This document shows, one piece after another, positions 1-64,000 of a DNA stretch of 64,000 nucleotides. The notes under the pieces are model-generated. The model ran no database searches. It worked only from the letters and a program-made list of their open reading frames with translations, and was not told the origin of the DNA. Both the position numbers and the translations under genes were made by a program. The stretch covers positions 49 to 64,048 of the forward strand of contig CAZMYU010000004.1 of NCBI GenBank assembly GCA_964570655.1. The letters are read 5' to 3'. Source of the DNA: an uncultured Gammaproteobacteria bacterium (GTDB lineage: Bacteria; Patescibacteriota; Patescibacteriia; Patescibacteriales; UBA12465). Positions within the stretch are counted from its first letter, which is position 1. Every line of letters begins with the position of its first letter.

Positions 1-23
1 TGGTTCGAATCCATGTCCCCGAG
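1..23 (+). tRNA. 3' end of a tRNA gene cut by the window edge (T-arm, acceptor 3' strand, discriminator); identity unknown
   Basis: GGTTCGAATCC T-loop with CCATG stem half, 7-nt acceptor strand TCCCCGA, discriminator G, no encoded CCA. Confidence 0.6.
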
Positions 24-24
24 C

Positions 25-68
25 ACTAAACAAAAAACATTCCGGTAACGGAATGTTTTTTGTTTAGT
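25..68 (+). terminator. Long hairpin immediately after the tRNA (about 20-bp stem, GTAA loop)
   Basis: ACTAAACAAAAAACATTCCG-gtaa-CGGAATGTTTTTTGTTTAGT; same architecture follows tRNA-Arg at 61517-61562. Confidence 0.6.
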
Positions 69-82
69 ACGCCCCGTAGGGG

Positions 83-229
83 CGATGGATTCGAACCCTC
101 CTTCGCTCCTCGACAAACTCGGAGCTACGGGCGGGCAAAGCAGGACAGCTGACCGCGACAACGAAGCCAATCCGGAATTCCGCCGGATTGGCTGAGGCGG
201 AAAGCCATGTCCCCGATGGATTCGAACCC
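83..229. repeat. 16-nt direct repeats CGATGGATTCGAACCC (83-98 and 214-229) bracketing a GC-rich hairpin-rich segment
   Basis: Repeat is the reverse complement of the tRNA T-loop at 2-14; interior holds GC-rich element 96-135 and a perfect 11-bp hairpin at 165-193. Confidence 0.6.
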
Positions 230-265
230 ATTTGACATTATCTTAAGCTATGGTAATATATAATC

Positions 266-381
266 ATCCGATCAGTGTAGGTTAAAATAACCGAATAACG
301 AGGCGTGAATGGACGCCTACAAGAATCTAAATGATTCAGAGACTGATTGCCACACCAGCTTAAATAAAAGCTGGTTTTTTT
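266..381 (+). ncRNA. Candidate small RNA (promoter to intrinsic terminator, about 115 nt)
   Basis: TTGACA (232-237), 16 nt, TGgTAATAT (251-259); terminator CCAGCTT-aaataa-AAGCTGG plus T7 at 355-381; internal hairpin AGGCGT-gaatgg-ACGCCT. Confidence 0.3.
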
Positions 382-385
382 ATTT

Positions 386-415
386 ATGCTCGGGTTAAAC
401 GACATGGATTCGAAC
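386..415 (-). repeat. Inverted copy of the tRNA 3' end
   Basis: Reverse complement reads GTTCGAATCCATGTC-gtttaa-CCCGAGCAT versus GTTCGAATCCATGTCCCCGAGCAC at 3-26. Confidence 0.65.
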
Positions 416-513
416 AGGTTAAATTTTGGCCCGGCCCTCTAAAATTCAAAAAATTTTGAGTATATTGATAAAATTAGCTGTTTATGTTAAGTTGAATTTA
501 AAGATTAAAATAT

Positions 514-1098
514 ATGCTAATAGCGATTACTGGTATCGATGGAAGTGGCAAAACTACCCAAATTGAGCTCCTAAAAAGATACCTAGAACAAGCTGGAAAA
601 AAAGTGATGGTCTCTAAGGCCTATGGCGAATTAGAAAAGAAATGCCTGGCGCCACTTTTTAAATATTGGGATAGTTTAGCTATAACTTTTGTGTTTCAAG
701 GTCTCCATCGGCAACAATTTGTTGATGCTCAAAAATTTTTGAAAACCAAAACGATTGTTTTAGCAGATCGTTGGGATGAAACTTTTTTGTCTTTTCATAG
801 CAAATTTGGATTTTTGGCAAAAAATCACAAACTCAGGTCACAGTGGAATAAATTAGCCTTTGCCGGCCTGATTCCAGACCTGACTTTTTTTATTGATACT
901 CCGCCAAGAATAACTCATCAAAGATTGCCTGGCAGGGGAACTGATTTTTTTGACCGAGGTAGTCTAAAATATCATGAGCAGATTAGAAAGGCGACACTTC
1001 AGGCTCTCAAGGGTCGACCTTTAGTAATTATTGATGGAACCAAAACTATTGATGAGATTCATGATATTATTATCAGTCAGGTCGCCGCTAAATTATAA
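514..1098 (+). CDS. Thymidylate-kinase-like P-loop NMP kinase
   Basis: GIDGSGKTT P-loop at N-terminus; ADRWDETF and IPDLTFFIDTPP blocks collinear with the dTMP kinase family; first gene of a tight operon. Confidence 0.6.
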   Translation: MLIAITGIDGSGKTTQIELLKRYLEQAGKKVMVSKAYGELEKKCLAPLFKYWDSLAITFVFQGLHRQQFVDAQKFLKTKTIVLADRWDETFLSFHSKFGFLAKNHKLRSQWNKLAFAGLIPDLTFFIDTPPRITHQRLPGRGTDFFDRGSLKYHEQIRKATLQALKGRPLVIIDGTKTIDEIHDIIISQVAAKL

Positions 1099-1118
1099 AC
1101 AGGTTAAAGATTTAAAAT

Positions 1119-1454
1119 ATGCATCTTATCGATGAAATAATCAGAGATTTTAAGGAAAAGGGCTATATCCAAGAATTGGCGGTTTTATCTTCTCTGGATG
1201 AAAAGTATAAGAACATTGAAAAATTTACTGCTCAGGTCAATGTTTTAAAGGCCGAATTATCAGATTTAAGTCGTGATGAGCAATTATATTTAGACTGTAA
1301 ATTACAGGCTGCCGGTGTTGATCTTGGGTTGTGTCCAGATTTATATATTTTTTTCTCAAATAAAAATAATTGCTTTCATCACTGTTGCCAAAGAAATAAC
1401 AAAAAGCGGACTTTTTGCCGGGGCCAAATTAATAAATGTTCGTTGAGCGTTTAG
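1119..1454 (+). CDS. Cys-rich small protein, paralog 1 (candidate precursor or scaffold peptide)
   Basis: 111 aa; C-terminal about 45 aa with 6 Cys (CP, CFHHCC, FCRG, KCS); aligns along its length with 4655-5017. Confidence 0.55.
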   Translation: MHLIDEIIRDFKEKGYIQELAVLSSLDEKYKNIEKFTAQVNVLKAELSDLSRDEQLYLDCKLQAAGVDLGLCPDLYIFFSNKNNCFHHCCQRNNKKRTFCRGQINKCSLSV

Positions 1455-1473
1455 CGAAATCAATTTTTTATTT

Positions 1474-2439
1474 ATGTCAAAAATCGATAGTGTCGTTTTC
1501 CAGGTAACTAAGAAATGCGATTTGTGTTGCGCTCATTGTTTTTTTGATTCCAATTCTGTAAAAACTCAAAGTCTTAGTTTGAAGACCGCTAAGGCGGCCT
1601 TGTCTGATCTCCCTCTGTTTGGTTTTACTACGGTTAATACATTTATAATCACGGGTGGTGAGCCGACTATTTGGCCGTCATTGATAAACTTTATTAAAAA
1701 CATTCGCCTTCTTTATCCAAAGTCTAAAATTAGAGTTGATACTAATGGTTTGAATTTTTTTGAGCATCCAGAATATTTTTCAGAAATTAAGGCGGATATT
1801 TATGACATTAGCATTGATGAATTTCATGATAAGTCAGCTAATAGTCTGCTCGGTCAACCAAAGCATATTTACGTCGATCGAACTGGCAAATCGCGATTAT
1901 TGGAATTATTTATTAAAAATCAAAAAAAATTTCATTATCAAACAGTGGTTCGTTGGACTTCGAATCGTTTGGATGACAAGATATTTAAAAAATTTTGGGA
2001 GAAATATAGGCGTCGAGTTATGATTGTTCAGAAAAAAGTGACCGCTACTGGTCGGGGTCGAAATTTACCAACTAATTTTATTGGTACCGGTTACACTATT
2101 TCAGAGAGGCCGGAAAATTTTACCTGTCTTATGGGGCAAGCAATTTTACTGGCGCTTGATGGTTGTTGGTATGGCTGTTATCATCCGGTATCCTTAACTC
2201 GTTTGGGGCGAGCTGGCCAGAAAGAAACGATTAAAAAATATGGGATTTTAATAAAAGATAAAATTTATAAAAAATTGCCGAGACAAGGCCTGATCAATTT
2301 TATTGGATATATCCAAAAACATAATTTGTCCAATTCGAGGCTTATTGAGAAAATTTTAGTCAAGAAATATTGGTACCGCTGCCAACCTTGTGAAGAATTA
2401 TGTCAAGAAAAAATTTTTAAAATTAATAAATATGCTTAA
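1474..2439 (+). CDS. Radical SAM enzyme with SPASM/twitch-like C-terminal cysteine domain
   Basis: CDLCCAHC contains CX3CX2C; ITGGEPT SAM-binding motif; C-terminal CX12CX3C and CX2CX3C clusters. Confidence 0.75.
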   Translation: MSKIDSVVFQVTKKCDLCCAHCFFDSNSVKTQSLSLKTAKAALSDLPLFGFTTVNTFIITGGEPTIWPSLINFIKNIRLLYPKSKIRVDTNGLNFFEHPEYFSEIKADIYDISIDEFHDKSANSLLGQPKHIYVDRTGKSRLLELFIKNQKKFHYQTVVRWTSNRLDDKIFKKFWEKYRRRVMIVQKKVTATGRGRNLPTNFIGTGYTISERPENFTCLMGQAILLALDGCWYGCYHPVSLTRLGRAGQKETIKKYGILIKDKIYKKLPRQGLINFIGYIQKHNLSNSRLIEKILVKKYWYRCQPCEELCQEKIFKINKYA

Positions 2440-3484
2440 AACTAAAAGCAAATTAAAACCGATCGGAAAATATGTGAGCCATAATGAGCAGGACGGCATT
2501 CGTTATGCTTGGCAGCTTGATGATGTGGATGACAATTTTGTCGAAAGCGGTGCTTTTTGTAAACGGACTTATTTGGGGCTTAATCCGGTTGATGATTTTG
2601 TTGTTGCTTATACAACGTCCGTATCTCTTGGTTGTATTTTGAATAAAATGGATCGATCTTGTAAATTTTGCGTTACCGGAAATAGAATTCCGTTTCATCG
2701 TTTACTGACAGCTGAAGAAATAGCGTTGCAAAATGTTTTTATGGTCTTGGATGATAAAACGGCTAACGATTTTAGTCGAGCCCGAGAATTTGCGTATATG
2801 GGGCAGGGCGAACCAGGATTTTCCTATCAACAAGTTAGCGCCGCTATTCGTTTGACCGATCGAATTATGAATTTTTTGGGTTATCCGGTCTATCGACATA
2901 TTTTTGCTACTTCAGGGATTCCTGGAGCGATTGATCAGTTGACGGCTGAATATAGCCAGGGTTTGTTTGGAAAAACCAAAATATTATTGCACTTATCTGT
3001 GCATTCCGGCTTGGATCGTGGACGATTGATGCCGATTGATGAATTACATTCACTTCAAAAGGTGATTGCGTCATCTGTGAAATATTCAAAGGCTTCCGGT
3101 TTAAAGACTGTAGTAAATTTCATGCTTTTCAAAGATGCTTTTTTGATGGATGAAGGGCCATTTGATACTATTGATACTAAGAATGTTTCCGCTTTAATGA
3201 AATTATTAGACCCCCGATACCATCGGCTTATATTCTGTGAATACAACGCTAATCCCAATGTTGGAAATAATGGAAAGATAGAGCCAGAGGAAGTAGCTGC
3301 CTTGGTTGATCTAGCCAGTAGTTTGGGTTTTGAGACTAAAAAATTTATTGCCTTTGGAAAAGAAGATAATTTAGCCTGTGGCTTGCTTGGCGGCCAAGCT
3401 AAGCCAAACATTAATAAGCAGGAGATCGAGGCAATCTGGAATCGTTCTTTGGAGCTGATTGAAAAATTTAAGAATGAAATATAA
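2432..3484 (+). CDS. RlmN/Cfr-family-like radical SAM enzyme (divergent)
   Basis: Collinear blocks GC..SCKFCVTG, YMGQGEP, ATSGI, LHLSVHS and C-terminal ACGLLGG; ATG 2432 overlaps the upstream stop by 8 nt. Confidence 0.65.
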   Translation: MLKTKSKLKPIGKYVSHNEQDGIRYAWQLDDVDDNFVESGAFCKRTYLGLNPVDDFVVAYTTSVSLGCILNKMDRSCKFCVTGNRIPFHRLLTAEEIALQNVFMVLDDKTANDFSRAREFAYMGQGEPGFSYQQVSAAIRLTDRIMNFLGYPVYRHIFATSGIPGAIDQLTAEYSQGLFGKTKILLHLSVHSGLDRGRLMPIDELHSLQKVIASSVKYSKASGLKTVVNFMLFKDAFLMDEGPFDTIDTKNVSALMKLLDPRYHRLIFCEYNANPNVGNNGKIEPEEVAALVDLASSLGFETKKFIAFGKEDNLACGLLGGQAKPNINKQEIEAIWNRSLELIEKFKNEI

Positions 3485-3485
3485 T

Positions 3486-4565
3486 ATGGCTAAAAGAGTT
3501 ATAATTAGTGCTCCAGGACGCTTGCATTTTAATAGTTTAAAAATGAATTCATTTGGTGGGCGTGGCTGTGGTGGTATTGGTTTGTCCTTGACTCGACCCA
3601 GGATGACTCTAATCTTTGATCGCGCCCCCGAAATTATAATTGTTGGTGCCAATAAACAATTACGTAAAAAAATTGAGAATTTTGCCCGAGAGGTTCTTAA
3701 ATGTATTAAATCGGAGCTGGGAGTCCGCATTGAAGTCGTTGAATTTTTTCCTGGTCAAATTGGATTGGGCAGCGGCACACAGTTGGGTTTGAGTGTTGGT
3801 CAAGGAATTGGTTTGTTATATGGCAAGAAATTTAAGATTGACGATATTGCTAAATTGACGAAAAGGAGTGGGGTTTCTGGGATCGGCTATTACGCTTTTT
3901 CTAAAGGCGGATTAATTGTTGATGGTGGTTATCGAATGGGAGAACATGAAGCTAAGAAGAGCTTTGCTGACCATAGTCCGACGCCGCCACCTCTTGTCGG
4001 GCGTTATCGTTTTCCGGATAATTGGAAGATTTTACTTATCTCGCCGCAAGGAACCCCAAAAAAGAATTCTGATATTGATGAAGGGGAATTATTTTTGAAA
4101 AATACTCCGATTCCGCTCGATGAAGTCGGGTCTATTTGTTCGTATGTGCTTATGGGTATGATTCCAGCTCTCCAGGAGAGGGATTATTTTGCTTTTATGG
4201 CTGGTTTGTCGCGTATTGGTCATATTGGCACAAAAAAAATCGAACTCGAATTGAATAAAAAAAATTTGGAAGATATTAATACTCGTCTAGATGGTTTATT
4301 GGTCAATAAATTAATAAGAAATGGTGAAAATGAATTTTACTGGCATGACCTGTCTGGTTTTGATATCAAAGAAAATTTTTCACCAGATAAGATACCCTGT
4401 TTGTTGCTTAGTTCTTTGGGACCTTCACTTTTTTCTATTTTGTTGAGTGAATATCATAATTTTGAAAAAATATTATCTGAATTAGCCAGTAAATTGCCAA
4501 AAGGTTGGAAAGCAGATATTGTTTCTGCTAATAATAACCCAGTAAAAATCGAAATAATTGATTGA
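3486..4565 (+). CDS. GHMP-kinase-fold enzyme, beta-RFAP synthase / archaeal-type sugar kinase-like
   Basis: GQIGLGSGTQLGLSVG (GHMP motif II in the GLGSGTQL form); ATG at 3486 follows the upstream stop by 1 nt. Confidence 0.6.
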   Translation: MAKRVIISAPGRLHFNSLKMNSFGGRGCGGIGLSLTRPRMTLIFDRAPEIIIVGANKQLRKKIENFAREVLKCIKSELGVRIEVVEFFPGQIGLGSGTQLGLSVGQGIGLLYGKKFKIDDIAKLTKRSGVSGIGYYAFSKGGLIVDGGYRMGEHEAKKSFADHSPTPPPLVGRYRFPDNWKILLISPQGTPKKNSDIDEGELFLKNTPIPLDEVGSICSYVLMGMIPALQERDYFAFMAGLSRIGHIGTKKIELELNKKNLEDINTRLDGLLVNKLIRNGENEFYWHDLSGFDIKENFSPDKIPCLLLSSLGPSLFSILLSEYHNFEKILSELASKLPKGWKADIVSANNNPVKIEIID

Positions 4566-4654
4566 TGGGCATTATTGGTCAATTTTTTGCTATTGACATA
4601 TTTATATTTATATTATATAATTTATTATTGGTTAAACTTTAAAAGTTCTTAATA

Positions 4655-5017
4655 ATGAAAACAAGATTAGACCTGATTTATCAGGATTTAAAAAAGAAGT
4701 TTGAGCTTAAAGTTATAGTATTCAGTGATGATCCGGTGGAAAATTTTAGAATTGTTGATAAAGAGCTGAATACGGTTAATTTGGCGAAATGCTCGCTGCG
4801 CGATTTAGAAATTGAATACCCAGCTGCTGGGGCTTACATAGGTTATATGTTCCAAACAGAAAAAGGCGTTAATTTTGGCGTTTGTCCAAAATTAAAGTTA
4901 TGGAATAATCATCAGGGGTGGCAAAATCGCTGTCTTCACAATGATAAGACTTATGTGACTCAATGCTTTGGGCAATACAGGAGCTGCCAGTATCCTAAGC
5001 ATCGGCCTGAAAATTAG
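4655..5017 (+). CDS. Cys-rich small protein, paralog 2 (candidate precursor or scaffold peptide)
   Basis: 120 aa; GVNFGVCPKL matches GVDLGLCPDL of paralog 1; Cys/Trp/Asn/Gln-rich tail; last gene before a strong terminator. Confidence 0.55.
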   Translation: MKTRLDLIYQDLKKKFELKVIVFSDDPVENFRIVDKELNTVNLAKCSLRDLEIEYPAAGAYIGYMFQTEKGVNFGVCPKLKLWNNHQGWQNRCLHNDKTYVTQCFGQYRSCQYPKHRPEN

Positions 5018-5031
5018 ATCCGCAATTCGAT

Positions 5032-5061
5032 AACCCTAGCTTAAGACAAGCTAGGGTTTTT
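5032..5061 (+). terminator. Intrinsic terminator closing the 514-5017 operon
   Basis: AACCCTAGCTT-aagac-AAGCTAGGGTT followed by a T run. Confidence 0.75.
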
Positions 5062-5166
5062 AATAAATTATCGATTTTGGACCACAAGATATAACACGCT
5101 TTTAATTTGAAGGCATTTTTTGGTATAATTAAATTGATAAAGAAATAATCATTAAATTTGAAAATT

Positions 5167-5538
5167 ATGGAAATTACAATTTTTTTAGCAAAATTTTGGG
5201 GAAGTCTTTTTATGATTCTGGGCGCCATGTCTATTGGTGCCAAGTTTTTAGGTAAGGTTATAGAATATACTGAAGATAAAACTATTACGATTTCTACGGG
5301 CTATATTACCTTTTTGTTAGGCTTGGCTACGGTTGTGGCCCATAATATTTGGGCGGCCGATTGGCGCATTGCTATTACCATTTTGGGTTGGGTTACTTTG
5401 TTTAAAGGAATTGAAAAAATTGGATTTCCTGGCCGTGTCAATAAAAAAGCTCAAATGTTTAAAGGCGCTCAGGTGCTTTGGGGTAGTGTTATTTTTTTGA
5501 TCGGTGCTTTCTTTTTCTGGATAGGTTTTAATTATTAA
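5167..5538 (+). CDS. Small integral membrane protein (about 4 TM), hypothetical
   Basis: Hydrophobic segments throughout; TGgTATAAT extended -10 at 5121-5129; ATG 5167 preferred to TTG 5158. Confidence 0.55.
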   Translation: MEITIFLAKFWGSLFMILGAMSIGAKFLGKVIEYTEDKTITISTGYITFLLGLATVVAHNIWAADWRIAITILGWVTLFKGIEKIGFPGRVNKKAQMFKGAQVLWGSVIFLIGAFFFWIGFNY

Positions 5539-5805
5539 CACCTTGGTACCAGGCATCAGCTCCGTCTTGACATCCCCAAAATTTTGAAGTAGTATAATTT
5601 TATTATGAATAATTTGAATTTCAACAGCTTATTTGCCAAGAACTATTGGTTCCGTAAAAAAACGGGGCAGTTTTTGCAAGTGGCTGAATAATTATTCCTA
5701 ATTTTCAGCGATATCCACAGCAGAGACTCCCCGAGCGGGAGTTTTTTTGTTGCTTCGCCAATTAGTAATTCAAAACAGTTTTTTAACAATTAAATATCCA
5801 TTATT

Positions 5806-6738
5806 ATGATTAGAACTTTGCAAAACGTCAGGACTATCCAGACTCCGGGAGCCCTCTATTCGGTTATCCCCGAAGAGTCTGGTAATTTTCTTTTGGGACT
5901 TGGGCTGTGGGATCGTGAAAATGCTCCCCATAGCCAAGAAGTCAAAAACCAAACTCCCGGCCAAGTAGTTCGGGTTAATCAGGCTGGTGAAATCATCGCT
6001 AGCTCGCCCCTACTGGACAATATCATTTACCAATTACAACCAATTGAAACCGGAATAATTTTGGTCGGTTGTCGTAATTCCAATTTTTATTTTTTGAACG
6101 AGGATTTGAGCATTAATCGGAAATTGGATTTGCCAGGCAATGGTTTGTATTTTTGGAATTGGCACAAACCAATTCTAACCGCTACGATGAGAGCCGGGGC
6201 CTTAATGTTTTTGGATTTGCGCGACAACTCTTTTGAGATCTTGCAGATTGTGGATCCAGAGGTCCGCATGTGGGCTCTGGCTTCTGACCCTCAGCAGATT
6301 GTCTGTGGTTCTTACAATGGTGATTTGGCCCTGGTACGTAATCGCCAATTGGTCAAAAAAATAGCTGTTTCGCCCACCAGACGTAATGCTGTTTGGGCCA
6401 TTGAACACTGGCAGGATGGTTATTTTGTCGGCACAGCTAGCGGTGAAATTTTTTATTTCAACCGAGAATTAGAAGAGCAATCCTTGCTACACCAGAATCA
6501 GGCCGGGGGTCGCAATTCGGGCATTACTTCGGTGATGAAACTTGGCGATCAACTCCTGTTTGGTGACCTGCATGGCAATCTCCATCTTTTTAATCCCGAC
6601 GGCTCAGTGATTGATTTCGATTTGGCTTTGCCGGACAAAACTACCAATACCATTTGGTGGCTGGCTCCAGATGTTAGCGCGGGTCAAGTACTGGCCGCCC
6701 ATTGCAATGGCTCCCTAGACACCTATCAGCTCAAATAA
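5806..6738 (+). CDS. Beta-propeller-like repeat protein, hypothetical
   Basis: 310-aa ORF with repeated strand-turn blocks (GDL..V, GEIFYFN, GNLHLFNPDG); terminator at 6753-6782. Confidence 0.5.
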   Translation: MIRTLQNVRTIQTPGALYSVIPEESGNFLLGLGLWDRENAPHSQEVKNQTPGQVVRVNQAGEIIASSPLLDNIIYQLQPIETGIILVGCRNSNFYFLNEDLSINRKLDLPGNGLYFWNWHKPILTATMRAGALMFLDLRDNSFEILQIVDPEVRMWALASDPQQIVCGSYNGDLALVRNRQLVKKIAVSPTRRNAVWAIEHWQDGYFVGTASGEIFYFNRELEEQSLLHQNQAGGRNSGITSVMKLGDQLLFGDLHGNLHLFNPDGSVIDFDLALPDKTTNTIWWLAPDVSAGQVLAAHCNGSLDTYQLK

Positions 6739-6844
6739 GCTGGTAGCAAATTAAGAGATAATTTCAACATTATCTCTTTTTTATTGCCATTGTTTTTAAA
6801 ATACTGGTTTTAGGATATAATAAAGAATGAAGTAATCTAAGCCT

Positions 6845-7342
6845 ATGAAACGATCCAAAAAGATAATTTTGGCAGTCCATTGTCTGCTTAATCAAAATGC
6901 TCGGGCCAAAACCGTGGCCAAATGTCCGGGGGCAGTCCGGGAGTTTTTGGAGTTTTGTCTAAAAAATAATTATGGCATCGTGCCCATCGATTGTCCCCAG
7001 CTCATGTTTGAGCCTCTAAATAGAAAGGCTCAGACCAAGGAATTTTATGACAATTCTAAGGCTCGCAAGATATCGCAGACTGTGGTCAAAAAAGTGATTG
7101 AATTAATTAAGCTTTATCAGAAAAATAATTATCAGGTCGCCGGAATTTACGGCGTTGAAGGTTCGCCAACTTGCGGAGCGGTCAGAACTCATGTTCGAAA
7201 TAATCAAGGAAAGTCCGTCTCAGTCGAGGCGCCTGGAATATTTTTTGAAGAATTGACCAAAGCTTTAAATAGACAGCATTTAATCGTCAAGATTTACGAT
7301 TGGGACATTCAAGCCAAAAAAATACTATCCAAAAATATTTAA
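6845..7342 (+). CDS. Hypothetical Cys-containing protein
   Basis: 165-aa ORF with HCLLNQNARA, IDCPQ and GSPTCG motifs; family not recognised. Confidence 0.45.
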   Translation: MKRSKKIILAVHCLLNQNARAKTVAKCPGAVREFLEFCLKNNYGIVPIDCPQLMFEPLNRKAQTKEFYDNSKARKISQTVVKKVIELIKLYQKNNYQVAGIYGVEGSPTCGAVRTHVRNNQGKSVSVEAPGIFFEELTKALNRQHLIVKIYDWDIQAKKILSKNI

Positions 7343-7353
7343 TATAGAAATAT

Positions 7354-8295
7354 ATGAAAAATATTATTAATGAACCAGTTGATCCAATTTTTGCCAAAGG
7401 AGACGATGGATCTTTGCCGAAAATTGAAATTGTTTTGGCTGATATTGAGGATTATGAAAACAAGTTCAAAAATTTATTAACCAAAACTTTTGAAAACGAG
7501 GCTTGGCTTAATGCTTTTTTAAATGATAATCATCATGGTTTTTTGCACGGCAATCAAGTTCGCCTGTCAGCCCTGAAGTTAATTGATAATCTAAACCCGG
7601 TAGAAAAAGCCAGGTTGTTGCAAGAAGGGCAGGAAATCAGCGAAGCCAATCCAGAACAATATGCTAAATTGGCTGTGGAGATTTCAGCTATTTTTCATGA
7701 TTCTGGTAGGTTTAATAAAGATGGGGCGGTGCTAGCTAGCGAACAGGCTGATCATCAAATCTTGAGTGCTCAGCGAGCCGAAATGTTTTGTGTTGATAAT
7801 AAATTGGCCGATATTAATACTTCTATTTCTGAAGCGATACTTTGTCATGATTTTCAAAGCAAGGAATTGACGCCCGACTTGCAAGCACCTCAGACAATAA
7901 TTGGCCAGATTGTTCAATCTGCTGATCAAATGGGTTGGTTCCATCCCGATTCTATCAATAGAACCCTTAGTTATAACGAGGCCTTGGGAGTGCCATTTTA
8001 TAATCCTAAAATTAATTTAGCAGATCGTTTAAAATGGAAACCGGGAACTTCTTCCGGTGACGCTCTAACTGTAATGCTTAGTCAATTATTTGGTCCCACG
8101 GGCGAGGATAGATTTGGCATAGAATATGCCCAGCAAAAGGTAGAAAAATACAAAATTGGTTTGAAAAAAAATATTTTAAAAATTGCCGATAAATATAATG
8201 TTCAAAATGAAGTTCAGGTATTAATTGATGATTTTGAAAATAATATTAATTATTTTTTATTGTCAAAATTTTGGAGTAATAAAAAAAGAGCGTGA
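7354..8295 (+). CDS. HD-domain phosphohydrolase-like protein
   Basis: HHGFLHG ... IFHDSGR (H...HD metal-binding pattern); terminator overlaps the stop. Confidence 0.55.
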   Translation: MKNIINEPVDPIFAKGDDGSLPKIEIVLADIEDYENKFKNLLTKTFENEAWLNAFLNDNHHGFLHGNQVRLSALKLIDNLNPVEKARLLQEGQEISEANPEQYAKLAVEISAIFHDSGRFNKDGAVLASEQADHQILSAQRAEMFCVDNKLADINTSISEAILCHDFQSKELTPDLQAPQTIIGQIVQSADQMGWFHPDSINRTLSYNEALGVPFYNPKINLADRLKWKPGTSSGDALTVMLSQLFGPTGEDRFGIEYAQQKVEKYKIGLKKNILKIADKYNVQNEVQVLIDDFENNINYFLLSKFWSNKKRA

Positions 8296-8337
8296 ATAGC
8301 GCTCTTTTTCGTTTTAAAATTAAGACTTTGGCTCATC

Positions 8338-8378
8338 CACTCTGGCACTCTGGTGCCTGGCACCAGAGTGCCAGAGTG
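8338..8378. repeat. 41-nt perfect palindrome centred on CCTGG
   Basis: CACTCTGGCACTCTGGTGCC-t-GGCACCAGAGTGCCAGAGTG; core GGTGCCWGGCACC shared with 28131-28167. Confidence 0.85.
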
Positions 8379-8441
8379 CTTGATTTTTTGCCTCAAAACT
8401 GATTAAATAGTTGATACTTTAACAGTACTTAAATTATCAAA

Positions 8442-9062
8442 ATGCCAGTTTCAAATTTTTATGCTGTCGGCAATCGCTGTGCGGTTGACCTGAGTTCTTT
8501 TAATTTGCCAATTTCTAATGATGAAGCTTTAACGATTTTGCAGACCAAGGGTTTTAGAGTGATCGATATTGATATTATTAGCGAGGCCAGAAAACTTATT
8601 GGTCAAGCCAAATACAAATTTGCGGCTCGATCATTTGAGGCCCCGGACTATGTGGACTGTTCAACTTTTGTAAAATATCTTTATGGACTCCTAGGCATTT
8701 GGTTGCCTCGTCGGTCGATTCAGCAGTTTTGTTTTGGTGATAAAATCACTGATTCTTCTTGGTTATTGTCGGGCGATCTGATTTTTACCGAAGGCTTGGT
8801 TGTTAATTATTATCTTAATGAACCATCCGAGGCTATTGGTCATGTTGCTATTTTTACTGGTCAGGATAGTATTATTCAAATTACTCTACCGAGCAAGGGT
8901 CTGGGCGAAATTTCATTTCAATCGTTTATGGAAACCAGAAAGATTAGAGGCTTTGGAAGAATATTGCCAACCGATCGGAAAATTATCACTTTACTTTGCC
9001 CCGGCGAAAGAGAAGTGGAACAAAGCGACGACATCAAATGGATACTGCTTCAATCATTGTGA
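8442..9062 (+). CDS. NlpC/P60 (C40) cell-wall peptidase family protein
   Basis: DCSTFVKYLY (catalytic Cys context), GDLIFT and IGHVAIFTG blocks in canonical order. Confidence 0.7.
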   Translation: MPVSNFYAVGNRCAVDLSSFNLPISNDEALTILQTKGFRVIDIDIISEARKLIGQAKYKFAARSFEAPDYVDCSTFVKYLYGLLGIWLPRRSIQQFCFGDKITDSSWLLSGDLIFTEGLVVNYYLNEPSEAIGHVAIFTGQDSIIQITLPSKGLGEISFQSFMETRKIRGFGRILPTDRKIITLLCPGEREVEQSDDIKWILLQSL

Positions 9063-9136
9063 ATTTTAGGCTCTAACTACCCAGTTAGAGCCTTTTGATT
9101 TGAAAAAAATATCAATTTGTGCTAGGATGTCTTTAT

Positions 9137-9901
9137 ATGTTAGAAAAATTTCTTAGAGACATTGGTTTAAACGACAAAGAGCTGGCGATTTATCTAGAGC
9201 TTTTAAAGCTAGAAAATTGCTCGGTTTTGGATTTGTCCAAAAAGACCAAGATTCTCAGGACTACTATTTACCCAATTTTAAACGACCTAGAACAGAAGGG
9301 GCTTATCTCTCGGGTGCAGGTTGGCAAAAAAATAAACTTTCAAGCCGAAGCTCCGGAAAAATTAAACACCTTTATTGAAACTCAGAAACTAAAGTTGGCT
9401 GAACAATCTAAATTGGCTAGCGAATATATTCCTCAGCTCAAGAGTTTATCTAGGCAAACTGGCGAGAAGCCGGTTATCAAGGTCTATGATGGCCGAGAGG
9501 GAATTATTAAGGCCAATGAAGAATCTTTTGGTTATGACAAGGAGAACCCCAATGATATCTCCTATTTTATTTATCCATTTGATTTGTTAGAAAAGTTTTT
9601 TTCTGGTTCGGAGATTCAAAAAGCTCGGGGCGTTCGGCTGACCAAACATATCAAGTCAAAATCTCTTTATACTTATTCCAAGGGAGAGCGGGGATCAGAT
9701 GAATATTCTCGGAGAATACGGATTGATGGCGCGAAATATCCGGTTAAATGCGATATTAGTATTTATCGAGATAGAGTCAGAATTCATACTTTGGGAAAAT
9801 CTTTGTCTTCAGTCCTAATTAAGAGCCAAGACATTGCTGATACTTTGAAGTCACTATTTGAATTGATATTTGACCATTTGGATAAGAAGTCGAAAAAATA
9901 A
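9137..9901 (+). CDS. TrmB-family HTH transcriptional regulator
   Basis: N-terminal LGLNDKELAIYLELLK...SVLDLSKKTKILRTTIYPILNDLEQKGLI winged-helix; terminator at 9930-9956. Confidence 0.6.
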   Translation: MLEKFLRDIGLNDKELAIYLELLKLENCSVLDLSKKTKILRTTIYPILNDLEQKGLISRVQVGKKINFQAEAPEKLNTFIETQKLKLAEQSKLASEYIPQLKSLSRQTGEKPVIKVYDGREGIIKANEESFGYDKENPNDISYFIYPFDLLEKFFSGSEIQKARGVRLTKHIKSKSLYTYSKGERGSDEYSRRIRIDGAKYPVKCDISIYRDRVRIHTLGKSLSSVLIKSQDIADTLKSLFELIFDHLDKKSKK

Positions 9902-10696
9902 CATTTTAATTTTTTTTTTAAAATAGTAAAGCCGCTGTCTGGGACAGCGGCTTTTTCTTAACAAGATTCTTCTGAATTAATTTTTTTTAAAATTTTAATT
10001 TTTTCAGAACTTTTTTCTAGCTGAGCTTGGACCCATTGTTAGTCAAGTTGCAATTGCAATAAATTACATCTGACTTTTTTAGATCTCTTTTGGTCTAGCT
10101 TTGGCCTTTTTAAATTCTCTTGAAATTAATCTCCCACTTTCAACACCTCCTTTTCGTGTTTTTTAAATTGTTTGTATTATCACGACGCATGACGAGGGCC
10201 TATTTAGGGGGCGGTACCTGGTACCGCCTTCCCCGAGATAAAGCTTTAGTCCTGCATATTCGTCGTTTTTAAAGGTTATTAGGATTATAGCAGGTATTAA
10301 TTCAGCTGTCAAGGCTTATGGCCAAAACTGTCCAAAATTAAAAACAGCAATTTATGGGGTTATTTAAGCAAATAAAAGTAATTAATAAAGTTTGTCAAAA
10401 AATATTAACACTATAAAAAAAGTGTTTAAAATTTATTACACTTTTTGCTATAAAATACCCTATTTTTCTAGCTTTTTTGAGTTATCCACAGAATTCTGAC
10501 AAAGCCTATTGACATATTTATTTTCGTATGCTAGGGTATGACCATAGTGATGTTTGACATTCGACCCAAATTTAATTGCTTGATTTATGTTTGTAAGGTT
10601 TTAGCCTTAGAGCTAAAATTCCAAACAATAATTTTTCCAAAATATACTTGTCTTTATGCCTTTATAGGCATAAACCAACCAATTAAATTTGAAATT

Positions 10697-10858
10697 ATGA
10701 GCAATAATCAGAATAAACAGGATTTAATTAAAAAAGCTAATCGTTTACTGCGAAAAGCTGGATATTCTTGGATTGGTACGGAACTCGCCAGTAAACTGCG
10801 TGGTCAGGCAGTTTTTGAAAAGCGCATCATTATGACTCCGATGGGGAACAAACGATGA
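10697..10858 (+). CDS. Possible 53-aa basic protein (MSNNQNKQDLIKKANRLLRK...)
   Basis: Only the distal ATG of ORF 10538-10858 gives a non-junk N-terminus; sits directly upstream of the structured ORF-free segment. Confidence 0.3.
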   Translation: MSNNQNKQDLIKKANRLLRKAGYSWIGTELASKLRGQAVFEKRIIMTPMGNKR

Positions 10859-10879
10859 TAACTCGTTTGCTCCCTGCCT

Positions 10880-11310
10880 ACTGAAAGAACTTTGAAATTT
10901 AAATAAAATTTAAATAAAGATGTTGAGGGTTGGTCTGGCCTCATGTAGGCTGCTCCGGCTGAAATTAGACTAGGTTGTCGACATCGTTTCGCTCGCTATG
11001 TCCTTGACGGGATATCCTTTGGCAGGGGGCGAGTGTTAACGGTAAAGTGATTGGAATTAGGAGGAAACAATTCTACTCACGAATTGTTTACTAGGCCTTT
11101 TTCAGCCATCACGGCCTTCCATAGAACTCTCATCTTCGCTATTGCGGGATTGGGAGGGCTGCTCAGGTTGGACGCCTGATTAGCCTCTGGAAAAGTTTGT
11201 CTTTAGCAATATCAGCCAAGATAGCGCTAAGGGCAGGCAGAGTCGACTAAAACAGGGTGGCTGGTTCCAAAGAGGATCAGCTACCCTTCATTTTGCTTCG
11301 CAAAATAATT
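10880..11310 (+). ncRNA. Candidate structured RNA of unknown class (boundaries and strand approximate)
   Basis: About 430 nt with no ORF of 60 aa or more in any frame; visibly GC-richer than flanks; stems AAACAATTC/GAATTGTTT (11066-11090), AGGCC/GGCCT, GGGTGGCTGGTTCC/AGGATCAGCTACCC (11256-11287). Confidence 0.35.
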
Positions 11311-11877
11311 AACAATTAAAAATTAATAATAAAAAATTAACTATCAGACTCGGCAATTGGTCCCAGGCTTTTGAGGGTAAGAAAAAGTGGTTCTAATTTG
11401 GTCGCACCTTTCTTCGGCCAGGTTGTAAGAATCTGCTATTTTTTTGGAGTAAGAATGAATTTCTATAGTCAATTTATTCATATTCAAAAAGATAGCGCCG
11501 ATCTGATGAAGCAGCGCCTAGATCAAACTCTGGCTTGGGGGATTGAAAAAGTATCCAACTTGTTGAGCTCTTGATCGACTATATAGGACTAGGGGGAAAT
11601 TTGTCGATTTCAGCCCTCTAGTTTCGCTAATTAATTTACTTGGAAAGAAAGGAAAATCAAGTCCAAGATTAATTAAGCGAACGTTAAAAAAAAGAAATCG
11701 AATTGGAGGACTAGGGGTTGCCAAACCCCCGGTTCTCTGAAAAATTTTTGGAAACCATTGTTTCCACCCCCAAAGCGATGATAGAAAAAACTACTCATCG
11801 CTTTTTTTAATTTTTTTGAGTCATTGACAGAAGGTTAGAAAAACAATATAACAGTAGTATAAAGATAAACAAATAAC

Positions 11878-12297
11878 ATGTCTCATTTTACTATTTCGGC
11901 TATTTTTCCTTTTAGTCCCCAAGACGAGGAGAAAATGAAGGATCTAATAGCTAATCACAAGGAAAATTTAATGGATCAATTAGCCAAGAAAATTACCAAG
12001 CCCTTGGGTCTTTATGATATCAATCGGGGCGGTGAAGATGATTCCAGTCGCGAGGGGATTTTTGATTCTTGGGGAGCCAGTGATGTCCTGTTGATTGAGG
12101 ATTTACTGCAAGATAAGGATTTTGTCAGCCACGCTATTTTTAGTCCAGAGTGTCGGCTAATTGAAAGCCCACAGGCCTTTTATTGGTTTGATAAAACGCA
12201 AGAAAAAGAATTTATTAGTTGGCAGCAAAAATATCGGGAGATTTTAAAAGAATACTCACCTCATAGCTTCGTCCTCTTAATCGATTGTCATATTTGA
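11878..12297 (+). CDS. Hypothetical protein
   Basis: 139-aa ORF, acidic, no recognised motif. Confidence 0.5.
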   Translation: MSHFTISAIFPFSPQDEEKMKDLIANHKENLMDQLAKKITKPLGLYDINRGGEDDSSREGIFDSWGASDVLLIEDLLQDKDFVSHAIFSPECRLIESPQAFYWFDKTQEKEFISWQQKYREILKEYSPHSFVLLIDCHI

Positions 12298-12368
12298 GTT
12301 GACAAATATTACCGTTTGGATTATATTGGATTTCTAAGTAGTTGATTAACATAAAATTTGTATATATC

Positions 12369-12665
12369 ATGAGCAAAAAGAAGACAATAACGCGACTGAC
12401 CATCGCGGAGATCAAAAAAAGGTTGTTACTTAGAAAATTTGGTTATCTTATGGGCATCCCTAGTGATGATGAACCGGCTCGTAAGAAAGCCGAAAAGAAA
12501 TTTTTAAAAGAAGAAGGCCGGATTAAGGATCTGATTGCCAAAGAATTAGATACCCCAATGGATTATCGAAAATTTGGAAACCCCGATCCCACAATAGATA
12601 ATTGGGTGGTCAAAAATCCCGATATCTTAAATTGGTATCAAAATCCTCCGAAAATTGATACCTAA
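12369..12665 (+). CDS. Hypothetical small basic protein
   Basis: ATG 12369 (MSKKKTITRL...); terminator at 12683-12710. Confidence 0.45.
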   Translation: MSKKKTITRLTIAEIKKRLLLRKFGYLMGIPSDDEPARKKAEKKFLKEEGRIKDLIAKELDTPMDYRKFGNPDPTIDNWVVKNPDILNWYQNPPKIDT

Positions 12666-12774
12666 TATTGATTATTAAAACAGCACGAGATATTGTATCC
12701 CGTGCTTTTAAATTTGGGGCAGTAGCCATTTTTGGCTTTTTTTGCTAAACTATCAGGGTAATATTAATACTCAT

Positions 12775-13401
12775 ATGATTAAAGCTATTGTTTTTGATTA
12801 TGACGGAGTGATTGCGGATTCTTTTTCTAATGTCTTTGAGGTTTACAAAAAGATTTGCGATCATTTCCAAGTACCTAGTCCAAAAGATATCGATGAATTT
12901 CGAGGTCTGTATGGTTATAGCTATACTGATTGTTTGCACAATCTGGGGATAGCCGAGAAAGATTTTCCAGAGGTCAAAAATATTTATAAGCGGGAAATTG
13001 TTCAAATGGATAGTCAGATTTTTCCTGGGACTTTCGAGCTCATCGCTAAACTCAACGAAAAATATAAGATTTATTTGGTCTCAGCTTCTCATCCCGAAGA
13101 AGTTTTGATCAAGATAGAGGCCTTTGGTTTGGGTCGCTTATTTTCCAAAATTTATTGTGGCGGAGGACAAGAGATTCGCAAGAGTGCTTTGATGTTGGAT
13201 TTATTAAATGAGAATAATTTTAAACCCGAAGAAGTTGTCGCGATCGGCGATCGGGCCATTGATTATGAATCTTTTAAAAAAGCGGGGCTTAGTGACGAAA
13301 ATATAATTATGGTTACTTATGGTTGGGGGCTAGACAAGAGCCAGATTGGCCAAGCCAAAGTAGCTAAGAGCCCCAAAGAAATTTTAAATTTTATTGGCTA
13401 G
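12775..13401 (+). CDS. HAD-superfamily phosphatase (phosphoglycolate phosphatase-like)
   Basis: FDYDGVIADS motif I directly after ATG 12775; VSAS motif II; GDRAIDYE motif IV region. Confidence 0.7.
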   Translation: MIKAIVFDYDGVIADSFSNVFEVYKKICDHFQVPSPKDIDEFRGLYGYSYTDCLHNLGIAEKDFPEVKNIYKREIVQMDSQIFPGTFELIAKLNEKYKIYLVSASHPEEVLIKIEAFGLGRLFSKIYCGGGQEIRKSALMLDLLNENNFKPEEVVAIGDRAIDYESFKKAGLSDENIIMVTYGWGLDKSQIGQAKVAKSPKEILNFIG

Positions 13402-13402
13402 C

Positions 13403-14326
13403 ATGTCCAAAATACTTATCACTGCCAAAATTAATCCGGATTTAGATGGCCTGGCCTGTGCTTATGCTTATGCTCAGTTTTTAAATAAGACTGATACGGC
13501 CAATGAATATATAGCGGGCGTTTATGGCGAACCTCAAATTGAGGCTCGTTTTGTTTTGGAGAAATTAGGTATTATCGATGGTCTGATTTTTAATCCCGTA
13601 GATGATTTTGCTAAATTTATTATTGTTGATGCTAGCGATGTTTTGGGAATGCCGGAAATTATTCGGCCCCTAGATGTTGTTGAGGTTATCGATCATCGCG
13701 CTGTCCATCGGGCCAGCGAACTTTTTCCCCAGGCCAAAATAGAAATAGAGCCGGTGGGGGCAGCCGCTACTTTGATTTTGGAAAAATTAAGATCAGCCAA
13801 TTTTTCTTTGAGTGCTAATCAAGTTGCTTTGCTGCTAGGAGCCATCTTTTCTAATACTTTGAATTTGCAAGCTGATATTACTAGCCTGAGAGATAGACAA
13901 GCTATTGAATTTTTGCAATCAAATTACTTAGATTATATTCCCGAGAATTTTATTGCCGAGATGTTTGCTTATAAAACCAATTATTTATTGACACATTTAG
14001 CCGAGGTATTAATTAGTGATTTCAAAGTTTTCCCCGGTGCTTTGGGGATTGCCCAGCTAGAGGGAGTCGATTTGGAGCTCATTATTAATAATCAAATTCA
14101 AGAGATCAAAAGAGTTTTGGAGGAATTAAAAAATAAACATAATTTAGAATATATTTTTTTGACTTGTGCTGATATTTCGAAAGGATATAATTTTTTGGTG
14201 GCTACTGACGAGGCTACAAAATTGTTGTTATCTAAATCGATGAATTTATTATTTAATTCAGCGGGAATAGCTAAAACCAATAAATTATTTCTCAGAAAAC
14301 AAATCTTACCATTATTATTTCGTTAG
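13403..14326 (+). CDS. DHH/DHHA2 phosphoesterase resembling family II inorganic pyrophosphatase, with altered motifs
   Basis: INPDLDG, IVDASD, VIDHR (DHH changed to DHR), SNTLNL (DT changed to NT); length and order as in PpaC. Confidence 0.55.
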   Translation: MSKILITAKINPDLDGLACAYAYAQFLNKTDTANEYIAGVYGEPQIEARFVLEKLGIIDGLIFNPVDDFAKFIIVDASDVLGMPEIIRPLDVVEVIDHRAVHRASELFPQAKIEIEPVGAAATLILEKLRSANFSLSANQVALLLGAIFSNTLNLQADITSLRDRQAIEFLQSNYLDYIPENFIAEMFAYKTNYLLTHLAEVLISDFKVFPGALGIAQLEGVDLELIINNQIQEIKRVLEELKNKHNLEYIFLTCADISKGYNFLVATDEATKLLLSKSMNLLFNSAGIAKTNKLFLRKQILPLLFR

Positions 14327-14429
14327 TCTTTTAGTTCGGACGAAAATTTGTTATTATAAGCTTAGTCCCTTAGAAAAGCCAAATAAAAAAGCCCAGGTTC
14401 TGGGCTTTGATGATTTCGCTTTTACATTT

Positions 14430-14720
14430 TTAAACCTCGATCAAATCTTCAACCGGCATCAGTATTTGGCCAATCGTTTTCCAGTCATTGGGGTGAATGT
14501 TTTCCGGGATGTCTTCTTTGGGTGTAGCTAAATATATTAGCGACAGGAGGCTTACTCCTAGGTGGAGGCAAAGGACTTTAAGTAGATAGAGCGTTGGTTC
14601 TTTTTCGTTTTTTTCGATAGCCCTGAGCGATTTTCCGGATATTCCGAGAAGCTCGGCTAAATCTTTTTGTGACATTCCGTTTTTTTGACGGAGGCACTTT
14701 ATAACGTCTCCAATTTTCAT
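14430..14720 (-). CDS. XRE-family HTH transcriptional regulator
   Basis: IKCLRQKNGMSQKDLAELLGISGKSLRAIEKNEKEP helix-turn-helix. Confidence 0.7.
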   Translation of the reverse strand: MKIGDVIKCLRQKNGMSQKDLAELLGISGKSLRAIEKNEKEPTLYLLKVLCLHLGVSLLSLIYLATPKEDIPENIHPNDWKTIGQILMPVEDLIEV

Positions 14721-14828
14721 ACCGTACTGTATTTATAGGTTGTTATCAAATTGATTTATTAGTATAGCCGGATATTTAGAATATGTCAATTATTAGTAAA
14801 AATTTATTATTAATCTAACATAAAATAT

Positions 14829-15212
14829 ATGGACAAACGTTTTGGCTTTTTGATGGTTTTAATTTTTGGTTTATTTTTGGCGGGCTGTACTAGTAAAAAC
14901 TCTAATCCAACACCAGCCCCTTTGACTTTGCCAGAGATCCCGTCGGGAGCTTTTGCGACTTCGAGTAATCCGAGTGCTAGTTTTTATAAGATGACTGAAG
15001 TCAGCCAGCATAACCAAGCCAATAATTGCTGGATGGTGATCAGTGGGCGGGTCTATAATTTTACTGCTTATGTCGGTGTTCATCCAGGTGGGATGACTAT
15101 GGCGGCAAATTGCGGAACCGACGGTACAGCGGCTTTTAATCAGGTGAGTAAGCATGCCGGCAAAACTCAAAATATTTTGCCAAATTATTGGATCGGTCAA
15201 TTAGCCAATTAA
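14829..15212 (+). CDS. Lipoprotein with cytochrome b5-like heme-binding domain
   Basis: Signal peptide with lipobox LAGC; NNCWMVISGRVYNFTAYVGVHPGG matches the cytochrome b5 family core. Confidence 0.6.
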   Translation: MDKRFGFLMVLIFGLFLAGCTSKNSNPTPAPLTLPEIPSGAFATSSNPSASFYKMTEVSQHNQANNCWMVISGRVYNFTAYVGVHPGGMTMAANCGTDGTAAFNQVSKHAGKTQNILPNYWIGQLAN

Positions 15213-15265
15213 TTATTTTTAGAAAATATAAAAAGCCATTTCCTTTTAGGGCGATGGCTTTTAGT

Positions 15266-15760
15266 TTAGTTGGCCTGGTGTCTAGTTGGATAAAATTTTG
15301 AATAGTCTACTGCTCCAAATAATTGATTGGGCAAAAATTCTTTAATGGCGCCAATTATTAAATTCAGTAGCTCTATCATTTTTTGGCTTAGGTTTTTCAC
15401 GGATTCAAAAATTTCATCACTGGGGTCGGGGCCAATTGTATAGATTTGTGCTTTGATTGCATTTTGAAAATGTTCAGTTATTAGCTCCTCACAAACGCTA
15501 GCGACATCCTCAATATTTTCGATGGCCGATTCAAGTTTTTCCGATTGAATTAGCGATAGGGATTTTGTCTTTTTGTTTAGTCTTCTGATTAGAAGATCTA
15601 GGTAGCTTTCTATAAATTGCCCGTAATTTTCTGCCAGCCCAGGGATATTTTCATAGGCGGCTTGAAATTTTTTTTGATTTAAAATTCCTAACCAGGCTTT
15701 GGCTTCTTTTTGGAGTTCTATAGCCTCCAAAAAAATCGTGATGGTTGGAATCTTTTTCAT
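15266..15760 (-). CDS. Hypothetical helical protein
   Basis: 164-aa ORF downstream of the minus-strand radical SAM gene. Confidence 0.5.
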   Translation of the reverse strand: MKKIPTITIFLEAIELQKEAKAWLGILNQKKFQAAYENIPGLAENYGQFIESYLDLLIRRLNKKTKSLSLIQSEKLESAIENIEDVASVCEELITEHFQNAIKAQIYTIGPDPSDEIFESVKNLSQKMIELLNLIIGAIKEFLPNQLFGAVDYSKFYPTRHQAN

Positions 15761-15811
15761 GGTACTTTTATTGATTAATAGCAGTATAATATTATTCTAA
15801 TCGTTTGTCAA

Positions 15812-15858
15812 TCCTACTTCGTCCCACTCCGCCTGCGGCTTCCTGGGACTACGCGGGA
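15812..15858. repeat. GC-rich nested-hairpin element (ACTTCG/CTACGC family), copy A
   Basis: TCCT-ACTTCG-TCCC-actcc-GCC-tgc-GGC-ttcct-GGGA-CTACGC-GGGA. Confidence 0.7.
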
Positions 15859-15927
15859 CAAGCCGCTTAACATCACCATCTGATTAATAAAAAAGGCTGA
15901 AGATTAATTCAGCCTTTAAGGTACTTT

Positions 15928-17040
15928 TTAAATTGGGCCAAAGATTTGGCAACCAATAGTTGGTAAGCCCTGACAGCCTAAGATTTTTTCAGCGCTTAGA
16001 TTTTTGGTGCTTCGACTCAGGCAGGAGAAACAGGTGTGCCCGAAATTTTTACAAGTTCGACAAACTCCTTGAACGTCATGTCTTCTAATTATTTGTGATA
16101 GTTTTGAATTCCACAAATTTTTCAGAGTATTTTCTCGGAGATTGCCATAGACGATTTGGGTCGAGCTGATACAAGGAGACACTTGACCATTACCTTGGAT
16201 ATACAAATGATAAGAAAAACGGGTACAGGGTGGGGAGCCGATATAGCTGATACTCGGTTGCCAGAAACGATTATATTTTTTATCAATTTCTTGCAAGCGT
16301 TGGGTGGCCTGGCTGATTTTTTGTTTATCAATTATCATTTGCCCGGATTTTTCGCCTCGACCGCGAGTAATAATCATGTCCATATCAAAGGTCAGATTAT
16401 TTTCTCGAGCAAAGAGCAAAATATTTTCTGCCTCATCCAGATTACTGGGCATTAGGCTAGTGACAATTCCCAAACGGCCGTCATTGAAACCCTCGGCAAT
16501 TAATTTTTGGAGCATTTGGTCACGAGCCTGGGTGTAGCCGGATCTTTTGACTAGGCGATCTTGAATTTTGGCCTGAAAAGAATTGAGCTTGACTATAATT
16601 CGAATATTTTTTTTCGGTTTCAAAAACTCAATATCTTGGTCATTTATCAAATCACCAGTTGTAAAGATTGATAAGAGCAAATCATTATCCTCGCAAAATT
16701 CAATAATTGGGTAAAGATAAGCTCTCATCTTGGGGGTAAAGAAAGGTTCGCCACTGGCTGGGATGGCAACTTGTTTTTTCAGTCCAGCTTTTTTTTCTGA
16801 GACCGTCAAAGGAAAATCGCTGACAAATTGTCTGAGGATATTTAATTCCTCTTCAATGGTTAGCAGGTCGGCTCTTTGGTCGATTCTAGCTTTTTTTAGA
16901 AAATGAAAGTTCTTTTTATCTTCAAAAGCTAGACAATAATCACAATTCAGGTGACAATCGCCCGGGATTTCTAACCAGATTTCCCTAAGATCGTTTAAGG
17001 TTTGGCCTAAGAGGCCATGAGCATATTTTAATTCGTTCAT
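15928..17040 (-). CDS. Radical SAM / SPASM-domain protein
   Basis: CHLNCDYC = CX3CX2C; ASGEPF glycine motif; C-terminal PPCTR...SPC...GVCRTCKNFGHTCFSC cysteine cluster. Confidence 0.75.
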   Translation of the reverse strand: MNELKYAHGLLGQTLNDLREIWLEIPGDCHLNCDYCLAFEDKKNFHFLKKARIDQRADLLTIEEELNILRQFVSDFPLTVSEKKAGLKKQVAIPASGEPFFTPKMRAYLYPIIEFCEDNDLLLSIFTTGDLINDQDIEFLKPKKNIRIIVKLNSFQAKIQDRLVKRSGYTQARDQMLQKLIAEGFNDGRLGIVTSLMPSNLDEAENILLFARENNLTFDMDMIITRGRGEKSGQMIIDKQKISQATQRLQEIDKKYNRFWQPSISYIGSPPCTRFSYHLYIQGNGQVSPCISSTQIVYGNLRENTLKNLWNSKLSQIIRRHDVQGVCRTCKNFGHTCFSCLSRSTKNLSAEKILGCQGLPTIGCQIFGPI

Positions 17041-17116
17041 TTTATAATTTTTTAGTTGGTGGAGTAAAACTTGAATAACTGATTTTTCAGTAGTTCAAAT
17101 TATAAGTGGCCGCCAA

Positions 17117-17917
17117 CTAAAAATTAGGGATATGCTCAATCTTTTTTGGAATTTTTTGGGGTGGCTGGGTGCTTAGAATAATTACCGGTTCAATCAAATA
17201 GTCTGGTTGAATTTTTAGGTAATTATTAACTGCTGGTAGCCAATCCAAATGAAAATCAAAACTGGTTGGACCAGGAGGGATTTTTTTCTGGATTACTAGC
17301 TCTTTGATAATAGTTGTCTTTGCTATTGAGGATACTCCTGGTTGTTTTAAAACCGTGATTATAGTTATTCCTAGTAGTAGCAAGATTGTGATTATCAAAG
17401 TGAGTTTCAACACTATGGCTATTGGCAGTAGGCTAATGATTAAAATCAGGATTAATTGTCCTAGATAATAAAAAATCATATTCCAGAAATTGGCGCACAG
17501 ATAATTATAATGCCCGGGGATGTTTTGGCGAAAATACTCCTTTTCTTCTTCTGGACTGGGATAAAAAATTTGGTCGCCAGTTTGATAGTCGGCCCAGACT
17601 GTGCCAAAATCACCATTGGCGTCCCAAATAGTTTTGGACTGACCTTTTTTGATCTTGATAATAATTTGGTTTTTTTTGACCAAATCAACCAATCTTTCGG
17701 TTATTAAATTTTTGGTTAAGTAAGAGACCCCCGTAGAAAAATTGGCCCGAATAATATCGTTGGCCTCACCGGTAGCGATAATATAATTTTCGCCTCGTAG
17801 AGATTCGATCTCGGACAAGGCTTGGTGACTCTGAATAATTTCTTGTTTGGCCACTAGGGTTAATAAACAAGAAAAGATCAGGGCCGAGATTACCCACAAT
17901 AATTTTTTCTTGTTCAT
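17117..17917 (-). CDS. Membrane protein, hypothetical
   Basis: N-terminal signal/TM segment, long central hydrophobic stretch (ILILIISLLPIAIVLKLTLIITILLLLGITII). Confidence 0.55.
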   Translation of the reverse strand: MNKKKLLWVISALIFSCLLTLVAKQEIIQSHQALSEIESLRGENYIIATGEANDIIRANFSTGVSYLTKNLITERLVDLVKKNQIIIKIKKGQSKTIWDANGDFGTVWADYQTGDQIFYPSPEEEKEYFRQNIPGHYNYLCANFWNMIFYYLGQLILILIISLLPIAIVLKLTLIITILLLLGITIITVLKQPGVSSIAKTTIIKELVIQKKIPPGPTSFDFHLDWLPAVNNYLKIQPDYLIEPVIILSTQPPQKIPKKIEHIPNF

Positions 17918-18075
17918 TTTTTTGGTTTTTATTGATTGTTAAATTACTTTCAGAATTTAGGATTATACAAAGATATTTAGGTTTTGTCAACAGGCAGTTA
18001 TTGACGCTTGGTGATGAATAATATAAACTATTAAATCAAATTTATTTTTATAGTTTCTTAAAAAAAGGAGGCAAA

Positions 18076-19033
18076 ATGATTCTCAGGAACATCGAGTTCG
18101 GCAATTGTTTTTTGGCCTCTGGGTCAATGAATTTTTTTGGCGAAGGATATTGGTATGATAATTTTTATAAATTGTTAATGCCTGGTTTTAAAATTATTGA
18201 TCAGGTGACTTTTGTGGCTAAGACTACGACTTTTGGTCCGCGTTTGGGCAATATGCCACTGAAAGAAAATTTTCAGCCCAAGGAACTTTTCCCCAAATGC
18301 ATAAAAGTTTATCCAAGTCGAGGAGTAGTTTTAAATTCAGTGGGCTTAAGTGGTCCGGGAGCTCAAGTCTTGTTTGACACCAGGAAATGGCAGGCTATCA
18401 CTAAACCATTTTTTTTTGTCTTTTATGGCCGTGGCTAATTCCAAAGAGGAGAGATTAAAAGAGGCGAAGAGTTTTGCCAAATTGCTAGTTCAGGAATTGC
18501 CAAATTTTCAAACCAAGATTGGTTTGCAAATAAATATTTCTTGTCCCAGCACTCTTCACAAACCCAATGATCTTAGTCGGGAAGGTCTGGAGCTTTTGCA
18601 AATTTTTTCAGCCTTAGAAATTCCCTTGGATCTGAAAGCCAATGTGTTTATAGATCTGGAAACTGTCCGGGAGCTAGAGGCCAGTGGGCTATGTGATGTT
18701 TTGACTATTTCCAATACTATTCCGGCTGGTTCTTTGGGAGCTGGCATTGATTGGCGAGCTTTGTTTGACGATCAGCTTTCACCTTTGGCTCATCTAGGTG
18801 GCGGAGGACTTTCTGGAGATTTGATTTTTCCAATCGTTTTTGCCAAAATTCATAGGCTGCGCAAAGCCGGGATTCTTATGCCTATTAAAGCCAGTGGTGG
18901 AATTATAAATGTGAGTCGAGTGGAAGCTATGAAAATAGTGGGCGCTCAAGCCATTGAAATCGCTACGGTTCTCATGCTCCGTCCTTGGCGAGTCAAAGCA
19001 ATTATTGAAAGAGCTCAAAAGATCTTTGTGTAA
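18076..19033 (+). pseudogene. Dihydroorotate dehydrogenase (class 1)-like TIM-barrel gene interrupted by a +1 frameshift in a T9 run
   Basis: FGPRLGNMP, NSVGLSGPG (frame 1) then INISCPS, ISNT, GGLSG, ASGGI (frame 2); frames join at T run 18409-18417, and one T fewer gives AITKPFFLSFMAVAN; AAGGAGG SD at 18065-18071. Confidence 0.65.
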
Positions 19034-19177
19034 ATTAAACTACTAAAAAGCACCATAACAGGTGCTTTTTAAATTCTCCTTGACTCTTGTAGTTTTTTCA
19101 TGTTAGAGTGTAAAATCAATATTTTTTGATTATTGTTGTTTAAAAATTTTATATCACTTATTAAAAAAAATGAAAAA

Positions 19178-19888
19178 ATGAACAAAATTGGTGATTTATT
19201 CCCGCATTTTTTTCCGGGAGCACATTTGTCAGAAGAGGCAATCTTCAGAATATTTAACCATTGTGACGCTTCTTGGGTACATGATGGCGATGCTAAAAAA
19301 CAGCACGCCTTACTTCATTCCGGCAAACATTCCAACGGTTTTTTTAACTGTTTGGAAGTGTTAAACAGGATTGATTTTTGCGAAGTACTGGCCGCTCAAT
19401 TGGCTAGCCGGATTCGCAAAGTTATCGGTGTTACCAAAATTGACTGGGTAGTGGGTTCGCCGATGGCGGGCATTACCTTTGCTTATGCTGTGGGCAAGGC
19501 TTTGGGAGCCGAACGTTTTTGCTTTGTGGAAAAAGATCTCAAAGACGACAAAAAGAAAATTTGTCGTCAGCATATTCCAGAGGGTGAAACGGTCTTGCAA
19601 ATTGAGGAGCTGGTGACAACTGCAGATACTATGCGCGAAGTCAAAGAGGCCGTGGAGCTAACCAGTGGTCAGGTCAATTGGTTACCGGTGGTGGGGATAT
19701 TAATTCATCGTCCGCCCAAATTACCAATTGCTGAATATGATGGTCGTCGGCCTATCTCTCTCATTGAAAAAGAGATCTGGGCAATAGACCCGGATAAATG
19801 TCCGCTTTGTGCGGCCGGCAGTGAAGCCATCAAACCCAAAACTCCACCGGAGAATTGGGGAATTCTGACCGGGAAAACGAAAAAGTAA
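19178..19888 (+). CDS. Orotate phosphoribosyltransferase-like (type I PRTase) protein
   Basis: LHSGKHSNGFF and PRPP-binding-like VLQIEELVTTADT; C-terminal CPLCAAG; ATG 19178 preferred to TTG 19133. Confidence 0.55.
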   Translation: MNKIGDLFPHFFPGAHLSEEAIFRIFNHCDASWVHDGDAKKQHALLHSGKHSNGFFNCLEVLNRIDFCEVLAAQLASRIRKVIGVTKIDWVVGSPMAGITFAYAVGKALGAERFCFVEKDLKDDKKKICRQHIPEGETVLQIEELVTTADTMREVKEAVELTSGQVNWLPVVGILIHRPPKLPIAEYDGRRPISLIEKEIWAIDPDKCPLCAAGSEAIKPKTPPENWGILTGKTKK

Positions 19889-19919
19889 AGTATTTTTTAA
19901 CCTTTAAATTGTAATCTCA

Positions 19920-20717
19920 ATGAAAAAGAGAGTTGTTATTCTGCCAATGGATGGCTTCCCAAGTAGTGTGGCCATCGAAACTAAATTAGCCAAGCTGATG
20001 GCCGAAGAAGATTTGGCCTGCTTGATTTCTCACGTCAAACTCAACGACGGGCTTCATCAGCCTGATCGTTCTGGCCCCCAAACTATGGTGGCCATTCAGG
20101 AGTTATTGAAAACCCTTGGCCTTGAGGATGTCGAAATATTCCTTGATCTGAAAATCACCGATGTGAAAACGACCATGGTCAATGTTTTACAACATTACAA
20201 AGAGGCCGGTTTCACCAAGGGGATCTTAACGGTTTCTTCCAGTGTCAGTGCGGAAGGACTTTTAGCTCTCCGGCAATTATTACCAGACGTAAAACTGGCT
20301 ATGGTCAGCGTTCTGACGGATATGACCGAGCAGGAATGCTACCAGCGGTTTGACGAATATCCGCCTAATAAAATTGCTGGCGACTTAGTTGGTTTACAGG
20401 AATGGTATGCTCGGTTTAAAACCGCTGCCGATCCGGCTGAACCCTTTGATCTGGTGGTCTGCTCAGCCAAGGAATTGGAATGGTTGTCTACAAGTTTTCC
20501 GGGATATGGTTTTGTGGTTCCTGGTATCCGCGATGCCTGGATGGAAAAAGACCATCAGAAAAGAACCTCCGGTGTTAAATGGGCCTTGGAGAACAGGGCA
20601 ACTTTCGTAGTTATGTCCACCCAGCTTTTAAAAGGGAGCCCGGAAAACAACATTAGTCCGGAAGAAAGCCGACGTTTGACCAAAATCGAAATCGAATCCG
20701 CTGAAATTCCACAGTAA
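19920..20717 (+). CDS. Orotidine-5'-phosphate decarboxylase-like protein
   Basis: ILPMDG ... HVKLNDG ... FLDLKITDVKTT, the D-x-K-x-x-D signature region of the OMP decarboxylase family. Confidence 0.55.
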   Translation: MKKRVVILPMDGFPSSVAIETKLAKLMAEEDLACLISHVKLNDGLHQPDRSGPQTMVAIQELLKTLGLEDVEIFLDLKITDVKTTMVNVLQHYKEAGFTKGILTVSSSVSAEGLLALRQLLPDVKLAMVSVLTDMTEQECYQRFDEYPPNKIAGDLVGLQEWYARFKTAADPAEPFDLVVCSAKELEWLSTSFPGYGFVVPGIRDAWMEKDHQKRTSGVKWALENRATFVVMSTQLLKGSPENNISPEESRRLTKIEIESAEIPQ

Positions 20718-20809
20718 ATTCAGGGATAATTCAAATTAATAGAGAATAGGCATTAACCGATAGCGTTAATGCCTTTTTTAATGCCATCATGAAATCGCTT
20801 TCTTGTCTA

Positions 20810-20838
20810 TTGACATAAGTTTCGGGATGTGATATAAT
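20810..20838 (+). promoter_or_regulatory. Sigma-70-type promoter
   Basis: TTGACA (20810-20815), 17 nt, TATAAT (20833-20838). Confidence 0.6.
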
Positions 20839-20902
20839 GAGCCATTAAAGTTCTACCAGTGATATGGTAGGCTTTTTTGTTTGCTTAAACTAATTAATCA
20901 TT

Positions 20903-21400
20903 ATGGACTATTATTTAGGACGCTTAAAACGAGGATTTCGCAAAAACTATCAAAAAGCCATTGTTTTATTATTAATTGTTTCTATCTTCCAGGTAATTCC
21001 AATGCCCTGGCCAGAGATTAATAGCTCTGGTAACTGGGATTTGAAGGTCAAGGAAGTAGAGGGCGCTAGTGCTGATGAAGAGTATCAGCCCAAGGTAATT
21101 TCGACCGGCACTTACAAAATGACGGCCTATACCTCGGAAGTCGCTCAAACTGACAGTACGCCGTGTATTACGGCCAATGGTTATAATGTTTGTAAATCAG
21201 GTGTAGAAGACACTATTGCTGCCAATTTTTTGGAGTTTGGAACCAAGGTTCGGATTCCAGAATTATATGGTGACCGGGTGTTTATCGTTCGCGATCGCAT
21301 GAATCGTCGCTACACTAATCGCGTGGACATTTGGATGAAGGATAAGCATGACGCTATCCATTTTGGAGTCCAAGTCGCCAAAATTGAAGTATTAGAGTAA
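20903..21400 (+). CDS. 3D-domain (MltA/RlpA-like double-psi barrel) cell-wall protein
   Basis: MTAYTSE..QTDSTPCITANG ... TIAANFLEFGTKVRI ... IVRDRMN..RVDIWM matches 3D-domain order. Confidence 0.65.
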   Translation: MDYYLGRLKRGFRKNYQKAIVLLLIVSIFQVIPMPWPEINSSGNWDLKVKEVEGASADEEYQPKVISTGTYKMTAYTSEVAQTDSTPCITANGYNVCKSGVEDTIAANFLEFGTKVRIPELYGDRVFIVRDRMNRRYTNRVDIWMKDKHDAIHFGVQVAKIEVLE

Positions 21401-21490
21401 ATAAAATAAACAAAGATCGCTCGCGCCCTAGTGGCCGGGCGATTTTTGTTTGGGCTATTATTTTTTGGCTTTTTCTATTATGATATAATC

Positions 21491-23572
21491 ATGAAAAACC
21501 ATTCTAGCGATTTCTTAAAAAGGCCAAATTCCGGGGATCCTTTTGTCATCCGTGAAGGCAAATATGCCTCTCTGGAAGATTCGGTCTATCAATTCAATTG
21601 GGCGGAAGAATCTTTTTTGTCGGGTAAAGATGAGAAAGAGATGCTCCGCCGAACTTTTGATTTGGGCAAGGTCAGGTATATTGTGGCTTTTTTGGCAGTG
21701 GCTATTTTGATTTTGTTAGTGCGGGTTTTTTATTTACAAATTATCAAAGGTGATTATTATTATTCGCTAGCCGAAGGCAATCGTTTGCGGGCGGAAATTA
21801 TTGAACCCAAGCGGGGAATTATATATGATATAAACAAACAACCGCTGGTGCAAAATGAGGCCAATTTTTTGTTGTATCTAATCCCTAATGATTTGCCCAA
21901 AGATTCTCAGGCGCGTGATAATATTTTGCATCAGATTGCTAACGTCGTTAGCCGGAATACTCCAGCCGAAAAGATGGTATCTTCATCCGCGTCGAGTTCC
22001 GAGTCTTTAAAATTGAGTCCGGAAAATTTATTCTTTTATGAGCTTCAGGATAAATTGGCCAAGATCAAAAGGAATTCTTTGGAATCTTATCAGCCCCTCT
22101 TTATTATTGATAATTTAGAATATCAAGAAGCTTTGGAATTATACTTCATTGCCGAAAACAGTCCTGGAGTTTTTATTTCCAACAAAATTCGTCGGCATTA
22201 TTTGTATGGGACCTCTAGCAGCGCGATTAATTTTTCGAGCCTAGCTTCGGTGTTGGGTTATACGGGCAAGATTAACGATAATGAATATCAAAAAGCCAAA
22301 GGCGCTTATTCGCTGATTGATTATATTGGTAAGACTGGCCTGGAATATTCTTATGAAGACGCGCTCAAGGGAGTGAAGGGTGAAAAAAATATTGAAGTCG
22401 ATGCTCTGGGACGTCCCAAGAGAATCGATAGTCAATCAGCTCCAGTTGATGGCTCGGCACTCATCTTGGGTATTGATTTGAATTTGCAAAAAAAATCCGA
22501 AGAAGTTTTACGCAAATATTTGGCGACCTTTGGTAAGAAGCGGGCGAGCGTAGTAATTATTGATCCTCGGAATGGGGAGATTAGAACGCTCATTAGTTGG
22601 CCGGCTTATGATAATAATTTGTTTGCCACTGGGCTTAGTAGTGTTGATTATCAAAAATTTTTGGAAGATCCAGATCGGCCTTTATTTAATCGAGCTATTT
22701 CTGGAGAGTTTCCAGCTGGGTCCACTATCAAGCCAGTAATGTCGGCAGCTGCTTTGGCCGAAGGCGTGATTACCGAAAATACGACCGTGCTCAGTAATGG
22801 CGGGATTAGAATTGGTGAATGGGTTTTTCCAGATTGGAAGGCGGGCGGTCATGGGGTAACCGATGTCAAAAAAGCCATTGCCGAATCGGTTAATACCTTC
22901 TTTTATTATATTGGTGGTGGTTTTGGTAATTTTCCAGGATTGGGAATTGATCGCATGATCAAATATTTTAAACTATTTGGTTTGGGGGAAGTGACTGGCA
23001 TTGATTTACCCAGTGAAGCCAAAGGGTTTTTGCCGACTACCAAATGGAAAGAAGAAGTCAAAAATGAAGCTTGGTATATTGGTGATACTTATCATGTGGC
23101 CATTGGTCAAGGTGATTTGACTGTTACTCCACTGCAGGTTTGCAATTATACAGCGGCGATTGCTAATGGTGGGCGACTTTATAAACCACATTTGGTTTCT
23201 AAGATTGTAAATATTCAAACTGGTCAGGAAAAAACCTTTAATTCCGAGGTTTTGCGAGACAACTTTATTAAACCAGAAATTTTAGATATAGTGAGAGCAG
23301 GGATGCGTCAGACAGTGACCGCTGGGAGTGCTCGTAGTCTGGGATCTTTGCCGGTGGAAGCCGCGGGTAAAACTGGTACGGCGCAATGGTCGACTACTGC
23401 GCCAACCCATGCTTGGTTTACGGGCTTTGCTCCTTATAATAATCCTGAGTTGGCTATTACGGTTTTGGTAGAGGCTGGTGGGGAAGGTTCGAGTATTGCC
23501 ACACCTATCGCCCGAGAAATTTTGCAATATTATTTTGGCGAAGAAAGAAATGCTACTAGTACTCAACCTTAA
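21491..23572 (+). CDS. Class B penicillin-binding protein (PBP2-type transpeptidase)
   Basis: N-terminal TM, dimerisation domain, SxxK (GSTIKP), SxN (ESVN), KTGTA; GTG 21431 lies inside the upstream terminator, so ATG 21491 is preferred. Confidence 0.85.
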   Translation: MKNHSSDFLKRPNSGDPFVIREGKYASLEDSVYQFNWAEESFLSGKDEKEMLRRTFDLGKVRYIVAFLAVAILILLVRVFYLQIIKGDYYYSLAEGNRLRAEIIEPKRGIIYDINKQPLVQNEANFLLYLIPNDLPKDSQARDNILHQIANVVSRNTPAEKMVSSSASSSESLKLSPENLFFYELQDKLAKIKRNSLESYQPLFIIDNLEYQEALELYFIAENSPGVFISNKIRRHYLYGTSSSAINFSSLASVLGYTGKINDNEYQKAKGAYSLIDYIGKTGLEYSYEDALKGVKGEKNIEVDALGRPKRIDSQSAPVDGSALILGIDLNLQKKSEEVLRKYLATFGKKRASVVIIDPRNGEIRTLISWPAYDNNLFATGLSSVDYQKFLEDPDRPLFNRAISGEFPAGSTIKPVMSAAALAEGVITENTTVLSNGGIRIGEWVFPDWKAGGHGVTDVKKAIAESVNTFFYYIGGGFGNFPGLGIDRMIKYFKLFGLGEVTGIDLPSEAKGFLPTTKWKEEVKNEAWYIGDTYHVAIGQGDLTVTPLQVCNYTAAIANGGRLYKPHLVSKIVNIQTGQEKTFNSEVLRDNFIKPEILDIVRAGMRQTVTAGSARSLGSLPVEAAGKTGTAQWSTTAPTHAWFTGFAPYNNPELAITVLVEAGGEGSSIATPIAREILQYYFGEERNATSTQP

Positions 23573-23603
23573 CTGTCATCCTGGCGAAGGCCAGGATCCA
23601 GGT
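23573..23603. repeat. CTGTCATCC-hairpin-GGATCCAGG element, copy R1
   Basis: CTGTCATCCTGGCgaagGCCAGGATCCAGGT; identical to 54060-54090. Confidence 0.85.
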
Positions 23604-23617
23604 TTGTAATAAATTTT

Positions 23618-24820
23618 ATGACTTTCAAACTGATCATCAAAAGAATATTCCAAGTGTTGGTGTACGTTTTCGCGTTTGTCGGGTTTGTTTTGACTGTCGG
23701 ATTTTGGGGGGTCCGTTTGAATCTAACTAATGTCTTGGCAGTGATTGATAAAAATACCGATGCTTATCAGAAGACCGCGACTGATTTTGGCGCTTTTGAG
23801 GCTCTAAATTCTAGCTCAACCAATTTGAGCTCTACCGATTTTAGTCAGATTTCTCTAATTGATCTAGAGAAAAAAGCCGGTGAGCTTAGTGTTTATTCGC
23901 AAAAAATAGCTGATTATCGTCAACAAAAATTACGACATTTATGCGCGATTAATGTTTTGGCTACCTACGCTCCAGAAAATGCTCGGCTAATTTTTGAGAG
24001 TTATCAAAAGAGATATTCGCCCTGGCTCATTGAGCAAATGGTTTTGGCGGTGGACTTGAGACTCAAGGATAACCAAAATTTTAGTCAGGAGTTGGCAGTT
24101 TGTCAGACAGCTGATAATTTGCTTTTGAGTGAAACAGTGGTGGCTGACAAAATTAATAAATCCAAAAATGTTGATAATATTTTTCCCTGGGCTCAAAGCG
24201 ATTCTTATGATGTCGTCGAAAAAGCGATTTTAAAAGATCAGGAGATTATCAAGAAAACCGCAGCCTTATCCGGAGTTAATTCGCGAATGATTGTTTCGAT
24301 TTTGATAGTTGAACAATTGCGTTTGTATAATACTCAAAGGGAACTGTTTGAAAAGTTTTTTAAGCCCCTAGAGATTTTGGCTAGTGCCAACAAAATGGCC
24401 TGGGGAATTATGGCTATCAAAGAAAAAGCGGCCATTGATATTGAAAACAATTTGAAAAATTCTAATTCTAATTTTTATCCCGGTGATCAGTATAGAGATT
24501 TATTAAATTTCAGTACTAATAATCCAGCCAAAGAGCGTTATGATCGCCTGGCCAATGAAAAGGATCATTATTATTCTTATTTGTATGGCGGACTGCTTAT
24601 CAAAGAACTCATGGCTCAGTGGCAAAAGAGCGGTTATGATGTTTCCAGTCGGCCGGAAGTGGTGGCCACCTTATTTAATATTGGTTTTACCAAATCCAAA
24701 CCCAAGGCTAATCCGCAGGTCGGTGGTTCGATGATTAATATCAAGGGCACTGAATATACCTTTGGTTCTTTGGCCCATGAATTTTATTATTCAGGCCTCC
24801 TGCCGGAGTTTGGCTATTAA
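23618..24820 (+). CDS. Membrane-anchored hypothetical protein
   Basis: 400-aa ORF with N-terminal TM; terminator AGCCAAT..ATTGGCT at 24838-24868. Confidence 0.55.
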   Translation: MTFKLIIKRIFQVLVYVFAFVGFVLTVGFWGVRLNLTNVLAVIDKNTDAYQKTATDFGAFEALNSSSTNLSSTDFSQISLIDLEKKAGELSVYSQKIADYRQQKLRHLCAINVLATYAPENARLIFESYQKRYSPWLIEQMVLAVDLRLKDNQNFSQELAVCQTADNLLLSETVVADKINKSKNVDNIFPWAQSDSYDVVEKAILKDQEIIKKTAALSGVNSRMIVSILIVEQLRLYNTQRELFEKFFKPLEILASANKMAWGIMAIKEKAAIDIENNLKNSNSNFYPGDQYRDLLNFSTNNPAKERYDRLANEKDHYYSYLYGGLLIKELMAQWQKSGYDVSSRPEVVATLFNIGFTKSKPKANPQVGGSMINIKGTEYTFGSLAHEFYYSGLLPEFGY

Positions 24821-24913
24821 TAATTCATATTTTTTTAAAGCCAATTGCTTCACAGCGATTGGCTTTTTGATTTGGTGTTTGGGTTTTAGTAATTTGTAGT
24901 TTGTATTTGGGGG

Positions 24914-24957
24914 GACTGCCAACCCCACTTCGCCAAGGCTACGCGGGGTTAGCAGTC
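24914..24957. repeat. GC-rich nested-hairpin element, copy B
   Basis: GACTGC-c-AACCCC-ACTTCG-CC-aa-GG-CTACGC-GGGGTT-a-GCAGTC. Confidence 0.7.
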
Positions 24958-24975
24958 TATTGACATGAGTGCTAA
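24949..24975 (+). promoter_or_regulatory. CIRCE operator (HrcA binding site) overlapping the hrcA promoter
   Basis: TTAGCAGTC-N9-GAGTGCTAA versus consensus TTAGCACTC-N9-GAGTGCTAA; TTGACA 24960-24965, 17 nt, TAGAAT 24983-24988. Confidence 0.85.
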
Positions 24976-25009
24976 GTTTTTGTAGAATGGTGTCAGGTAC
25001 TTAAAATAT

Positions 25010-25690
25010 ATGATTTCCGAAAGACAACAAAACATTTTGAATTTAATTATCAAGGAATACATCAAAACCGCGGAACCCGTTTCGTCGGGTGTTTTGGCGT
25101 CCAAATACAAGCTCAAAGCTTCATCGGCGACTATTCGTAATGACATGATGGAATTAGAGGAAGCCGGCTATGTTTATCAACCTCATACTTCTTCTGGCCG
25201 AGTTCCCACCAAAGAAGCTTATGAGCTGTATATCAAAAATTTGCCCGAAATGGCTATCAATCCTAAAGACAAAAAAGTCTTGGATCGGGCCTTTAAGAAA
25301 GACGACTCCGATTTAAAAGCTGTGGCCAAGAGTCTCACGGATTTGGCTGGTGGCTATATTTTTTGGGGTAGCCACGATGATGTTCATTATTCGGGGCTAG
25401 CCAATTTATTTTCGCAACCAGAATTTCGGGCCGAAGAGTTGGTCGGTGATTGTTCGGCGGTGATTGATAATTTGGAAGAAATTGTCACCACTCTTTTTTC
25501 CGAATTAGATTTAGGCAGTCAGGTGTTTATTGGCGATGAAAATCCTTTTGGTGATTTCCTAAGTGCCGTAGTTTTGAAATATAAAATTAATGGCCGTCAG
25601 GGAGTTTGCGGAATACTGGGACCAGTGCGAATGGATTATCAAAAAAATCTGAGCTTAATAAATTATTTACAAAAAAAATTGTTGAATTAA
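25010..25690 (+). CDS. hrcA: Heat-inducible transcription repressor HrcA (short, 226 aa)
   Basis: SERQQNILNLIIKEYIKTAEPVSSGVLA...SSATIRNDMMELEEAGY N-terminal winged helix; gene order hrcA-grpE-dnaK. Confidence 0.85.
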   Translation: MISERQQNILNLIIKEYIKTAEPVSSGVLASKYKLKASSATIRNDMMELEEAGYVYQPHTSSGRVPTKEAYELYIKNLPEMAINPKDKKVLDRAFKKDDSDLKAVAKSLTDLAGGYIFWGSHDDVHYSGLANLFSQPEFRAEELVGDCSAVIDNLEEIVTTLFSELDLGSQVFIGDENPFGDFLSAVVLKYKINGRQGVCGILGPVRMDYQKNLSLINYLQKKLLN

Positions 25691-25708
25691 TTTGTTTGTT
25701 TAAAATAT

Positions 25709-26164
25709 ATGTCTGATAAAAAATCTAAAAAAATTGAACCGGAAATAGCTGTGGCCCAGGCTCCGCCTGAGGACTGGCAAGCCAAGTATTTGCGAGCGCT
25801 AGCTGATTATCATAATTTGGTCAAGCAAACAGCTAGTGAAAAAACAGAATTTTATGACATGGCCTTTCGGCATTTCATTGAAGAATTACTACCGATTTAT
25901 GATAATTTAAAAATGTCGGTCAGTAGTTTAAAAGAAGAGGATCACCAAAGTCCCTGGGTCGAGGGAGTCAAATATGTGATCAAACAATTTAGCGATTTTC
26001 TAGCTAGTCATGGAGTAGTTGAGATTAAAACTATCGGCGAAAAATTTGATCATGATACCATGGAAGCCTTGGAAGGACAGGGCGAGACAGTGGTCAAGGA
26101 AATAAAGGCTGGTTATAAATTAAACGACAAGGTGATTAGAGCGGCCAAAGTAATTGTGAATTAA
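25709..26164 (+). CDS. grpE: Nucleotide exchange factor GrpE (short)
   Basis: YLRALADYHNLVKQ coiled-coil, C-terminal GYKLNDKVIRAAKVIV; synteny. Confidence 0.85.
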   Translation: MSDKKSKKIEPEIAVAQAPPEDWQAKYLRALADYHNLVKQTASEKTEFYDMAFRHFIEELLPIYDNLKMSVSSLKEEDHQSPWVEGVKYVIKQFSDFLASHGVVEIKTIGEKFDHDTMEALEGQGETVVKEIKAGYKLNDKVIRAAKVIVN

Positions 26165-26182
26165 TTAAATAATTATTAAATA

Positions 26183-26214
26183 GCTGGATCCCCAATCAAG
26201 TTGGGGATGACAGA
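26183..26214. repeat. CTGTCATCC-hairpin-GGATCCAG element, copy R4 (inverted orientation)
   Basis: Reverse complement reads TCTGTCATCCCCAActtgaTTGGGGATCCAGC. Confidence 0.8.
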
Positions 26215-26224
26215 TAAAAATTAT

Positions 26225-28126
26225 ATGAGTAAAATTTTAGGAATTGATTTGGGAACGACTAATTCGGCGATGGCTATTATGGAGGGTGGTGTCCCCAAAA
26301 TTATTGAAAACATTGAAGGCAATCGGACTACTCCATCGGTAGTGGCGATGTCCAAAAATAATGAAAGGATTGTTGGCCAAACTGCTAAACGTCAGGCGGT
26401 TATTAATCCAGAAAATACTATTTATGCGCTGAAGCGTTTAATCGGTCGCCGTTTTGAAGATGAAGAAGTTGGTCGGGATCTCAAAACCATGCCTTACAAG
26501 ATCGTTAAATCTGGTGAGGGTGTTAAAGTGATCATGAACGACAAAGAATATTCTCCCCAAGAAGTATCGGCCATGATTTTAAGCAAGCTCAAAGCTGATG
26601 CCGAAGCCAAGTTGGGTGAAAAAATTACCGAAGCCATTATTACTGTGCCGGCTTATTTTGACGATTCGCAACGTCAGGCCACCAAGGACGCTGGGCTCAT
26701 TGCTGGTTTAGAAGTTAAAAGAATTATCAATGAACCAACGGCGGCCGCCCTGGCTTATGGTTTTGATAAAAAACAAGGACAGAAGATCGTGGTCTATGAT
26801 TTAGGCGGCGGTACTTTTGATGTCTCGGTTTTAGATATTTCCGCTGATACTGTTGAGGTCAAAGCTACCACTGGCGACACTCATTTGGGTGGCGAAGATT
26901 TTGATAAACGAATTATTGATTATATTATTGAAGAGTTCAAAAAAGATCAGGGCATTGATTTGTCCAAAGATACTTTGGCTCTCCAGAGAATCAAAGAGTC
27001 CGCTGAGAAAGCCAAGATTGAATTGTCCACCACCATGGAGACCGAAATTAATCAGCCTTTTATTACCACCGATCAAAACGGACCCAAGCATTTGGTGATG
27101 AAAATTAATCGGGCCAAACTGGAATCACTAGTGGCTGATTTAGTCGACAAGACGATTGCGCCTTGCAAAAAAGCTTTGGCTGATAGTGGTTTTAGTTTGA
27201 GTGATATTAATGAAGTGATTATGGTGGGTGGTATGACTCGAATGCCGCTAGTTCTCGCCAAGGTCAAAGAATTTTTTGGTAAAGAGCCAAATCTAACGGT
27301 TAATCCGGACGAAGTAGTGGCGATGGGAGCAGCGGTGCAAGCGGGCATTTTGCAGGGTGATGTCAAAGACGTTTTGCTCTTAGATGTCACTCCGTTAACT
27401 TTGGGTATTGAAACTTTAGGTGGCGTCGCTACCCCACTCATTGAAAGAAACACCACTATTCCGACCTCCAAGGCTCAGGTTTTTTCGACCGCCGCTGATA
27501 ATCAGCCGAGCGTGGAGATTCATATTTTGCAAGGTGAACGACCCATGGCTAGCGACAACAAAACTTTGGGACGATTCATTTTGGATGGTTTACCAGCGGC
27601 TCCACGAGGCGTCCCTCAAGTGGAGGTCAAATTTGATTTGGATGCTAATGGTATTTTGAATGTTTCGGCCACCGATAAAGCTACTGGCAAAATGCAGCAT
27701 ATTACTATTACCGCTTCTTCCGGACTCTCCAAAGAAGAGGTGGAAAAAATGAAAAAAGAAGCTGAACTCCATGCGGCTGAAGATCAAAAGAAAAAAGAGC
27801 AAGCCGAAATCAAAAATCAGGCTGAAGCCGTAGTCTTTACGACTGATAAATTATTAAAAGAATCTGGTGACAAAATGAAAGAAGAAGACAAAAAAGAATT
27901 GTCTGACAAGGTGGAGGAACTTCGTAAAATTAAAGACAGCGAGGCTTGGGATGATATCAAAAAGAAAATGGAAGAATTAAACGCTATTGCTCAACGCATT
28001 GGTACGGCCATGTATCAACAAAATCAAAGTGCTCCAGGTCCAGAAGCTACTCCAGGTGAAAATCCGACCGAAGAGAAAAAGGAGGGCGAGACTGTCGTGG
28101 AAGGTGAAGTGGAACCAAATAAATAA
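26225..28126 (+). CDS. dnaK: Molecular chaperone DnaK (Hsp70)
   Basis: [37 protein letters not shown]; ATG 26225 gives the canonical [10 protein letters not shown] start. Confidence 0.95.
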
Positions 28127-28130
28127 AATC

Positions 28131-28167
28131 TGGTGCCAGGCACCATCAATAAAGGTGCCTGGCACCA
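28131..28167. repeat. Paired 13-14-nt palindromes centred on CCAGG / CCTGG
   Basis: TGGTGCCAGGCACCA-tcaataaa-GGTGCCTGGCACCA directly after the dnaK stop. Confidence 0.85.
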
Positions 28168-28175
28168 AAAAACTT

Positions 28176-29150
28176 ATGAATTATTTTGCTCCGCCAAAAC
28201 TTTTGGTCGGGGATCAGGCGGGAATTATTTCACCTTCTGGCCCAGTTTTGAGGTTTCAAAAAGAATTATTAATAGCTAGAGATAATTTGGCCAAAGAATT
28301 AGGGCTCACTATTAATTTCTCTCCCAATGCTTTTGCCGAATTTTATTATTCCGGTGGTACGATCCAACAGCGTTTGGCTGATTTTCATGCCATGATCTTA
28401 GACCCGAAAATAAAAATAATTATATTTTCTCGAGGTGGAGGCACGGGCATTGATCTTCTGCCTGGTTTAGATTATGAGCTCATTGCTAAAAATCCCAAAA
28501 TCATTACCGGTATTTCTGATGCTACTATTATTTTGAATGCCATTAGTGCCAAGACTGGTCTTTTTACTTTTCTTGGGCCAGAACTCAAGGCTTTTGCTGA
28601 GTTTGATATGAGTTATGAAATTGAGTCGATGAGAAAGACCTGGTTTACTGATGAGGTGGGAGAAATTAAGGCCAATCCAAATTGGACTGAATTTGAAAAA
28701 ACTTTTACTACTTATCAGGGCTGGCGAACAATTAGGAAGGGTCAGGCAGTCGGTCGTTTAATTGGTGGCAACAGTAATAGTTTTAATAGAACCTTATTTA
28801 CACCTTATCAAATGGAGTTGGCTGGAAATATCTTGGTCTTGGAGTTTTACAGAGAACAAAAAAAAGGAATCCATCAATATTTTCAATCCTTAAAACTTCA
28901 AGGTGTTCTCGATAAAATATCCGGGCTGATTATTGGTTATTGTTTGGAAAGTGATCAACCCGATAAAATCGGTAATGATCGAGACATTGCTGATTTATTG
29001 CTAGAAGTAACGAGTGGCTATGATTTTCCCATTATGCAAATTGGTGAAATCGGCCATAATGTTGCTAATTTGATTTTGCCGATCGGAGCCCTGGCGGAAC
29101 TAGACGCCACTAATGCTAAGTTTATAATTAAAGAAGCTACGGTTATCTAA
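28176..29150 (+). CDS. LD-carboxypeptidase (peptidase S66, LdcA/MccF-like)
   Basis: ISPSGPV, IIIFSRGGGTG, GISDAT nucleophile motif; ATG 28176 avoids overlap with dnaK. Confidence 0.7.
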   Translation: MNYFAPPKLLVGDQAGIISPSGPVLRFQKELLIARDNLAKELGLTINFSPNAFAEFYYSGGTIQQRLADFHAMILDPKIKIIIFSRGGGTGIDLLPGLDYELIAKNPKIITGISDATIILNAISAKTGLFTFLGPELKAFAEFDMSYEIESMRKTWFTDEVGEIKANPNWTEFEKTFTTYQGWRTIRKGQAVGRLIGGNSNSFNRTLFTPYQMELAGNILVLEFYREQKKGIHQYFQSLKLQGVLDKISGLIIGYCLESDQPDKIGNDRDIADLLLEVTSGYDFPIMQIGEIGHNVANLILPIGALAELDATNAKFIIKEATVI

Positions 29151-29151
29151 T

Positions 29152-30237
29152 ATGGCCAATAAAGATTATTACGAAATTTTAGGCGTTTCCAAGTCAGCGA
29201 CTGCCGAGGAAATCAAAACTGCTTTTCGCAAAAAAGCTCATGAACATCACCCGGACAAAGGTGGTGATCAAGAAAAATTTAAAGAGCTCAACGAAGCTTA
29301 CCAGGTTTTGGGTAGCGCTGATAAACGAAAACAATACGATCAATTCGGTTCGACTTTTCAAAATGGAGCCGGTGGTTTTAATTGGCAAGATTTTGCTGGA
29401 GCTCAAGGAGGATTTTCTGGCGGGAATGTTAACTTTGAAGATTTAGGTGATCTCTTTGGTGGTTTTGGCGATATTTTTGGTTTTGGTGGCGGAAATTCTC
29501 GACGAGCTAGCCGCTCCACTCGTGGTCGAGATTTGCAAATGAATTTGACTATTGAATTTAACGAAGCTATTTTTGGAGCTGAAAAAGATATTAGTTTTGA
29601 ACGGATTAATAATTGCGAAGTTTGCAGCGGGACTGGTGGCGCCAAAAATTCTAAATTGGAAACTTGCCCAACTTGTAATGGTCGGGGAAAAGTTTACAAA
29701 GTTCAAAGAACTATTTTGGGCAATATGCAAAGCGAGGCTTTGTGCCAAAATTGTGAAGGCGTCGGCCAAATTTACAAAGAAAAATGTAGTGCTTGTCATG
29801 GAGCTGGACGTCTCCGGCAAAAGGTGAACTTCAAAGTCAAAATTCCAGCTGGTATAAATAGTGGCGAATCGATTCGTTTGGCTGGACAAGGTGAGGCCGG
29901 TACCAAGGGCGGGGGCAGTGGCGATTTGTTTTTGGAGGTTTTAATTAAGGCTCACAAAAAATTTATTCGCCAAAATTATGATATCAAAACTACCGAGAAA
30001 ATTAGTGTGAAACAAGCCATCTTGGGAGATAAGATTTCGGTCGATACCGTCTATGGTCCAGTGACTTTAAAAATTCCGGAGGGCACTCAAAGCCATACAG
30101 TTTTTCGACTTCGTGAACATGGTGTGCAAAAACTTCATAGTCGAGGCAAGGGTGATCAATTGGTGGAGGTAATTGTTAGTATTCCGAAAAGTATTAGCAA
30201 ATCTGATCGTAAATTAATTGAAGCTTTGAATTTTTAA
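29152..30237 (+). CDS. dnaJ: Co-chaperone DnaJ
   Basis: J domain with HPD, G/F-rich linker, four CxxCxGxG zinc-finger repeats. Confidence 0.95.
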   Translation: MANKDYYEILGVSKSATAEEIKTAFRKKAHEHHPDKGGDQEKFKELNEAYQVLGSADKRKQYDQFGSTFQNGAGGFNWQDFAGAQGGFSGGNVNFEDLGDLFGGFGDIFGFGGGNSRRASRSTRGRDLQMNLTIEFNEAIFGAEKDISFERINNCEVCSGTGGAKNSKLETCPTCNGRGKVYKVQRTILGNMQSEALCQNCEGVGQIYKEKCSACHGAGRLRQKVNFKVKIPAGINSGESIRLAGQGEAGTKGGGSGDLFLEVLIKAHKKFIRQNYDIKTTEKISVKQAILGDKISVDTVYGPVTLKIPEGTQSHTVFRLREHGVQKLHSRGKGDQLVEVIVSIPKSISKSDRKLIEALNF

Positions 30238-30241
30238 TATT

Positions 30242-31090
30242 ATGCTTTTTGATACTCATGCTCATCTCAATTTTCATGACTATAAAAATGATGCCGATGA
30301 AGTAATCGAGCGGTCTTTGGCTGGGGGTACCTGGCTACTAATGCCATCTTCGGAAATCAAAACTTCTCGGCGAGCCGTGGACTCTGCTAATAAATATGCC
30401 GAAGGGGTTTACGCGGCCATTGGCCTCCACCCGATTCATTTGCAAAATCTACTGGCCGAAAATCATGACGACAATGGCGATTATAAATTTGAGACTAAGG
30501 CTCAAGATTTTAGTTATCAGGAATATTATGATTTGGCCAAATCTTCAGATAAGGTTCGAGCGATTGGTGAAATCGGTTTGGATTATTATCACTTGGATAA
30601 AGATGGTGATATTTTGGCACTCAAAAACAAACAGCAAGAAGTTTTGCGCCAGCAATTAAAACTCTCGGCTGATTTAAAGTTGCCAGCCATTATTCATTGT
30701 CGTGAAGCTCATGACGATATTTATCCCATTTTACAAGAGACCAGAGAAAAATATTATTTGTCCACTGATCGGCCTTGGGCGGTTATGCATTGTTTTTCCG
30801 GCGATTTAGCTCAAGCCCAAAAATATTTTGATTTAGGACTACTTATCTCTTTTACCGGGCTCATTACTTTTAATCACTCTTGGGATGATTTGATTAGAGC
30901 CGTCCCTTTGGATAAAATAATGATTGAAACCGATTCTCCTTATATGTCCCCAATACCTTATCGGGGGCAGCGCAACGAACCATTATATGTGGAAGAAGTT
31001 GCCAAAAAAATCGCGGATTTAAAAAATTTACCATTAGAAGTTGTGAAGCAAACTATTTTTGCTACCTCTCGAAAATTTTTTAATATTTAA
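30242..31090 (+). CDS. tatD: TatD-family metal-dependent hydrolase
   Basis: FDTHAHLNF, GEIGLDY, IIHCREA, MHCFSG, ETDSPY. Confidence 0.85.
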   Translation: MLFDTHAHLNFHDYKNDADEVIERSLAGGTWLLMPSSEIKTSRRAVDSANKYAEGVYAAIGLHPIHLQNLLAENHDDNGDYKFETKAQDFSYQEYYDLAKSSDKVRAIGEIGLDYYHLDKDGDILALKNKQQEVLRQQLKLSADLKLPAIIHCREAHDDIYPILQETREKYYLSTDRPWAVMHCFSGDLAQAQKYFDLGLLISFTGLITFNHSWDDLIRAVPLDKIMIETDSPYMSPIPYRGQRNEPLYVEEVAKKIADLKNLPLEVVKQTIFATSRKFFNI

Positions 31091-31234
31091 TTTAATAATT
31101 TTTACCTCCTCACTCCCATACTCCTAATATTGGGAGTATGGGAGCGAGTTTTAAAAGAGCGCTTTTTTTGGGGGGGGGCGCTTTTTTTGGGCTTTTGTCA
31201 ATTAAAATTGTTTTAAAAATTGTTGAAAAATCTA

Positions 31235-31264
31235 TTGACGCCTGAGGGGTTTGTGAGTTATAAT
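31235..31264 (+). promoter_or_regulatory. Sigma-70-type promoter of the atp operon
   Basis: TTGACG (31235-31240), 18 nt, TATAAT (31259-31264). Confidence 0.55.
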
Positions 31265-31341
31265 GTAGGCGTCATTTATTAAAAAATGTCTAAACAAACC
31301 AGCAGGGCAAATCTTGCCCTAGTTTTGTTTGATAAGAAAAG

Positions 31342-31584
31342 ATGAGTGATCCTAAACCAAATCCCAACAATCCAAATTGGTGGGTTGAACCTTTTCAGGT
31401 TTTTATTCGCATGTCAGTGTGGATTGTTTTTCCGGTTTTGTTAGCTTCCTGGTTGGGAAAATATTTAGATCGCCAATATAATAGCCAACCCAAGTGGTTG
31501 CTGATCTGCGTTGGTTTATCGTTTATTATTTCCATCACTGGTTTAATCAAAGAAACCTTGAAGGAGTATAAAAAGATAAAATAG
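31342..31584 (+). CDS. AtpZ/AtpI-like small membrane protein of the ATP synthase operon
   Basis: Two TM segments with WLGKYLDRQYNSQP linker, position ahead of atpB. Confidence 0.55.
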   Translation: MSDPKPNPNNPNWWVEPFQVFIRMSVWIVFPVLLASWLGKYLDRQYNSQPKWLLICVGLSFIISITGLIKETLKEYKKIK

Positions 31585-31631
31585 ATTCGTTACCCAGGCC
31601 ACTAACTACCAATTACTAATTACTCAAAAAC

Positions 31632-32441
31632 ATGCCCGAGTTAATTCATGAAAATACTTTATACGCCGAACCAATTGCTCATATTGGCAATTTTGCGGTC
31701 ACCAATTCCTTGTTGAGTTCGGGGCTAGCTTTAATTATTGTTTTGATAATTGCTTTAGCTCTGAGAAAAAAAGTAAACCTGGTACCCAAGGGCGTTCAAA
31801 ATGCCATGGAGATGATGATGGAGGCATTCCTAGGAATATTTGATAGTGTTACGGGCAATCGAAAAAAATCAATGCAATTTGCTCCTTTCGTGCTTAGTTT
31901 TTTCTTTTTTGTTTTGATTAATAATTGGTTAGGGCTCATTCCTGGAGTTGGTTCCATTGGCCAAGTGGCCAAGATTGGCGAAGAGCATGTTTTTATTCCT
32001 TATTTGCGGGGAGCTACTGCCGATTTAAATACTACTTTGGCCCTAGCGATTATTTCGGTAGTGATTAGTCATATTGTGGGAGTGATTTTTGTGGGCTGGT
32101 GGAAATATTTGAACAAGTTTATAAATTTTAAAGTTTTAGCTGAGATTCCTCGGAAAATACTTAAAGAGCCGACCATCTTACTCGTTAACCCGATTAAATT
32201 TTTTGTCGGATTAATCGAGATTGTCGGGGAATTGGCCAAGATTGCCAGTTTGTCCTTTCGGTTGTTTGGCAATATTTTTGCTGGCGAGGTTTTGCTCGCA
32301 TCGATGTCGGCGATTTTAGCTTTTGGTCTGCCTATTCCTTTTATGTTTTTGGAGGTAATTGTGGGGCTCATCCAGGCTTTGATTTTTTCAATTCTGACTT
32401 TGATTTATTTATCAATTGCCACCACGGCTGAAGAACATTAG
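31632..32441 (+). CDS. atpB: F0 ATP synthase subunit a
   Basis: LSFRLFGNIFAGE with the conserved Arg; multi-TM; operon position. Confidence 0.9.
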   Translation: MPELIHENTLYAEPIAHIGNFAVTNSLLSSGLALIIVLIIALALRKKVNLVPKGVQNAMEMMMEAFLGIFDSVTGNRKKSMQFAPFVLSFFFFVLINNWLGLIPGVGSIGQVAKIGEEHVFIPYLRGATADLNTTLALAIISVVISHIVGVIFVGWWKYLNKFINFKVLAEIPRKILKEPTILLVNPIKFFVGLIEIVGELAKIASLSFRLFGNIFAGEVLLASMSAILAFGLPIPFMFLEVIVGLIQALIFSILTLIYLSIATTAEEH

Positions 32442-32462
32442 AAATTAATTAATTTATAATAA

Positions 32463-32684
<222 letters not shown>

Positions 32685-32750
32685 TGATTTGATTTTGCCC
32701 GACATTGTTTTAGATGTTGGGTAAGCCTTAAATTATTATTAATAAAAAAT

Positions 32751-33242
32751 ATGGAGTCACTTATTTCTACTTTTCATATCGACTGGAAATTACTCATTGC
32801 CCAAATTATTAATTTTGGTATTATTTTTTGGGTATTGTATCGTTTTGCTTTCAAACCTTTGACCAAAGTAATGGGCGAACGAACAGCCAAAATTGAAAAA
32901 AGCTTGGAAGAAGCCAAAAAAATTGAAGTCAAGTTGGCCAAAACTGAAGATGAGCGACAAGAAATTTTGAAAGCCACCAAAAAAGAAGCCAATGATTTGC
33001 TGGCCAAAGCTATTAAAGATGCCGAAGACAATCAGGCCAAAATAATTAGTGAGGCCAAGGCTGAGGCCCTCATAATGATGAACAAAGAAAAGGAGCGTTT
33101 GGATCTAGAACGCGCCAAGTCTTTTCAGGAATTGAAATCTCAGGTGGTTGATTTGGTAATTGAAACCAGCACCAAGGTTTTGCAGGAAAAAATGAAAGGG
33201 GCCAAGGATCGTGATTATATTATTTCCAAATTAAAAGATTAA
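32751..33242 (+). CDS. atpF: F0 ATP synthase subunit b
   Basis: N-terminal TM then long charged helix; operon position. Confidence 0.85.
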   Translation: MESLISTFHIDWKLLIAQIINFGIIFWVLYRFAFKPLTKVMGERTAKIEKSLEEAKKIEVKLAKTEDERQEILKATKKEANDLLAKAIKDAEDNQAKIISEAKAEALIMMNKEKERLDLERAKSFQELKSQVVDLVIETSTKVLQEKMKGAKDRDYIISKLKD

Positions 33243-33249
33243 TTTTTGT

Positions 33250-33651
33250 ATGTCTATTTCCGTCCGACAATATGCCAGGGCTCTCTATGAGCTAGCCCAA
33301 GATAAAAGCCCTAAAGACTTAGAGGTTTTGGTGGACAATTTTTTTGCCGGGCTAGTGGCTGATAATCAACAGTTTTTGGTACCCAAAATTATCAAAGAAT
33401 TTTCTGACTTGTGGGATAGGGAAGAAGGAAAGGTAGTGGCCACCATTCAAACAGTTAGCCCGGTCTCTCTAGAAGTCAAAGAAGCTGTGGCCAAATATTT
33501 GCAAACCAAAATTAAAACTACTAGCCTAGATTTGCAGGAAGAATTGGTGCCTGAACTTTTGGGTGGTTTTATTTTGAGATATCAAGACAAAATTTTAGAT
33601 GCCAGTTGGCAAAATACTTTAAAAAATTTAAAAAATTATTTAAATAAATAA
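33250..33651 (+). CDS. atpH: F1 ATP synthase subunit delta (short, 133 aa)
   Basis: YARALYELA start, C-terminal [17 protein letters not shown]; operon position. Confidence 0.8.
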
Positions 33652-33652
33652 T

Positions 33653-35161
33653 ATGTCCAAGTCCAAAGATTTGATTATCGAACAACTCAAAAATCGTTTA
33701 ATTGGCTTTGAGGCCAAAGCCGAACTCAAAAATGTCGGGCAGGTGCTCAAAATTGCCGACGGTATTGCTCTGATTTCCGGACTCTCCGGCGCCATGATGA
33801 GTGAAATTCTTATTTTTAAAACCAAGGCCCATGAAGTTTCGGGAGTGGTTTTGAATTTGGAGGAAAACCAGGTCGGGGCGATTATTTTAGGAGATTATCA
33901 ACAGATTAAAGAAGGTGATGAGGTCCTCTCTACTGGCCGTATTTTAGAAGTGCCAGTAGGTGAAGCGGTGGTTGGTCGGGTTCTCAATCCTTTGGGTTTG
34001 CCTCTTGATGGTCAAGGTGAAGTGAACACTGATAAATTTTATCCGATTGAAAAAATTGCTCCCGGGGTAATTACTCGAGCCTCAGTTAAGGAACCAGTGC
34101 AAACCGGTATTAAATCAGTTGATGCCATGATTCCAATTGGTCGAGGTCAAAGAGAGCTCATTATTGGTGACCGGCAGATTGGTAAAACGGCTTTGGCTAT
34201 TGATACGATTATCAACCAAAAAGGCCAAAACATGAAATGTATTTATGTTGGTATTGGTCAAAAAGAATCGAAGATTGCCACCATTGTAGCCAAATTACAA
34301 GAAGCCGGGGCTATGGAATATACCACGGTAGTTTTGGCCGGAGCTTCAACTCCAGCGCCACTTTTGTATATTGCTCCTTATGCGGGTTGTGCAATGGCGG
34401 AATATTTTTTGGATAAAGGTGAGGACGTTTTGATTATTTATGACGACTTGTCTAAACACGCCGTAGCTTATCGAGAAATTTCCTTGCTCTTACGTCGTCC
34501 ACCGGGCCGAGAAGCTTATCCGGGCGATGTATTTTATTTGCATTCTAGGTTGTTAGAGCGGGCTTGCAAACTCAATAAAGATTTTGGTGGTGGTTCGATC
34601 ACTGCACTCCCGATTATTGAGACTCAGGCTGGCGATGTTTCGGCTTATATTCCGACCAACGTTATTTCAATTACAGATGGACAAATTTATTTGGAGCCTG
34701 ACTTGTTTTATCAAGGTCAAAGACCAGCAGTTAATGCTGGGTTATCTGTGTCGCGGGTCGGATCTTCAGCCCAAATTAAGGCTATGAAAAAGGTGGCTGG
34801 CAAAATGCGTCTTGAGGCTGCTCAATATCGAGAACTGCAAGCTTTTGCCCAATTTGGATCAGATTTGGATGAAGATACCAAGCAGAAATTAGAGAGAGGC
34901 AAGCGCTTGTATGAAATTTTTAAACAAGATCAGTATGCGGTCATGGCGGTGGCCAAGCAAGTGCTGATTTATTTTGCCTTACTCAATGGTTTCTTGGATG
35001 ATATTGCTGTTGATGAGATCAGAAATTTTGAAGCTGGACTTATGAAATATGTAGATTTGCATAATGAAGTTTTGAATTTGATAAATGAGCAAAAAGAATT
35101 GACTGAAGAAATTGAAAAGAAATTAAAAGAGGTGATTAGTGATTATAAAAAAAGTAGATAG
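33653..35161 (+). CDS. atpA: F1 ATP synthase subunit alpha
   Basis: GDRQIGKT Walker [25 protein letters not shown]. Confidence 0.95.
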
Positions 35162-35162
35162 T

Positions 35163-37504
<2,342 letters not shown>

Positions 37505-37604
37505 AAATGTGTGAGTGTGAGTAATTTGTAGTTAGGGTTAGGAATTTTTATATAAAAAATTTCCATGCGCTAATTACAAACTACAAACTACTAATTACTC
37601 ATTT

Positions 37605-38039
37605 ATGTCTGATAAAAATATCAAATTTGAAATAGTTACCCCCGAGCGAATTGTTTTGAAAGAAATGATCCGCCAATTAACTGTGCCGACTCAAAATGGG
37701 GAAATAACTATTTTGCCCGATCATATTCCCTTGGTCTCGGTTCTCAGACCCGGTGTTTTGGAAATTGTTAAAGATAGTGGTGAGCCGGAAGTAATTTCTG
37801 TTTCCGGTGGGCTACTGGAGGTTATGAAAAACAAGATTGTTATTTTGGCGGACACCGCTGAAATAGCTGCTGAATTAGACGAGGCTAGAATTGAAGAAGC
37901 CCGGGCTCGAGCGGAAGATATGAAAAAATGGAAAGACGTGGATGCCCTGCAGTTTGCTGAGGCCAACGCTCTAATTGAAAAGCAATTAGCTCGGTCGCGA
38001 GCCGTCAAAAGATGGCGTCATTTACAAAATATTAAATAA
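37605..38039 (+). CDS. atpC: F1 ATP synthase subunit epsilon
   Basis: Beta-sandwich N-domain (ILPDHIPL, SGGLLEV) plus C-terminal helices; operon position. Confidence 0.85.
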   Translation: MSDKNIKFEIVTPERIVLKEMIRQLTVPTQNGEITILPDHIPLVSVLRPGVLEIVKDSGEPEVISVSGGLLEVMKNKIVILADTAEIAAELDEARIEEARARAEDMKKWKDVDALQFAEANALIEKQLARSRAVKRWRHLQNIK

Positions 38040-38085
38040 TTTAATATATTAACCAGTCGTTCATTTTTATTAACCATTAAAAACT

Positions 38086-38934
38086 ATGGAGGTTTTAAAC
38101 GATATGTTTAGTCAACCAAAAAAACCAGAAATTCCCGCTGTTAACGTCATCGAACGTTTACAGAGTGGCGAAAAATTTTCCGATATCATGGCTTCTGTGC
38201 CTAAAGAAGCTTTTTATCAAAAAGCCAATTGTTTGTGTTGCTCCGATGGCCGCTTTATGCCAGAAAACGAAGGGCAGAACAAGCTGGGTTCAGCTGGACA
38301 AGAAATTTTGTTGCTTTTCAATTTAGATGAGTATCATAATTTTGTGCATAAAATGTTTAGCAGCTCTAATCGTCCGGAAGCCATCGCTAGCCATACTGGT
38401 TGCGGAGCCGCTGGCTTGGCCTATAAAAAGATTCAGGAAATGATCGCTCAGGGAGAAGACCAAGCGGTTGCTGATATTTTTAATTTTTTGGAAATTAAAA
38501 ATTTGCCAGAGACATCTGACAAATTGGGCGAAATTTTTACGGAAAAATTAGCCAAGGAAGTGAATGCTAAATATTATCACATGTTTAGTGGCGAATCTTC
38601 CGATCATGCTGAGTCTGGTATTATAATTAGCTCTATCAACTTTGATGAGCGGTATATCAAAGCTCCGGGTCAGCAATTTTTTAATTCTTCCACAGCTATT
38701 TTTGAGGCCAAAGATGGTTATTTGAAAGCGGAAATTTCTGCTCTAACTAATATTGCTTTTCATCATGGCAAAATGAGCCCTAAGTCCTCAGCTTATAATC
38801 CTAATGATAAGTTTTATTATTTGATTATCGCTGATCAGGCCAATGCTCCGCGTTTGCAGGCGCTAGCTCACGATTTGGTGAGTAATTCTGAATTTAAAAA
38901 CCGTCTGCAGATTGAGGTTTTTGTCAAAGAATAA
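38086..38934 (+). CDS. Beta-carbonic-anhydrase-like protein (divergent)
   Basis: CCSDGR (Cys52-x-Asp-x-Arg) and SHTGCGA (His103-x-x-Cys106) with beta-CA-like spacing. Confidence 0.4.
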   Translation: MEVLNDMFSQPKKPEIPAVNVIERLQSGEKFSDIMASVPKEAFYQKANCLCCSDGRFMPENEGQNKLGSAGQEILLLFNLDEYHNFVHKMFSSSNRPEAIASHTGCGAAGLAYKKIQEMIAQGEDQAVADIFNFLEIKNLPETSDKLGEIFTEKLAKEVNAKYYHMFSGESSDHAESGIIISSINFDERYIKAPGQQFFNSSTAIFEAKDGYLKAEISALTNIAFHHGKMSPKSSAYNPNDKFYYLIIADQANAPRLQALAHDLVSNSEFKNRLQIEVFVKE

Positions 38935-39026
38935 TCATCCCAATTAACCCCTATCAACCCGTCAATTTGGCGGGTTTTTGATTGATTTGGCAATCTTGAC
39001 AGCTCTGGCCAAAGTGCTAAAATGGA

Positions 39027-39053
39027 TTAGCAAACAACTCTTTAGAGTGCTAA
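39027..39053 (+). promoter_or_regulatory. CIRCE operator in the groES leader
   Basis: TTAGCAAAC-N9-GAGTGCTAA; upstream TTGACA 38996-39001, 16 nt, TAAAAT 39018-39023. Confidence 0.8.
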
Positions 39054-39070
39054 TTATTAATTTAAAACAT

Positions 39071-39361
39071 ATGAACTTAAAACCCTTAAATGATCATTTG
39101 ATCGTTAAACCCCTTAGTCGCGAAGCGGTTACTAAGTCCGGTATTTTTTTGCCTGAAACAGCCGACAAAGAACGACCTGAGCAAGGTGAAGTTATTGCGA
39201 TTGGCACTGGTCGTTTACTAGAAAATGGTAATCTAGTTCCGATGTCGGTGAAAGTTGGTGACAAAATTGTTTTCAAAAAATATTCTCCCGATGAAATCAA
39301 AATTGATAATCAAGATTTTTTGGTTTTGAGGGATGGGGATGTGATTGCGATTATAGAATAA
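39071..39361 (+). CDS. groES: Co-chaperonin GroES
   Basis: MNLKPLNDHLIVKP...GEVIAIGTG; ATG 39071 lies downstream of promoter and CIRCE, so the 38978 start is rejected. Confidence 0.9.
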   Translation: MNLKPLNDHLIVKPLSREAVTKSGIFLPETADKERPEQGEVIAIGTGRLLENGNLVPMSVKVGDKIVFKKYSPDEIKIDNQDFLVLRDGDVIAIIE

Positions 39362-39479
39362 ATAAATTTAAGTAATTTGTAATTAGTAATTTGTATTTAG
39401 CGCTTAGAGCCTAATTATTAAAATTATAAATTTCAACCCCCAAACTACTAACTACTAACTACTAATTACTAACTACTAA

Positions 39480-41150
<1,671 letters not shown>

Positions 41151-41378
41151 GTACCGATTGAAGATTGAAAGATTGAAAATTGAAAGATTGTTATATAAAA
41201 GCCCTTAGCTTAAATGTCTAGGGGTTTTTTGTTGCTTGTTTTTTGATTTTATAGTAAAATATAGGTAAGGATTTAGAAATAAATAATAAATAATTAGCAA
41301 TTATGTTTTCAGATTGTCTAGCTATATTTTCCGTGGTTATCAGCCCTAGATAATTGTGATTTTTTATTTTAATAAACT

Positions 41379-42074
41379 ATGGGAATCGACGATCGCTTGC
41401 TAGCCCAACCAGATTCTTCTGACCCAGATCAGTCGTCGATGTCCGAAGAGGAGAAAGAGGAAGCTGATGATGAATTGGATGATTTAGAAGAAGATGAAAT
41501 TGAAGAAGGACAAAGGGCTGGGCAATTAGCAGCTTTACAAAATTTGGCTAGAAGACAAAGCCTACTAAATGCTGAGTCTGGTGATGAGCCTGAAGCTGAT
41601 TCTGACAAAAAAACCAGCTTGGCTAGTTCGGCCAAGGAGTTTGCCGCTTTGGCTAGCAATCCAGAAAAGGCGGCCGTCAAAGAAGCTCTGAGTTCTATCA
41701 AAAAGGGTTCTTGTTCGACGGTAACTGGCAAGCTTTTAAAAATTTCTTGGACCAATTTGCTTGATTCTTTCGGTACCTCGTTGATTTATATCGATTTGCA
41801 TTTGTGGGCTAATAAGTTTTTTGGTGATCGTATTTTTTCCAATCCGGGTGAAGAGATGATTCCTGAGCCCATGGCCAAATCTATGTCCAAAAAAGACTTG
41901 GCCAAGAAAGCTAAAATTTTTGGAACAGTTGAGACCCTGGGTTGTGTTTGTCTAAACTTGGGCTGTCTAGTCCTAGTTTTAATAACCACAACCATGATTT
42001 ATTTCCTCGTTAATCCTTTGGATCTAGCTTGGGCCACGCTTAAAGATTTGATTACCAAATTTTCACCATTTTAA
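41379..42074 (+). CDS. Hypothetical protein with acidic N-terminus and hydrophobic C-terminus; first gene of the T4SS-like cluster
   Basis: 231-aa ORF; poly-acidic SEEEKEEADDELDDLEEDEIEE; C-terminal TM LGCLVLVLITTTMIYFLV. Confidence 0.5.
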   Translation: MGIDDRLLAQPDSSDPDQSSMSEEEKEEADDELDDLEEDEIEEGQRAGQLAALQNLARRQSLLNAESGDEPEADSDKKTSLASSAKEFAALASNPEKAAVKEALSSIKKGSCSTVTGKLLKISWTNLLDSFGTSLIYIDLHLWANKFFGDRIFSNPGEEMIPEPMAKSMSKKDLAKKAKIFGTVETLGCVCLNLGCLVLVLITTTMIYFLVNPLDLAWATLKDLITKFSPF

Positions 42075-42084
42075 AAAATATTAA

Positions 42085-44847
42085 GTGCGCTTGATTAATA
42101 AAATGATCAACAAAATTAATAAAAAACAGAGAATTAGTTTGGCACTCACTTTGGTAGTGCTAGCTATCTTTTTGTTTTTGCCGGGGCGAGCTGAAGCTGG
42201 TGTTGGTTCGGCGGTGGCTGGAGTACTAAGCTGGATAGTCACCGGTATTATTTATATTTTGGGCAAATTATTAATAGTGCTCATTTGGTTGCTGATCATG
42301 GTGGCTCAGTATAATGACTTTATTACCGCTGGACCAGTAGTGACCGGTTGGGTGATTGTTCGAGATTTGTGCAACATGTTTTTTATTTTAATACTTCTCA
42401 TTATCGCTTTTGCGACTGTTCTTCAAGTGGAGCAATATAGTTTCAAAAAAATGCTCCCCAAACTTATTTTGATGGCGGTATTAATTAATTTTTCCAAATT
42501 AATTTGCGGTTTGTTTATAGATTTTGCCCAGGTAATCATGCTCACTTTTGTTAATGGTTTTAAGGATATGGGCGGTGGCAATTTTACCCAAATGCTTGGC
42601 ATTGAAAATTTTGCCTCACTTACCACAGCTGATTCGGCCGGTACAGTCGATAGTTGGAGTATTTTTGGAGCCTTACTTTTGGCTATGATTTATACCATAG
42701 TGGCTTTGGTAGTCATCTTTTCTATGCTCATAGCTCTAGTTTGGCGAATTGTGATGATGTGGGTATATGTGGTCTTGTCGCCAATTGCTTATTTCTTGCA
42801 AGCCGTTCCAGGTGGTCAGAGCTATGCCAATCAATGGTGGAGCGAATTTTCCAAAAATTTGATTGTCGGGCCAGTTTTGGCTTTTTTCATTTGGTTGTCG
42901 ATTGCCTCTTTGGGGCAAAGTGATAATGATACAATGAAAGCTATTAATAAAGCTCAAGAAGCTGATCGGACTCAGAGCGGTTTGACGACTGACGTTAATA
43001 GCGCGGTCACGACCGGTATAAAACCCGATGCCGCGGTTACTAAGGCTGGTGATCCGGACAACATGATGAAGTTTATTATTTCTATCGCCATGCTCATGGG
43101 CGGACTTATGATTTCTCAGCAAATTGGCGGACAAGCTGGAGCTGCGGCTGGTAAGGGTATGGGTCGACTGAGCAAGATGGGTACCGCTGCTTTGGGTGGC
43201 GCCGCTGCTATAACTGGCGTGAGCTACATGAAAGGTTCTTGGCAAAAATATCAAGGTATGCGCAAGGCCAAAAAAGAAGCTCGTTATGACTTGGGAGCCG
43301 CCAAGATTGCTGGTGGAATTGGCAAGATTAAACAAAGCGTCGCTTTGCCTTTTAACAAGGCTGGCGAAGGATTGCAAAAGCTTAATGCTCAATATGGTCT
43401 GAAAAGATGGGGCGGTCAGGCTAGCAGATTGGATAAAGAACGGGATGATTTGAAGGAGAAAATGGCTAGTGAATCTCAGATGATTAAAGAGAGTATTAAT
43501 AATAAAGCGGATTTTTCTCATGAAGGAACTACTTATAGGTATGATGCGGCTACTAATAAATATCAGAAATTGAATCCGGTTGATAATAGTGTAAGCGATG
43601 TTCAGGAGGGTCATGATTTCTTGGCTCAGATAGAGAGTGAATATGAATCTCAAATTGAAAATAAGCAAAAAACTTCTGACACTCTTAAGGCTAAACAGCG
43701 CAAAGTTGATCGGGTTTCAAATATTGCCCTGGGAGCTGGGGGAGCCACATTGGCGCTCTTTACTGGCGGCGTTGGATTAGCTGCTTTGGGCATGGCTGGA
43801 GCTACGGCTGGATTTGGTGGTAAAAAACTTAGAAACAGAGTGGCTAATGCTGGCAAAGAAGACTTGCGGATTGCCTCTAATTACCCAATCAAAGAGATCG
43901 GTCGTTTAAAAGAAGAAATGAAAAATGATAGTGCGGCCACCTTGAATTCCAAAATGGATGATCAGTCGCTAAGTGTTTTTGAAAGAGCGGCGGCTTCGAT
44001 GGAGGCCATGAGCCGAGGATTACTGACCTCGCAAGAGGCTCGTTTGAAGCGAGATCAGATTTTGAAAGATGTACCTTTTACTGGTGGAGCGCGAGAAAAA
44101 GCCAGTAATTTGATAGACATGAATTTGGAGAAATTTTATCCAGAATTGTCTAAACCAATTAGGGATCTAAATAGTACTGATACCAAAGAAAGAAGTGGAG
44201 CCGAAAGGACCATCAAACAGCGTTATGAATCTGGAGTTTATAATCTGGAGGGACTAAGCACTAAGTCTTTAGAGGCTACTATGCCATTTTTGGCTTCTTC
44301 TATGAATACCAATGCTTTTGCCGCTCAAATGGATAACCTCAAAGATGAAAATAAGAAGATGGCTATTATCAGGTCTTTGAGGGCTATTGGAACTAATGAA
44401 GCTAAAGAAAAGATTAGTCGGGTTAGAGATTTGGATTATGCTTTTGGTGATAATAATGCCGATCCTACGATTTTAAGTGGTAAGCAGGGGGTTACTAAGA
44501 AAATGAATTTTAATGCTATTTCCGAAGCTTTTAGTAAAGGAACCAAAGAACAGCAAACTGCCTTGAAAAATTTAGTGGCTCATTTACAGTCTACTGGTTT
44601 AAGCGACACTCAAATTATTAATGATTATTTTGGTCGAGCAGCTACTGAGCTCAATAATAAATCACAGAAAACCAGAGCGCTTTTGAATAATTTAGGATTA
44701 ACTACGGCGGCAACCCCTGTTCAGACTAATCAAAATACTACTGGTAATATAACCGGAGGGGCTGGTGGCACTGGTGGCGGAGGTGGCACTGGTGGTGGAG
44801 GAGGAGGGCCAACAATTCAGACAGTTGGACCATTACATCGAATTTAA
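42085..44847 (+). CDS. Large polytopic membrane protein, VirB6/TrbL-like N-terminal domain with long soluble tail
   Basis: Signal peptide, at least 6 TM in the first about 300 aa, Gly-rich internal TM pairs, C-terminal poly-Gly; cluster context. Confidence 0.5.
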   Translation: MRLINKMINKINKKQRISLALTLVVLAIFLFLPGRAEAGVGSAVAGVLSWIVTGIIYILGKLLIVLIWLLIMVAQYNDFITAGPVVTGWVIVRDLCNMFFILILLIIAFATVLQVEQYSFKKMLPKLILMAVLINFSKLICGLFIDFAQVIMLTFVNGFKDMGGGNFTQMLGIENFASLTTADSAGTVDSWSIFGALLLAMIYTIVALVVIFSMLIALVWRIVMMWVYVVLSPIAYFLQAVPGGQSYANQWWSEFSKNLIVGPVLAFFIWLSIASLGQSDNDTMKAINKAQEADRTQSGLTTDVNSAVTTGIKPDAAVTKAGDPDNMMKFIISIAMLMGGLMISQQIGGQAGAAAGKGMGRLSKMGTAALGGAAAITGVSYMKGSWQKYQGMRKAKKEARYDLGAAKIAGGIGKIKQSVALPFNKAGEGLQKLNAQYGLKRWGGQASRLDKERDDLKEKMASESQMIKESINNKADFSHEGTTYRYDAATNKYQKLNPVDNSVSDVQEGHDFLAQIESEYESQIENKQKTSDTLKAKQRKVDRVSNIALGAGGATLALFTGGVGLAALGMAGATAGFGGKKLRNRVANAGKEDLRIASNYPIKEIGRLKEEMKNDSAATLNSKMDDQSLSVFERAAASMEAMSRGLLTSQEARLKRDQILKDVPFTGGAREKASNLIDMNLEKFYPELSKPIRDLNSTDTKERSGAERTIKQRYESGVYNLEGLSTKSLEATMPFLASSMNTNAFAAQMDNLKDENKKMAIIRSLRAIGTNEAKEKISRVRDLDYAFGDNNADPTILSGKQGVTKKMNFNAISEAFSKGTKEQQTALKNLVAHLQSTGLSDTQIINDYFGRAATELNNKSQKTRALLNNLGLTTAATPVQTNQNTTGNITGGAGGTGGGGGTGGGGGGPTIQTVGPLHRI

Positions 44848-44872
44848 GTCTGTATATTAATTTTTAATATTT

Positions 44873-45976
44873 ATGCCTACTGTTAAAACTCAGCCAAATT
44901 ATCAAAAACTTTTCAACCTGTCACCAGAGGCGCAATTTTATTTGGGCTCGGATTTAAATGGTGTTTCTAATCAGGAACTAGCCAAAGATTTTGATTTGCC
45001 TTTGGATACTATTCATAATCTGATGTTTGATCTAATTGATAATGATTTTAATTTTGATTTTTTTCAAAAGCAGATCAAAAATTTACCTCTAGGACTTACC
45101 TTTCAAAAGAATTTTCAGGCTGATTTTGTTGGTAAATTACTATTGCCTCTGCAGGGGCAGGTGGCTAGCGATTTCAAGGTTTGGTGCCAGAAACTCGGCA
45201 TTGATCCTCTCAAATATCAAAAATATGTTGATGATTTTGAAGATCTAATTGATGAAGAAAATATTGATATTTTGGATGAAGCCGCTACCAAGGCCGAGAG
45301 TTTTGTGAATTTGCAAGAGGAAAAAGATATTTTAATAGATTTGTTAACGAATGGCCTGGTCGGTATTTTGAAAAATAATCATCATGATTCGGTTATTGAT
45401 CTTAATTCCGGGCTTATTTATTGTCTCAAAAGTGACGGGGCCTTTCAGGATAAATTGCAAAAGATTCTACTTTCTAGCCCAGAAATAATTAGTCAAAAAA
45501 ATCTGGTGTTAGAAGACAAAGAAGAGCCAGGATCGGTAGCTAATTGGCTCAAGGATTTTATTAAAAACAATGGTTCGGAGATTCCGAGTTCGGTAGTTTT
45601 GTCTCGATATATTTCTGAAGGAGCCAATACCAAGGCACTTAGTGATGAAGAGAAAAAAACTTTGCGCAAATTATTGCATCTTTATAAAAATTTGGTTTTC
45701 TTTCCGGATAGCTTAGCCAATCTGCCTATGGCTGATTGGGAGATAATTCCTTTTGATAAAGATGCGGGGAGTGAAGCCCCCTCCAAAATATTAAAACCAA
45801 TTAAGGCTCCTGTCCAAACTCAAGCTCTAGAAATAGAGCCTGAAAAAGAGCCGGTTGTTAAGGGGGCCCTGCGAGGCGATGAACCACTAGACAGTTTAGA
45901 AAAGATGTTAGCCAAGTATCCTCCGCATACCTTGGAACACAAAGTAATCAAGGAACAGTTAAAAAAGGAAGATTAA
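44873..45976 (+). CDS. Hypothetical protein (cluster member)
   Basis: 367-aa ORF, acidic, no recognised motif. Confidence 0.5.
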   Translation: MPTVKTQPNYQKLFNLSPEAQFYLGSDLNGVSNQELAKDFDLPLDTIHNLMFDLIDNDFNFDFFQKQIKNLPLGLTFQKNFQADFVGKLLLPLQGQVASDFKVWCQKLGIDPLKYQKYVDDFEDLIDEENIDILDEAATKAESFVNLQEEKDILIDLLTNGLVGILKNNHHDSVIDLNSGLIYCLKSDGAFQDKLQKILLSSPEIISQKNLVLEDKEEPGSVANWLKDFIKNNGSEIPSSVVLSRYISEGANTKALSDEEKKTLRKLLHLYKNLVFFPDSLANLPMADWEIIPFDKDAGSEAPSKILKPIKAPVQTQALEIEPEKEPVVKGALRGDEPLDSLEKMLAKYPPHTLEHKVIKEQLKKED

Positions 45977-45980
45977 CAAC

Positions 45981-47237
45981 ATGATCAATTATTTAGAAGA
46001 GTTTAATAAATTACCACAAAATCTCAAAGAGCAGGTCTCCAGTCCGGCAGCTTTATGTATTTTGGGTAGCTTAGAAGATAAATATCATGTCGAGTTGGCT
46101 ACTTTAGCTATTAAAATCATGATCAAAGAAGTGGCTATCAAGAATTTGCCTCAGTATTTGATAAGTGAATTAAAGTTAGAGCCACTCCATGCTGAAAATT
46201 TGACCAAGGAATTGATTGATAAAATTTTTATTCGTTCGGCTGAATACTTGGAACTCGGAGAGGTTAACGAATACAATCGCAAAGTGGCCAATGTGGTCGC
46301 TGAGATTTTTAAAAGAGCTAATGGTCATATTGAATCTGACGCCACGGCTCGTTGGCGAGCGGATCTAGCTGGTAGGCTTTATCAGGTGCTCAAGATGTAT
46401 TTGCGAGGAGTTCGCTCCAAGATTGATACCAAAAATACTTTGCTTAAATCGGTAGATACTGGTGGCTTGGATTTAGATGCTAACTCGACTGAAGAAATTT
46501 TGAAAATTACTGAGGAACTTAAGACCGCCATGGAAATCGGCAATGATAATCCAAATATTACGGCCGATCTGCAGTCGGTTTTGGGAAAAAATGGATTGAA
46601 AGCAGATTTTGATTTTAGTCACCAGTTGCCTTCGCCGAGCGTTAAAAAGGTTATTACTCTTGATGATTTGGATTTGTCTGATAAAAAACCAGTTGCTCCG
46701 ATTGTCGCGACCCCCAGTCCTGAACCAGCTCCGGTGCCAGTGGCCAAAGAAGTTGAGCCCACCACTAAAATTATGCCAGCTTTTACTCCGATTGTCGGGG
46801 CTGAACGTAAAAAAGATTATGTAGTTAAAGATATCGGATTTATTGCTCCGGGTCGAGAATTTAGAAACGATGGTAAAACTAGAGTCGAAGATGTCAAAGA
46901 GATGTATTCTAAAAATTCGGTTGATGATTTCAAGTATATGGACCTGGCCTCTTTTCGTCGTTTGGGAGTAAGTCCCCAGGAGGCGGTCGACAAAATAAAA
47001 TATCGTTTTGAAGAATTGGCCAAGGAAGATTATGAAAAAAATCTGGCCGCTATTTCGGCTTGGCGTCAGAGCCCGGTCAATAAATGGTATTTGAAAATTG
47101 TTAATTTGAGTATTGTCGACGGGCAAGATATTGCCAAAACTATTGAGGCTCTCCGGGGTAAAGGAGTTGATTGTTTGACCTTTGAAGAGTTTGAAGCCAT
47201 TTTGGAAATGAACAAAGAGCTACGGCGCAGTCATTAA
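45981..47237 (+). CDS. Hypothetical protein (cluster member)
   Basis: 418-aa ORF starting 4 nt after the upstream stop; Pro/Val-rich linker. Confidence 0.5.
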   Translation: MINYLEEFNKLPQNLKEQVSSPAALCILGSLEDKYHVELATLAIKIMIKEVAIKNLPQYLISELKLEPLHAENLTKELIDKIFIRSAEYLELGEVNEYNRKVANVVAEIFKRANGHIESDATARWRADLAGRLYQVLKMYLRGVRSKIDTKNTLLKSVDTGGLDLDANSTEEILKITEELKTAMEIGNDNPNITADLQSVLGKNGLKADFDFSHQLPSPSVKKVITLDDLDLSDKKPVAPIVATPSPEPAPVPVAKEVEPTTKIMPAFTPIVGAERKKDYVVKDIGFIAPGREFRNDGKTRVEDVKEMYSKNSVDDFKYMDLASFRRLGVSPQEAVDKIKYRFEELAKEDYEKNLAAISAWRQSPVNKWYLKIVNLSIVDGQDIAKTIEALRGKGVDCLTFEEFEAILEMNKELRRSH

Positions 47238-47246
47238 TTTTATATT

Positions 47247-47675
47247 ATGCAACAATTTACTGTCCCCCAATTTATTGATGTGGAACCAAAGATTATTGGG
47301 CCGATTACGACTCGGCAATTTTTGATACTCCTGGGAGCGGCGATTATCATCTTTGGGGCTTATAAAATTTTTGATTTTGCTTTGTTTTTGACGATTGGAA
47401 TTTTTGTATTTTTATTAGCTGCGGTTTTTGCTTTTGTTAAAGTTAACGGTCGGCCCTTTCATTTGTTTGTATTGAATTTGGTGCAAACTTTTAGGAAACC
47501 AGCTCTGAGAGTTTGGGACCATCATGATGATAGCGTGGCTGAAAAAGATACTCGTGAGGTCAAGTTTGAAGAAGTAGTAGTCAATAAAGAATTGAATCGT
47601 AAACAAGTCGAAGAATTATCTTTGGTTATTGATACCAAGGGGCGTTATAAAGGTGAGCCGAAATCAGAGAAATAA
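47247..47675 (+). CDS. PrgI-family (VirB3-like) small membrane protein
   Basis: MQQFTVPQFIDVEPKIIGPITTRQFLILLGAAIII, the typical PrgI N-terminus, plus 2 TM. Confidence 0.65.
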   Translation: MQQFTVPQFIDVEPKIIGPITTRQFLILLGAAIIIFGAYKIFDFALFLTIGIFVFLLAAVFAFVKVNGRPFHLFVLNLVQTFRKPALRVWDHHDDSVAEKDTREVKFEEVVVNKELNRKQVEELSLVIDTKGRYKGEPKSEK

Positions 47676-47700
47676 ATTTTTAAACCATTAATTATTTTTT

Positions 47701-48381
47701 ATGTCTGAAACCAAGCCAGGGGCTAATAAAACGATCATCTCCACTCAGAAATATTTGGATATTGCTGAGGTCAAAGAGAGTACGATTATCATGAAAGACG
47801 GGACTCTCCGGGCAGTTTTGGGCGTGTCTAGTATTAACTTTGCTCTCAAAAGTGAAGATGAGCAAAATGCGGTTATCTCGGCTTATGTGAGTTTTCTAAA
47901 CAATATTAGTTCACCTATTGAAATCGTCATTCAGTCTCGGGAATTGAATATTAATCATTATTTAGAATCTCTGAGCCAAAAAGCCAAGGAGCAAACCAAT
48001 AAATTACTCAAAATGCAAACTATTGAATATATCAATTATATCAAGGAGCTAGTGAGCATTGGTAAGATTATGAGTAAAAGGTTTTATGTAGTGATCTCTT
48101 ATAATCCAAGTTCTGATGGTCATAAAACATTTTTTTCTTCACTGTTAGAGGTTTTCCGACCAGCCACTTCACTGAAACTGCGAGAATCAAAATTTGTGCG
48201 CTATAAAGGAGAGCTAGATCGGCGAGTGGAGAGTGTGGTAGGAGGACTCTCCTCACTGGGTATTGAGATCAATCGTCTGAGTACGCAAGAGTTGATTGAA
48301 TTGTTTTATCATATTTATAATCCCGAAACCTCCCAGCACGAACCGCTGGTTGATCTTAATAAATTAAAAATCGAAGCCTAA
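47701..48381 (+). CDS. VirB4-type ATPase, N-terminal domain encoded as a separate ORF
   Basis: TQKYLDIAEVKESTIIMKDGTLRAVLGVSSINFALKSEDEQ resembles the N-terminus of Gram-positive VirB4/TraE proteins. Confidence 0.55.
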   Translation: MSETKPGANKTIISTQKYLDIAEVKESTIIMKDGTLRAVLGVSSINFALKSEDEQNAVISAYVSFLNNISSPIEIVIQSRELNINHYLESLSQKAKEQTNKLLKMQTIEYINYIKELVSIGKIMSKRFYVVISYNPSSDGHKTFFSSLLEVFRPATSLKLRESKFVRYKGELDRRVESVVGGLSSLGIEINRLSTQELIELFYHIYNPETSQHEPLVDLNKLKIEA

Positions 48382-48382
48382 T

Positions 48383-50320
48383 ATGGGAATCAAAGATGTT
48401 ATCAAATCTGAAGAACTTAAACCCGAGGCTCCTAAAAGTGCTTTAGGCAGTTTGTTTTCTGTGTCAGCTCCGAAAAAAACTGGTGCCATTGAAGAAAATG
48501 TTGAGCTCACCAAGGAAATTATTGAAGAAGAACTGGCCTATCGGCGAGGTATTATTTCGGTCCGAGATTTGATTGCCCCAGCCTCACTAAAGATTCAGCC
48601 AACTTATCTAACTTTGGGCAAAAAGTTTGTTCGCACTGTTTTTGTCATTAGTTATCCGCGCTATATTAGTGTTGGTTGGTTTGCCCCGGTCATTAATTTG
48701 AACCATACTTTTGATGTGGCTATGTTTTTTTATCCAGTCAAATCATCAATTATTTTAAAACAACTCAAAAACCGCGTGGGTAATTTGGAAGCTCAGATTA
48801 TGTCGGATTCCGAAAAAGGAGCTCCGCGTGATCCGCTTCGAGAAACGGCTTTACGCGATATTGAATATTTGCGCGATGCTCTAACTCAAGGGACGGAAAA
48901 GTTTTTTCAATTTGCTTTGTATGTTACTTTTTATACCGATAGCTTAGAAGAGTTAGATAGATTGTCTGACCAGGTGGAAGACATTTTTGGCTCCCGACTG
49001 GTTTATTCGAAGCGAGCTTTTTATCAGGCTGAACAAGGCTTTAATTCTACTTTGCCGTTGGGCAACGATGAGCTGTATATTACTTTTAATATGAATTCGT
49101 CGCCAGTGGCCTCATCTTTTCCGTTTATTTCTTCAGAGCTCACTAGCGATTCGGGCATTTTATATGGCATTAATCGACACAATAATAGTTTGATTCTCTT
49201 TGATCGTTTTAGTTTGCCCAATGGTAATGCTGTGGTTTTTGCGACCGCTGGAGCTGGTAAAAGTTATGCCGTCAAACTAGAAGTTATCAGGTCGCTCATG
49301 TTGGGAGCCGATGTGATTATTATTGATCCAGAATACGAATACAAACATCTCTCGGAAGCTGTGGGTGGAACCTATATTAATATTTCTTTGGCTAGTGAAA
49401 ACAAACTCAATCCTTTTGATTTGCCTAGGTCAGTGGGCGGGGAAGCCAAGGCCAAAGATATTATTCGCAGTGCGGTTATTACCCTCAAAGGATTGATTCG
49501 GCTAATGATTGGTAATTTGAATAATGAAGAAGATTCACTAATGGATAGGGCCTTACTAGAAACTTATGCCAAAAAAGATATTACTGAAGATTCGGATTTG
49601 TCCACTATTTCTCCGCCAATTATGAGTGATTTAGAGCAAATTTTGAGTGGTATGCAGGGAGGCAACGACTTGTCGCAAAGACTCAAGAAATATACCGAAG
49701 GAACTTTTTCGGGCTTGCTTAATAATCCGACTAATGTGGAAATGAATAATCAATTAGTGTGTTTTTCGGTGCGCGACTTAGAGGATGAGCTTCGACCTAT
49801 GGCTATTTATACTATTATCAATTATATCTGGAATGTGGTGCGCAGTGAGACCAAAAAAAGAATTTTAGTTATTGATGAAGCTTGGTGGATGATGCAAAAC
49901 GAAGATAGCGCCAAATTTGTTTATGCCCTGGTCAAGCGTTGTCGTAAATATTATTTGGGGGTGACGACTATTACTCAAGATGTTAATGACTTTTTGACTT
50001 CGCCCTATGGTCAAGCTATTTTAAACAACTCATCCCTCCAATTATTGTTGAAACAATCGCAATCAGCCATTGATTTGGTACAAAAAACTTTTATGTTGAC
50101 TGAGGGAGAAAAATATTTGCTTTTGGAGTGCGGAGTCGGAGAAGGAATTTTCTTTGCTGGTAACAAGCATGTGGCTATCAAAGTAGTGGCCTCTTATACC
50201 GAAGATCAGCTAATGACTTCTGATCCCCGACAACTTTTGGAAATCGAAGAGGCTCGCAAAGAATTTGCCAAAAACCAAGGCGAGGCTGGGGCAAATGGAG
50301 TAACGGAATTACCAATATAA
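48383..50320 (+). CDS. virB4: VirB4/TraE-type type IV secretion ATPase (middle and ATPase domains)
   Basis: Walker A FATAGAGKS, Walker B ILVIDEAWWMM, GVTTITQD; YPRYISVGW block typical of the VirB4 middle domain. Confidence 0.8.
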   Translation: MGIKDVIKSEELKPEAPKSALGSLFSVSAPKKTGAIEENVELTKEIIEEELAYRRGIISVRDLIAPASLKIQPTYLTLGKKFVRTVFVISYPRYISVGWFAPVINLNHTFDVAMFFYPVKSSIILKQLKNRVGNLEAQIMSDSEKGAPRDPLRETALRDIEYLRDALTQGTEKFFQFALYVTFYTDSLEELDRLSDQVEDIFGSRLVYSKRAFYQAEQGFNSTLPLGNDELYITFNMNSSPVASSFPFISSELTSDSGILYGINRHNNSLILFDRFSLPNGNAVVFATAGAGKSYAVKLEVIRSLMLGADVIIIDPEYEYKHLSEAVGGTYINISLASENKLNPFDLPRSVGGEAKAKDIIRSAVITLKGLIRLMIGNLNNEEDSLMDRALLETYAKKDITEDSDLSTISPPIMSDLEQILSGMQGGNDLSQRLKKYTEGTFSGLLNNPTNVEMNNQLVCFSVRDLEDELRPMAIYTIINYIWNVVRSETKKRILVIDEAWWMMQNEDSAKFVYALVKRCRKYYLGVTTITQDVNDFLTSPYGQAILNNSSLQLLLKQSQSAIDLVQKTFMLTEGEKYLLLECGVGEGIFFAGNKHVAIKVVASYTEDQLMTSDPRQLLEIEEARKEFAKNQGEAGANGVTELPI

Positions 50321-50339
50321 ATTAACTAATTTAAATTAT

Positions 50340-50948
50340 ATGCTAGACGATCGTAAAAAAATGGGCATCTTTATTGTGGGGGCAGCTCTGATTATTTTGA
50401 TTGCCATTGCTGTTTTTGTTTATATCTTTAATAAAAAAAATCAGGCCGCGACAGTTCCAGAGCAAAATGCTTCGGCGCTCACCTCTGATAAATTATTTGC
50501 TGAAGCTCAAGCCAACAAACCCAAGGTTAATTATACTTTTGATCCAGCTATGGAGGCCGGTCGAGTGTGGGGTCGTGAAGATGTGCGGAAAATGGCTATG
50601 ACTTTTGCTTCGCGCTTTGGCTCCTATTCTAACCAAGGAAATTACACAAATTTTCAGGATTTAGAAATTTTTATGACTGACCAGATGAAATCATCAGCTC
50701 AAAGCTATGTGGCTAGCTTGCGAGCCAAAAATAATGGCGATACTAATTATCATGGATTTAATACGACGGCAGTTTCAGCTGATATTGTTAGTTTCGATGA
50801 CAGTGCCGGCAGTTCTGAGATTTTGGTGACTACTCAAAGAGTGGAAACAATTGGTACTGGAAGCCCAAGAAATTTTAATCAAAATATCAAAATTAATTTG
50901 AAAAAAATAGATGGTCAGTGGTTGGTAGATGCTGCCTTGTGGCAGTAA
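50340..50948 (+). CDS. Bitopic membrane protein, possible VirB8-like (NTF2-like) component
   Basis: N-terminal TM then an about 160-aa soluble domain ending in beta-rich ILVTTQRVE...KINLKKIDGQWLVD; assignment by context only. Confidence 0.3.
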   Translation: MLDDRKKMGIFIVGAALIILIAIAVFVYIFNKKNQAATVPEQNASALTSDKLFAEAQANKPKVNYTFDPAMEAGRVWGREDVRKMAMTFASRFGSYSNQGNYTNFQDLEIFMTDQMKSSAQSYVASLRAKNNGDTNYHGFNTTAVSADIVSFDDSAGSSEILVTTQRVETIGTGSPRNFNQNIKINLKKIDGQWLVDAALWQ

Positions 50949-50950
50949 TT

Positions 50951-51034
50951 AAGATTAAAAGATTGAAAGATTAAAAGATTGAATGATTATTTAATTAAAA
51001 ATTTTTCAATCTTTCAATTTTCAATTTTTCAATT
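50951..51034. repeat. AT-rich inverted repeat built from GATTGAAA / GATTAAAA words
   Basis: AAGATTAAAAGATTGAAAGATTAAAAGATTGAA ... TTTTCAATCTTTCAATTTTCAATTTTTCAATT. Confidence 0.75.
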
Positions 51035-51042
51035 ATACACTT

Positions 51043-51339
51043 ATGCCTAAAAAAACTTTATCAACGGTTAGTTTGAACCATAAAAAATCTAATAATTCTG
51101 ACCAGCATCATTACAGTGAATATTTTTGGCAGATAACTATTTTGGCTGGAATAGTTTTGGGTTTTAGTTTGGTAATTTGGTCTGTCAATTTAGAGGATTT
51201 CAATAGACAACAGGCTTCAGCGGGTGATCAAACTCCGGCTATCTTTGAAAAGCATGCTGGTGATGTTCCGGCCGTCCAGGCTTGCGGTAATGATCCACTG
51301 ATTACTTCCGGTGATTGCGCAGTTGGCGATTCCAAATAA
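51043..51339 (+). CDS. Small membrane-anchored hypothetical protein
   Basis: 98-aa ORF with one TM (ITILAGIVLGFSLVIWSV). Confidence 0.45.
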   Translation: MPKKTLSTVSLNHKKSNNSDQHHYSEYFWQITILAGIVLGFSLVIWSVNLEDFNRQQASAGDQTPAIFEKHAGDVPAVQACGNDPLITSGDCAVGDSK

Positions 51340-51353
51340 TTATTAAATAAAAA

Positions 51354-52479
51354 ATGTTTTCTAATAAGAAACAATTTTTTGCTTTTACGCTAATAGAGCT
51401 ACTCGTTGTCATTGCTATTATTGGTATTTTGGCGACTGTTAGCGTGATTGCTTTAAATAATGCTCGGGCCAAATCACGAGACACCAAAAGAGTCGCTGAC
51501 ATCAAGCAATTAACCACGGCTTTAGCCCTCTATTATAATGACAAAAAAGAATATCCCATAAACTTTAACAGCTGGGCAACCACTTTATTCTACTAGTTTG
51601 GATGGCTCTGGGGCGGTGGTGACCTCTACCTATCTTTCTTCTATTCCGAGTGCTCCCAGCACTGTGGACGGAGCTAATTGTACTAGTGGCACCAATGCTT
51701 ATAGTTATGGAACCTCTTCTGATTTGCAATCTTATACCTTGTCAACTTGCGTCAATAATTCTCCGCAAACTAGCCAGAATGTTTCTTATATTGCTGATCC
51801 CAACCAGGTTCAGCCTTGTGGTGCTTATGTAATTAATTACGAGGGCAAAACTTATCGGACCGTGCAGATTGGTACTCAATGTTGGATGAAAGATAATTTG
51901 AATGTCGGAATTAGAGTTGATAATTCTAACCCCAATGCTTGTACTCAAGATGATGCTAATAATGGAATTATTCAAAAATATTGTAAATCAAATCTAGAAT
52001 CCAATTGTGATACTTATGGAGCCTTGTATTGCTGGCATACTGTTATGGCCTTTGCTTCCACTAGCGACCAGGTAGCTACTCCTACCGGGGTCAATACTCC
52101 TCATCGGGGCATTTGTCCGCCTGGCTGGCATGTTCCTACTGATGCTGAATTGGGAACTTTAGAAACTTATGCTACTAATCCTGGTCAGGCTTGTGACCAA
52201 AGCAGAAATAGCGCCCCGCCAGCAGCTAGCTGTTTGGGGGCGGGGACCAGATTGCTTTCCGGTGGTTCATTGGGTTTTGATATGCAATTGGCCGGTACTA
52301 TTGGTTATGATGCTGCCGCTCAAGGGACTTATGGCGAATTGCAATCGGTTACCACTTCGGCTTATCCCTCATCTTATTTCCGGCAATTTACTAATGCTTC
52401 CTCGACTATTGGTCGCCAAACTTGGTGGGGTCATTCTTGGCGCTACAATGGCAAATCATTGCGGTGTATTAAAAATTGA
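51354..52479 (+). pseudogene. Type IV pilin-like protein with C-terminal FISUMP domain, split by a +1 frameshift near 51559-51597
   Basis: FTLIELLVVIAIIGILA prepilin N-terminus (51354-51596); frame +1 continues YLSSIPSAP... then YRTVQIGTQCWMKDNL, YGALYCW, CPPGWHVPT, SLRCIKN (51598-52479). Confidence 0.65.
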
Positions 52480-52511
52480 TTTTTAGTCTAGATCTGTTAA
52501 GATAAGTTATT

Positions 52512-53894
52512 ATGGCCTCTAATGTAATTTATACTTGCTCGAAGTGCGGCGCCCAATTTCCAAAATGGAGTGGGCGTTGTTTGGAATGTGGAGCTTGGGG
52601 AACCATTGGCGAAGAGACAGTCGAAAAAGAAGGAGAAGTGCGGGGGCTCAAATCTTTGGATTTGAAAAAAATAAAAGGAGCTAATTTGGTTGATCTCAGC
52701 CAGGTCTCGGCTTTGAGTAGTGAACGCTTGCAAACGGGTTGGCCGGAAATAGATCGAGTTTTAGGTGGCGGTTTAGTAAAAGGCTCGCTTATTTTGCTGG
52801 CTGGTGAGCCAGGAATTGGTAAGTCTACTTTAGCCAATCAAATCACCGATTTACTTGGGGTCAGACCCCAAGGGGAGGGGTCTGACCCCAGCTCTATAAT
52901 CTATGTTTCTGGTGAAGAATCAGCTAGTCAGGTCAAGACTCGCTTAGAAAGATTAGGCTGTGATTTGCATAAGACCAAGTTTATTGGTGAAACTCACTTG
53001 GAAAAAATCATGAGCTCTCTTTTGGAATTGAAACCAGCGCTGGTGATTATTGATTCTATTCAAACTATTTATTCGTCGGAGTTGCCTTCGGAGGCTGGCA
53101 GCTTGAATCAAATTCGAGCAGTGGCGGTCAAGTTTTTAGAACTAGCCAAGACCCATGATATTACTATTTTTCTCATCGGGCATATTACCAAAGACGGGCA
53201 AATCGCTGGGCCCAAATCGCTCGAGCATATTGTGGATACCGTGCTGTATTTAGAAAATGATCAGACCCATTTTTCGATTTTACGAGCAGTCAAAAATCGT
53301 TTTGGTTCGCTCAATGAAATTGGTGTACTAGAAATGACTAGCAGTGGGTTTAAGGAAATAAAAAACCCTTCAGCGATTTTTATTGAAGGGATGAACGAAG
53401 AAATTGCCGGCTCAGCGATGGGGGTGATTTTGGAAGGAACTCGGCCTTTTATTGTTAATATCCAGGCCCTAGTGACCAAAACTATTTTTGGTTATCCCCA
53501 AAGAAAATGTGCGGGTTTTGATGTGAATCGACTTCAGATTTTGTCAGCGGTGCTGAGTCGTAAAAATAAAATCAATTTAAGTACTCAGGATATCGTCCTC
53601 AATTTAGTGGGTGGGCTCAAGACTAATGATCCGGCTTTAGATTTGGCCGCGGTGATGGCCATGGTCTCGTCGTATTTGAATCAACCGCTTCCGCGGGATT
53701 TAATTATTATTGGTGAGATTGGACTAGGCGGAGAAGTTCGGCCGGTCAAAAATTTAGAAACGAGAGTTAAGGAAGCTGTTAAATTAGGTTTTAAAACTAT
53801 TATGGTCCCGGATTCTCTAAATAGTATTAGCGGAGTTAAATTATTGAAAGTGAAAAATATTAGCGAAGCCTTGAAATTATTATCAAATAAGTAG
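52512..53894 (+). CDS. radA: DNA repair protein RadA/Sms
   Basis: CSKCGAQFPKWSGRCLECGAWGT zinc finger, GEPGIGKST, KNRFG, Lon-like C-terminal domain. Confidence 0.95.
   Translation: MASNVIYTCSKCGAQFPKWSGRCLECGAWGTIGEETVEKEGEVRGLKSLDLKKIKGANLVDLSQVSALSSERLQTGWPEIDRVLGGGLVKGSLILLAGEPGIGKSTLANQITDLLGVRPQGEGSDPSSIIYVSGEESASQVKTRLERLGCDLHKTKFIGETHLEKIMSSLLELKPALVIIDSIQTIYSSELPSEAGSLNQIRAVAVKFLELAKTHDITIFLIGHITKDGQIAGPKSLEHIVDTVLYLENDQTHFSILRAVKNRFGSLNEIGVLEMTSSGFKEIKNPSAIFIEGMNEEIAGSAMGVILEGTRPFIVNIQALVTKTIFGYPQRKCAGFDVNRLQILSAVLSRKNKINLSTQDIVLNLVGGLKTNDPALDLAAVMAMVSSYLNQPLPRDLIIIGEIGLGGEVRPVKNLETRVKEAVKLGFKTIMVPDSLNSISGVKLLKVKNISEALKLLSNK
52857..52889. repeat. 33-nt paired-palindrome element lying in frame inside radA
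   Basis: GGGGTCAGACCCC-aagggga-GGGGTCTGACCCC = codons GVRPQGEGSDP between Walker A and YVSGEES. Confidence 0.8.
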
Positions 53895-53906
53895 TAGTTA
53901 TAAAAC

Positions 53907-54053
53907 AACGCCTTAGGAATATTGCCCCAAAAACACGGGGTTGCTCCGCTCCTGCGGCTCCGCACCCCTCACAGCTCCTTCGCTCGCCCCCTAACGGGGG
54001 TCCGTGCCTCGCTCAGTCCGCTATGGTTTTTGGTCCAACATTCCTAAGGCGTT
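53907..54053. repeat. 147-nt composite GC-rich element closed by a long imperfect inverted repeat
   Basis: AACGCCTTAGGAATATTG..CCAAAAAC ... GGTTTTTGG..CAACATTCCTAAGGCGTT; inner hairpins GGGGT/ACCCC, CCGC/GCGG, GCCCCC-taac-GGGGGT. Confidence 0.75.
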
Positions 54054-54059
54054 ATCTAT

Positions 54060-54090
54060 CTGTCATCCTGGCGAAGGCCAGGATCCAGGT
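54060..54090. repeat. CTGTCATCC-hairpin-GGATCCAGG element, copy R2
   Basis: 31/31 identical to 23573-23603. Confidence 0.85.
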
Positions 54091-54109
54091 CCGTTTAAGT
54101 AATTTTTAA

Positions 54110-56215
54110 TTATTCTAGATGTATATTTCTCTCAAATTCACCTAGCTTTTCTTTTAGAAGCGGGTGATTTTTTAGTTCGGGGTCACTATTTATTAAATTA
54201 ATTGCTTCGTTTTGGGCTTGTTGGATGAGCGGTAGGTCGAAAAGAGAGGCAATTTTTAGTTCCGGGAAACCGCTTTGAATCGTGCCATAAATTTCACCCG
54301 AACCGCGCAGTTTCAAATCTTCTTTGGCCAGTTCAAAGCCATCCTGGAATTTGACCAAGGCATTTAAACGACTCAGACTTTTGGCTGAAGGCAAGCTAGA
54401 GCTGGCAAATAGAAAACAATAGGACTTTTCGCTACCCCGACCAACTCGACCGCGGAATTGATGGAGTTGGGCTAGACCAAAACGTTCGGCCCCTTCAATC
54501 ATCATAATTGTAGCGTTAGGAATATCGACGCCCACTTCTATCACTGAAGTCGAAATTAAAATGTTAATCTTGTTGGCCAGGAACTCGGACATAATTTTTT
54601 CTTTTTCTGGCGATTTTAATTTTCCATGGAGCAGGCCGATTTTCAAGTCTGGAAAAACATGTTTGTCCAAATATTCAAATTCACTAGTGACCGATTTGAT
54701 TCCACTGGTATCGGATGGGTCAATTAGCGGACAAACCACAAAAGCTTGGCGACCATTTCTGATTTCTTTTTTGATAAAATCATAAGCCATTCGACGATTA
54801 TTTTCCGGGATTATTTTGGTGAGAATTATTTGTCTATCTTTTGGTTTTTCTTTGATTAGCGAAATATTCAAATCGCCATAAATAGCTAGAGCGAGAGAGC
54901 GGGGAATGGGCGTGGCCGTCATTGATAAAAAATGGGGAGTATTTTGGTTGCCAGAAGATTTTTTGAACTGTAATAATTTTTGTCGTTGTCTAACGCCAAA
55001 ACGATGTTGTTCATCGACGATAATGAGCCCCGGATTTTTAAAGTTTATTTTATCTTGAATGAGCGCTTGAGTACCAATTATAATATCGGCTTCTAGGGCG
55101 ATATCGGGTCCGGATAACTTTAATTTTTTGTCACTTGGCGGATAAATCTTTTTTTGACTGCGGGTGATTAGACCAATTTTGATGGGCTCGTCTTTTAGGA
55201 ATTTACTAAGAGTTTGGAAATGTTGACTCGCCAGAATTTCGGTGGGGGCCATTAGAATGCCTTGGAATTTATTTAGAGCCGTGTTTAGCAGGGCCAAGGT
55301 CGCTACTAGGGTTTTGCCACTGCCAACGTCGCCTTCCAAGATTCTAGACATGGGCTTGGTATTTTCTAAGTCTTGGATTATTTCCCAGGCTGATTTTTTT
55401 TGATCATTGGTTAAGGTGAATGGTAGGGAAGTCACAAAATTTTTGATAGCTGATTCTTTAAATTTGATAATTGGTGCCGTGGCCTGGGAATTATCTTTTT
55501 TGATTATTTGACTGATTAGTTGTCGCAAAAATAATTCTTCAAAGCTGAGCCGTTGTTTGGCGCTCAGTAGCTCGGCTTCGTTTTCGGGAAAATGAATTCT
55601 TTTAAGAGCCTCTGGCAGGCTTAACAATTTTAATCTTTTTTTGATATCAATTGGCAACCAATCGGCAATGTTTTTGGCGAGTGGCAGAGCTTGGCTAATA
55701 AAAAAACGCAATTGTTTGGGAGTGAGACTGCTAGTTGTTGAGTAAACCGGAACAATGCCTTGAGTGTGGATTAAATCTCGCTGGCTTGTTAATTTTTCAT
55801 AGACCGGTGAGATCATGGCTACTTGTCCGCGATTGTCGCTTAGTTTTCCGGCCAGTGATATAGTGTCGCCCACTTTTAAAGTTTTGCTAATATAGGGTTG
55901 GTTGAACCAAATAATTTTTAGATAGCCGGTTTCGTCTTTGACCACAGCCTCAGTTAGCGACATTTTGCGAAAATGACTGCGTTTGTTTTGGAGCAATTCT
56001 ATTTCGGCGATAATGTTGACTGGTTCGTTAATTGGTAATTGATTAATAGCCTGGGTGGCGCCGTATTTGTCATAGCGAAAAGGGTAATAAAAAAGTAGCT
56101 CAGAAATATTTTCTAAGCCGAGTTTTTTGAGACGGCTGGCTATAGCCGGGCCAACGCCACTAATTTCTGATATTTGGCTGTTTAAAGTGAGCATTTGAGG
56201 ATTGATTATACTCAT
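54110..56215 (-). CDS. recG: ATP-dependent DNA helicase RecG
   Basis: Wedge domain, GDVGSGKT Walker A, VDEQHRFG, QLHQFRGRVGRG. Confidence 0.95.
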   Translation of the reverse strand: MSIINPQMLTLNSQISEISGVGPAIASRLKKLGLENISELLFYYPFRYDKYGATQAINQLPINEPVNIIAEIELLQNKRSHFRKMSLTEAVVKDETGYLKIIWFNQPYISKTLKVGDTISLAGKLSDNRGQVAMISPVYEKLTSQRDLIHTQGIVPVYSTTSSLTPKQLRFFISQALPLAKNIADWLPIDIKKRLKLLSLPEALKRIHFPENEAELLSAKQRLSFEELFLRQLISQIIKKDNSQATAPIIKFKESAIKNFVTSLPFTLTNDQKKSAWEIIQDLENTKPMSRILEGDVGSGKTLVATLALLNTALNKFQGILMAPTEILASQHFQTLSKFLKDEPIKIGLITRSQKKIYPPSDKKLKLSGPDIALEADIIIGTQALIQDKINFKNPGLIIVDEQHRFGVRQRQKLLQFKKSSGNQNTPHFLSMTATPIPRSLALAIYGDLNISLIKEKPKDRQIILTKIIPENNRRMAYDFIKKEIRNGRQAFVVCPLIDPSDTSGIKSVTSEFEYLDKHVFPDLKIGLLHGKLKSPEKEKIMSEFLANKINILISTSVIEVGVDIPNATIMMIEGAERFGLAQLHQFRGRVGRGSEKSYCFLFASSSLPSAKSLSRLNALVKFQDGFELAKEDLKLRGSGEIYGTIQSGFPELKIASLFDLPLIQQAQNEAINLINSDPELKNHPLLKEKLGEFERNIHLE

Positions 56216-56281
56216 AGATTAGCCTAAATTTAGCTAAAAATCAAACCTGATTTTGGTTATATTATTGGTGACCAGGGACTG

Positions 56282-57427
56282 GTGGTAGATTTGTTTGACC
56301 ATTTGGATCTCCATCGGCTTTTTCAGATTCGGCAACTGGCTTGTCTAACTGATCCGGTTAATCGTCGGGACAGACCGCATAATATGTCGCTCGGTTTTAG
56401 CCATAGTCGAGGATTGCATTGTATTAATGCCGCGGCGATTATGGGCGTAATTATTTTAAACAATCCCGAGCTTCGGCCTATGACCAATCTACTAATAGCG
56501 GGGGCCGCTATTCACGATGCCTTGACTCCAGCTTTGGGTGATACCACCAAATTGGTTGATCTAAAGAAGTTTGATGAAGATGAAAACTTTAAAAAAATTT
56601 TTTCTCGGCCAGGCTGGTCGATGATCAAAAAAAAGTATGGCCTTGATGAAGTCGCCTTAGACTCCATGATTAAAGGCCAGGGTTTGCCTGGAGCACTTTT
56701 GGACATTGCCGACAAATTGTCTTATACCTCTATTGATGTTGAGGCCTTTATCGACGCTGGTTTTGAGTATTCAGAACTCTTTAAAAAAGCAGGACTGATC
56801 ATCTTTAATCATCCTGATTTTATTCAGGCCGTTATTCGGTCCATTCGAATTCGGGACGGTGAAGTAATTATGGGAGCTCAAGCGCTAAATCGATTTCTGC
56901 TGGTGCGGGCGATTATGTTTAGGGAATTGTATTATGCTTCGGAGGCCAGATTTTTGGAATATGCTTTTGCCAAAAAAATGGTGCAGTATTTATACAGTTC
57001 TGGCGCAGTTAGCTTCGCCGAACTTTTGAGCAAAACCGATTCTTGGCTGGAGGACATCATCAAACAATTTTTTTACTGTGATCATTTGCCAATGTTTTTT
57101 GAGAAATCTCGGATTGTCGATTTTGCTAGTTTGGCTGATTTAGAAAAATTTGTCCGTCGCGCTAGACGTCAAAATTTGCTGGATGACTTTATAGTTATTC
57201 CGGATGATTTTCCGTCGCGCACTAGCTCAGGAGTCGATAAATTCAAAGTGCTGAGCCAGGGAAGGGTCCAGAAGTTTTCTGAAGCCTATCCAGATCAGGC
57301 TGGGGTTATTAGTGATATTTTGCAGATACCAGAAAAATTCAGTCTGTCGCTAATTTCTTTGTCTGACCTCCATGTTCCAGCTCACAAATACGCCGAGGTT
57401 CAAGTCAAATTAAAAAAAGTCCGCTAA
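56282..57427 (+). CDS. HD-domain protein (dNTP-triphosphohydrolase-like N-terminus), function unknown
   Basis: FSHSRGLHCINAA ... AAIHDALTP (H...HD); GTG start uncertain. Confidence 0.5.
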   Translation: MVDLFDHLDLHRLFQIRQLACLTDPVNRRDRPHNMSLGFSHSRGLHCINAAAIMGVIILNNPELRPMTNLLIAGAAIHDALTPALGDTTKLVDLKKFDEDENFKKIFSRPGWSMIKKKYGLDEVALDSMIKGQGLPGALLDIADKLSYTSIDVEAFIDAGFEYSELFKKAGLIIFNHPDFIQAVIRSIRIRDGEVIMGAQALNRFLLVRAIMFRELYYASEARFLEYAFAKKMVQYLYSSGAVSFAELLSKTDSWLEDIIKQFFYCDHLPMFFEKSRIVDFASLADLEKFVRRARRQNLLDDFIVIPDDFPSRTSSGVDKFKVLSQGRVQKFSEAYPDQAGVISDILQIPEKFSLSLISLSDLHVPAHKYAEVQVKLKKVR

Positions 57428-57483
57428 TCAATACGATTACCGGACTTTTAAATTTATGAAAATGATAAGTATTTCTGCAATGA

Positions 57484-57915
57484 TTAGTGATTGAAATAAT
57501 AAATTATAAAGATTCCCAAGAAGACAATGATTCCGCCGATAATAGTCGGAGTGCTGATGCTACTCTTAAACAAAAAGTAGCTAAATAGAGCAATAAATAT
57601 TGGATATGATATTTCAATAAGTCCGGCTAGAGTGGCGTTTTTAGATATAATTGAAAAACCGATAAAGAGTTCGGCTATAAGCAATGTTATAATTCCTCCA
57701 ACGATATACCACATAAGTCTTTTAGAGGAGGTAATCTCGATTATATCAGGTTTAAGATTGCCGGTTAAATAAGCAATAATAAGTGTTAGGATAAAGACAA
57801 ATAGCGAGGTAATGCTTAATAGTGTAAAAACTGATATTTTTTTGTAGATTTCTTCGCTTAAAACATATGACAACCCCCAAAAGATTGATGCGCCTACGGC
57901 GAGTAATAGCCACAT
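57484..57915 (-). CDS. EamA-like (DMT superfamily) single-domain membrane transporter
   Basis: 143 aa, about 5 TM, WGLSYVL N-terminal motif. Confidence 0.5.
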   Translation of the reverse strand: MWLLLAVGASIFWGLSYVLSEEIYKKISVFTLLSITSLFVFILTLIIAYLTGNLKPDIIEITSSKRLMWYIVGGIITLLIAELFIGFSIISKNATLAGLIEISYPIFIALFSYFLFKSSISTPTIIGGIIVFLGIFIIYYFNH

Positions 57916-57939
57916 ATAATGCTTGTTTATTTTTGTTTG

Positions 57940-58028
57940 CGGAGAGGATGAGATTCGAACTCATGATAGGAGAAGACTCCTATAACAGGTTAGCAACCTG
58001 CCGCTTTCAGCCACTCAGCCACCTCTCC
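57940..58028 (-). tRNA. tRNA-Ser (anticodon GCT), class II with long variable arm
   Basis: GGAGAGG acceptor, anticodon stem GCAGG/CCTGT with loop TTGCTAA, variable stem ATAGGAG/CTCCTAT, T-arm ATGAG-TTCGAAT-CTCAT. Confidence 0.9.
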
Positions 58029-58095
58029 TTTTGCTGTCGCAAATTAAAAATTAAAGATTAAAAATTAAAAATTTTTTTATTCACTTCCTACTTAT

Positions 58096-58127
58096 CTGTC
58101 ATCCCCAGCTTGACTGGGGATCCAGGA
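58096..58127. repeat. CTGTCATCC-hairpin-GGATCCAGG element, copy R3
   Basis: CTGTCATCCCCAGcttgaCTGGGGATCCAGGA nested inside the AT-rich inverted repeat 58041-58153. Confidence 0.8.
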
Positions 58128-58247
58128 TTTTTAATTTTTCAATCTTTTAATGATCATTTGACCGATATTAATAAAATATCGCCTTAAGCGATAATTTATG
58201 GTATAATATAGTTATATAAAATTTAAGCACAATTGTCAATCAAACAT

Positions 58248-58763
58248 ATGTCCAAAAAACGTCGAAAAATGGCTGACAAATCAGCCGAATTAAACGCCGA
58301 GGTCGTTAGCTGGGAAGTACCGGAATATGAAAAATCTGGCCATGACCGGAGATGGTATATTTTTGCTGTCATTATTGGTATTTTGCTAATCGCTTATGCT
58401 ATTTGGACCAAAAATTATTTGTTTGTTTTCATTATTGTCCTCTCGGCTTTTATCATTTTTCTCTATGAAACCAATCAGGCCATGATGATTATTGTCGAGG
58501 TTAACAAGAAGGGCATTAGTGTTGGGCGCAAATTTTATGAATACGCCCGGCTCAAACATTTTGCTATTGTCTACAAGCCAGAATTAGAGATCAAAAATTT
58601 ATATCTAGAGTTTAGAGATACGGCTCGTCCGCGAATGACCATCCACCTCAAAGACGTCAATCCAATTGCCCTTAGAAATTTGCTCAGCAAATATTTACAA
58701 GAAGACCTGGATAGAACCGACATCCCTTTGTCTGAGGGCCTATCTCGTTTACTAAAATTATAA
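58248..58763 (+). CDS. Membrane protein, hypothetical
   Basis: ATG 58248; two adjacent TM segments then a soluble domain; terminator at 58786-58817. Confidence 0.5.
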   Translation: MSKKRRKMADKSAELNAEVVSWEVPEYEKSGHDRRWYIFAVIIGILLIAYAIWTKNYLFVFIIVLSAFIIFLYETNQAMMIIVEVNKKGISVGRKFYEYARLKHFAIVYKPELEIKNLYLEFRDTARPRMTIHLKDVNPIALRNLLSKYLQEDLDRTDIPLSEGLSRLLKL

Positions 58764-59175
58764 TTATTTTTATTTTACGAAAAAACCCTCCAGTTCACTA
58801 TTGGAACATATTGGAGGGTCTTTTTTTGTTAAATCTTGTATTGTATTTGTTGGACTTTGGCAGTTTATAATCTTTTGAATTTATATCACTCAAAGGAAAC
58901 CGGTTGGGTATTCCGGTATTGGATCGACATAGCTGGTTATTGGTTTAACAACCAAGCTAATATAGATATTTTTTATGGGATTCAAAATTTTTTCCACTGC
59001 TATTAAAGAACAAATCAAAATACAAGTCGCTATATATATAAGCATTTGTATTGTTTTTGATCTATTAATATTAGCATATTAATATAAAAATGTCAATGGC
59101 TTAGGGTTTTTAGCTAATCAAGTTGTTTTTTACTAAATTTAGTGGTATTTTAGGAGTGTATATAAAATAAAAATT

Positions 59176-59760
59176 ATGAAAATTATATTTATTAGACATG
59201 GCCAGACTACTGGTGACGTTGAGGATCGTTATGGCGGAGCTTACGATGATAGTTTGTCAGACGAGGGCAAGGGGCAGGCTCAGGCATTGTTAGCCGAATT
59301 TCAAGACCATGAAATTGAAGCGGTAATCTCTAGCCCTTTAAAGCGAGCCAGAGAAACGGCTGGGATTTTAGCTGGTGATCTGGATTGCCCAACAATAATT
59401 GAAAATGATTTTAGGGAAAGAAATCAGTATGGTGTTTTGTCTGGCTTGATTAAGAGCGAGGTCAAAAAAGAATTTCCAGATTTAGTTGAAAAATTAAAGG
59501 ATCGACTTAATACTATTGAAGGGGCTGAGTCTTACGAAGATTTCAGCCAACGAATTCAAGATGCTTTTAATGATTTAGTGGTCAATAAAAAATATTCATG
59601 CTTGGCGGTAGTGTGGCACGGTGGTCCGATGCGGGTTTTGTTTAGAGAGATTCTTAAAAAAGGGGAATTGAAAGAAATTAATGATTGTTGTTGGGTGGAA
59701 TTAGAAATCAAAGATGACGAGCCGATAATTATTAATTCTCAGGGTATTACTCTGGCTTAA
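59176..59760 (+). CDS. Histidine phosphatase (phosphoglycerate mutase-like) family protein
   Basis: IFIRHGQT catalytic RHG motif, SSPLKRARET, WHGG. Confidence 0.7.
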   Translation: MKIIFIRHGQTTGDVEDRYGGAYDDSLSDEGKGQAQALLAEFQDHEIEAVISSPLKRARETAGILAGDLDCPTIIENDFRERNQYGVLSGLIKSEVKKEFPDLVEKLKDRLNTIEGAESYEDFSQRIQDAFNDLVVNKKYSCLAVVWHGGPMRVLFREILKKGELKEINDCCWVELEIKDDEPIIINSQGITLA

Positions 59761-59773
59761 ATAAAATAATTTT

Positions 59774-60223
59774 ATGTTTAATCCTATAAACAACAATTTA
59801 ATTATCGAGCTCCATGTGCCTGATTTAGAGATGGTTAAAAATTTTTATGCTCAGCTGGGTTTTGTGGTTGCCTTGGATGATAAACCAAACCAGGAAAATA
59901 CTGGTTATTTGACGATGATTAGAAGTGATGAAGCGGGGAACACAATGCTTAATTTTTATGGTGGTGATGAACGGGTTTACAATCAATCTTTTTTTAAACA
60001 ATTTCCCAAGGATACCATCAGGGGCTATGCTACTGAAGTAACTATAACTACCAAGGATATTGAGGGGGTTTATAAATTGGCTTCTGAAAATTTAAAAGCT
60101 AATATTGTGCGCGAACTCAAAGAACTGGAAGACCATGGTCATAAATGGCGGGATTTTCGGATGGTCGATCCTTTTGGCTTTTATCTGCGCTTTACTGAGC
60201 TGATTGATTGGGGGCAGAATTAA
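59774..60223 (+). CDS. Glyoxalase/bleomycin-resistance (VOC)-like protein
   Basis: LIIELHVPDLEMVKNFYAQLGF N-terminal beta-alpha-beta unit; C-terminal DPFGFYLRF. Confidence 0.45.
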   Translation: MFNPINNNLIIELHVPDLEMVKNFYAQLGFVVALDDKPNQENTGYLTMIRSDEAGNTMLNFYGGDERVYNQSFFKQFPKDTIRGYATEVTITTKDIEGVYKLASENLKANIVRELKELEDHGHKWRDFRMVDPFGFYLRFTELIDWGQN

Positions 60224-60368
60224 TTTATTTTATTGGTCAAAATAGATTCCGCTATTCTTCTTTAAATCCAGCCTAATTGGGCTGGATTTTCGTTGTTTTG
60301 ATTTTAGATAGAATTTATCTCTAATTTGCTATGATGCAGTAGTGGATTAAAAAGATAATAAAATTAAT

Positions 60369-60884
60369 ATGAGGAAAAATACAAATTCTTTAATACCAAT
60401 TGAACGAATAGTCGGTGGGATATTTTTAATCAGAGATAAAAAAGTAATGATTGATCGTGATTTGGCCGAGCTTTATGGTGTGCCAACTCGCGTGCTTAAT
60501 CAAGCAGTTAAGAGAAATAACGATCGTTTTCCTTCAGATTTTATGTTTCGACTCAAGAAGTCAGAGATGGCCATTTGGAAATCACAGATTGTGATTTCCA
60601 CCGCCGACAAAAAAGGGCTCAGAAAGAACCCCTTGGTTTTCACCGAGCAAGGGGTGGCCATGCTTTCTAGCGTTTTGAACAGTAGCAGGGCCATACAAGT
60701 AAATATTCAAATTATTAGGACGTTTAGTAAATTGAGAGAGATATTGGCGACTAATAAAAAATTATGGAAAAAAATAGAAACCATGGAGAGAAAATACGAT
60801 CAAGAATTAAAAGAAGTTTTTATGGTTCTTAGAAACCTTTTAGTAGAAAAAAATAGTCCAAAAGAACCGATTGGTTTTAAATGA
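60369..60884 (+). CDS. ORF6N-domain (KilA-N-like) DNA-binding protein
   Basis: IRDKKVMIDRDLAELYGVPTRVLNQAVKRNNDRFPSDFMFRL ... FTEQGVAMLSSVL. Confidence 0.75.
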   Translation: MRKNTNSLIPIERIVGGIFLIRDKKVMIDRDLAELYGVPTRVLNQAVKRNNDRFPSDFMFRLKKSEMAIWKSQIVISTADKKGLRKNPLVFTEQGVAMLSSVLNSSRAIQVNIQIIRTFSKLREILATNKKLWKKIETMERKYDQELKEVFMVLRNLLVEKNSPKEPIGFK

Positions 60885-60974
60885 GTATTAGGTGTGTTTT
60901 CCGATTGTTTGACATAAATTAATAAATATGCTATACTGTTTTTATTGAATCGTTCATCTTTAAATCCAAGTATA

Positions 60975-61265
60975 ATGAAAAAAATGTTGAAAAAGGTTGC
61001 TATTTTTCTTGCTAAAATCGGCAAGATTCTTTCATTTGTAATATTGGGCATCGGACTTCTGGGATTCGTAGTTGCCTCGGGCTTCTGCGTCTATGAAATA
61101 GCCATCAATACTCATCAGGGATTCTTGGCAATGTCTGATAGCAGTCGGAGCTTCCATATGTGGTCGTTAAATATTACAGCCTTTATAATATTAATTGGCG
61201 CTGTAATGTATGAGCGGGCCTTCACTTTTCTGGAGAAATCCAGACCGATCTTAGCGAGGGCATAG
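60975..61265 (+). CDS. Small membrane protein, hypothetical
   Basis: ATG 60975; two TM segments. Confidence 0.4.
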   Translation: MKKMLKKVAIFLAKIGKILSFVILGIGLLGFVVASGFCVYEIAINTHQGFLAMSDSSRSFHMWSLNITAFIILIGAVMYERAFTFLEKSRPILARA

Positions 61266-61444
61266 GGCAGACACTAACATTAAATCTATTGGAAGGCTTA
61301 ATAACAGCCTTCCTTTTTATTTGACAAAATCTCTAATAAAATTTATAGTTAGCCCTAGATGTTTAATTCGATAATTTCCTGCATATTTTTAATTTTTAAT
61401 TATTAATTTTACATTCCCCCGAACCCTACTTGGTTCGGGGGTAA

Positions 61445-61516
61445 GTCCTCATAGTTCAACGGATAGAACGCAAGATTGCGGATCTTGAGATCTAGGTTCG
61501 ATTCCTAGTGAGGGCA
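61445..61516 (+). tRNA. tRNA-Arg with anticodon GCG
   Basis: Acceptor GTCCTCA/TGAGGGC, D stem GTTC/GAAC, anticodon stem CAAGA/TCTTG with loop TTGCGGA, T-arm CTAGG-TTCGATT-CCTAG, discriminator A. Confidence 0.85.
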
Positions 61517-61562
61517 CTAAAACAAAAACTCGTCGTTTAAAAACGATGAGTTTTTGTTTTAG
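61517..61562 (+). terminator. Long hairpin directly after tRNA-Arg
   Basis: CTAAAACAAAAACTCGTCGTTT-aa-AAACGATGAGTTTTTGTTTTAG. Confidence 0.6.
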
Positions 61563-61571
61563 TGCCTCTCC

Positions 61572-61614
61572 AAATGGAGCCAGGCTCCAAGTAATAAAGG
61601 AGCCTGGCTCCATT
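61572..61614. repeat. Paired palindromes centred on CCAGG / CCTGG
   Basis: AAATGGAGCCAGGCTCC-aagtaataa-AGGAGCCTGGCTCCATTT; same layout and AATAAAGG linker as 28131-28167. Confidence 0.85.
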
Positions 61615-61684
61615 TGACTTTCGCCTCTCAAGTGTTATAATAATCTATTCTTGATAGTTTTTTGAAACCCGATAAATTATAGAC

Positions 61685-62400
61685 ATGAAAAAAGACAAAA
61701 AGATAATCTTTGGTTGGTCGAAAAAAATAGACGGCAATATGCGTTTATTTATTGATGAAAATAATACGATCGCCCTAAAAAATCGCCAAAAATTTTTGGC
61801 CAAACAAGGAATTGAATCGAACAAAACAATTGCTATTGATTTAGTGCATGGCAAGGATATTGGTCGAATTTATCATCAGCAACCCGGTATTGTTCCTGGT
61901 TTGGACGGGATTGTCACTGGCGTGCCAGGGATATTCCTGACTATTACAGCGGCTGATTGTCTCCCAATCTTTATTTATGATCCAGTCAAAAGAGTGGTTG
62001 GTTTGGCTCATATGGGCTGGAGGGGAGCTATTGCCGGAGTTGTTCCGGAAATCTTTCGAGTGCTAACCGGTGATTATGGTTGTAATCCAGCTGATATTAA
62101 AATTAGTATGGGGCCACATATTTGCGTCCAGTGTTATGAATTTTCCGACGAAGATGCTGGCCCTTTCCATTATATTGATGATCAGCGGCATGGTTCTTGT
62201 TGTGTTGTCAGACATGGTAAGTTTTGGTTGGATCTGCAAAATTTGCTAATAGTCAATTGGTGTATCGTGGTATTTTGCCCGAGAATATTACCCTCAGTGA
62301 TGAGTGTACCAGTTGTCAGCCAGATGACTATTTCTCATTTCGTCGGGATAAACCCAGGAAAGTCCAGGCCATTCTGGCCTACATCGGCATCAAAGAATAA
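61685..62400 (+). pseudogene. pgeF: Peptidoglycan editing factor PgeF (YfiH/DUF152 family) with a -1 frameshift in an A4 run
   Basis: AADCLPIFIYD...GLAHMGWRG; the canonical C-terminus QLVYRGILPENITLSDECTSCQPDDYFSFRRD is in another frame and ends at 62400 just before terminator 62408-62431; frames join at 62238-62241. Confidence 0.75.
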
Positions 62401-62517
62401 AGCTCTAAAAGCGGTCAAAAACCGCTTTTTTAATACCATTGACACAATTATAATAAAATGTTATAATTTTTGATTATAATTTATAGTAGATTTTTAACAA
62501 CTTAATAAATATAACAC

Positions 62518-62958
62518 ATGAAAAATCGAATTTTTTTGTTTTTTTTAGTTTTGGGAGTGATAGGCATGATCCTGATCGTATCCTCGCCAAAAAAATCTAT
62601 GCCGGCTGAAAGCTATATTACTGACGTAATTCCAGGTAGCGGTCGGACAGTAACCGTCTATATCGATTTTGCCAGAGTCCAAGCCCAGATGGCCGAGCTC
62701 AATAATGGCAATACAGATGTTTATTTGCTAACCGATGGGTTTGGCAAAGATTCTCGGTATCAAAAATTGGACGTTGGCATTTTCACAGTTTTTTTGGGTG
62801 AGCGCTTTTGTCTTTCCAGTGGCCCAAAAACCAAAAAACGTCTAATGCTCAATGAGCGAGGGTCAGAGACGGAAACTTTTAATCTCAACGGCTATTTAAT
62901 AGAAGTTGAGCCACAGACTATGTCAATTGTGTCGAACAACAAAAAAAATAAGAAATGA
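62518..62958 (+). CDS. Small secreted or membrane-anchored protein, tandem paralog 1
   Basis: N-terminal TM; YITDVIPGSGRTVTVYIDF...AELNNGNTDVYLLT...GERFCLSSG. Confidence 0.5.
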   Translation: MKNRIFLFFLVLGVIGMILIVSSPKKSMPAESYITDVIPGSGRTVTVYIDFARVQAQMAELNNGNTDVYLLTDGFGKDSRYQKLDVGIFTVFLGERFCLSSGPKTKKRLMLNERGSETETFNLNGYLIEVEPQTMSIVSNNKKNKK

Positions 62959-63383
62959 AAAAAAGTTATGTAATTATTCTGATCCTGCTTATCGTTATCG
63001 GCATCGTAGCTCATAAGACCTACGAAAAGTATATAGTGCCAGGCAAAGGTTATATTACCAGTGTGATGAAATTACCTCCTGATGGGAAAACCCTGGTGGT
63101 TTTTCTGGATTTAAAAAAGTTGAAATCAGCAGCTGCCGAGATTAACAACGGTGACAGTACTGTTTTTCTGATGACCAGCAAAAGAGCTACTTCCCCGGAA
63201 TGCATAGAATCCGGTCAGATCTACATTGAGACCGGTGAAGAATTTTGTTTCATTACCAGGGGTATACCAGAGAAAGGCATAAGGCTTTCCTCTAAGGACT
63301 ATCGTTACCTGGCTGGTGACAATTTATTGGTCAAATTCCGAGGCAATTCGGTTGGCCAAATATTGCCAAACAGCGTCAGATAG
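62955..63383 (+). CDS. Small secreted or membrane-anchored protein, tandem paralog 2
   Basis: ATGA overlap with paralog 1; YITSVMKLPPDGKTLVVFLDL...AEINNGDSTVFLMT...GEEFCFITRG. Confidence 0.5.
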   Translation: MKKSYVIILILLIVIGIVAHKTYEKYIVPGKGYITSVMKLPPDGKTLVVFLDLKKLKSAAAEINNGDSTVFLMTSKRATSPECIESGQIYIETGEEFCFITRGIPEKGIRLSSKDYRYLAGDNLLVKFRGNSVGQILPNSVR

Positions 63384-63515
63384 AGTCTTATAAACTCCTT
63401 TTTTATCCTCAGGCTCAAAAGTAGCCGGATATTAAAAGGAGTTTTTTTATTTTTAGTCACGTTGACAGCCGGTGCTTAATCTTATAACATTTAGATGATA
63501 ATATTTAATTTCACA

Positions 63516-63592
63516 GCGGAGGGGTGCCCCCACTTCGTCCTACTTCGCCCTTGCGGGCTTCGCAGGACTACGAGGGGCAGGCAGAGCGGTTT
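63516..63592 (+). other. tRNA 5'-half-like fragment (copy 1) interrupted by a 54-nt GC-rich element
   Basis: GCGGAGGGGTGCC + insert + AGAGCGGTTT; the uninterrupted version is at 63634-63656. Confidence 0.6.
63529..63582. mobile_element. GC-rich nested-hairpin element, copy C, at a filled site
   Basis: CCCC-ACTTCG-TCCT-acttc-GCCC-ttgc-GGGC-ttcgc-AGGA-CTACGA-GGGG; boundaries ambiguous by 1-2 nt. Confidence 0.6.
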
Positions 63593-63633
63593 TTAAATAA
63601 TAAACTATAAATATAAAATAATTTAATTTCAAA

Positions 63634-63672
63634 GCGGAGGGGTGCCAGAGCGGTTTAATAGGATAGTCTTGC
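63634..63672 (+). other. tRNA 5'-half-like fragment (copy 2, class II tRNA-like acceptor and D-arm)
   Basis: GCGGAGGGGTGCCAGAGCGGTTTAATAGGATAGTCTTG resembles the 5' part of Ser/Leu/Tyr-type tRNAs; no anticodon stem partner or T-arm follows. Confidence 0.45.
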
Positions 63673-63740
63673 CACCGCCTTCGGCGGGGTCCCGCCTTCA
63701 CATAATGTAATATCGGTGGCGGGAAAAACTGTCAGTGTGT

Positions 63741-63986
63741 ATGTGGTATACTTATATATTAAAAAGTAAAAACTTTAATAAATATTATATAGGTCATTGT
63801 GAGGATTTTGACAAAAGATTAAGCCAGCATAATAATGGAAAAACAAAATCTATTAAGGCCTATATTCCTTATGAGTTAATATATTATGAAAATTTTGATT
63901 TTAAGAAGGATGCCTATAGAAGAGAAATGCAAATAAAAAAATATAAAGGAGGTGAGGCATTTAAAAAATTACTAAAATTAATTTAA
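63741..63986 (+). CDS. Small stand-alone GIY-YIG nuclease-domain protein
   Basis: WYTYILKS...KYYIGHCEDFDKRLSQHNNG...PYELIYYENF...AYRREMQIKKY = GIY, YIG, Arg, Glu and Asn positions of the GIY-YIG fold. Confidence 0.8.
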   Translation: MWYTYILKSKNFNKYYIGHCEDFDKRLSQHNNGKTKSIKAYIPYELIYYENFDFKKDAYRREMQIKKYKGGEAFKKLLKLI

Positions 63987-64000
63987 TAATACAGCGGAGG

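Follow-up and report, generated by a model that had tools for sequence, protein, structure and literature searches.

Bacterial regulatory minigenes include those of phage lambda bar, and the RNA-based regulation of CPR bacteria (Patescibacteria), organisms with tiny genomes, is to our knowledge almost entirely uncharted. Type III hammerhead ribozymes are reported to lie between bacterial genes. Cited examples of very short regulatory reading frames are the axe-txe minigene (PMC8708949), the LEE1 leader minigene (PMC3262186) and, among antibiotic-responsive attenuators, uORF(MIN) of the Bacillus subtilis vmlR leader, a three-codon frame led by a Shine-Dalgarno (SD) sequence and placed in the stem-loop SL-1 (PMC9226507). 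The locus described here brings together mini-ORFs, a conserved small protein and folded RNA in one interval of the window, that is, of the whole 64,000-nt stretch of DNA that was analyzed.

The interval, 9905-11877, is bounded by a TrmB-like gene (9119-9901, assigned by a Pfam TrmB match) and by the next gene, which starts at 11878. The first-pass annotation had called it ORF-poor, and indeed no other stretch of the window goes so far without an ORF of at least 100 aa; the next-largest gaps between such ORFs measure ∼650 and ∼540 nt. The sole ORF of that size within it, 10538-10858, was discounted as a spurious 5' extension of a 53-aa ORF because its first codons overlap a promoter -10 box. 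The suggestion of a single large structured RNA gave way to a picture of several units: judged from sequence signals, from which transcript strand, transcript ends and co-transcription are all deduced here, the interval is made up of four or more transcription units, two of them conserved genes (a minus-strand sRNA gene and a gene for a 53-aa protein). On balance, we favor reading the interval as a locus of small genes and regulatory elements that is conserved in Patescibacteria (Paceibacterota/Falkowbacteria type) and situated immediately 3' of a TrmB-family regulator gene, and its GC-rich segments as intercistronic or 3' structures that act in cis. Genomic context is consistent with this reading. 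The order TrmB-like gene, terminator, minus-strand element, AT-rich region, small-protein gene recurs in related loci L001-L005, L043-L046 and L051-L053, and the locus holds a fixed position beside the TrmB-like gene in every related locus inspected, these being mostly metagenome contigs. The nearest relative shares only ∼70% TrmB identity: the TrmB search returned the window's own protein and then none above 70% identity, and an exact-protein look-up retrieved only a 2.8-kb contig, from JGI 3300076298, that is 99.96% identical to the window over 11360-14165.

The first conserved gene is that of a predicted sRNA of ∼350 nt on the minus strand (9928..10277), delimited by a promoter and a terminator and folding with z = -3.3. 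Its promoter (10284..10312, minus strand; TTGACA, 17 nt, TG-TATAAT) agrees with the sigma-70 consensus at 12/12 positions, and an equivalent TTGACA-16/17-TAnnnT promoter was recognized by eye in L001, L002, L003 and L043. At the other end lies a bidirectional intrinsic terminator (9928..9954), found by the terminator scan on both strands, with 12 pairs on the minus strand, and common to the plus-strand TrmB-like gene and the minus-strand sRNA. The conserved core of the sRNA is 10277..10126, DNA conservation with L001 ending at 10126, and the 3' part (10125..9955) is not conserved. In 15/15 lineages inspected by eye, the sRNA is encoded on the opposite strand, 3' of and convergent with the TrmB-like gene.

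Structurally, the core is a long imperfect hairpin (10182..10266, minus strand) with a GC-rich apical stem and an ACGACG/CGUCGU basal stem, identified from the MFE fold, a covariance model and compensatory changes. The nested hairpin that had been picked out at 10183-10265 from the letters alone is real, and belongs to the minus-strand RNA gene. Its folding yields a mean z of -3.2 across 15 loci, compensatory changes affect 10/17 of its pairs among relatives, and it scores 0.244 for covariation, where shuffles give 0.175 ± 0.023 and sliding the pairing partners never yields more than 0.18. Covariance model R3, built from 6 relatives with the window excluded, scores 26.4 bits for the minus strand of 10182-10270 (E = 8e-4 in a search of 353 kb, E-values being rough with the short calibration used). 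The family is defined in this analysis, as the twin mini-ORF sRNA family of TrmB-linked CPR loci.

The signature of this family is a pair of mini-ORFs. Mini-ORF 1 (10246..10257, minus strand; AUG CAG GAC UAA, Met-Gln-Asp-stop) lies in the 5' arm of the hairpin, and the second element (10126..10150, minus strand) consists of SD2, GGAGG (10150..10146), an 8-nt spacer and mini-ORF 2 (10137..10126; GUG GGA GAU UAA, Met-Gly-Asp-stop). Mini-ORF 2 conforms to the family pattern, an SD (GAAAGGAGG), 6-8 nt and RUG-NNN-GAY-stop located 3' of the hairpin. The window copy of mini-ORF 1 has no SD, with ACGACGAAU in place of the GGAGG that stands 4-6 nt before the start codon in relatives; both mini-ORFs are preceded by an SD in most relatives, and in the window SD2 alone is present. 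In several relatives, SD1 is sequestered in the predicted fold. The mini-ORF pattern was seen in 15/15 lineages inspected by eye, and the pair is kept across lineages whose TrmB identity to that of the window falls to ∼31%. A regular expression for SD plus RUG-NNN-GAY-stop, run over 817 kb, gave 34 matches, 30 at the locus and only 2 independent ones elsewhere. The start, second, Asp and stop codons all vary between lineages, and the frame is retained where a codon has been added (MGDF); this comparison of sequences therefore indicates that translation itself is the conserved property of the mini-ORFs.

The sRNA carries no regulated ORF 3' of mini-ORF 2: between mini-ORF 2 and the terminator, the ORF list (20-aa minimum) contains one minus-strand ORF, 9854..9964 (36 aa, TTG start), which shares sequence with both the terminator and the end of the TrmB gene and is unlikely to be genuine. 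Inspection by eye found no sequence that competes with the sRNA terminator stem and no terminator/antiterminator alternative. A leader-peptide attenuator of the vmlR, erm or cat type was accordingly set aside, as the sRNA has neither a downstream regulated ORF nor mutually exclusive terminator/antiterminator structures. Most likely, the sRNA would sense ribosome activity via its mini-ORFs, a translating or stalled ribosome opening the hairpin and thereby changing RNA structure or stability; such a sensing mechanism is conjecture, because no gene follows the mini-ORFs and no alternative terminator/antiterminator pairing accompanies them. We put forward only tentatively, as a doubtful possibility, that the minus-strand RNA represents an undescribed class of stand-alone translation-sensing riboregulator, observed so far only in Patescibacteria-type loci. 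With two SD-driven Met-X-Asp mini-ORFs bracketing its hairpin, it might switch structure or stability in response to ribosome traffic, Asp-tRNA supply, termination efficiency or ribosome-targeting compounds. Together with the TrmB-like regulator it might govern the divergent operon, in which small proteins are encoded along with processed or structured RNAs (hammerheads in relatives, GC-rich segments here).

The AT-rich region between the divergent promoters (10313..10537) is conserved at the DNA level with L001, L003, L004, L005, L013 and L051. Within it, DNA conservation in relatives marks the DnaA-box-like motif AGTTATCCACAGA (10480-10492) and twin TGACA motifs 11-12 nt apart (10497-10501 and 10510-10514). 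A replication origin, prompted by the TTATCCACA box, was considered and rejected: the GC skew is positive throughout and the genes show no change of orientation. The plus-strand promoter combines a -35 box TTGACA (10509-10514), invariant in alignment A6, with the -10 element TGC-TAGGGT (10529-10537); the TAGGGT box is weak, and the promoter is not listed by the promoter scan. This promoter, which is conserved across relatives, would drive the gene for the 53-aa protein. Control of the divergent promoters probably falls to the TrmB-like protein, acting at the conserved TGACA and TTATCCACA motifs. The predicted 5' UTR of the small-protein mRNA (10544..10696, plus strand; start site placed from the promoter) is AT-rich and contains a long-range stem, with a fold z of -3.5.

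The 53-aa ORF (10697..10858, plus strand; MSNNQ...FEKRIIMTPMGNKR), which the first-pass annotation had taken to be marginal, turned out to be a conserved gene for a basic protein. The assignment draws on tblastn, alignment, profile search, codon score and synteny. The profile search recovered 25 homologues of 50-67 aa, with E-values from 1.7e-24 to 5.7e-9 and the motif FEKRIIxTPMGN in common. Alignments A2 and A5 show invariant residues at A14, L18, G27, Q37, F40 and T47-N51 (TPMGN), and the family, defined in this analysis, is referred to as the TPMGN small-protein family. Its genes lie 0.6-1 kb 3' of the TrmB-like gene on the same strand. In frame, the window copy has a codon score of +0.219, compared with 0.253 ± 0.078 for real genes; no SD precedes its AUG. 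The family has no entry in Pfam, NCBIfam, PHROGs or PADLOC. The structure model contains two helices (pLDDT 72), and is too small and uncertain for a fold search.

Downstream of this gene lies the GC-rich, non-coding folded segment (10861..11250, plus strand), defined by composition, by folds, and by the lack of both a coding-like frame and a homologue. The GC rise that had been reported at 10880-11310 is confirmed, at 43-50% against 25-36% nearby: the GC fraction is 0.43-0.50 in 10800-11300, 0.26-0.31 in 10300-10800 and 0.32 in 11300-11500. No frame has a codon score above -0.08, while real genes have a 5th percentile of 0.112. As predicted, the plus-strand fold comprises a 5' domain closed by the pairing of 10864-10878 with 11021-11035, a three-way junction at 11117-11192 and a long hairpin at 11195-11238. 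The individual stems read by eye in the first-pass annotation also reappeared: the 9-bp stem at 11065-11089, one base off the earlier coordinates, the AGGCC/GGCCT stem at 11093-11117, and the 14-bp stem at 11254-11287. The last was returned by the terminator scan as terminator-like, with 14 pairs, 7 of them G-C, followed by TCATTTTGCT. With its interrupted U-run (UCAUUUUGCUU) the feature spans 11254..11298 on the plus strand; the run is broken by C, A and G, the hairpin passes the intrinsic-terminator scan, and it is probably a partial terminator or a hairpin protecting the 3' end.

Tested against shuffles, as the first-pass annotation had proposed, the segment folds better than expected. The plus strand of 10860-11310 reaches -161.5 kcal/mol (z = -4.8) and the minus strand z = -3.9; the 3' half (11117-11296) has z = -5.6, and the 5' half (10861-11036), at -2.6, lies only modestly beyond shuffles. 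For 142 tiles of 450 nt taken along the window as background, z averages -1.48 (sd 1.96); the pair of tiles over the GC-rich region ranks 7th (-4.3) and 4th (-5.6), above background and not unique. The top-ranked tiles of the window hold long perfect terminator hairpins. The segment has no strong promoter of its own, the best candidate matching 9/12 positions where the sRNA promoter matches 12/12, and the plus-strand promoters on both sides of it have a perfect TTGACA -35 box. We infer that the segment is a structured 3' or intercistronic part of the small-protein transcript and not a free-standing housekeeping RNA. It may act in cis, fixing where the upstream message ends, shielding that 3' end and attenuating read-through into a second unit.

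The second unit begins with a possible 39-aa gene (11446..11574, plus strand; ATG at 11455, GGAG 5 nt before the start). The in-frame codon score (+0.21) and the GGAG ribosome-binding site are gene-like, but no homologue was found among 1.84 billion representative proteins. A second folded RNA follows (11592..11771, plus strand), a closed multi-branch structure with a GGGGG...CCCCC closing stem for which MFE and centroid folds agree (z = -6.2 for 11572-11812). A strong intrinsic terminator (11772..11812, plus strand; GCGAUGA...UCAUCGC, then a U-run) ends the plus-strand unit; it was read from the sequence and appears in the fold, and the simple scan does not list it. The right-hand edge of the locus is the promoter of the next gene (11824..11852, plus strand; TTGACA, 17 nt, TATAAC), also read from the sequence. 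The description 'small ORF then structured RNA, twice' is accurate as a description. A further shared module, 'GAYUAR then hairpin', seemingly common to the sRNA and the plus-strand RNAs, was dropped: it occurs 6 times in the window against 1.95 expected, and relatives are not enriched in it.

Searches for known RNAs, 6S RNA, riboswitches and large ncRNAs among them, gave little in this region. At gathering score, Rfam 15 finds only two tRNAs in the whole window; at E up to 10, over 9800-12000, it gives chance-level matches only, mostly on the 9928-9954 terminator, and ARAGORN finds no tmRNA, in agreement with the first-pass annotation, which had looked for RNase P, tmRNA and SRP motifs and seen none. 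The comparison with relatives that had been suggested brought out no homologue of the GC-rich segment by blastn, nhmmer or a structure-aware model. For this segment and the second RNA alike, blastn (word size 7) and nhmmer against the related loci fetched found no homologue, single-sequence covariance models R1 and R2 found no credible one in 27 related loci, and there is no match in phage and plasmid collections and no second copy in the window. A weak AU-rich match of L013 to a covariance model looked spurious.

What relatives do have at the equivalent place is hammerhead ribozymes, one to four of them in the corresponding small-gene operon. In L008, type III hammerheads with scores of 48.3, 46.1 and 37.1 bits separate the small genes; L002 and L005 each have one hammerhead 145-200 nt after a small gene, scoring 25.2 bits in L002 and lying ∼145 nt after the small-protein gene in L005. 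Long ORF-free GC-rich stretches in L006-L009 were considered as giant ncRNAs and rejected, as these organisms are simply GC-richer; the L008 stretch, read through, consists of small ORFs separated by hammerheads. In the window, no hammerhead (RF00008) was found, either by a core regular expression on both strands or by Rfam at E up to 10 over 9800-12000. By analogy, hammerheads and other folded RNA in relatives may do the same job, that of cutting or segmenting the small-gene transcript. We found no paper linking hammerheads to CPR bacteria.

The 'lineage-specific ncRNA' of the first-pass annotation may be a correct description of the GC-rich segment. We consider unlikely an independent, lineage-specific trans-acting RNA of ∼380 nt with its own weak promoter (10881-10909), a start near 10917 and an end at the 11254-11287 hairpin, which the 53-aa basic protein might bind. 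A promoter-like CTGAAA-17-TAAAAT does stand just upstream, an AT-rich spacer separates the ORF stop from the segment, MFE and centroid folds agree on a well-defined 3' half (z = -5.6), structured RNAs of AT-rich genomes are typically enriched in GC, and the neighboring protein is small, basic and of unknown function. However, that promoter matches only 9/12 positions, 2.4 kb contain 14 such sites, itself included, against a chance expectation of 7.3, and the predicted closing helix begins 3-8 nt past the ORF stop, upstream of the candidate promoter. Nor has the RNA a homologue in any related locus, even in those that keep the 53-aa protein; a protein-RNA partnership is therefore not conserved in sequence. 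Quite improbable, in our judgment, is that the segment is a decaying gene remnant or foreign DNA from a GC-richer relative, functionless and folded as a consequence of its composition. In an AT-rich genome, high GC can mean foreign origin and not structure, the operons of the GC-richer relatives (L006-L009) have ∼50% GC, and L002 and L004 carry a gene of 97-101 aa after the small-protein gene, at the position of the segment; operon content also differs from lineage to lineage, no conservation was detected in relatives, and the 5' half reaches a z of only -2.6. Against this, z-scores from dinucleotide-preserving shuffles control for composition, a terminator-like hairpin closes the segment on the strand of the operon, and no frame has gene-like codon usage. 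A decayed protein gene, named beforehand as the alternative, found no echo in translated comparisons with related-loci proteins or Pfam, nor in residual codon bias: the 14 proteins encoded beside the TrmB-like gene of relatives gave only noise when compared with the window by tblastn (best E = 0.04), and six-frame fragments of 10859-11877 have no Pfam similarity and, in the related loci, a single 30-residue match (E = 0.004) to an unrelated part of L029.

The recurrence of type III hammerheads in the plus-strand operon of relatives, with a folded RNA and no hammerhead at that place in the window, also raises the idea that they are replaced there by an RNA of an undescribed class, self-cleaving or catalytic in some other way, and new ribozyme classes have reportedly been found near known ribozymes. 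We hold this to be very improbable: no Rfam self-cleaving family matches at E up to 10, the segment has no homologue and hence no definable conserved core, and an ordinary terminator-like hairpin already explains 3'-end formation. Hardly credible is the remaining proposal of the first-pass annotation, an RNA component of a mobile or defense element with its protein partner elsewhere. The unusual density of non-coding structure and small ORFs, whose function is not known, speaks for it, but the region is single-copy, has no terminal repeats, is without similarity in phage and plasmid collections, and keeps one chromosomal position, next to the same regulator gene, throughout the related loci inspected. 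Searches of PADLOC and PHROGs bring up nothing except weak winged-helix matches of the regulator, and up to 8 kb away there is no transposase, integrase, RT or Cas gene.

Under the reading that we favor, a conserved regulatory and small-gene locus, a seemingly empty stretch can hold conserved small genes, here the 53-aa family and an sRNA with two three-codon ORFs. If the mini-ORFs are translated, ribosome-coupled RNA regulation would become testable in a simple case, in bacteria that have so far been hard to culture. Through the link with small-gene operons rich in hammerheads, these ribozymes would gain a defined genetic context in bacteria. The GC-rich segment is a real structural oddity, with no sign of conservation in the loci compared.

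Set beside known RNAs, the GC-rich segment resembles OLE, GOLLD, ROOL, HEARO and raiA in its 400-600 nt class, its GC enrichment in an AT-rich genome and its many hairpins. Unlike these RNAs, which are defined by covariation over many genomes, it has no known second example, and none of them matches at gathering score anywhere in the window or at E up to 10 in 9800-12000. With structured 3' UTRs, stabilizer hairpins and partial terminators it shares its place on the same strand after a short ORF, its GC-rich stems, and a terminal hairpin with a U-rich tail ahead of a further cistron, but at 430 nt and with a multi-branch fold it is far larger than the usual stabilizers, and it is not conserved in relatives. 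Type III hammerheads (Rfam RF00008) occupy the operon of relatives where the window has folded RNA at the equivalent position, lacking the CUGAUGA...GAAA core and ending in a terminator-like hairpin instead.

The minus-strand sRNA is closest to two kinds of short-frame regulators. Like the vmlR-type leader uORFs, it contains an ORF of three sense codons, SD-led in most relatives, inside a stem-loop of a short non-coding transcript, and in both cases translation or stalling is proposed to remodel the RNA. Unlike them, it has no regulated gene on the same strand, no terminator/antiterminator alternative that could be found and no link to a resistance gene; instead, two mini-ORFs flank one hairpin, their last sense codon is nearly always Asp, and they are followed by a variable spacer and a terminator common with the convergent regulator gene. 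The lambda bar, axe-txe and LEE1 minigenes resemble the mini-ORFs in consisting of an SD and a start, one or two sense codons and a stop, and they exert their effect by the act of translation or by peptidyl-tRNA drop-off, not through the peptide. Whereas those minigenes sit inside the mRNAs or operons of larger genes, the mini-ORF pair forms the conserved core of a stand-alone sRNA gene.

The ORF-poor interval at 9905-11877 lies between a gene for a TrmB-family regulator (9119/9137-9901; Pfam PF01978, E = 2.4e-12) and a gene for a 139-aa protein of unknown function (11878-12297), and is made up of several units, of which two are conserved genes. The lack of ORFs reported in the first-pass annotation holds, as the sole ORF of at least 100 aa (10538-10858) is an artefactual extension of a 53-aa ORF (10697-10858, plus strand). 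The GC-elevated segment described there is likewise present (0.43-0.50 in 10800-11300 vs 0.26-0.31 immediately upstream), and all of the listed stems were found, one of them shifted by one base. At gathering score, Rfam returned only two distant tRNAs, with nothing meaningful in 9800-12000 at E up to 10, and ARAGORN found no tmRNA, in keeping with the earlier failure to see RNase P, tmRNA or SRP RNA. For comparison, scans with the TrmB-like protein yielded 39 metagenome loci and two from genomes, L001 (a Candidatus Falkowbacteria MAG) and L002, and protein-identity look-ups added L043-L054. The window's own TrmB protein occurs in one record (NCBI, 96-kb contig), its next best match being only 70% identical, and DNA-level alignment to relatives is restricted to 10126-10538, comprising a minus-strand element and an AT-rich promoter region.

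The minus-strand element is a predicted sRNA, read leftward from a perfect sigma-70 promoter (TTGACA, 17 nt, TG-TATAAT; 10312..10284) to a bidirectional terminator (9954..9928). Comparable promoters are readable in L001, L002, L003 and L043, and one common plan is found in 15 of 15 lineages inspected. At its 5' end stand an SD (GGAGG, missing from the window copy) and a three-codon mini-ORF, RUG-NNN-GAY-stop; in the window, this mini-ORF 1 (AUG CAG GAC UAA, 10257..10246, minus) lies inside the 5' arm of a long hairpin (10266..10182, minus). An A-rich linker, a further SD (GAAAGGAGG) and mini-ORF 2 follow, the last reading GUG GGA GAU UAA in the window (10137..10126, minus). Mini-ORFs of different lineages begin with AUG or GUG, continue with a codon for Q, G, D, E, S, N, W or Y and then GAU or GAC, and terminate at UAA, UAG or UGA; longer versions are extended by whole codons (MGDF-stop). 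Judged from sequence, this pattern marks selection for translation and not for an RNA sequence motif. Across 817 kb (both strands, all sources), a regular expression for SD plus mini-ORF gave 34 matches, 30 of them at the TrmB-linked locus and just two independent ones outside it. The inter-ORF segment has a mean fold z, relative to shuffles, of -3.2 (15 loci) despite being largely unrelated in sequence among lineages. RNAalifold predicts a 13-bp and a 4-bp hairpin from a six-sequence alignment, with compensatory changes in 10 of 17 pairs; a seven-sequence alignment has a covariation score of 0.244, as against 0.175 +/- 0.023 when shuffled (0.244 attained in 2 of 500 cases) and at most 0.18 for a slid-partner control. 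A covariance model made from relatives alone, leaving out the window copy, matches 10182-10270 (minus) at 26.4 bits, E = 8e-4. No conservation was found in relatives 3' of mini-ORF 2, where the lone listed ORF of at least 20 aa overlaps the terminator and looks spurious. Elsewhere in the interval, UUG GAG GAC UAG at 11703-11714 (plus), ahead of a GC hairpin at 11714-11730, is a possible third mini-ORF of Met-X-Asp type; it is without an SD and within chance expectation.

The region between the divergent promoters is also conserved. An eight-locus alignment contains an invariant TTGACA (window 10509-10514), a second TGACA 11-12 nt upstream (window 10497-10501) and a TAnnnT -10 box 16-17 nt after TTGACA (TGC-TAGGGT in the window, 10529-10537). 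A DnaA-box-like motif, AGTTATCCACAGA, lies in the AT-rich part at 10480-10492, with a perfect DnaA-box consensus, TTATCCACA, within it at 10482-10490; it recurs in L001 (about 7146-7158), L002 (about 3126-3138), L005 and L051. A replication origin at this motif was considered and rejected: neither GC skew nor gene orientation switches here, and therefore the site is probably an operator, not oriC. The TGACA motifs and AGTTATCCACAGA are candidate operators of the TrmB-like protein.

The 53-aa ORF, previously regarded as marginal, is a gene by the evidence of homology and codon usage. Tblastn detects the protein in L002-L005, five aligned sequences share invariant F, E, I and TPMGN, and a profile recovers 25 unnamed proteins of 50-67 aa (E 1.7e-24 to 5.7e-9). 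In frame, codon usage scores +0.219, compared with 0.253 +/- 0.078 for real genes, and the remaining frames are negative; the distance of the gene downstream of the TrmB-like gene is always 0.6-1 kb. The protein has no match in Pfam, NCBIfam, PHROGs or PADLOC; its AlphaFold model consists of two helices (pLDDT 72). In contrast to the strong SDs of the adjoining sRNA mini-ORFs, no recognisable SD precedes the gene in any of the lineages (window 10697, L002 3360, L003 7897, L005 4746, L043 5001).

Structure in the GC-rich segment (10861-11300) is predicted to begin 3-8 nt past the stop of this gene. On the plus strand, 10860-11310 folds at -161.5 kcal/mol (z = -4.8; minus strand -3.9). Against 142 tiles of 450 nt over the window (mean z = -1.48, sd 1.96), this region, covered by two tiles, ranks 7th (-4.3) and 4th (-5.6), so that the shuffle comparison proposed earlier places its folding above background without making it unique. 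The 5' domain (10864-10878 paired with 11021-11035, plus) has z = -2.6; the 3' half, with a three-way junction (11117-11192) and a hairpin (11195-11238), is well defined (plus, z = -5.6), and a terminator-like 14-bp hairpin followed by UCAUUUUGCUU ends it (11254-11287, plus). In the most extreme tiles elsewhere in the window, very long perfect hairpins at 61500-61615, 1-240 and 31100-31200 (tile z -13.5, -9.0 and -7.8) border a tRNA-Arg gene, the 3' end of a tRNA and the beginning of the atp operon, and look like unusually long terminators. Near the last of these, an 80-aa membrane-protein ORF below the 100-aa cut-off (31343-31585, plus) resembles AtpI and sits in the gap ahead of apparent ATP synthase genes.

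A second unit follows on the same strand. Its 39-aa ORF (11455-11574, plus) is preceded by GGAG at a distance of 5 nt and scores +0.21 for codon usage in frame; a search of 1.84 billion representative proteins found no homologue. A closed multi-branch RNA (11592-11771, plus), on which MFE and centroid agree, and a strong terminator (11772-11812, plus) come next; z is -6.2 for 11572-11812, and R2, a covariance model of this RNA, found no credible homologue. The next gene has its own promoter as read from sequence (TTGACA-17-TATAAC, 11824-11852, plus).

The content of the equivalent plus-strand operon differs among lineages. In relatives, type III hammerheads, one to four per locus, separate small genes of 83-126 aa; they share the same orientation, and most score just under the Rfam gathering threshold. 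L008 has three Rfam matches (48.3, 46.1 and 37.1 bits; gathering score 48.5) and a fourth by pattern, its hammerheads lying at 2732-2786, 3093-3146, 3475-3553 and about 4055-4135; further carriers are L002 (4072-4114), L005 (about 5040-5095), L007 (about 8925-8995), L009 (about 8020-8095 and about 9070-9120), L013 (about 4725-4780) and L031/L032. In L003 and L051, a GC-rich leader of 400-540 nt lies upstream of the small-protein gene. Long ORF-free stretches in L006-L009, at first suspected, reflect those organisms' higher GC; that of L008, read through, contains small ORFs. L002 (3936-4131) and L005 (4923-5108) share, at 71% identity, about 200 nt of non-coding sequence in which a hammerhead comes directly after some 130 nt of folded RNA. 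Other short motifs shared among relatives are missing from the window, including a composite RNA motif (GC hairpin, UUAUCAAAAUC, variable hairpin, GAUUUUGUAGARRAAUUGU) that immediately precedes small genes (L003 7821-7856; L043 5542-5582 and 5723-5756; also L044, L045, L047 and L049). Loci with unalignable flanks share a 54-nt non-coding block (...CAUUCAG..UUGAUAGUGUAAAAGUUCUU...) at 77-85% identity, usually just ahead of a gene start (L003 8335-8388; L051 6008-6061; L043 6475-6538).

Neither folded RNA of the window is coding; both share the strand of the small genes, fold well and end in terminator-like hairpins. The first-pass proposal of a lineage-specific ncRNA may hold for the GC-rich segment, which folds above background; the interval as a whole comprises several units, not one RNA. 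An independent, trans-acting ncRNA is an unlikely form of that proposal, since the lone promoter-like site upstream matches just 9 of 12 positions and such sites are common there; a simpler view is that the segment is transcribed together with the small-protein gene, from the conserved promoter. A decaying or foreign remnant, slightly more doubtful still, would suit the distinct composition; every frame of the segment scores -0.08 or lower (5th percentile of real genes, 0.112), its stop-to-stop fragments (at most 45 aa) have no Pfam match or meaningful related-locus match, and 14 neighbour proteins of relatives gave only noise against the window, leaving no trace of a decayed protein gene. Blastn, nhmmer and R1, a model of the segment, found no homologue in 27 related loci, phage and plasmid collections or the rest of the window, an absence that, with the nearest relative at only about 70% protein identity, speaks neither for nor against function. 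A ribozyme of unknown class is very improbable, and a mobile or defence element, also suggested earlier, is the least probable of all, with neither a phage or plasmid match nor a second copy in the window.

With modest confidence, we instead favour a combined reading in which the folded segments would act in cis, as 3' or intercistronic structures defining and shielding mRNA ends and reducing read-through, hammerhead cleavage may play a comparable role in relatives, and the sRNA would report ribosome activity via its mini-ORFs. Among the devices described so far, those closest to the sRNA are three-codon leader uORFs, for instance uORF(MIN), which lies within a stem-loop of the vmlR leader (PMC9226507), along with regulatory minigenes (PMC8708949, PMC3262186); whereas both precede a regulated gene, the sRNA here does not.

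Follow-up and report, generated by a model that had tools for sequence, protein, structure and literature searches.

Four short GC-rich sites in the stretch of DNA analysed here (64,000 nt, referred to as the window) share one layout and probably represent a single large family of short (~30–55 nt), non-autonomous and selfish DNA hairpin elements, which in their behaviour resemble REPs and the Rickettsia palindromic elements (RPEs). The unit reads YCCC-ACTTCG-[variable hairpin]-CTACGM-GGGR-CARG and is made up of 24 fixed bases plus the hairpin. The window contains the following copies:

Copy A, 15812–15862, minus strand (the strand of the stable hairpin): 51 nt; the plus strand reads TCCT-ACTTCG-27 nt hairpin-CTACGC-GGGA-CAAG.
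Copy B, 24923–24952, minus strand: minimal 30-nt unit, CCCC-ACTTCG-CCAAGG-CTACGC-GGGG (24923–24948), with a degenerate tail, TTAG (24949–24952).
Copy C, 63528–63581 or 63529–63582 (junction ambiguous by 1 nt), minus strand: 54-nt insertion.
Copy D, 96–139, minus strand: diverged; CCCT-CCTTCG-19 nt hairpin-CTACGG-GCGGGCAAAGC, with a bulged outer stem.

Copy C is a nested double unit with an inner part of 30 nt, CCCC-ACTTCG-[TCCT-ACTTCG-CCCTTGCGGG-CTTCGC-AGGA]-CTACGA-GGGG-CAGG. The CCTTCG...CTACGG subtype to which copy D belongs, in which C-G replaces G.U, was also found in other genomes.

A preliminary description of this DNA had proposed the layout shared by the four copies, and this was borne out by a covariance model (R1) built from an alignment (A1) of 92 copies of other genomes, the window sequence being excluded. 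When the window was searched with filters off, R1 recovered exactly the four sites: copy C (match 63525–63585; 45.0 bits, E 4.8e-11), copy B (24922–24948; 36.7 bits, E 1.2e-8, with the tail unmatched), copy A (15809–15866; 31.9 bits, E 3e-7) and copy D (93–139; 17.7 bits, E 0.004). No fifth copy was detected in the 64-kb window, where the next-best match to R1 had an E of 2.4; the window therefore harbours exactly four copies, a density of one copy per 16 kb. The simple pattern CTTCG-N(4–34)-CTACG had six matches at four sites in the window, all on the plus strand, compared with 0.78 ± 0.92 in shuffled sequences, none of 100 shuffles reaching six. All four copies have the same orientation, although with four copies this is not significant (p 0.125). 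The unit boundaries drawn in the preliminary description needed correcting, as they left out the 3′ tail CARG(C), which belongs to the unit.

Fold of the unit

The structured strand, opposite to that carrying ACTTCG, reads CYTG-YCCC-K-C-GNA-G...C-GRA-G-T-GGGR. It comprises a 5′ CYUG tail, a YCCC/GGGR helix lengthened by one G.U and one C-G pair, a 3 × 3 internal loop and an inner helix. The internal loop is symmetric, with GNA facing GRA, and is closed by C-G and G-C pairs; in its GUA/GAA form it consists of G.A, U-A and A.G. The inner hairpin is variable, and its closing pairs are usually C-G followed by either C-G or T-A.

Analysis of the pairing on A1 showed 94.7% of cells to be paired, with no slid register coming near, and the covariation, which involves both stems, was matched by none of 500 shuffles. 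Pair 9–48 is CG in 66 copies, UA in 18 and UG in four; pair 19–38 is CG in 85 and UA in seven; and pair 20–37 is almost evenly divided between CG (45) and UA (43), with GC in three. The earlier observation that stem sequences differ between copies while pairing is kept thus holds across genomes as well as within the window.

Pair 13–44 is G.U in 52 copies and U.U in 38, and this G.U corresponds to A.C on the other strand. Because its G.U and G.A become A.C and C.T on the complement, the GUA/GAA strand folds better, and it was predicted to be the more stable in 86 of 92 copies (mean folding energy −15.1 versus −11.4 kcal/mol). This asymmetry of the fold is conserved, indicating that one particular strand is the structured one. 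The ACTTCG strand contains no stop codon in any of its three frames.

Bulged-G modules have an asymmetric loop in which an invariant G-U-A lies opposite G-A, together with a conserved U.A trans pair, and the GUA/GAA loop strands had initially been likened to such a module (sarcin-ricin/loop E). The loop of the element is, by contrast, a symmetric 3 × 3 loop, and its middle base varies in lower-scoring relatives, where GUA is replaced by GGA, GCA or GAA, and GAA by GGA; the U.A pair of the module is consequently lost. The conserved feature of the loop is its pair of G.A mismatches and not a GUA/GAA module.

Insertion of copy C and setting of the other copies

The end of the window harbours three head-to-tail copies of the leader and 5′ part of a tRNA-Ser(UGA) gene, which differ in whether they contain the element:

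Filled site, 63516–63592, plus strand: first, truncated duplicate, consisting of the leader and first 23 nt of tRNA-Ser(UGA), with copy C in the D-arm region.
Empty site, 63634–63656, plus strand: the same 23 nt uninterrupted, in the second duplicate.
Third copy, starting at 63994, plus strand: the intact, real tRNA-Ser gene (full tRNA-Ser in contig L149, 836–926).

Copy C therefore has a counterpart without it, and this sole filled/empty pair compares paralogous duplicates, not strains. The sequence GCGGAGGGGTGCC|AGAGCGGTTT is contiguous at 63634–63656, where the uninterrupted 23 nt read GCGGAGGGGTGCCAGAGCGGTTT, and is divided by exactly 54 nt at 63516–63592, with a junction ambiguity of 1 nt. 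Comparison of the filled and empty sites showed no target-site duplication at copy C. In total, two empty sites match copy C, both of them paralogous, and copy C itself sits in what is now a pseudo-tRNA leader. The preliminary description had taken the difference between 63516–63592 and 63634–63656 as evidence of insertion, with an assembly artefact as the competing explanation. Two metagenome contigs of other samples (L001 and L149) have an arrangement and sequence identical to those of the window at copy C; as three independent assemblies thus agree on the 54 nt, an artefact is ruled out and the insertion is real.

The motif GAGGGG is present both in the target of copy C and at the 3′ end of copy C. 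Elsewhere, copies in L121 (4832–4869 and 5808–5845) and L101 (~6640) begin exactly at the CCA/3′ end of a tRNA gene, with the ...CACCA of the tRNA replacing the 5′ YCCCA of the element, a substitution which hints at microhomology at the junction.

The tRNA-Ser region has further features of its own. The second duplicate extends to the anticodon loop, at which point there is a 52-nt GC-rich hairpin (~63672–63723) followed by the 3′ half of the anticodon stem, and a small GIY-YIG nuclease ORF (63741–63986) lies between this duplicate and the intact tRNA at 63994. The segment 63516–64000 has the appearance of a GIY-YIG-carrying sequence that inserted into the tRNA gene and supplied it with a replacement 5′ half. 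Five GIY-YIG homologues were found in ~0.9 Mb, with no obvious enrichment. A tRNA search of the window called two tRNAs only, and the repeat at 63516/63634, which it did not call, was later explained as 5′ fragments of tRNA-Ser.

Copy D, at the other end of the window, sits in a GC-rich block beside tRNA-derived fragments. Positions 1–28 are a tRNA 3′ end, and these are followed by three inverted T-arm-like pieces, ATGGATTCGAAC, at 84–95, 217–228 and 404–415; a 15-nt direct repeat, GATGGATTCGAACCC (82–96 and 215–229), brackets copy D and a second hairpin (163–190). The T-arm-like pieces and the direct repeat may be remnants of integration at a tRNA.

Copies A and B each occupy the gap between a terminator and a promoter, directly upstream of a −35 box. 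For copy A, these are the terminator of a radical-SAM gene (15917–15892) and the −35 box TTGACA (15811–15806) of the next gene on the minus strand. Copy B lies before the hrcA-grpE-dnaK operon, in which hrcA was identified by Pfam, and is flanked by the operator of this operon:

CIRCE operator, 24949–24975, plus strand: TTAGCAGTC-N9-GAGTGCTAA, overlapping the hrcA promoter (TTGACA at 24960).

Copy B adjoins the left CIRCE arm directly, the TTAG in its tail position being the start of CIRCE. Because the element abuts this arm, the long outer stem first assigned to copy B (AACCCC/GGGGTT) has to be divided: part of it is the CIRCE operator of hrcA together with its upstream partner, and not the element. 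A syntenic relative, L139, encodes a PBP2 that is 56% identical (the best match of a metagenome scan with PBP2), followed by hrcA-grpE-dnaK. Its hrcA promoter has CIRCE, TTAGCACTC-N9-GAGTGCTAA, at 12604–12630 with no element before it and, judged by this sequence comparison, is an empty orthologous site for copy B. In the related loci L139–L148, the element is essentially absent.

Distribution of the family and copies inside genes

A search of other genomes for further copies had been suggested at the outset, and these were found at 119 loci or more in a species-representative collection scanned with the pattern CCACTTCG-N(4–34)-CTACGNGGGRCARGC. Among the 124 matches listed, ~100 are genuine hairpin units, the remainder being chance matches in high-GC coding DNA, for example that of Sorangium. 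According to the record labels, the hosts among the matches listed are mostly Patescibacteria, including Saccharibacteria, Peri-/Peregrinibacteria, Berkelbacteria, Roizman-, Woese- and Beckwithbacteria, Parcubacteria/Paceibacterota, WWE3 and Kazan. Other hosts listed belong to Bdellovibrionota, Victivallales/Lentisphaerae, Verrucomicrobiaceae/Akkermansiaceae, Kiritimatiellia, Pirellulales and Rhizomicrobium, and one cultured host, the isolate Geomonas oryzae S43 (NZ_RAHW01), is among them. The Roizmanbacteria chromosome CP066689.1 is another carrier. Low-GC genome bins labelled Gammaproteobacteria or Pseudomonadales also carry the element, although these labels should be treated with caution; the proteins of one such bin (L063) are 46–49% identical to those of the window, which otherwise matches CPR loci best.

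The family includes lineage-specific subtypes, such as the Bdellovibrionota copies that are embedded in GGCGACCAG...CTGGTCGCC. Tandem arrays are present in L112, L126 and L107, and nested units in window copy C and in copies of the L036 type. The array in L112 (3195–3345, minus strand), from a Saccharibacteria bin, consists of three exact 44-nt tandem units in the rplJ-rplL leader, 12 nt past a consensus promoter. Copies are often placed in the loop of another inverted repeat. Scans of viral contigs with two patterns gave almost exclusively chance matches in high-GC coding DNA, with genuine copies in L009 only, and BLAST of the consensus unit against plasmid and phage collections gave no match. 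Rfam had no match at any of the four window sites, either at the gathering threshold or up to an E of 5, and searches of the literature by topic and by sequence strings found no description of the hairpin family.

We defined a copy as intragenic if it was spanned by open frames reaching at least 150 nt on both sides. By this definition 28 of the 101 external copies among the matches listed (~28%) are intragenic, versus 61% of random positions in the same loci, and the element is therefore depleted in genes yet far from excluded. The genes concerned are real and conserved, encoding IleRS, a ValRS-type synthetase, LigA (where two copies are adjacent), TopA, DnaX, GatB and the CCA-adding enzyme, as well as a UvrD-like helicase, kinases and glycosyltransferases. 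In the case of GatB, alignment with solved GatB structures places the encoded PTSLELRGTGF in a variable loop, as additional residues.

The coding strand is the ACTTCG strand in 24 of the 28 intragenic copies and the reverse in four (p 2e-4), so that the weakly folding strand is usually the one in the mRNA. Each of the three sense frames occurs (yielding, for example, PTSLKLRGAS, PHFAKATRGK and PLRQGYAGQA), as do some antisense frames, and the use of all three sense frames argues that there is no constraint at the level of the peptide. Of the 28 intragenic copies, 26 have an inner length divisible by three (p 7e-11), as have 45 of the 73 intergenic copies (p 1e-6); since the fixed bases number 24, whole units also come in multiples of three, as do window copies A (51 nt), B (30 nt) and C (54 nt). 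Length in threes is expected of a family shaped by survival in mostly coding genomes.

Protein-family clustering around the 119 loci listed revealed no recurrent neighbour gene. With respect to flanking ORFs, 26 + 16 copies are located between genes of the same direction (in either orientation), 14 between convergent genes and only five between divergent genes. Intergenic copies occur in both orientations, and the possibility of a strand bias relative to transcription, raised in the preliminary description, was not realised for these copies, which have no fixed relation to transcription. Nor is there a clear bias of orientation with respect to GC skew (66 versus 49). A conserved target is not apparent in the flanks, where only a weak A/T preceding the stem and an A following the tail stand out. 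We searched the window and 1.17 Mb of loci with phmmer for Y1/RAYT or IS200-type TnpA, using approximate IS200 TnpA and E. coli RAYT queries, and found none; among ~120 sampled copies, none was seen to have a RAYT gene beside it.

Comparison with known systems and rival explanations

Among the closest known systems are the REPs that form the GTAG-tagged super-family, together with their RAYT (TnpA-REP) nucleases (PMC3733652; Ton-Hoang / Quentin et al., PMC6006769, PMC8266576). REPs are located mostly between same-direction or convergent genes, with some inside genes, including genes that encode tRNA synthetases or DNA repair enzymes (Di Nocera et al. 2013, PMC3733652). The element described here is likewise a short GC-rich imperfect palindrome present in many copies (four in 64 kb and at least 119 loci elsewhere), with four unpaired, conserved bases on the 5′ side of the hairpin foot, G.T pairs that favour the fold of one strand, and an internal loop between the outer stem and a GC-closed inner loop, as in E. 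coli-type GTAG-3 REPs. It also shares with REPs its occurrence as singletons, dimers and tandem groups, and its gap placement (42 same-direction, 14 convergent and five divergent). The defining tag is different, however, being CYTG in the element and GTAG/GTGG in REPs; the G-T-A-G of the element is internal, formed by the 3 × 3 loop and the first pair of the inner stem, and varies to GGAG, GCAG and GAAG. Further differences are that the inner hairpin varies freely within one genome while the same fixed arms are found across phyla, and that no RAYT gene was found beside the sampled copies. In classical REP systems the RAYT (Y1 HUH) gene is flanked by REPs. REPs co-evolve with their lineage-specific enzyme, and host roles have been proposed for some of them.

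A strict MITE has terminal inverted repeats and a target-site duplication, which distinguishes it from the element and its clean 54-nt insertion without such a duplication. Of the original proposal of a mobile or recombination-spread REP/MITE-like element, the mobile and REP-like part is therefore retained and the strict MITE part is not. Mobility is supported by the insertion relative to two empty paralogous sites, by the empty site in L139, by dispersal at unrelated positions in more than 100 genomes, by tandem and nested copies, by the lack of a recurrent neighbour gene and by the REP-like placement.

RPEs, which PMC3733652 also cites, were reportedly described by Ogata et al. in 2000, RPE-1 being 100–150 bp in length and confined to Rickettsia. 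The likeness to these is one of behaviour, as both are selfish palindromes that lie in frame in essential genes of small AT-rich genomes and add short peptides to their products; the present element is shorter (30–55 bp), occurs in many lineages and has no apparent sequence similarity to RPEs. Lang et al. are said to have described, in 2014, mobile GC clusters and translational-bypass elements (byps) of yeast mitochondria, the byps being skipped by the ribosome. These are also GC-rich hairpins invading coding regions of AT-rich genomes, but byps need no frame, whereas the element keeps an open frame and a length that is a multiple of three. For this reason read-through is a simpler reading than bypassing, and the intragenic copies would be translated as 10–18 extra amino acids.

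HUH/Y1 nucleases, such as RAYT and the TnpA of IS200/IS605, recognise hairpin ends in a strand-specific manner. Miniature IS200/IS605 elements resemble the element in their strand-specific hairpin and in insertion without target-site duplication, and they can therefore serve as a model for a single-strand mechanism; they differ in that their two hairpin ends are unlike each other and their target is a defined tetranucleotide, compared with a single hairpin and a weak A/T preference only. By analogy with these systems and with RAYT/REP, we infer that the element would be moved as single-stranded DNA by a trans-acting enzyme encoded elsewhere in the genome. Such an enzyme would recognise the asymmetric hairpin by its outer helix, its G.A-flanked loop and its 4-nt 5′ tail. 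Only the structured strand forms a stable stem, which depends on G.A and G.T(U) mismatches that have no counterpart on the complement. The element has inserted at least once without target-site duplication, and it settles in terminator–promoter gaps, untranslated leaders, other hairpins and, in frame, genes.

Several findings count against this explanation. No transposase of any kind is linked to the element in the window and 1.17 Mb of loci; a REP-flanked RAYT would be expected somewhere among the ~120 copies and none was seen; the one filled/empty pair sets paralogous duplicates, not strains, against each other; and a strict replication-coupled single-strand mechanism predicts a GC-skew bias, whereas the split of 66 versus 49 is not a clear one. 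A more complete reading is accordingly offered only as a tentative one, which we hold to be possible at somewhat less than even chances: that this is an undescribed hairpin family, centred on CPR and shared with several phyla, which is stop-free on its ACTTCG strand, keeps its length to a multiple of three, leaves the mRNA with its weakly folding strand, invades essential genes in frame and is moved by a single-strand DNA enzyme other than a REP-flanked RAYT. If this were true, the identity of the enzyme would define a new element–enzyme pair and explain part of the odd peptide inserts in CPR proteins. To aminoacyl-tRNA synthetases, ligase, topoisomerase and GatB, the element adds segments of 10–18 residues. 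A hairpin whose asymmetry is conserved implies an enzyme that recognises it, and the cultured carrier Geomonas oryzae S43 makes this testable.

The fixed arms are nearly identical across distant lineages, which is unusual for REPs and could alternatively reflect a conserved host function. Together with the failure to find an enzyme and the lack of a replication-strand bias, this leaves room for a DNA element that serves the host, for example in nucleoid organisation, replication/repair or supercoiling, and is kept by selection and not by selfish spread. The conservation of the arms and of the asymmetric mismatches in very distant lineages would suit such a role, as would the position of two window copies directly upstream of −35 boxes. 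We nevertheless consider it unlikely, since the positions are neither orthologous nor functionally related, copy B is missing from its syntenic relative L139 while L139–L148 as a group are essentially without copies, and insertion in frame into essential genes, together with tandem arrays and nesting, is how a parasite behaves and not a regulator.

Less probable still is a structured RNA motif of the bulged-G/loop E kind that acts in transcripts, e.g. as a protein-binding or stabilising element. The G.U pairs, the G.A-flanked internal loops and the stable tetraloop-like caps, such as CUUG and GCAA, are RNA-like, and transcribed leaders contain some of the copies, namely copy C and, in the leader of rplJ, the L112 array. 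However, the structured GUA/GAA strand is usually not transcribed, being antisense to the mRNA in 24 of 28 intragenic copies, where the mRNA has the ACUUCG strand, while intergenic copies lie both ways; copies A and B are situated between a terminator and a promoter; and the loop is symmetric with a middle base that is not conserved. The lack of an Rfam match even at an E of 5 and of an associated gene family points the same way, and the bulged-G assignment was not upheld by any of these comparisons.

That the element is a peptide insert selected in proteins is very improbable and close to refuted. Many copies appear to be translated in frame and have lengths in multiples of three, but the three sense frames and some antisense frames yield unrelated peptides, intergenic copies are in the majority and include all four of the window, and the base-pair covariation acts at the level of the nucleic acid. 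Chance resemblance or assembly artefact, to which the weakness of copy D (E 0.004) and the shortness of the hexamers might have pointed, can be given virtually no weight and is refuted for copies A, B and C, as R1 recovers all four sites, shuffled sequences fall short and three assemblies agree on copy C.

Several other classes were considered and dropped, namely k-turns, archaeal bulge–helix–bulge introns, attC sites, DGR hairpins, CRISPR and ToxI-like arrays. For the integron attC site, the consensus contains no GTTRRRY box, and the window copies lie 9–39 kb apart among housekeeping genes.

CPR genomes are ~1 Mb in size and are thought to be streamlined. The window still holds one copy per 16 kb in addition to several other families of hairpin repeats. 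The element creates spurious or extended ORFs and breaks short-read assemblies, and R1 can be used to mask it in the annotation of CPR genomes. Three short-read contigs of the window organism (L001, L002 and L003) end at repeats, either the duplicated tRNA leader or the GC-rich block at the window start, indicating that repeat families fragment assemblies of this genome.

Among the other repeats in the window, a family of near-perfect palindromes of the GGTGCCAGGCACC / GGAGCCAGGCTCC type is located just after genes at 8337–8385, 28127–28170 and 61566–61612. GC-rich hairpin families are present at 52852–52900 (GGGGTCAGACCCC...GGGGTCTGACCCC) and, in two copies, at 54068–54092 and 58093–58125 (TGTCATCC...GGATCCAGG). 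A 110-nt GC-rich composite (53922–54031) lies between radA and recG, inside a 19-nt inverted repeat, and has the piece CTCCGC..CTGCGGCT in common with the inner hairpin of copy A. Inverted repeats that are long and AT-rich, and consist of the short motifs GTAATTTGTAGTT/AACTACAAATTAC and GATTGAAAGATTG/CAATCTTTCAATC, are found at 24889–24905, 37505–37604, 39362–39485, 41151–41190, 50949–51042 and 58040–58150, and flank several operons, including the groES/groEL region.

Follow-up and report, generated by a model that had tools for sequence, protein, structure and literature searches.

REPs carrying a CGTC tag were defined by Di Nocera, De Gregorio and Rocco (2013; PMC3733652) as high-copy, dispersed elements that occur in five phyla and have no dedicated transposase. 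The tag often reads TGTC, and a CCTC variant is also found. Stems are 8-9 bp long, their first two positions being complementary A-T and T-A, and are followed by a short, unpaired CCA 3' tail; the loop measures 4 nt in the CGTC-1 family and 5 nt in CGTC-2, as it does throughout families 2-4 (PMC3733652).

A protein that reads elements of this kind has since been described in Neisseria, where the NTS, CGTCATTCCCGCGMAVGCGGGAATCYRG, and its generalised form, the SRM, are bound and cut by SsnA (Chenal et al., 2025; PMC11893778). SsnA is a single-domain GIY-YIG ssDNA endonuclease of about 94 aa (clade cd10448) with the catalytic residues Y6/Y17/E64, and it acts on the ssDNA form of one strand only, not on RNA, dsDNA or the reverse strand. 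It cuts a few nt 5' of the tag, and mutagenesis showed that binding depends critically on the C that follows the palindrome, and cleavage on the three bases that precede it (PMC11893778). SRMs lie near 71 % of ssnA homologues (PMC11893778). The NTS are an oriented subset of the dRS3 repeats of Neisseria.

Here we describe four hairpins in a 64-kb stretch of DNA from a Patescibacteria (CPR) bacterium, referred to below as the window. Taken as a whole, they are best explained as members of the CGTC/TGTC-tagged REP super-family, the motif class to which NTS and SRM also belong, and we put the probability of this reading at roughly 0.7. The host phylum is absent from both published accounts (Di Nocera et al., 2013; Chenal et al., 2025), the element class itself having already been described. 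The finding adds a CPR host to a repeat class that has been known since 2013 and was mechanistically explained in other bacteria in 2025, and by itself it matters little.

Four tagged hairpins in the window

The four copies and their make-up are as follows:

23573-23603, + strand: copy 1, CTGTC-ATCCTGGC-GAAG-GCCAGGAT-CCAGGT
26183-26213, - strand: copy 2 (inverted), CTGTC-ATCCCCAA-CTTGA-TTGGGGAT-CCAGC
54060-54090, + strand: copy 3, the same 31-mer as copy 1
58096-58126, + strand: copy 4, CTGTC-ATCCCCAG-CTTGA-CTGGGGAT-CCAGG

All share the form CTGTC-ATCCNNNN-loop-NNNNGGAT-CCAG. Copies 1 and 3 are identical at 31/31 nt, and copies 2 and 4, which have the 5-nt loop CTTGA in common, are one compensated stem pair apart (G-C versus A-T). 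A first-pass annotation of the window had listed these hairpins with their stems and loops, and all were recovered where it had placed them; the CTGTC and CCAG flanks that it called constant are present in 4/4 copies.

The gene contexts it gave, namely the PBP2 3' end, the recG 3' end, the divergent tRNA-Ser spacer and the region upstream of dnaK, likewise matched. Copy 1 directly follows a PBP2-type gene (Transpeptidase + PBP_dimer), its first base being the one next to the TAA stop, and the next ORF is 15 nt downstream. Copy 2 is inside the grpE-dnaK spacer of the hrcA-grpE-dnaK operon, antisense to the operon, and a radA-like gene (+) and a recG gene (-) converge on copy 3. The divergent spacer that contains copy 4 separates tRNA-Ser(GCT) (-) from an ORF on the + strand, and the copy is 68 nt upstream of the tRNA 5' end. 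Gene 3' ends immediately precede three of the four copies. All four are singletons, with no head-to-head dimers in the window.

The motif is far more frequent than expected by chance. GTCATCC-N8-20-GGAT matches the window four times against 0.15 expected, a count reached in 0/100 shuffles, and the full 30- and 31-mer patterns at up to 3 mismatches recover the same four copies only (0.05 and 0.00 expected). Taken singly, the 9-mer half-motifs show no enrichment in the window, so the non-random part is their combination. Rfam, at gathering and at permissive thresholds, returned no family for the hairpins, and a literature search by sequence strings returned cloning primers with BamHI sites and nothing else.

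Compared with the CGTC-tagged REPs, all four copies have an unpaired TGTC tag abutting the stem, an 8-bp stem, ATCCNNNN/NNNNGGAT, that begins with AT, and a CCAG tail that fits CCA. Their loops, GAAG in two copies and CTTGA in the other two, represent both published lengths. They are also intergenic and mostly 3' of genes, and their stems are heterogeneous within one genome. Besides the CPR host, the difference is that the window copies stand alone, whereas head-to-head dimers are dominant elsewhere. The density seen is four copies in 64 kb versus 0.15 expected.

The likeness to NTS is similarly close. NTS, written CGTC-ATTCCCGC-GMAV-GCGGGAAT-CYRG, can be set beside TGTC-ATCCTGGC-GAAG-GCCAGGAT-CCAG in the window, whose tail C-C-A-G equals the NTS ending CYRG. 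All four copies keep the positions that are critical in NTS/SRM, GTC on the 5' side and C on the 3' side of the palindrome. The published SRM search pattern, HGTCWYN(0-2)YYVSBRHN(0-5)WNVSBRGN(0-2)RNCYNB (PMC11893778), has 3 matches in the window versus 0.07 in shuffles, copies 1 and 3 being among them; an A within the stem excludes copies 2 and 4. The role of NTS and Ssn in Neisseria transformation does not transfer by default to a CPR bacterium.

Short tagged hairpins of another kind, the GTAG REPs and REPINs of the REPIN/RAYT system, are also dispersed and intergenic, and a small dedicated enzyme recognises them in the form of ssDNA; the analogy was noted by the authors of the Ssn study (PMC11893778). 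The window hairpins could on this basis be of the REPIN/RAYT type and owe their mobility to a domesticated IS200/IS605-like Y1 transposase that recognises a short, imperfect palindrome, yet tag, tail and enzyme family all differ, the tag here being TGTC and not GTAG. A tblastn search with an IS200 TnpA query, which is a weak test, gave no match to the window or to any of the 172 loci fetched, and no RAYT was found. Overall we consider such an origin very improbable.

The hairpins might instead serve chiefly as attachment or target sites for other mobile DNA, for example IS110-family elements or filamentous phages. In Neisseria, dRS3 repeats serve as such sites, as described in the Nf prophage literature, and the window hairpins and dRS3 belong to a common repeat class. 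However, no IS or prophage adjoins any of the four copies in the window, and a use of this kind would be secondary, leaving the origin and conservation of the family unexplained. We therefore give attachment-site function very little weight next to the tagged-REP reading.

Insertion relative to syntenic relatives

The first-pass annotation had proposed comparison with related genomes. The nearest relatives by GrpE are Falkowbacteria and similar MAGs at 63-67 % identity, and since this identity is low, presence and absence were judged by coarser synteny. Two Patescibacteria loci, L171 and L172, are syntenic with the window over PBP2, a gene of about 396 aa, hrcA, grpE, dnaK, dnaJ, tatD and ATP synthase genes. 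Neither contains a TGTC hairpin in the 20 kb examined of each, and the copies are missing from the corresponding operons. The spacer between PBP2 and the next gene is 5-6 nt in L171 and L172 versus 45 nt in the window, and the grpE-dnaK spacer is 42 nt, without a hairpin, in L172 versus 60 nt in the window.

Because the syntenic relatives lack the hairpins and have shorter spacers, the window copies are insertions and not ancestral operon signals. The window's Patescibacteria lineage gained them by insertion into intergenic spacers, for the most part directly downstream of genes. For annotation, these 30-mers are best treated as probable SRM-type REP insertions, and not as operon-specific regulators of PBP2, dnaK or recG.

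Fold and selection on the stem

Folded as ssDNA, all four copies adopt the same structure, (((..((((((((loop)))))))).))), in which the outer CTG and CAG also pair, around a TC/C internal loop. Folding energies are dG -8.6 to -10 kcal/mol, with z from -3.8 to -4.75.

The pattern CTGTCATCC-N10-18-GGATCCAG was then used to scan one genome per species, 596 Gb in all, an amount of sequence in which several hundred matches are expected by chance. The scan gave at least 119 loci, and 129 hairpin matches were analysed among the matches listed. In most of these, a perfect further stem lies inside the fixed ATCC/GGAT, and the test of pairing was limited to the four inner stem pairs that the search pattern leaves free. 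Watson-Crick pairs filled 454 of the 515 free stem cells (88 %) in the 129 hits, and G-T pairs 18, against a Watson-Crick mean of 241 (47 %) and a maximum of 272 when partners were shuffled. Among the same hits there were 21 different inner stems.

Double-sided changes occur at all four free pairs, in 37 cells versus 12.3 in shuffles, with 0/500 shuffles as high. The set on which this rests comprises 29 distinct 30-mers, window copies 2 and 4 among them; sliding the partner by one column in these 30-mers lowers pairing from 96 % to 39-48 %. The stem interior had been read in the first-pass annotation as changing with its pairing kept, and the 88 % of Watson-Crick pairs against 47 % in shuffles, together with covariation of all four free pairs, bears this out. 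Mismatches as common as compensated pairs would have spoken for a stem free of such constraint. They proved far rarer, the earlier reading stands, and the hairpin structure is therefore under selection. For the class as a whole this is an independent confirmation of structural selection, obtained at unbiased stem positions and from over a hundred genomes.

A subfamily with the stem ATCCTGAGCGAAGCGAAGGAT (L107, L017, L024, L023, L075 and L106) has two stem positions that are always G-A/A-G. These tandem sheared pairs, which enclose a GCGAAGC mini-hairpin, are the source of most 'mismatches' counted in the pairing test.

Spread, orientation and position across genomes

The loci found by the scan, at least 119, are distributed over Patescibacteria (CPR), Nitrospirota, Alpha-, Beta- and Gammaproteobacteria, Planctomycetota, Zixibacteria and others. 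When the exact 25-mer of the window, GTCATCCTGGCGAAGGCCAGGATCC, was compared with metagenomes, it was found on 37 contigs (L131-L167) from unrelated organisms with a GC content of 33-68 %; none of the 37 belongs to the window's own lineage. Head-to-head dimers with a spacing of about 45 nt are frequent on these contigs, and dense arrays occur on some. One contig (L163) has 8 copies, alternating, within 425 nt, and on another (L136) a GIY-YIG gene stands beside 9 copies within 700 nt.

With crude gene calls, the matches listed included 44 between co-directional genes (27 sense and 17 antisense), 25 between convergent genes, 5 between divergent genes and 30 called intragenic, a noisy class. The position pattern of this sample agrees with the published one (Di Nocera et al., 2013; PMC3733652). 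The asymmetric 5' tag and 3' tail are retained in either orientation to transcription, which argues for an element that is read at the DNA level.

Two further associations were considered and rejected. Clustering near tRNA genes was an idea suggested by copy 4 and by L015, but 3 of the 129 matches listed are at most 500 nt from a tRNA, which is roughly the chance level. A locus with 5 hairpins in 6 kb (L049) was checked for a linked transposase, and has ribonucleotide reductase genes only, with the hairpins in the spacers.

An action at the RNA level, with the hairpins serving as co-transcribed 3' mRNA stabilisers, attenuators or translational couplers, would account for part of this pattern. 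Three of the four window copies lie just 3' of a gene, co-directional and convergent spacers (44 and 25) far outnumber divergent ones (5) among the matches listed, any transcript across the hairpins would fold, and Di Nocera et al. drew the same inference (PMC3733652). However, a plain RNA hairpin needs no asymmetry of tag and tail, and this asymmetry is conserved in sense (27) and antisense (17) copies alike, copy 2 being antisense. None of the four hairpins scores as an intrinsic (Rho-independent) terminator, although ordinary hairpin and T-run terminators nearby are called and are many in the genome. The same operons do without the copies in syntenic relatives, and the RNA form is not bound by SsnA (PMC11893778). 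We regard an RNA-level role as unlikely. The preference that had been expressed for a DNA-level or mobile, REP-like role over one RNA function is supported by the published REP anatomy, the match to motifs that SsnA recognises as ssDNA only, the occurrence in both orientations and the absence from syntenic relatives.

As a tagged REP, the unit is a short autonomous element made up of an unpaired (C)TGTC tag, an 8-bp stem beginning with AT, a 4- or 5-nt loop and a C-CAG tail, with a stem interior free to vary as long as it stays paired. The constancy of the tag, of the first stem pairs and of the C that follows the stem would reflect recognition by a protein on one strand. Most probably, the hairpin folds whenever that strand becomes single-stranded, in replication, repair or DNA uptake, and a small Ssn-type GIY-YIG ssDNA endonuclease then binds it and nicks a few nt 5' of the tag. 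We infer that such a nuclease acts on the four window copies.

GIY-YIG genes near the hairpins

A small GIY-YIG gene was found near hairpins in eight of the loci fetched from other genomes (L107, L037, L035, L058, L113, L158, L136 and L141), confirming that hairpin-flanked genes of this type recur. The distance between gene and hairpin is at most 2.2 kb in all eight, and in seven it is at most 120 nt or the hairpin overlaps an extended ORF. In L058 the match to the search pattern is 2.1 kb from the gene, and a related hairpin with a CTCG tail is 61 nt away. The eight proteins fall into a single subgroup, 'group B', characterised by the pattern HK.G..DGFTK...REKQIK.W.R.WK and a catalytic Tyr-Tyr-Glu spacing of 11 and 47 residues, which appears to be that of Y6/Y17/E64 in SsnA. 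In other genomes, the TGTC hairpins are associated with this one GIY-YIG subgroup.

The window encodes a small GIY-YIG protein of its own:

63741-63986, + strand: 81-aa single-domain GIY-YIG protein, 'group A' (Pfam PF01541, E = 1e-14)

This protein scores 144 bits on the group A profile versus 38 on that of group B, and its identity to group B is 23-32 %. Its gene lies 5.6 kb from the nearest canonical hairpin; an SRM match 47 nt upstream consists of tRNA-derived sequence and a different, CCGCC hairpin. A hairpin-flanked, group B gene was not found in the 64-kb window. Nine further group A loci likewise lack a TGTC hairpin close to the gene: in eight of them no such hairpin occurs over ±10 kb or as far as the contig extends, and L015 has three, about 2 kb off. 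The window shows no candidate partner nuclease other than the 81-aa protein, whose link to the hairpins is uncertain. Since it falls in another subgroup than the hairpin-flanked genes, we do not assign it to the hairpins as their partner nuclease. Sequence searches of NCBIfam and the PDB did not separate the two subgroups, both of which give weak matches to UPF0213 proteins, and the PDB contains no Ssn structure.

tRNA-linked GIY-YIG genes in CPR lineages

The stop codon of the window's group A gene is 9 nt before an intact tRNA-Ser(UGA), which starts at 63996; this region, from 63518 on, continues past the window end in contig L121 (to 927). The same layout occurs in six other CPR lineages: group A ORFs end 0-30 nt before an intact same-strand tRNA in the window/L121, L122/L123, L124, L126, L168, L128 and L015, the tRNAs concerned being Ser-UGA, Tyr-GTA and Val-GAC. 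A partial copy of the same tRNA lies upstream of the ORF. In the Ser and Tyr cases, the homology of this partial copy extends up to the anticodon loop and is then broken for 40-52 nt by two G+C-rich hairpins, CCACCGCC-NNN-GGCGGGG and a second one, before it resumes at the 3' strand of the anticodon stem and is followed by the ATG. The closest published analogue that we found is SegB of phage T4, a GIY-YIG homing endonuclease in a tRNA cluster, and the literature searched held no description of this tRNA/GIY-YIG architecture in CPR.

In the window, the partial copy, of the 5' half of the tRNA, is at 63636-63671, the double-hairpin insert at 63672-63724 and the resumed homology at 63725-63733. 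A second, older partial copy (63518-63595) has a 54-nt insert, CCCACTTCGTCC...GGGGCAGGC (63529-63582). G+C-rich hairpin inserts in the D-loop or T-loop are also present in L168 (~3853-3886), L122 (~9900-9920) and L015 (~4099-4117 and ~4176-4211). These extra inserts in partial tRNAs suggest a second type of miniature insertion that favours tRNA-like DNA. The CCGCC-N3-GGCGG hairpin of the group A genes is not dispersed, being present in a single copy in the window.

Small GIY-YIG genes of a further subgroup also stand beside tRNA genes in CPR contigs, in L169 (1085-1321), L170 (9512-9754) and L125-L127 (~1449-1943). The gene in L170 ends 3 nt before a tRNA-Thr, and in L169 and L170 the same CGCC-TWC-GGCGGGGT hairpin as in the group A units is placed after the ORF instead. 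Linkage to tRNA genes may be general for small GIY-YIG genes in CPR.

Two observations place sequence resembling the hairpin tag near these units. The 3' strand of the anticodon stem and the variable arm of tRNA-Ser(UGA) (L121, 870-900) read CTGTC-GTCCG-TGAAAG-CGGAC-C, that is, an SRM-like tag, a hairpin and a C, and the homology of the upstream copy breaks a few nt 5' of it, which is possibly coincidental. In L128 (9965-9990), the exact 9-mer of the hairpin tag, CTGTCATCC, occurs 16 nt upstream of the group A start codon. It comes right after 13 nt that repeat the 5' end of tRNA-Val, and does not lead into a proper hairpin.

By its layout, the group A unit looks like a tiny cassette that targets and restores tRNA genes. 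A more far-reaching proposal would have the TGTC hairpins of the window read by the divergent group A GIY-YIG protein and not by a canonical Ssn; Ssn-like nucleases would then be, or derive from, self-propagating homing cassettes that restore tRNAs, and REP-like hairpins would be their decoy or footprint sites. We hold this to be decidedly unlikely. The tRNA-linked second GIY-YIG subgroup is nonetheless the more interesting lead from the window, as it may be relevant to the spread of Ssn-type nucleases and their hairpins.

Other hairpins in the window

One further hairpin may be a diverged relative of the four copies:

10650-10675, + strand: possible diverged relative, tTGTC-TTTATGCCT-TTAT-AGGCATAAA-CCAA

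It keeps the tag and the CCA tail, but has a 9-bp stem without the initial AT; its membership in the family is putative. The element lies within a stretch of about 2 kb (9900-11880) that has no ORF of more than 106 aa and contains many small hairpins.

Three other perfect hairpins were also seen. At the window start, a long hairpin at 25-68 has a 20-bp stem. Upstream of the ORF at 8442-9062, positions 8338-8378 form a 19-bp perfect palindrome, CACTCTGGCACTCTGGTGC-ctg-GCACCAGAGTGCCAGAGTG, whose GCACTC...GAGTGC core we take to recall the CIRCE operator of HrcA, a protein that the window encodes. Finally, a 14-bp stem, TGGGGTCAGACCCC...GGGGTCTGACCCCA, is found at 52856-52890, inside the radA-like ORF.

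Follow-up and report, generated by a model that had tools for sequence, protein, structure and literature searches.

The locus at 51354-52479 of the DNA stretch analysed here (64,000 nucleotides, referred to as the window) is a modular type IV pilin gene, probably from a Patescibacteria genome, with a one-base insertion, and it is probably a recently inactivated paralog within its family. The architecture, a pilin module joined to a C-terminal FISUMP domain, is real; it has been catalogued before and is highly abundant in this lineage. The protein obtained when the extra base is taken out is referred to below as the repaired protein.

Two reading frames of one gene

The gene starts with an ATG at 51354 on the forward strand and in frame 0 reads MFSNKKQFFA followed by FTLIELLVVIAIIGILA; this first open reading frame, ORF1, spans 51354-51596 and comprises 80 codons. 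Behind the leader, Ala at -1 is encoded by GCT at 51381-83, Phe at +1 by the codon at 51384-86 and Glu at +5 by that at 51396-98. The +1 frame has a TAA at 51559-61 and then 305 open codons, from 51562 to a TGA at 52477-79 (ORF2), a length that is not attributable to chance since the window has a G+C content of only 39%. An earlier, sequence-only reading had described the two frames, the opening at 51562 and the frame-0 stop at 51594-51596, all of which are present in the sequence, and had quoted four strings as hallmarks of FISUMP, all of which are found in the +1 frame. The features of the locus are the following.

51354..51383, forward strand: prepilin leader peptide MFSNKKQFFA, 10 amino acids, with Lys5 and Lys6 and with Ala at -1 (sequence)
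51384..51560, forward strand: mature pilin N-terminus, residues 11-69, in frame 0, with Phe+1, Glu+5, hydrophobic alpha1-N and amphipathic alpha1-C (PF07963, TIGR02532, AlphaFold2)
51560..51562, forward strand: frameshift site, AAA where homologs have AA (ATA-ACN, Ile-Thr), i.e. one extra A (homolog comparison; JGI contig L081)
51594..51596, forward strand: frame-0 stop TAG; the last 11 residues of the 80-amino-acid product (NFNSWATTLFY) are out of frame (sequence)
51562..51861, forward strand: +1 frame, beta-sheet head with conserved Cys109 and Cys132, and linker to FISUMP (model, alignment)
51862..52479, forward strand: +1 frame, FISUMP (Fib_succ_major) domain up to the TGA at 52477-79, with 9 of the 12 cysteines (PF09603, TIGR02145, model)

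The two parts have been deposited separately, as an 80-amino-acid ‘prepilin-type’ protein and a ‘TIGR02145 family’ protein of 271 or 293 amino acids; the cluster of the latter includes the JGI/IMG protein P0121 (293 amino acids). ORF2 has no ATG, and its candidate starts, TTG at 51598 or GTG at 51616/51619, are not accompanied by a Shine-Dalgarno-like sequence. Neither a signal peptide nor a hydrophobic N-terminus is present, and ORF2 holds 12/12 of the cysteines of the protein. As it carries the beta-head of a pilin together with FISUMP, ORF2 cannot stand alone as a secreted protein; the possibility that it is an independent secreted protein, raised in the sequence-only reading, is ruled out by the lack of a good start and of a hydrophobic N-terminus and by the 12 cysteines. 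A scan for promoters and terminators gave results no better than chance. The practical value of these observations is in annotation: both ORFs should become one frameshifted modular-pilin gene.

The pilin module

ORF1 matches PF07963 (N_methyl) with 31.4 bits (cutoff 21.2) and TIGR02532 with 24.2 bits (cutoff 16.3), so that the class III signal and pilin N-terminus previously read from MFSNKKQFFA/FTLIE are confirmed. The short basic leader, the small residue at -1, Phe+1 and Glu+5 are those of a type IV pilin. Ala at -1 had been taken as unusual; instead it is the norm in this family, being found in 75 of the 116 homologs with a recognisable motif, alongside Gly in 40 and Ser in 1; in these homologs, the residue at -1 lies at a median position of 8. 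Among the NCBIfam models, GspG, PilA and ComGC match residues 11-101 below threshold.

Structure prediction of the fused protein, which had been proposed as a check, gave a confident fold with helix, beta-head and FISUMP in this order. The AlphaFold2 model of the repaired protein (91-sequence alignment; mean pLDDT 88.1, pTM 0.83) has a helix at residues 13-64 (pLDDT at least 87), a beta-head made of strands 77-82, 88-94, 117-120, 127-133 and 143-147, and the FISUMP domain from about residue 155. Within the head, C109 and C132 are conserved in at least 90% of the aligned sequences. The long helix and disulfide-bonded beta-head of a type IV pilin are found together in the repaired reading only.

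In a profile search of the PDB, the best match of alpha1 was ‘Geopilin domain 1’, the PilA-N of Geobacter (E 1e-17, residues 2-67), with GspG (1e-12) and classical PilA/PilE behind; entry 6vk9 was also among the matches. Geobacter PilA-N and PilA-C, which are encoded by two separate genes, are both expressed and co-assemble. A similar division of labour could be imagined here, with a split pilin made from two functional genes, ORF1 being PilA-N-like and ORF2 supplying a head and FISUMP partner like PilA-C. PilA-N is a short, alpha1-only pilin similar to ORF1 in both length and sequence: mature ORF1 has 70 amino acids and the PilA-N chain 2m7g has 61, and the best PDB matches of the family profile are PilA-N chains. 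However, the second half in the window has no ATG, Shine-Dalgarno-like sequence or signal peptide, yet contains 12 cysteines typical of an exported protein; 11 out-of-frame residues end ORF1, the promoter and terminator scan stayed at chance, and the frameshift is unique to this copy, none of the listed homologs being split. A functional pair of this kind is therefore very unlikely.

The FISUMP domain

ORF2 matches PF09603 (Fib_succ_major) with 83.8 bits (cutoff 33.9) over profile positions 1-187 of 187, and the repaired protein matches TIGR02145 with 77.8 bits (cutoff 41.65). The domain is full-length, lies above cutoff and retains the conserved FISUMP cysteines, C176, C210, C218, C254, C280, C293 and C371. 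We take IPR011871 to be the InterPro entry for FISUMP. The full-length domain and conserved cysteines are common to the window gene and the FISUMP proteins (TIGR02145/PF09603) of Fibrobacter and Bacteroidota; the latter, however, usually carry a lipoprotein signal, in contrast to the prepilin signal of the window gene.

A model of the FISUMP domain by itself reached a pLDDT of 89.4 and a pTM of 0.88. Foldseek searches of the PDB with the full and domain-only models gave nothing at E<=0.001; the C-type-lectin-like chains 1v4l_B and 2pf5_D, considered as fold relatives of FISUMP, appeared only at E>4 and were rejected. No solved FISUMP relative was found by the PDB profile search, and a lenient Pfam scan of the domain detected no second family (DUF1566, FGE-sulfatase, Lectin_C). 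The same fold is present in phage proteins (BFVD match, E 7e-9). The FISUMP module may serve in ligand binding or adhesion, or as the lectin suggested in the sequence-only reading.

Among the targets of diversity-generating retroelements (DGRs), Fib_succ_major/DUF1566 makes up an established class, CLec2, and is described as surface-exposed, extracellular and disulfide-bonded (PMC5758913). FISUMP is also the most divergent part of the protein among homologs. Both points would fit a locus that is part of a DGR system, with FISUMP as its variable target. Such an element is refuted for the window, in which there is no template-repeat-like copy of the gene (the best non-self match in the 64 kb is 23 nt, E 0.06) and no reverse transcriptase among the 39 ORFs scanned with Pfam, and membership of this locus in a DGR system is hardly credible.

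Homologs and paralogs

A homolog search with the repaired protein as query scored 8000 candidates, of which 1540 reached E<=1e-3. Where organisms are named, most are Candidatus Falkowbacteria or Patescibacteria, and the proteins go under the source names ‘FISUMP domain-containing’, ‘prepilin-type N-terminal cleavage/methylation domain-containing’ and ‘general secretion pathway protein G’. Both domains lie in one frame in 115 of the 120 listed homologs, according to precomputed Pfam annotation. The intact fusions that the sequence-only reading had proposed to look for in relatives thus exist, and its interpretation of the two frames as one ancestral pilin-FISUMP gene is upheld.

The top match, P0001, is the window's own ORF2 (100% identity over 72% of the query), and identity is 49-56% for the next best matches. 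This search (1540 proteins, E<=1e-3) yielded no intact ortholog. A scan of genome contigs with the repaired protein likewise gave no ortholog among the matches listed, where generic FISUMP motifs dominated and the best locus was 38% identical. Intact paralogs are close at hand: P0004 (360 amino acids) and P0013 (399 amino acids) are encoded outside the window on the same 95,998-bp NCBI contig, which makes for redundancy with at least two intact copies. Within the 64-kb window, this is the only pilin N-terminus.

The eleven closest homologs share with the gene about 78% identity over residues 1-69, about 64% over residues 70-150 and about 44% in FISUMP, a gradient which, judged from these alignments, agrees with a carrier that is conserved and a display module that diversifies. 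Multiple copies are present in other genomes too: in a Falkowbacteria MAG (GCA_026396835.1; L085, 7881-11083), three tandem modular pilins are found between enolase and gyrB, in the order N_methyl+Laminin_G_3 and then N_methyl+FISUMP twice. From this arrangement, related pilin carriers appear to exchange one display module for another.

Position and origin of the frameshift

Removal of one A from the AAA at 51560-62 yields a 374-amino-acid protein reading ...YYNDKKEYPITLTAGQPLYSTSLDGSG..., in which the junction YYNDKKEYPITLTAGQPL is residue-identical to that of the intact homologs; the stretch across the junction in the repaired reading is EYPITLTAGQPLY. The repaired window reads ...EYPITLTAGQPLYSTSLDGSG, as against ...DKKEYPITLTAGQPLFSTSLDG in the intact homologs P0003, P0004 and P0014, whose wider junction stretch is ...YYNDKKEYPITLTAGQPLFSTSLDG.... 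At the DNA level, P0014 (locus L082) has CCG ATA ACA CTC ACT where the window has CCC ATA A AC TTT AAC, so that the lesion consists of one additional A, placed after the codon for Ile69 and before that for Thr70. The repair proposed in the sequence-only reading, one A out of 51560-51562, is borne out to the exact site by the protein and DNA of intact homologs. That reading had also divided the pilin from FISUMP by frame. It was right that the two frames make up one gene, but the break falls inside the pilin module, directly after alpha1 (residue 69), and not at the boundary between pilin and FISUMP.

No uninterrupted frame for a complete pilin is present, either in the window, where the extra A at 51560-62 leads to the stop at 51594-96, or in a second assembly. 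The JGI contig Ga0565073_049621 (L081, 1530 bp, sample 3300076594) corresponds without gaps to window positions 51122-52651, with a single mismatch, and shares both the AAA and the two ORFs (80 and 293 amino acids); the 80-amino-acid product is recorded from NCBI and JGI alike. The single SNP between the two is a G>A at 51721, giving D123N. This substitution was considered as a mark of relaxed constraint and found uninformative, Asn being present at this position in 18 of 90 homologs. As the second assembly shares the AAA and yet differs by one SNP, a random assembly indel is argued against, although the JGI contig and the NCBI MAG may not be fully independent, since sister samples carry other members of the pilin-FISUMP family and both data sets could come from one project or sample series.

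Two scans of metagenome contigs, one with a pattern across the frameshift that accepted AA or AAA and the other with a degenerate back-translation of the gene-specific YCWHTVMA, each gave 0 matches.

The window retains the consensus at 67 of the 68 columns that are at least 90% conserved in 90 homologs, the sole exception being Q330 (consensus W). Judged by this conservation, the lesion would be either very recent or an error. The latter reading holds that the extra A arose as an indel during sequencing or assembly and that the gene is intact in the organism, where it encodes the 374-amino-acid pilin-FISUMP protein. An intact gene with an error in it would look as this one does, with the downstream frame, the conserved columns and the 12 cysteines preserved and a repaired junction that matches the homologs exactly, and the source is a metagenome-assembled contig. 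The very short JGI contigs around these genes moreover suggest a region that is hard to assemble. The A3 run, however, is not a typical context for short-read indels, no other clear frameshift that might betray an error-prone assembly was found in the window, and the same A was recovered from the second assembly. An artefact is on balance rather unlikely; the favoured and probable explanation is that one member of a redundant set of paralogs has recently become a pseudogene.

More generally, short-read assemblies appear to break around pilin-FISUMP paralogs: the JGI contigs L081-L084, of 1.4-1.7 kb, each contain a pilin-FISUMP gene alone, while the same proteins are found on NCBI MAG contigs of 20-130 kb.

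Possible bypass of the frameshift

A frameshift may also serve as a regulatory device, production of the full-length pilin being switched or tuned through programmed +1 ribosomal frameshifting, through slippage during transcription or through phase variation by slipped-strand mispairing. On/off switching is frequent in families of surface adhesins that have many paralogs, and the frame downstream of the break is intact. Any correcting event would have to fall within 51562-51593, where the only run is A3, and such a run is not a repeat tract of the kind that would make the gene phase-variable. A longer run, the A6 at 51543-48, lies upstream of the +1-frame TAA at 51559-61, and slippage there offers no rescue because the shifted frame runs into this stop codon. 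Likewise, a +1 slip of tRNA-Pro on CCC-A leads to the TAA at 51559-61, a slip from ATA to TAA gives no re-pairing, and no slippery codon pair re-pairs after this stop. At the frameshift point, the 120 listed homologs are unsplit without exception; a signal confined to a single gene would not be a conserved recoding site. With no usable run, no re-pairing and no conserved recoding signal in homologs, both phase variation and programmed frameshifting are unsupported, and a regulatory role for the frameshift is highly improbable.

The sequence-only reading had left three explanations for the break side by side. Decay fits best, the assembly indel is weakened by the recovery of the same A from the second assembly, and phase variation is the one that finds no support.

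It is conceivable that the frameshifted state is itself kept and functional. The alpha1-only product could act as a PilA-N-like mini-pilin, becoming part of the filament, capping it or poisoning it; or AA and AAA alleles could provide a population-level on/off switch for one of several FISUMP-tipped pilins, and with it host choice by an episymbiotic CPR bacterium. The chance of this is slim.

Genomic surroundings

The pilin gene lies 14 bp downstream of an ORF for a 98-amino-acid membrane protein, at the end of a same-strand cluster resembling a type IV secretion system (T4SS). This cluster occupies 41379-51339 (forward strand), directly upstream of the pilin gene, and includes the following.

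42085-44847 (920 amino acids), 44873-45976 and 45981-47237, forward strand: large ORFs without a Pfam match
47247-47675, forward strand: PrgI/VirB3-like gene (Pfam)
47701-48381, forward strand: 226-amino-acid ORF with a weak TraC_F_IV match (TraC-N-like; Pfam)
48383-50320, forward strand: VirB4/TraG-P-loop ATPase (Pfam)

The junction at VirB4 in the window resembles coupled genes rather than a frameshift. In a relative (L086), a pilin-FISUMP gene is found near several PF18895 T4SS_pilin genes; together with the window, this makes two cases, too few to call a linkage with T4SS genes.

Downstream of the pilin gene, a 460-amino-acid ORF (52512-53894) is presumably radA, and a 701-amino-acid ORF on the opposite strand (54110-56215) is presumably recG, both being read from the ORF alone. 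The rest of the window has a housekeeping character, with PBP2, HrcA, DnaK, DnaJ, an F-type ATP synthase, GroES/GroEL and pyrimidine enzymes. Concerning the last of these, a 227-amino-acid ORF at 18350-19033 (forward strand) matches only residues ~118-287 of dihydroorotate dehydrogenases (DHODH), and an overlapping upstream frame at 18022-18438 (forward strand, in another frame) is without DHODH similarity. From these matches, the ORF at 18350-19033 could represent either a divergent gene or a pyrD that has been truncated or has decayed.

A Pfam scan found no prepilin peptidase, PilB, PilC, PilM or PilT among the 39 window ORFs scanned, to which the search for these genes suggested in the sequence-only reading was applied. 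The pilin-FISUMP genes of relatives also lie amid housekeeping genes rather than in pil operons.

Comparison with known modular pilins

Modular pilins have been argued to polymerise via their pilin module and to be probably exposed at the filament tip (Raynaud et al. 2021, PNAS, PMC8179133). In Dataset S1 of that study, the combination IPR012902-IPR011871 ranks fifth in frequency among modular architectures, with 40 InterPro proteins in 2021; IPR011871 is grouped with modules of no clear function, and Candidatus Falkowbacteria is among the representative species with which the 15 most frequent architectures are illustrated (PMC8179133). The repaired protein combines the defining features of this class, an IPR012902 motif and a domain that is not specific to pilus biology. 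Like the modular pilins described by Raynaud and colleagues, it has a class III signal with the N_methyl motif, a small pilin module and one grafted C-terminal domain. Unlike those listed, the window copy is broken by a 1-nt insertion, and the 1540 proteins found here at E<=1e-3 far outnumber those of that listing.

Experimental evidence for the function of modular pilins comes from Streptococcus sanguinis, where PilB mediates adhesion and a PilA-PilC complex binds glycans (PMC8179133, PMC9934059). PilB (vWA) and PilC (lectin) follow the same carrier-plus-module logic as the window gene, although their grafted domains (vWA, concanavalin-like) are unrelated to FISUMP. A patescibacterial parallel is provided by the Saccharibacterium Nanosynbacter lyticus TM7x, in which deletion of pilX2 halves host binding (PMC11623550). 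The TM7x minor pilins PilX1 and PilX2 are akin to the window gene in having large lectin-like C-terminal domains (PMC11623550). However, these are made up of a beta-jelly-roll and a beta-propeller rather than FISUMP, and the canonical PilD signal, present in the window gene, is absent in PilX1 and PilX2.

Implications

For the intact form of the gene, whose architecture is established and whose function we infer, the following pathway can be proposed. Prepilin peptidase would cut the short basic leader after Ala10; anchorage of the subunit in a type IV filament would then rest on Phe+1, Glu+5 and the roughly 50-residue helix, behind which comes a small disulfide-bonded beta-head. On display along the filament, the C-terminal, cysteine-rich FISUMP domain would serve in ligand binding or recognition, and it would probably be scarce there or sit at the tip. 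In the window copy, the extra A after codon 69 (ATA-A-AC) would limit the product to 80 residues, of which only alpha1 is pilin, and the 305 downstream codons would most likely be unmade, or useless in the cytoplasm; it is in this sense that the window copy is regarded as a recently inactivated paralog.

Modular pilins provide a plausible route to host recognition for ultrasmall episymbiotic bacteria, and the FISUMP-tipped class is a large one. The window copy adds little to this; it shows turnover of the family by gene inactivation, with a conserved carrier and a diverging FISUMP domain.
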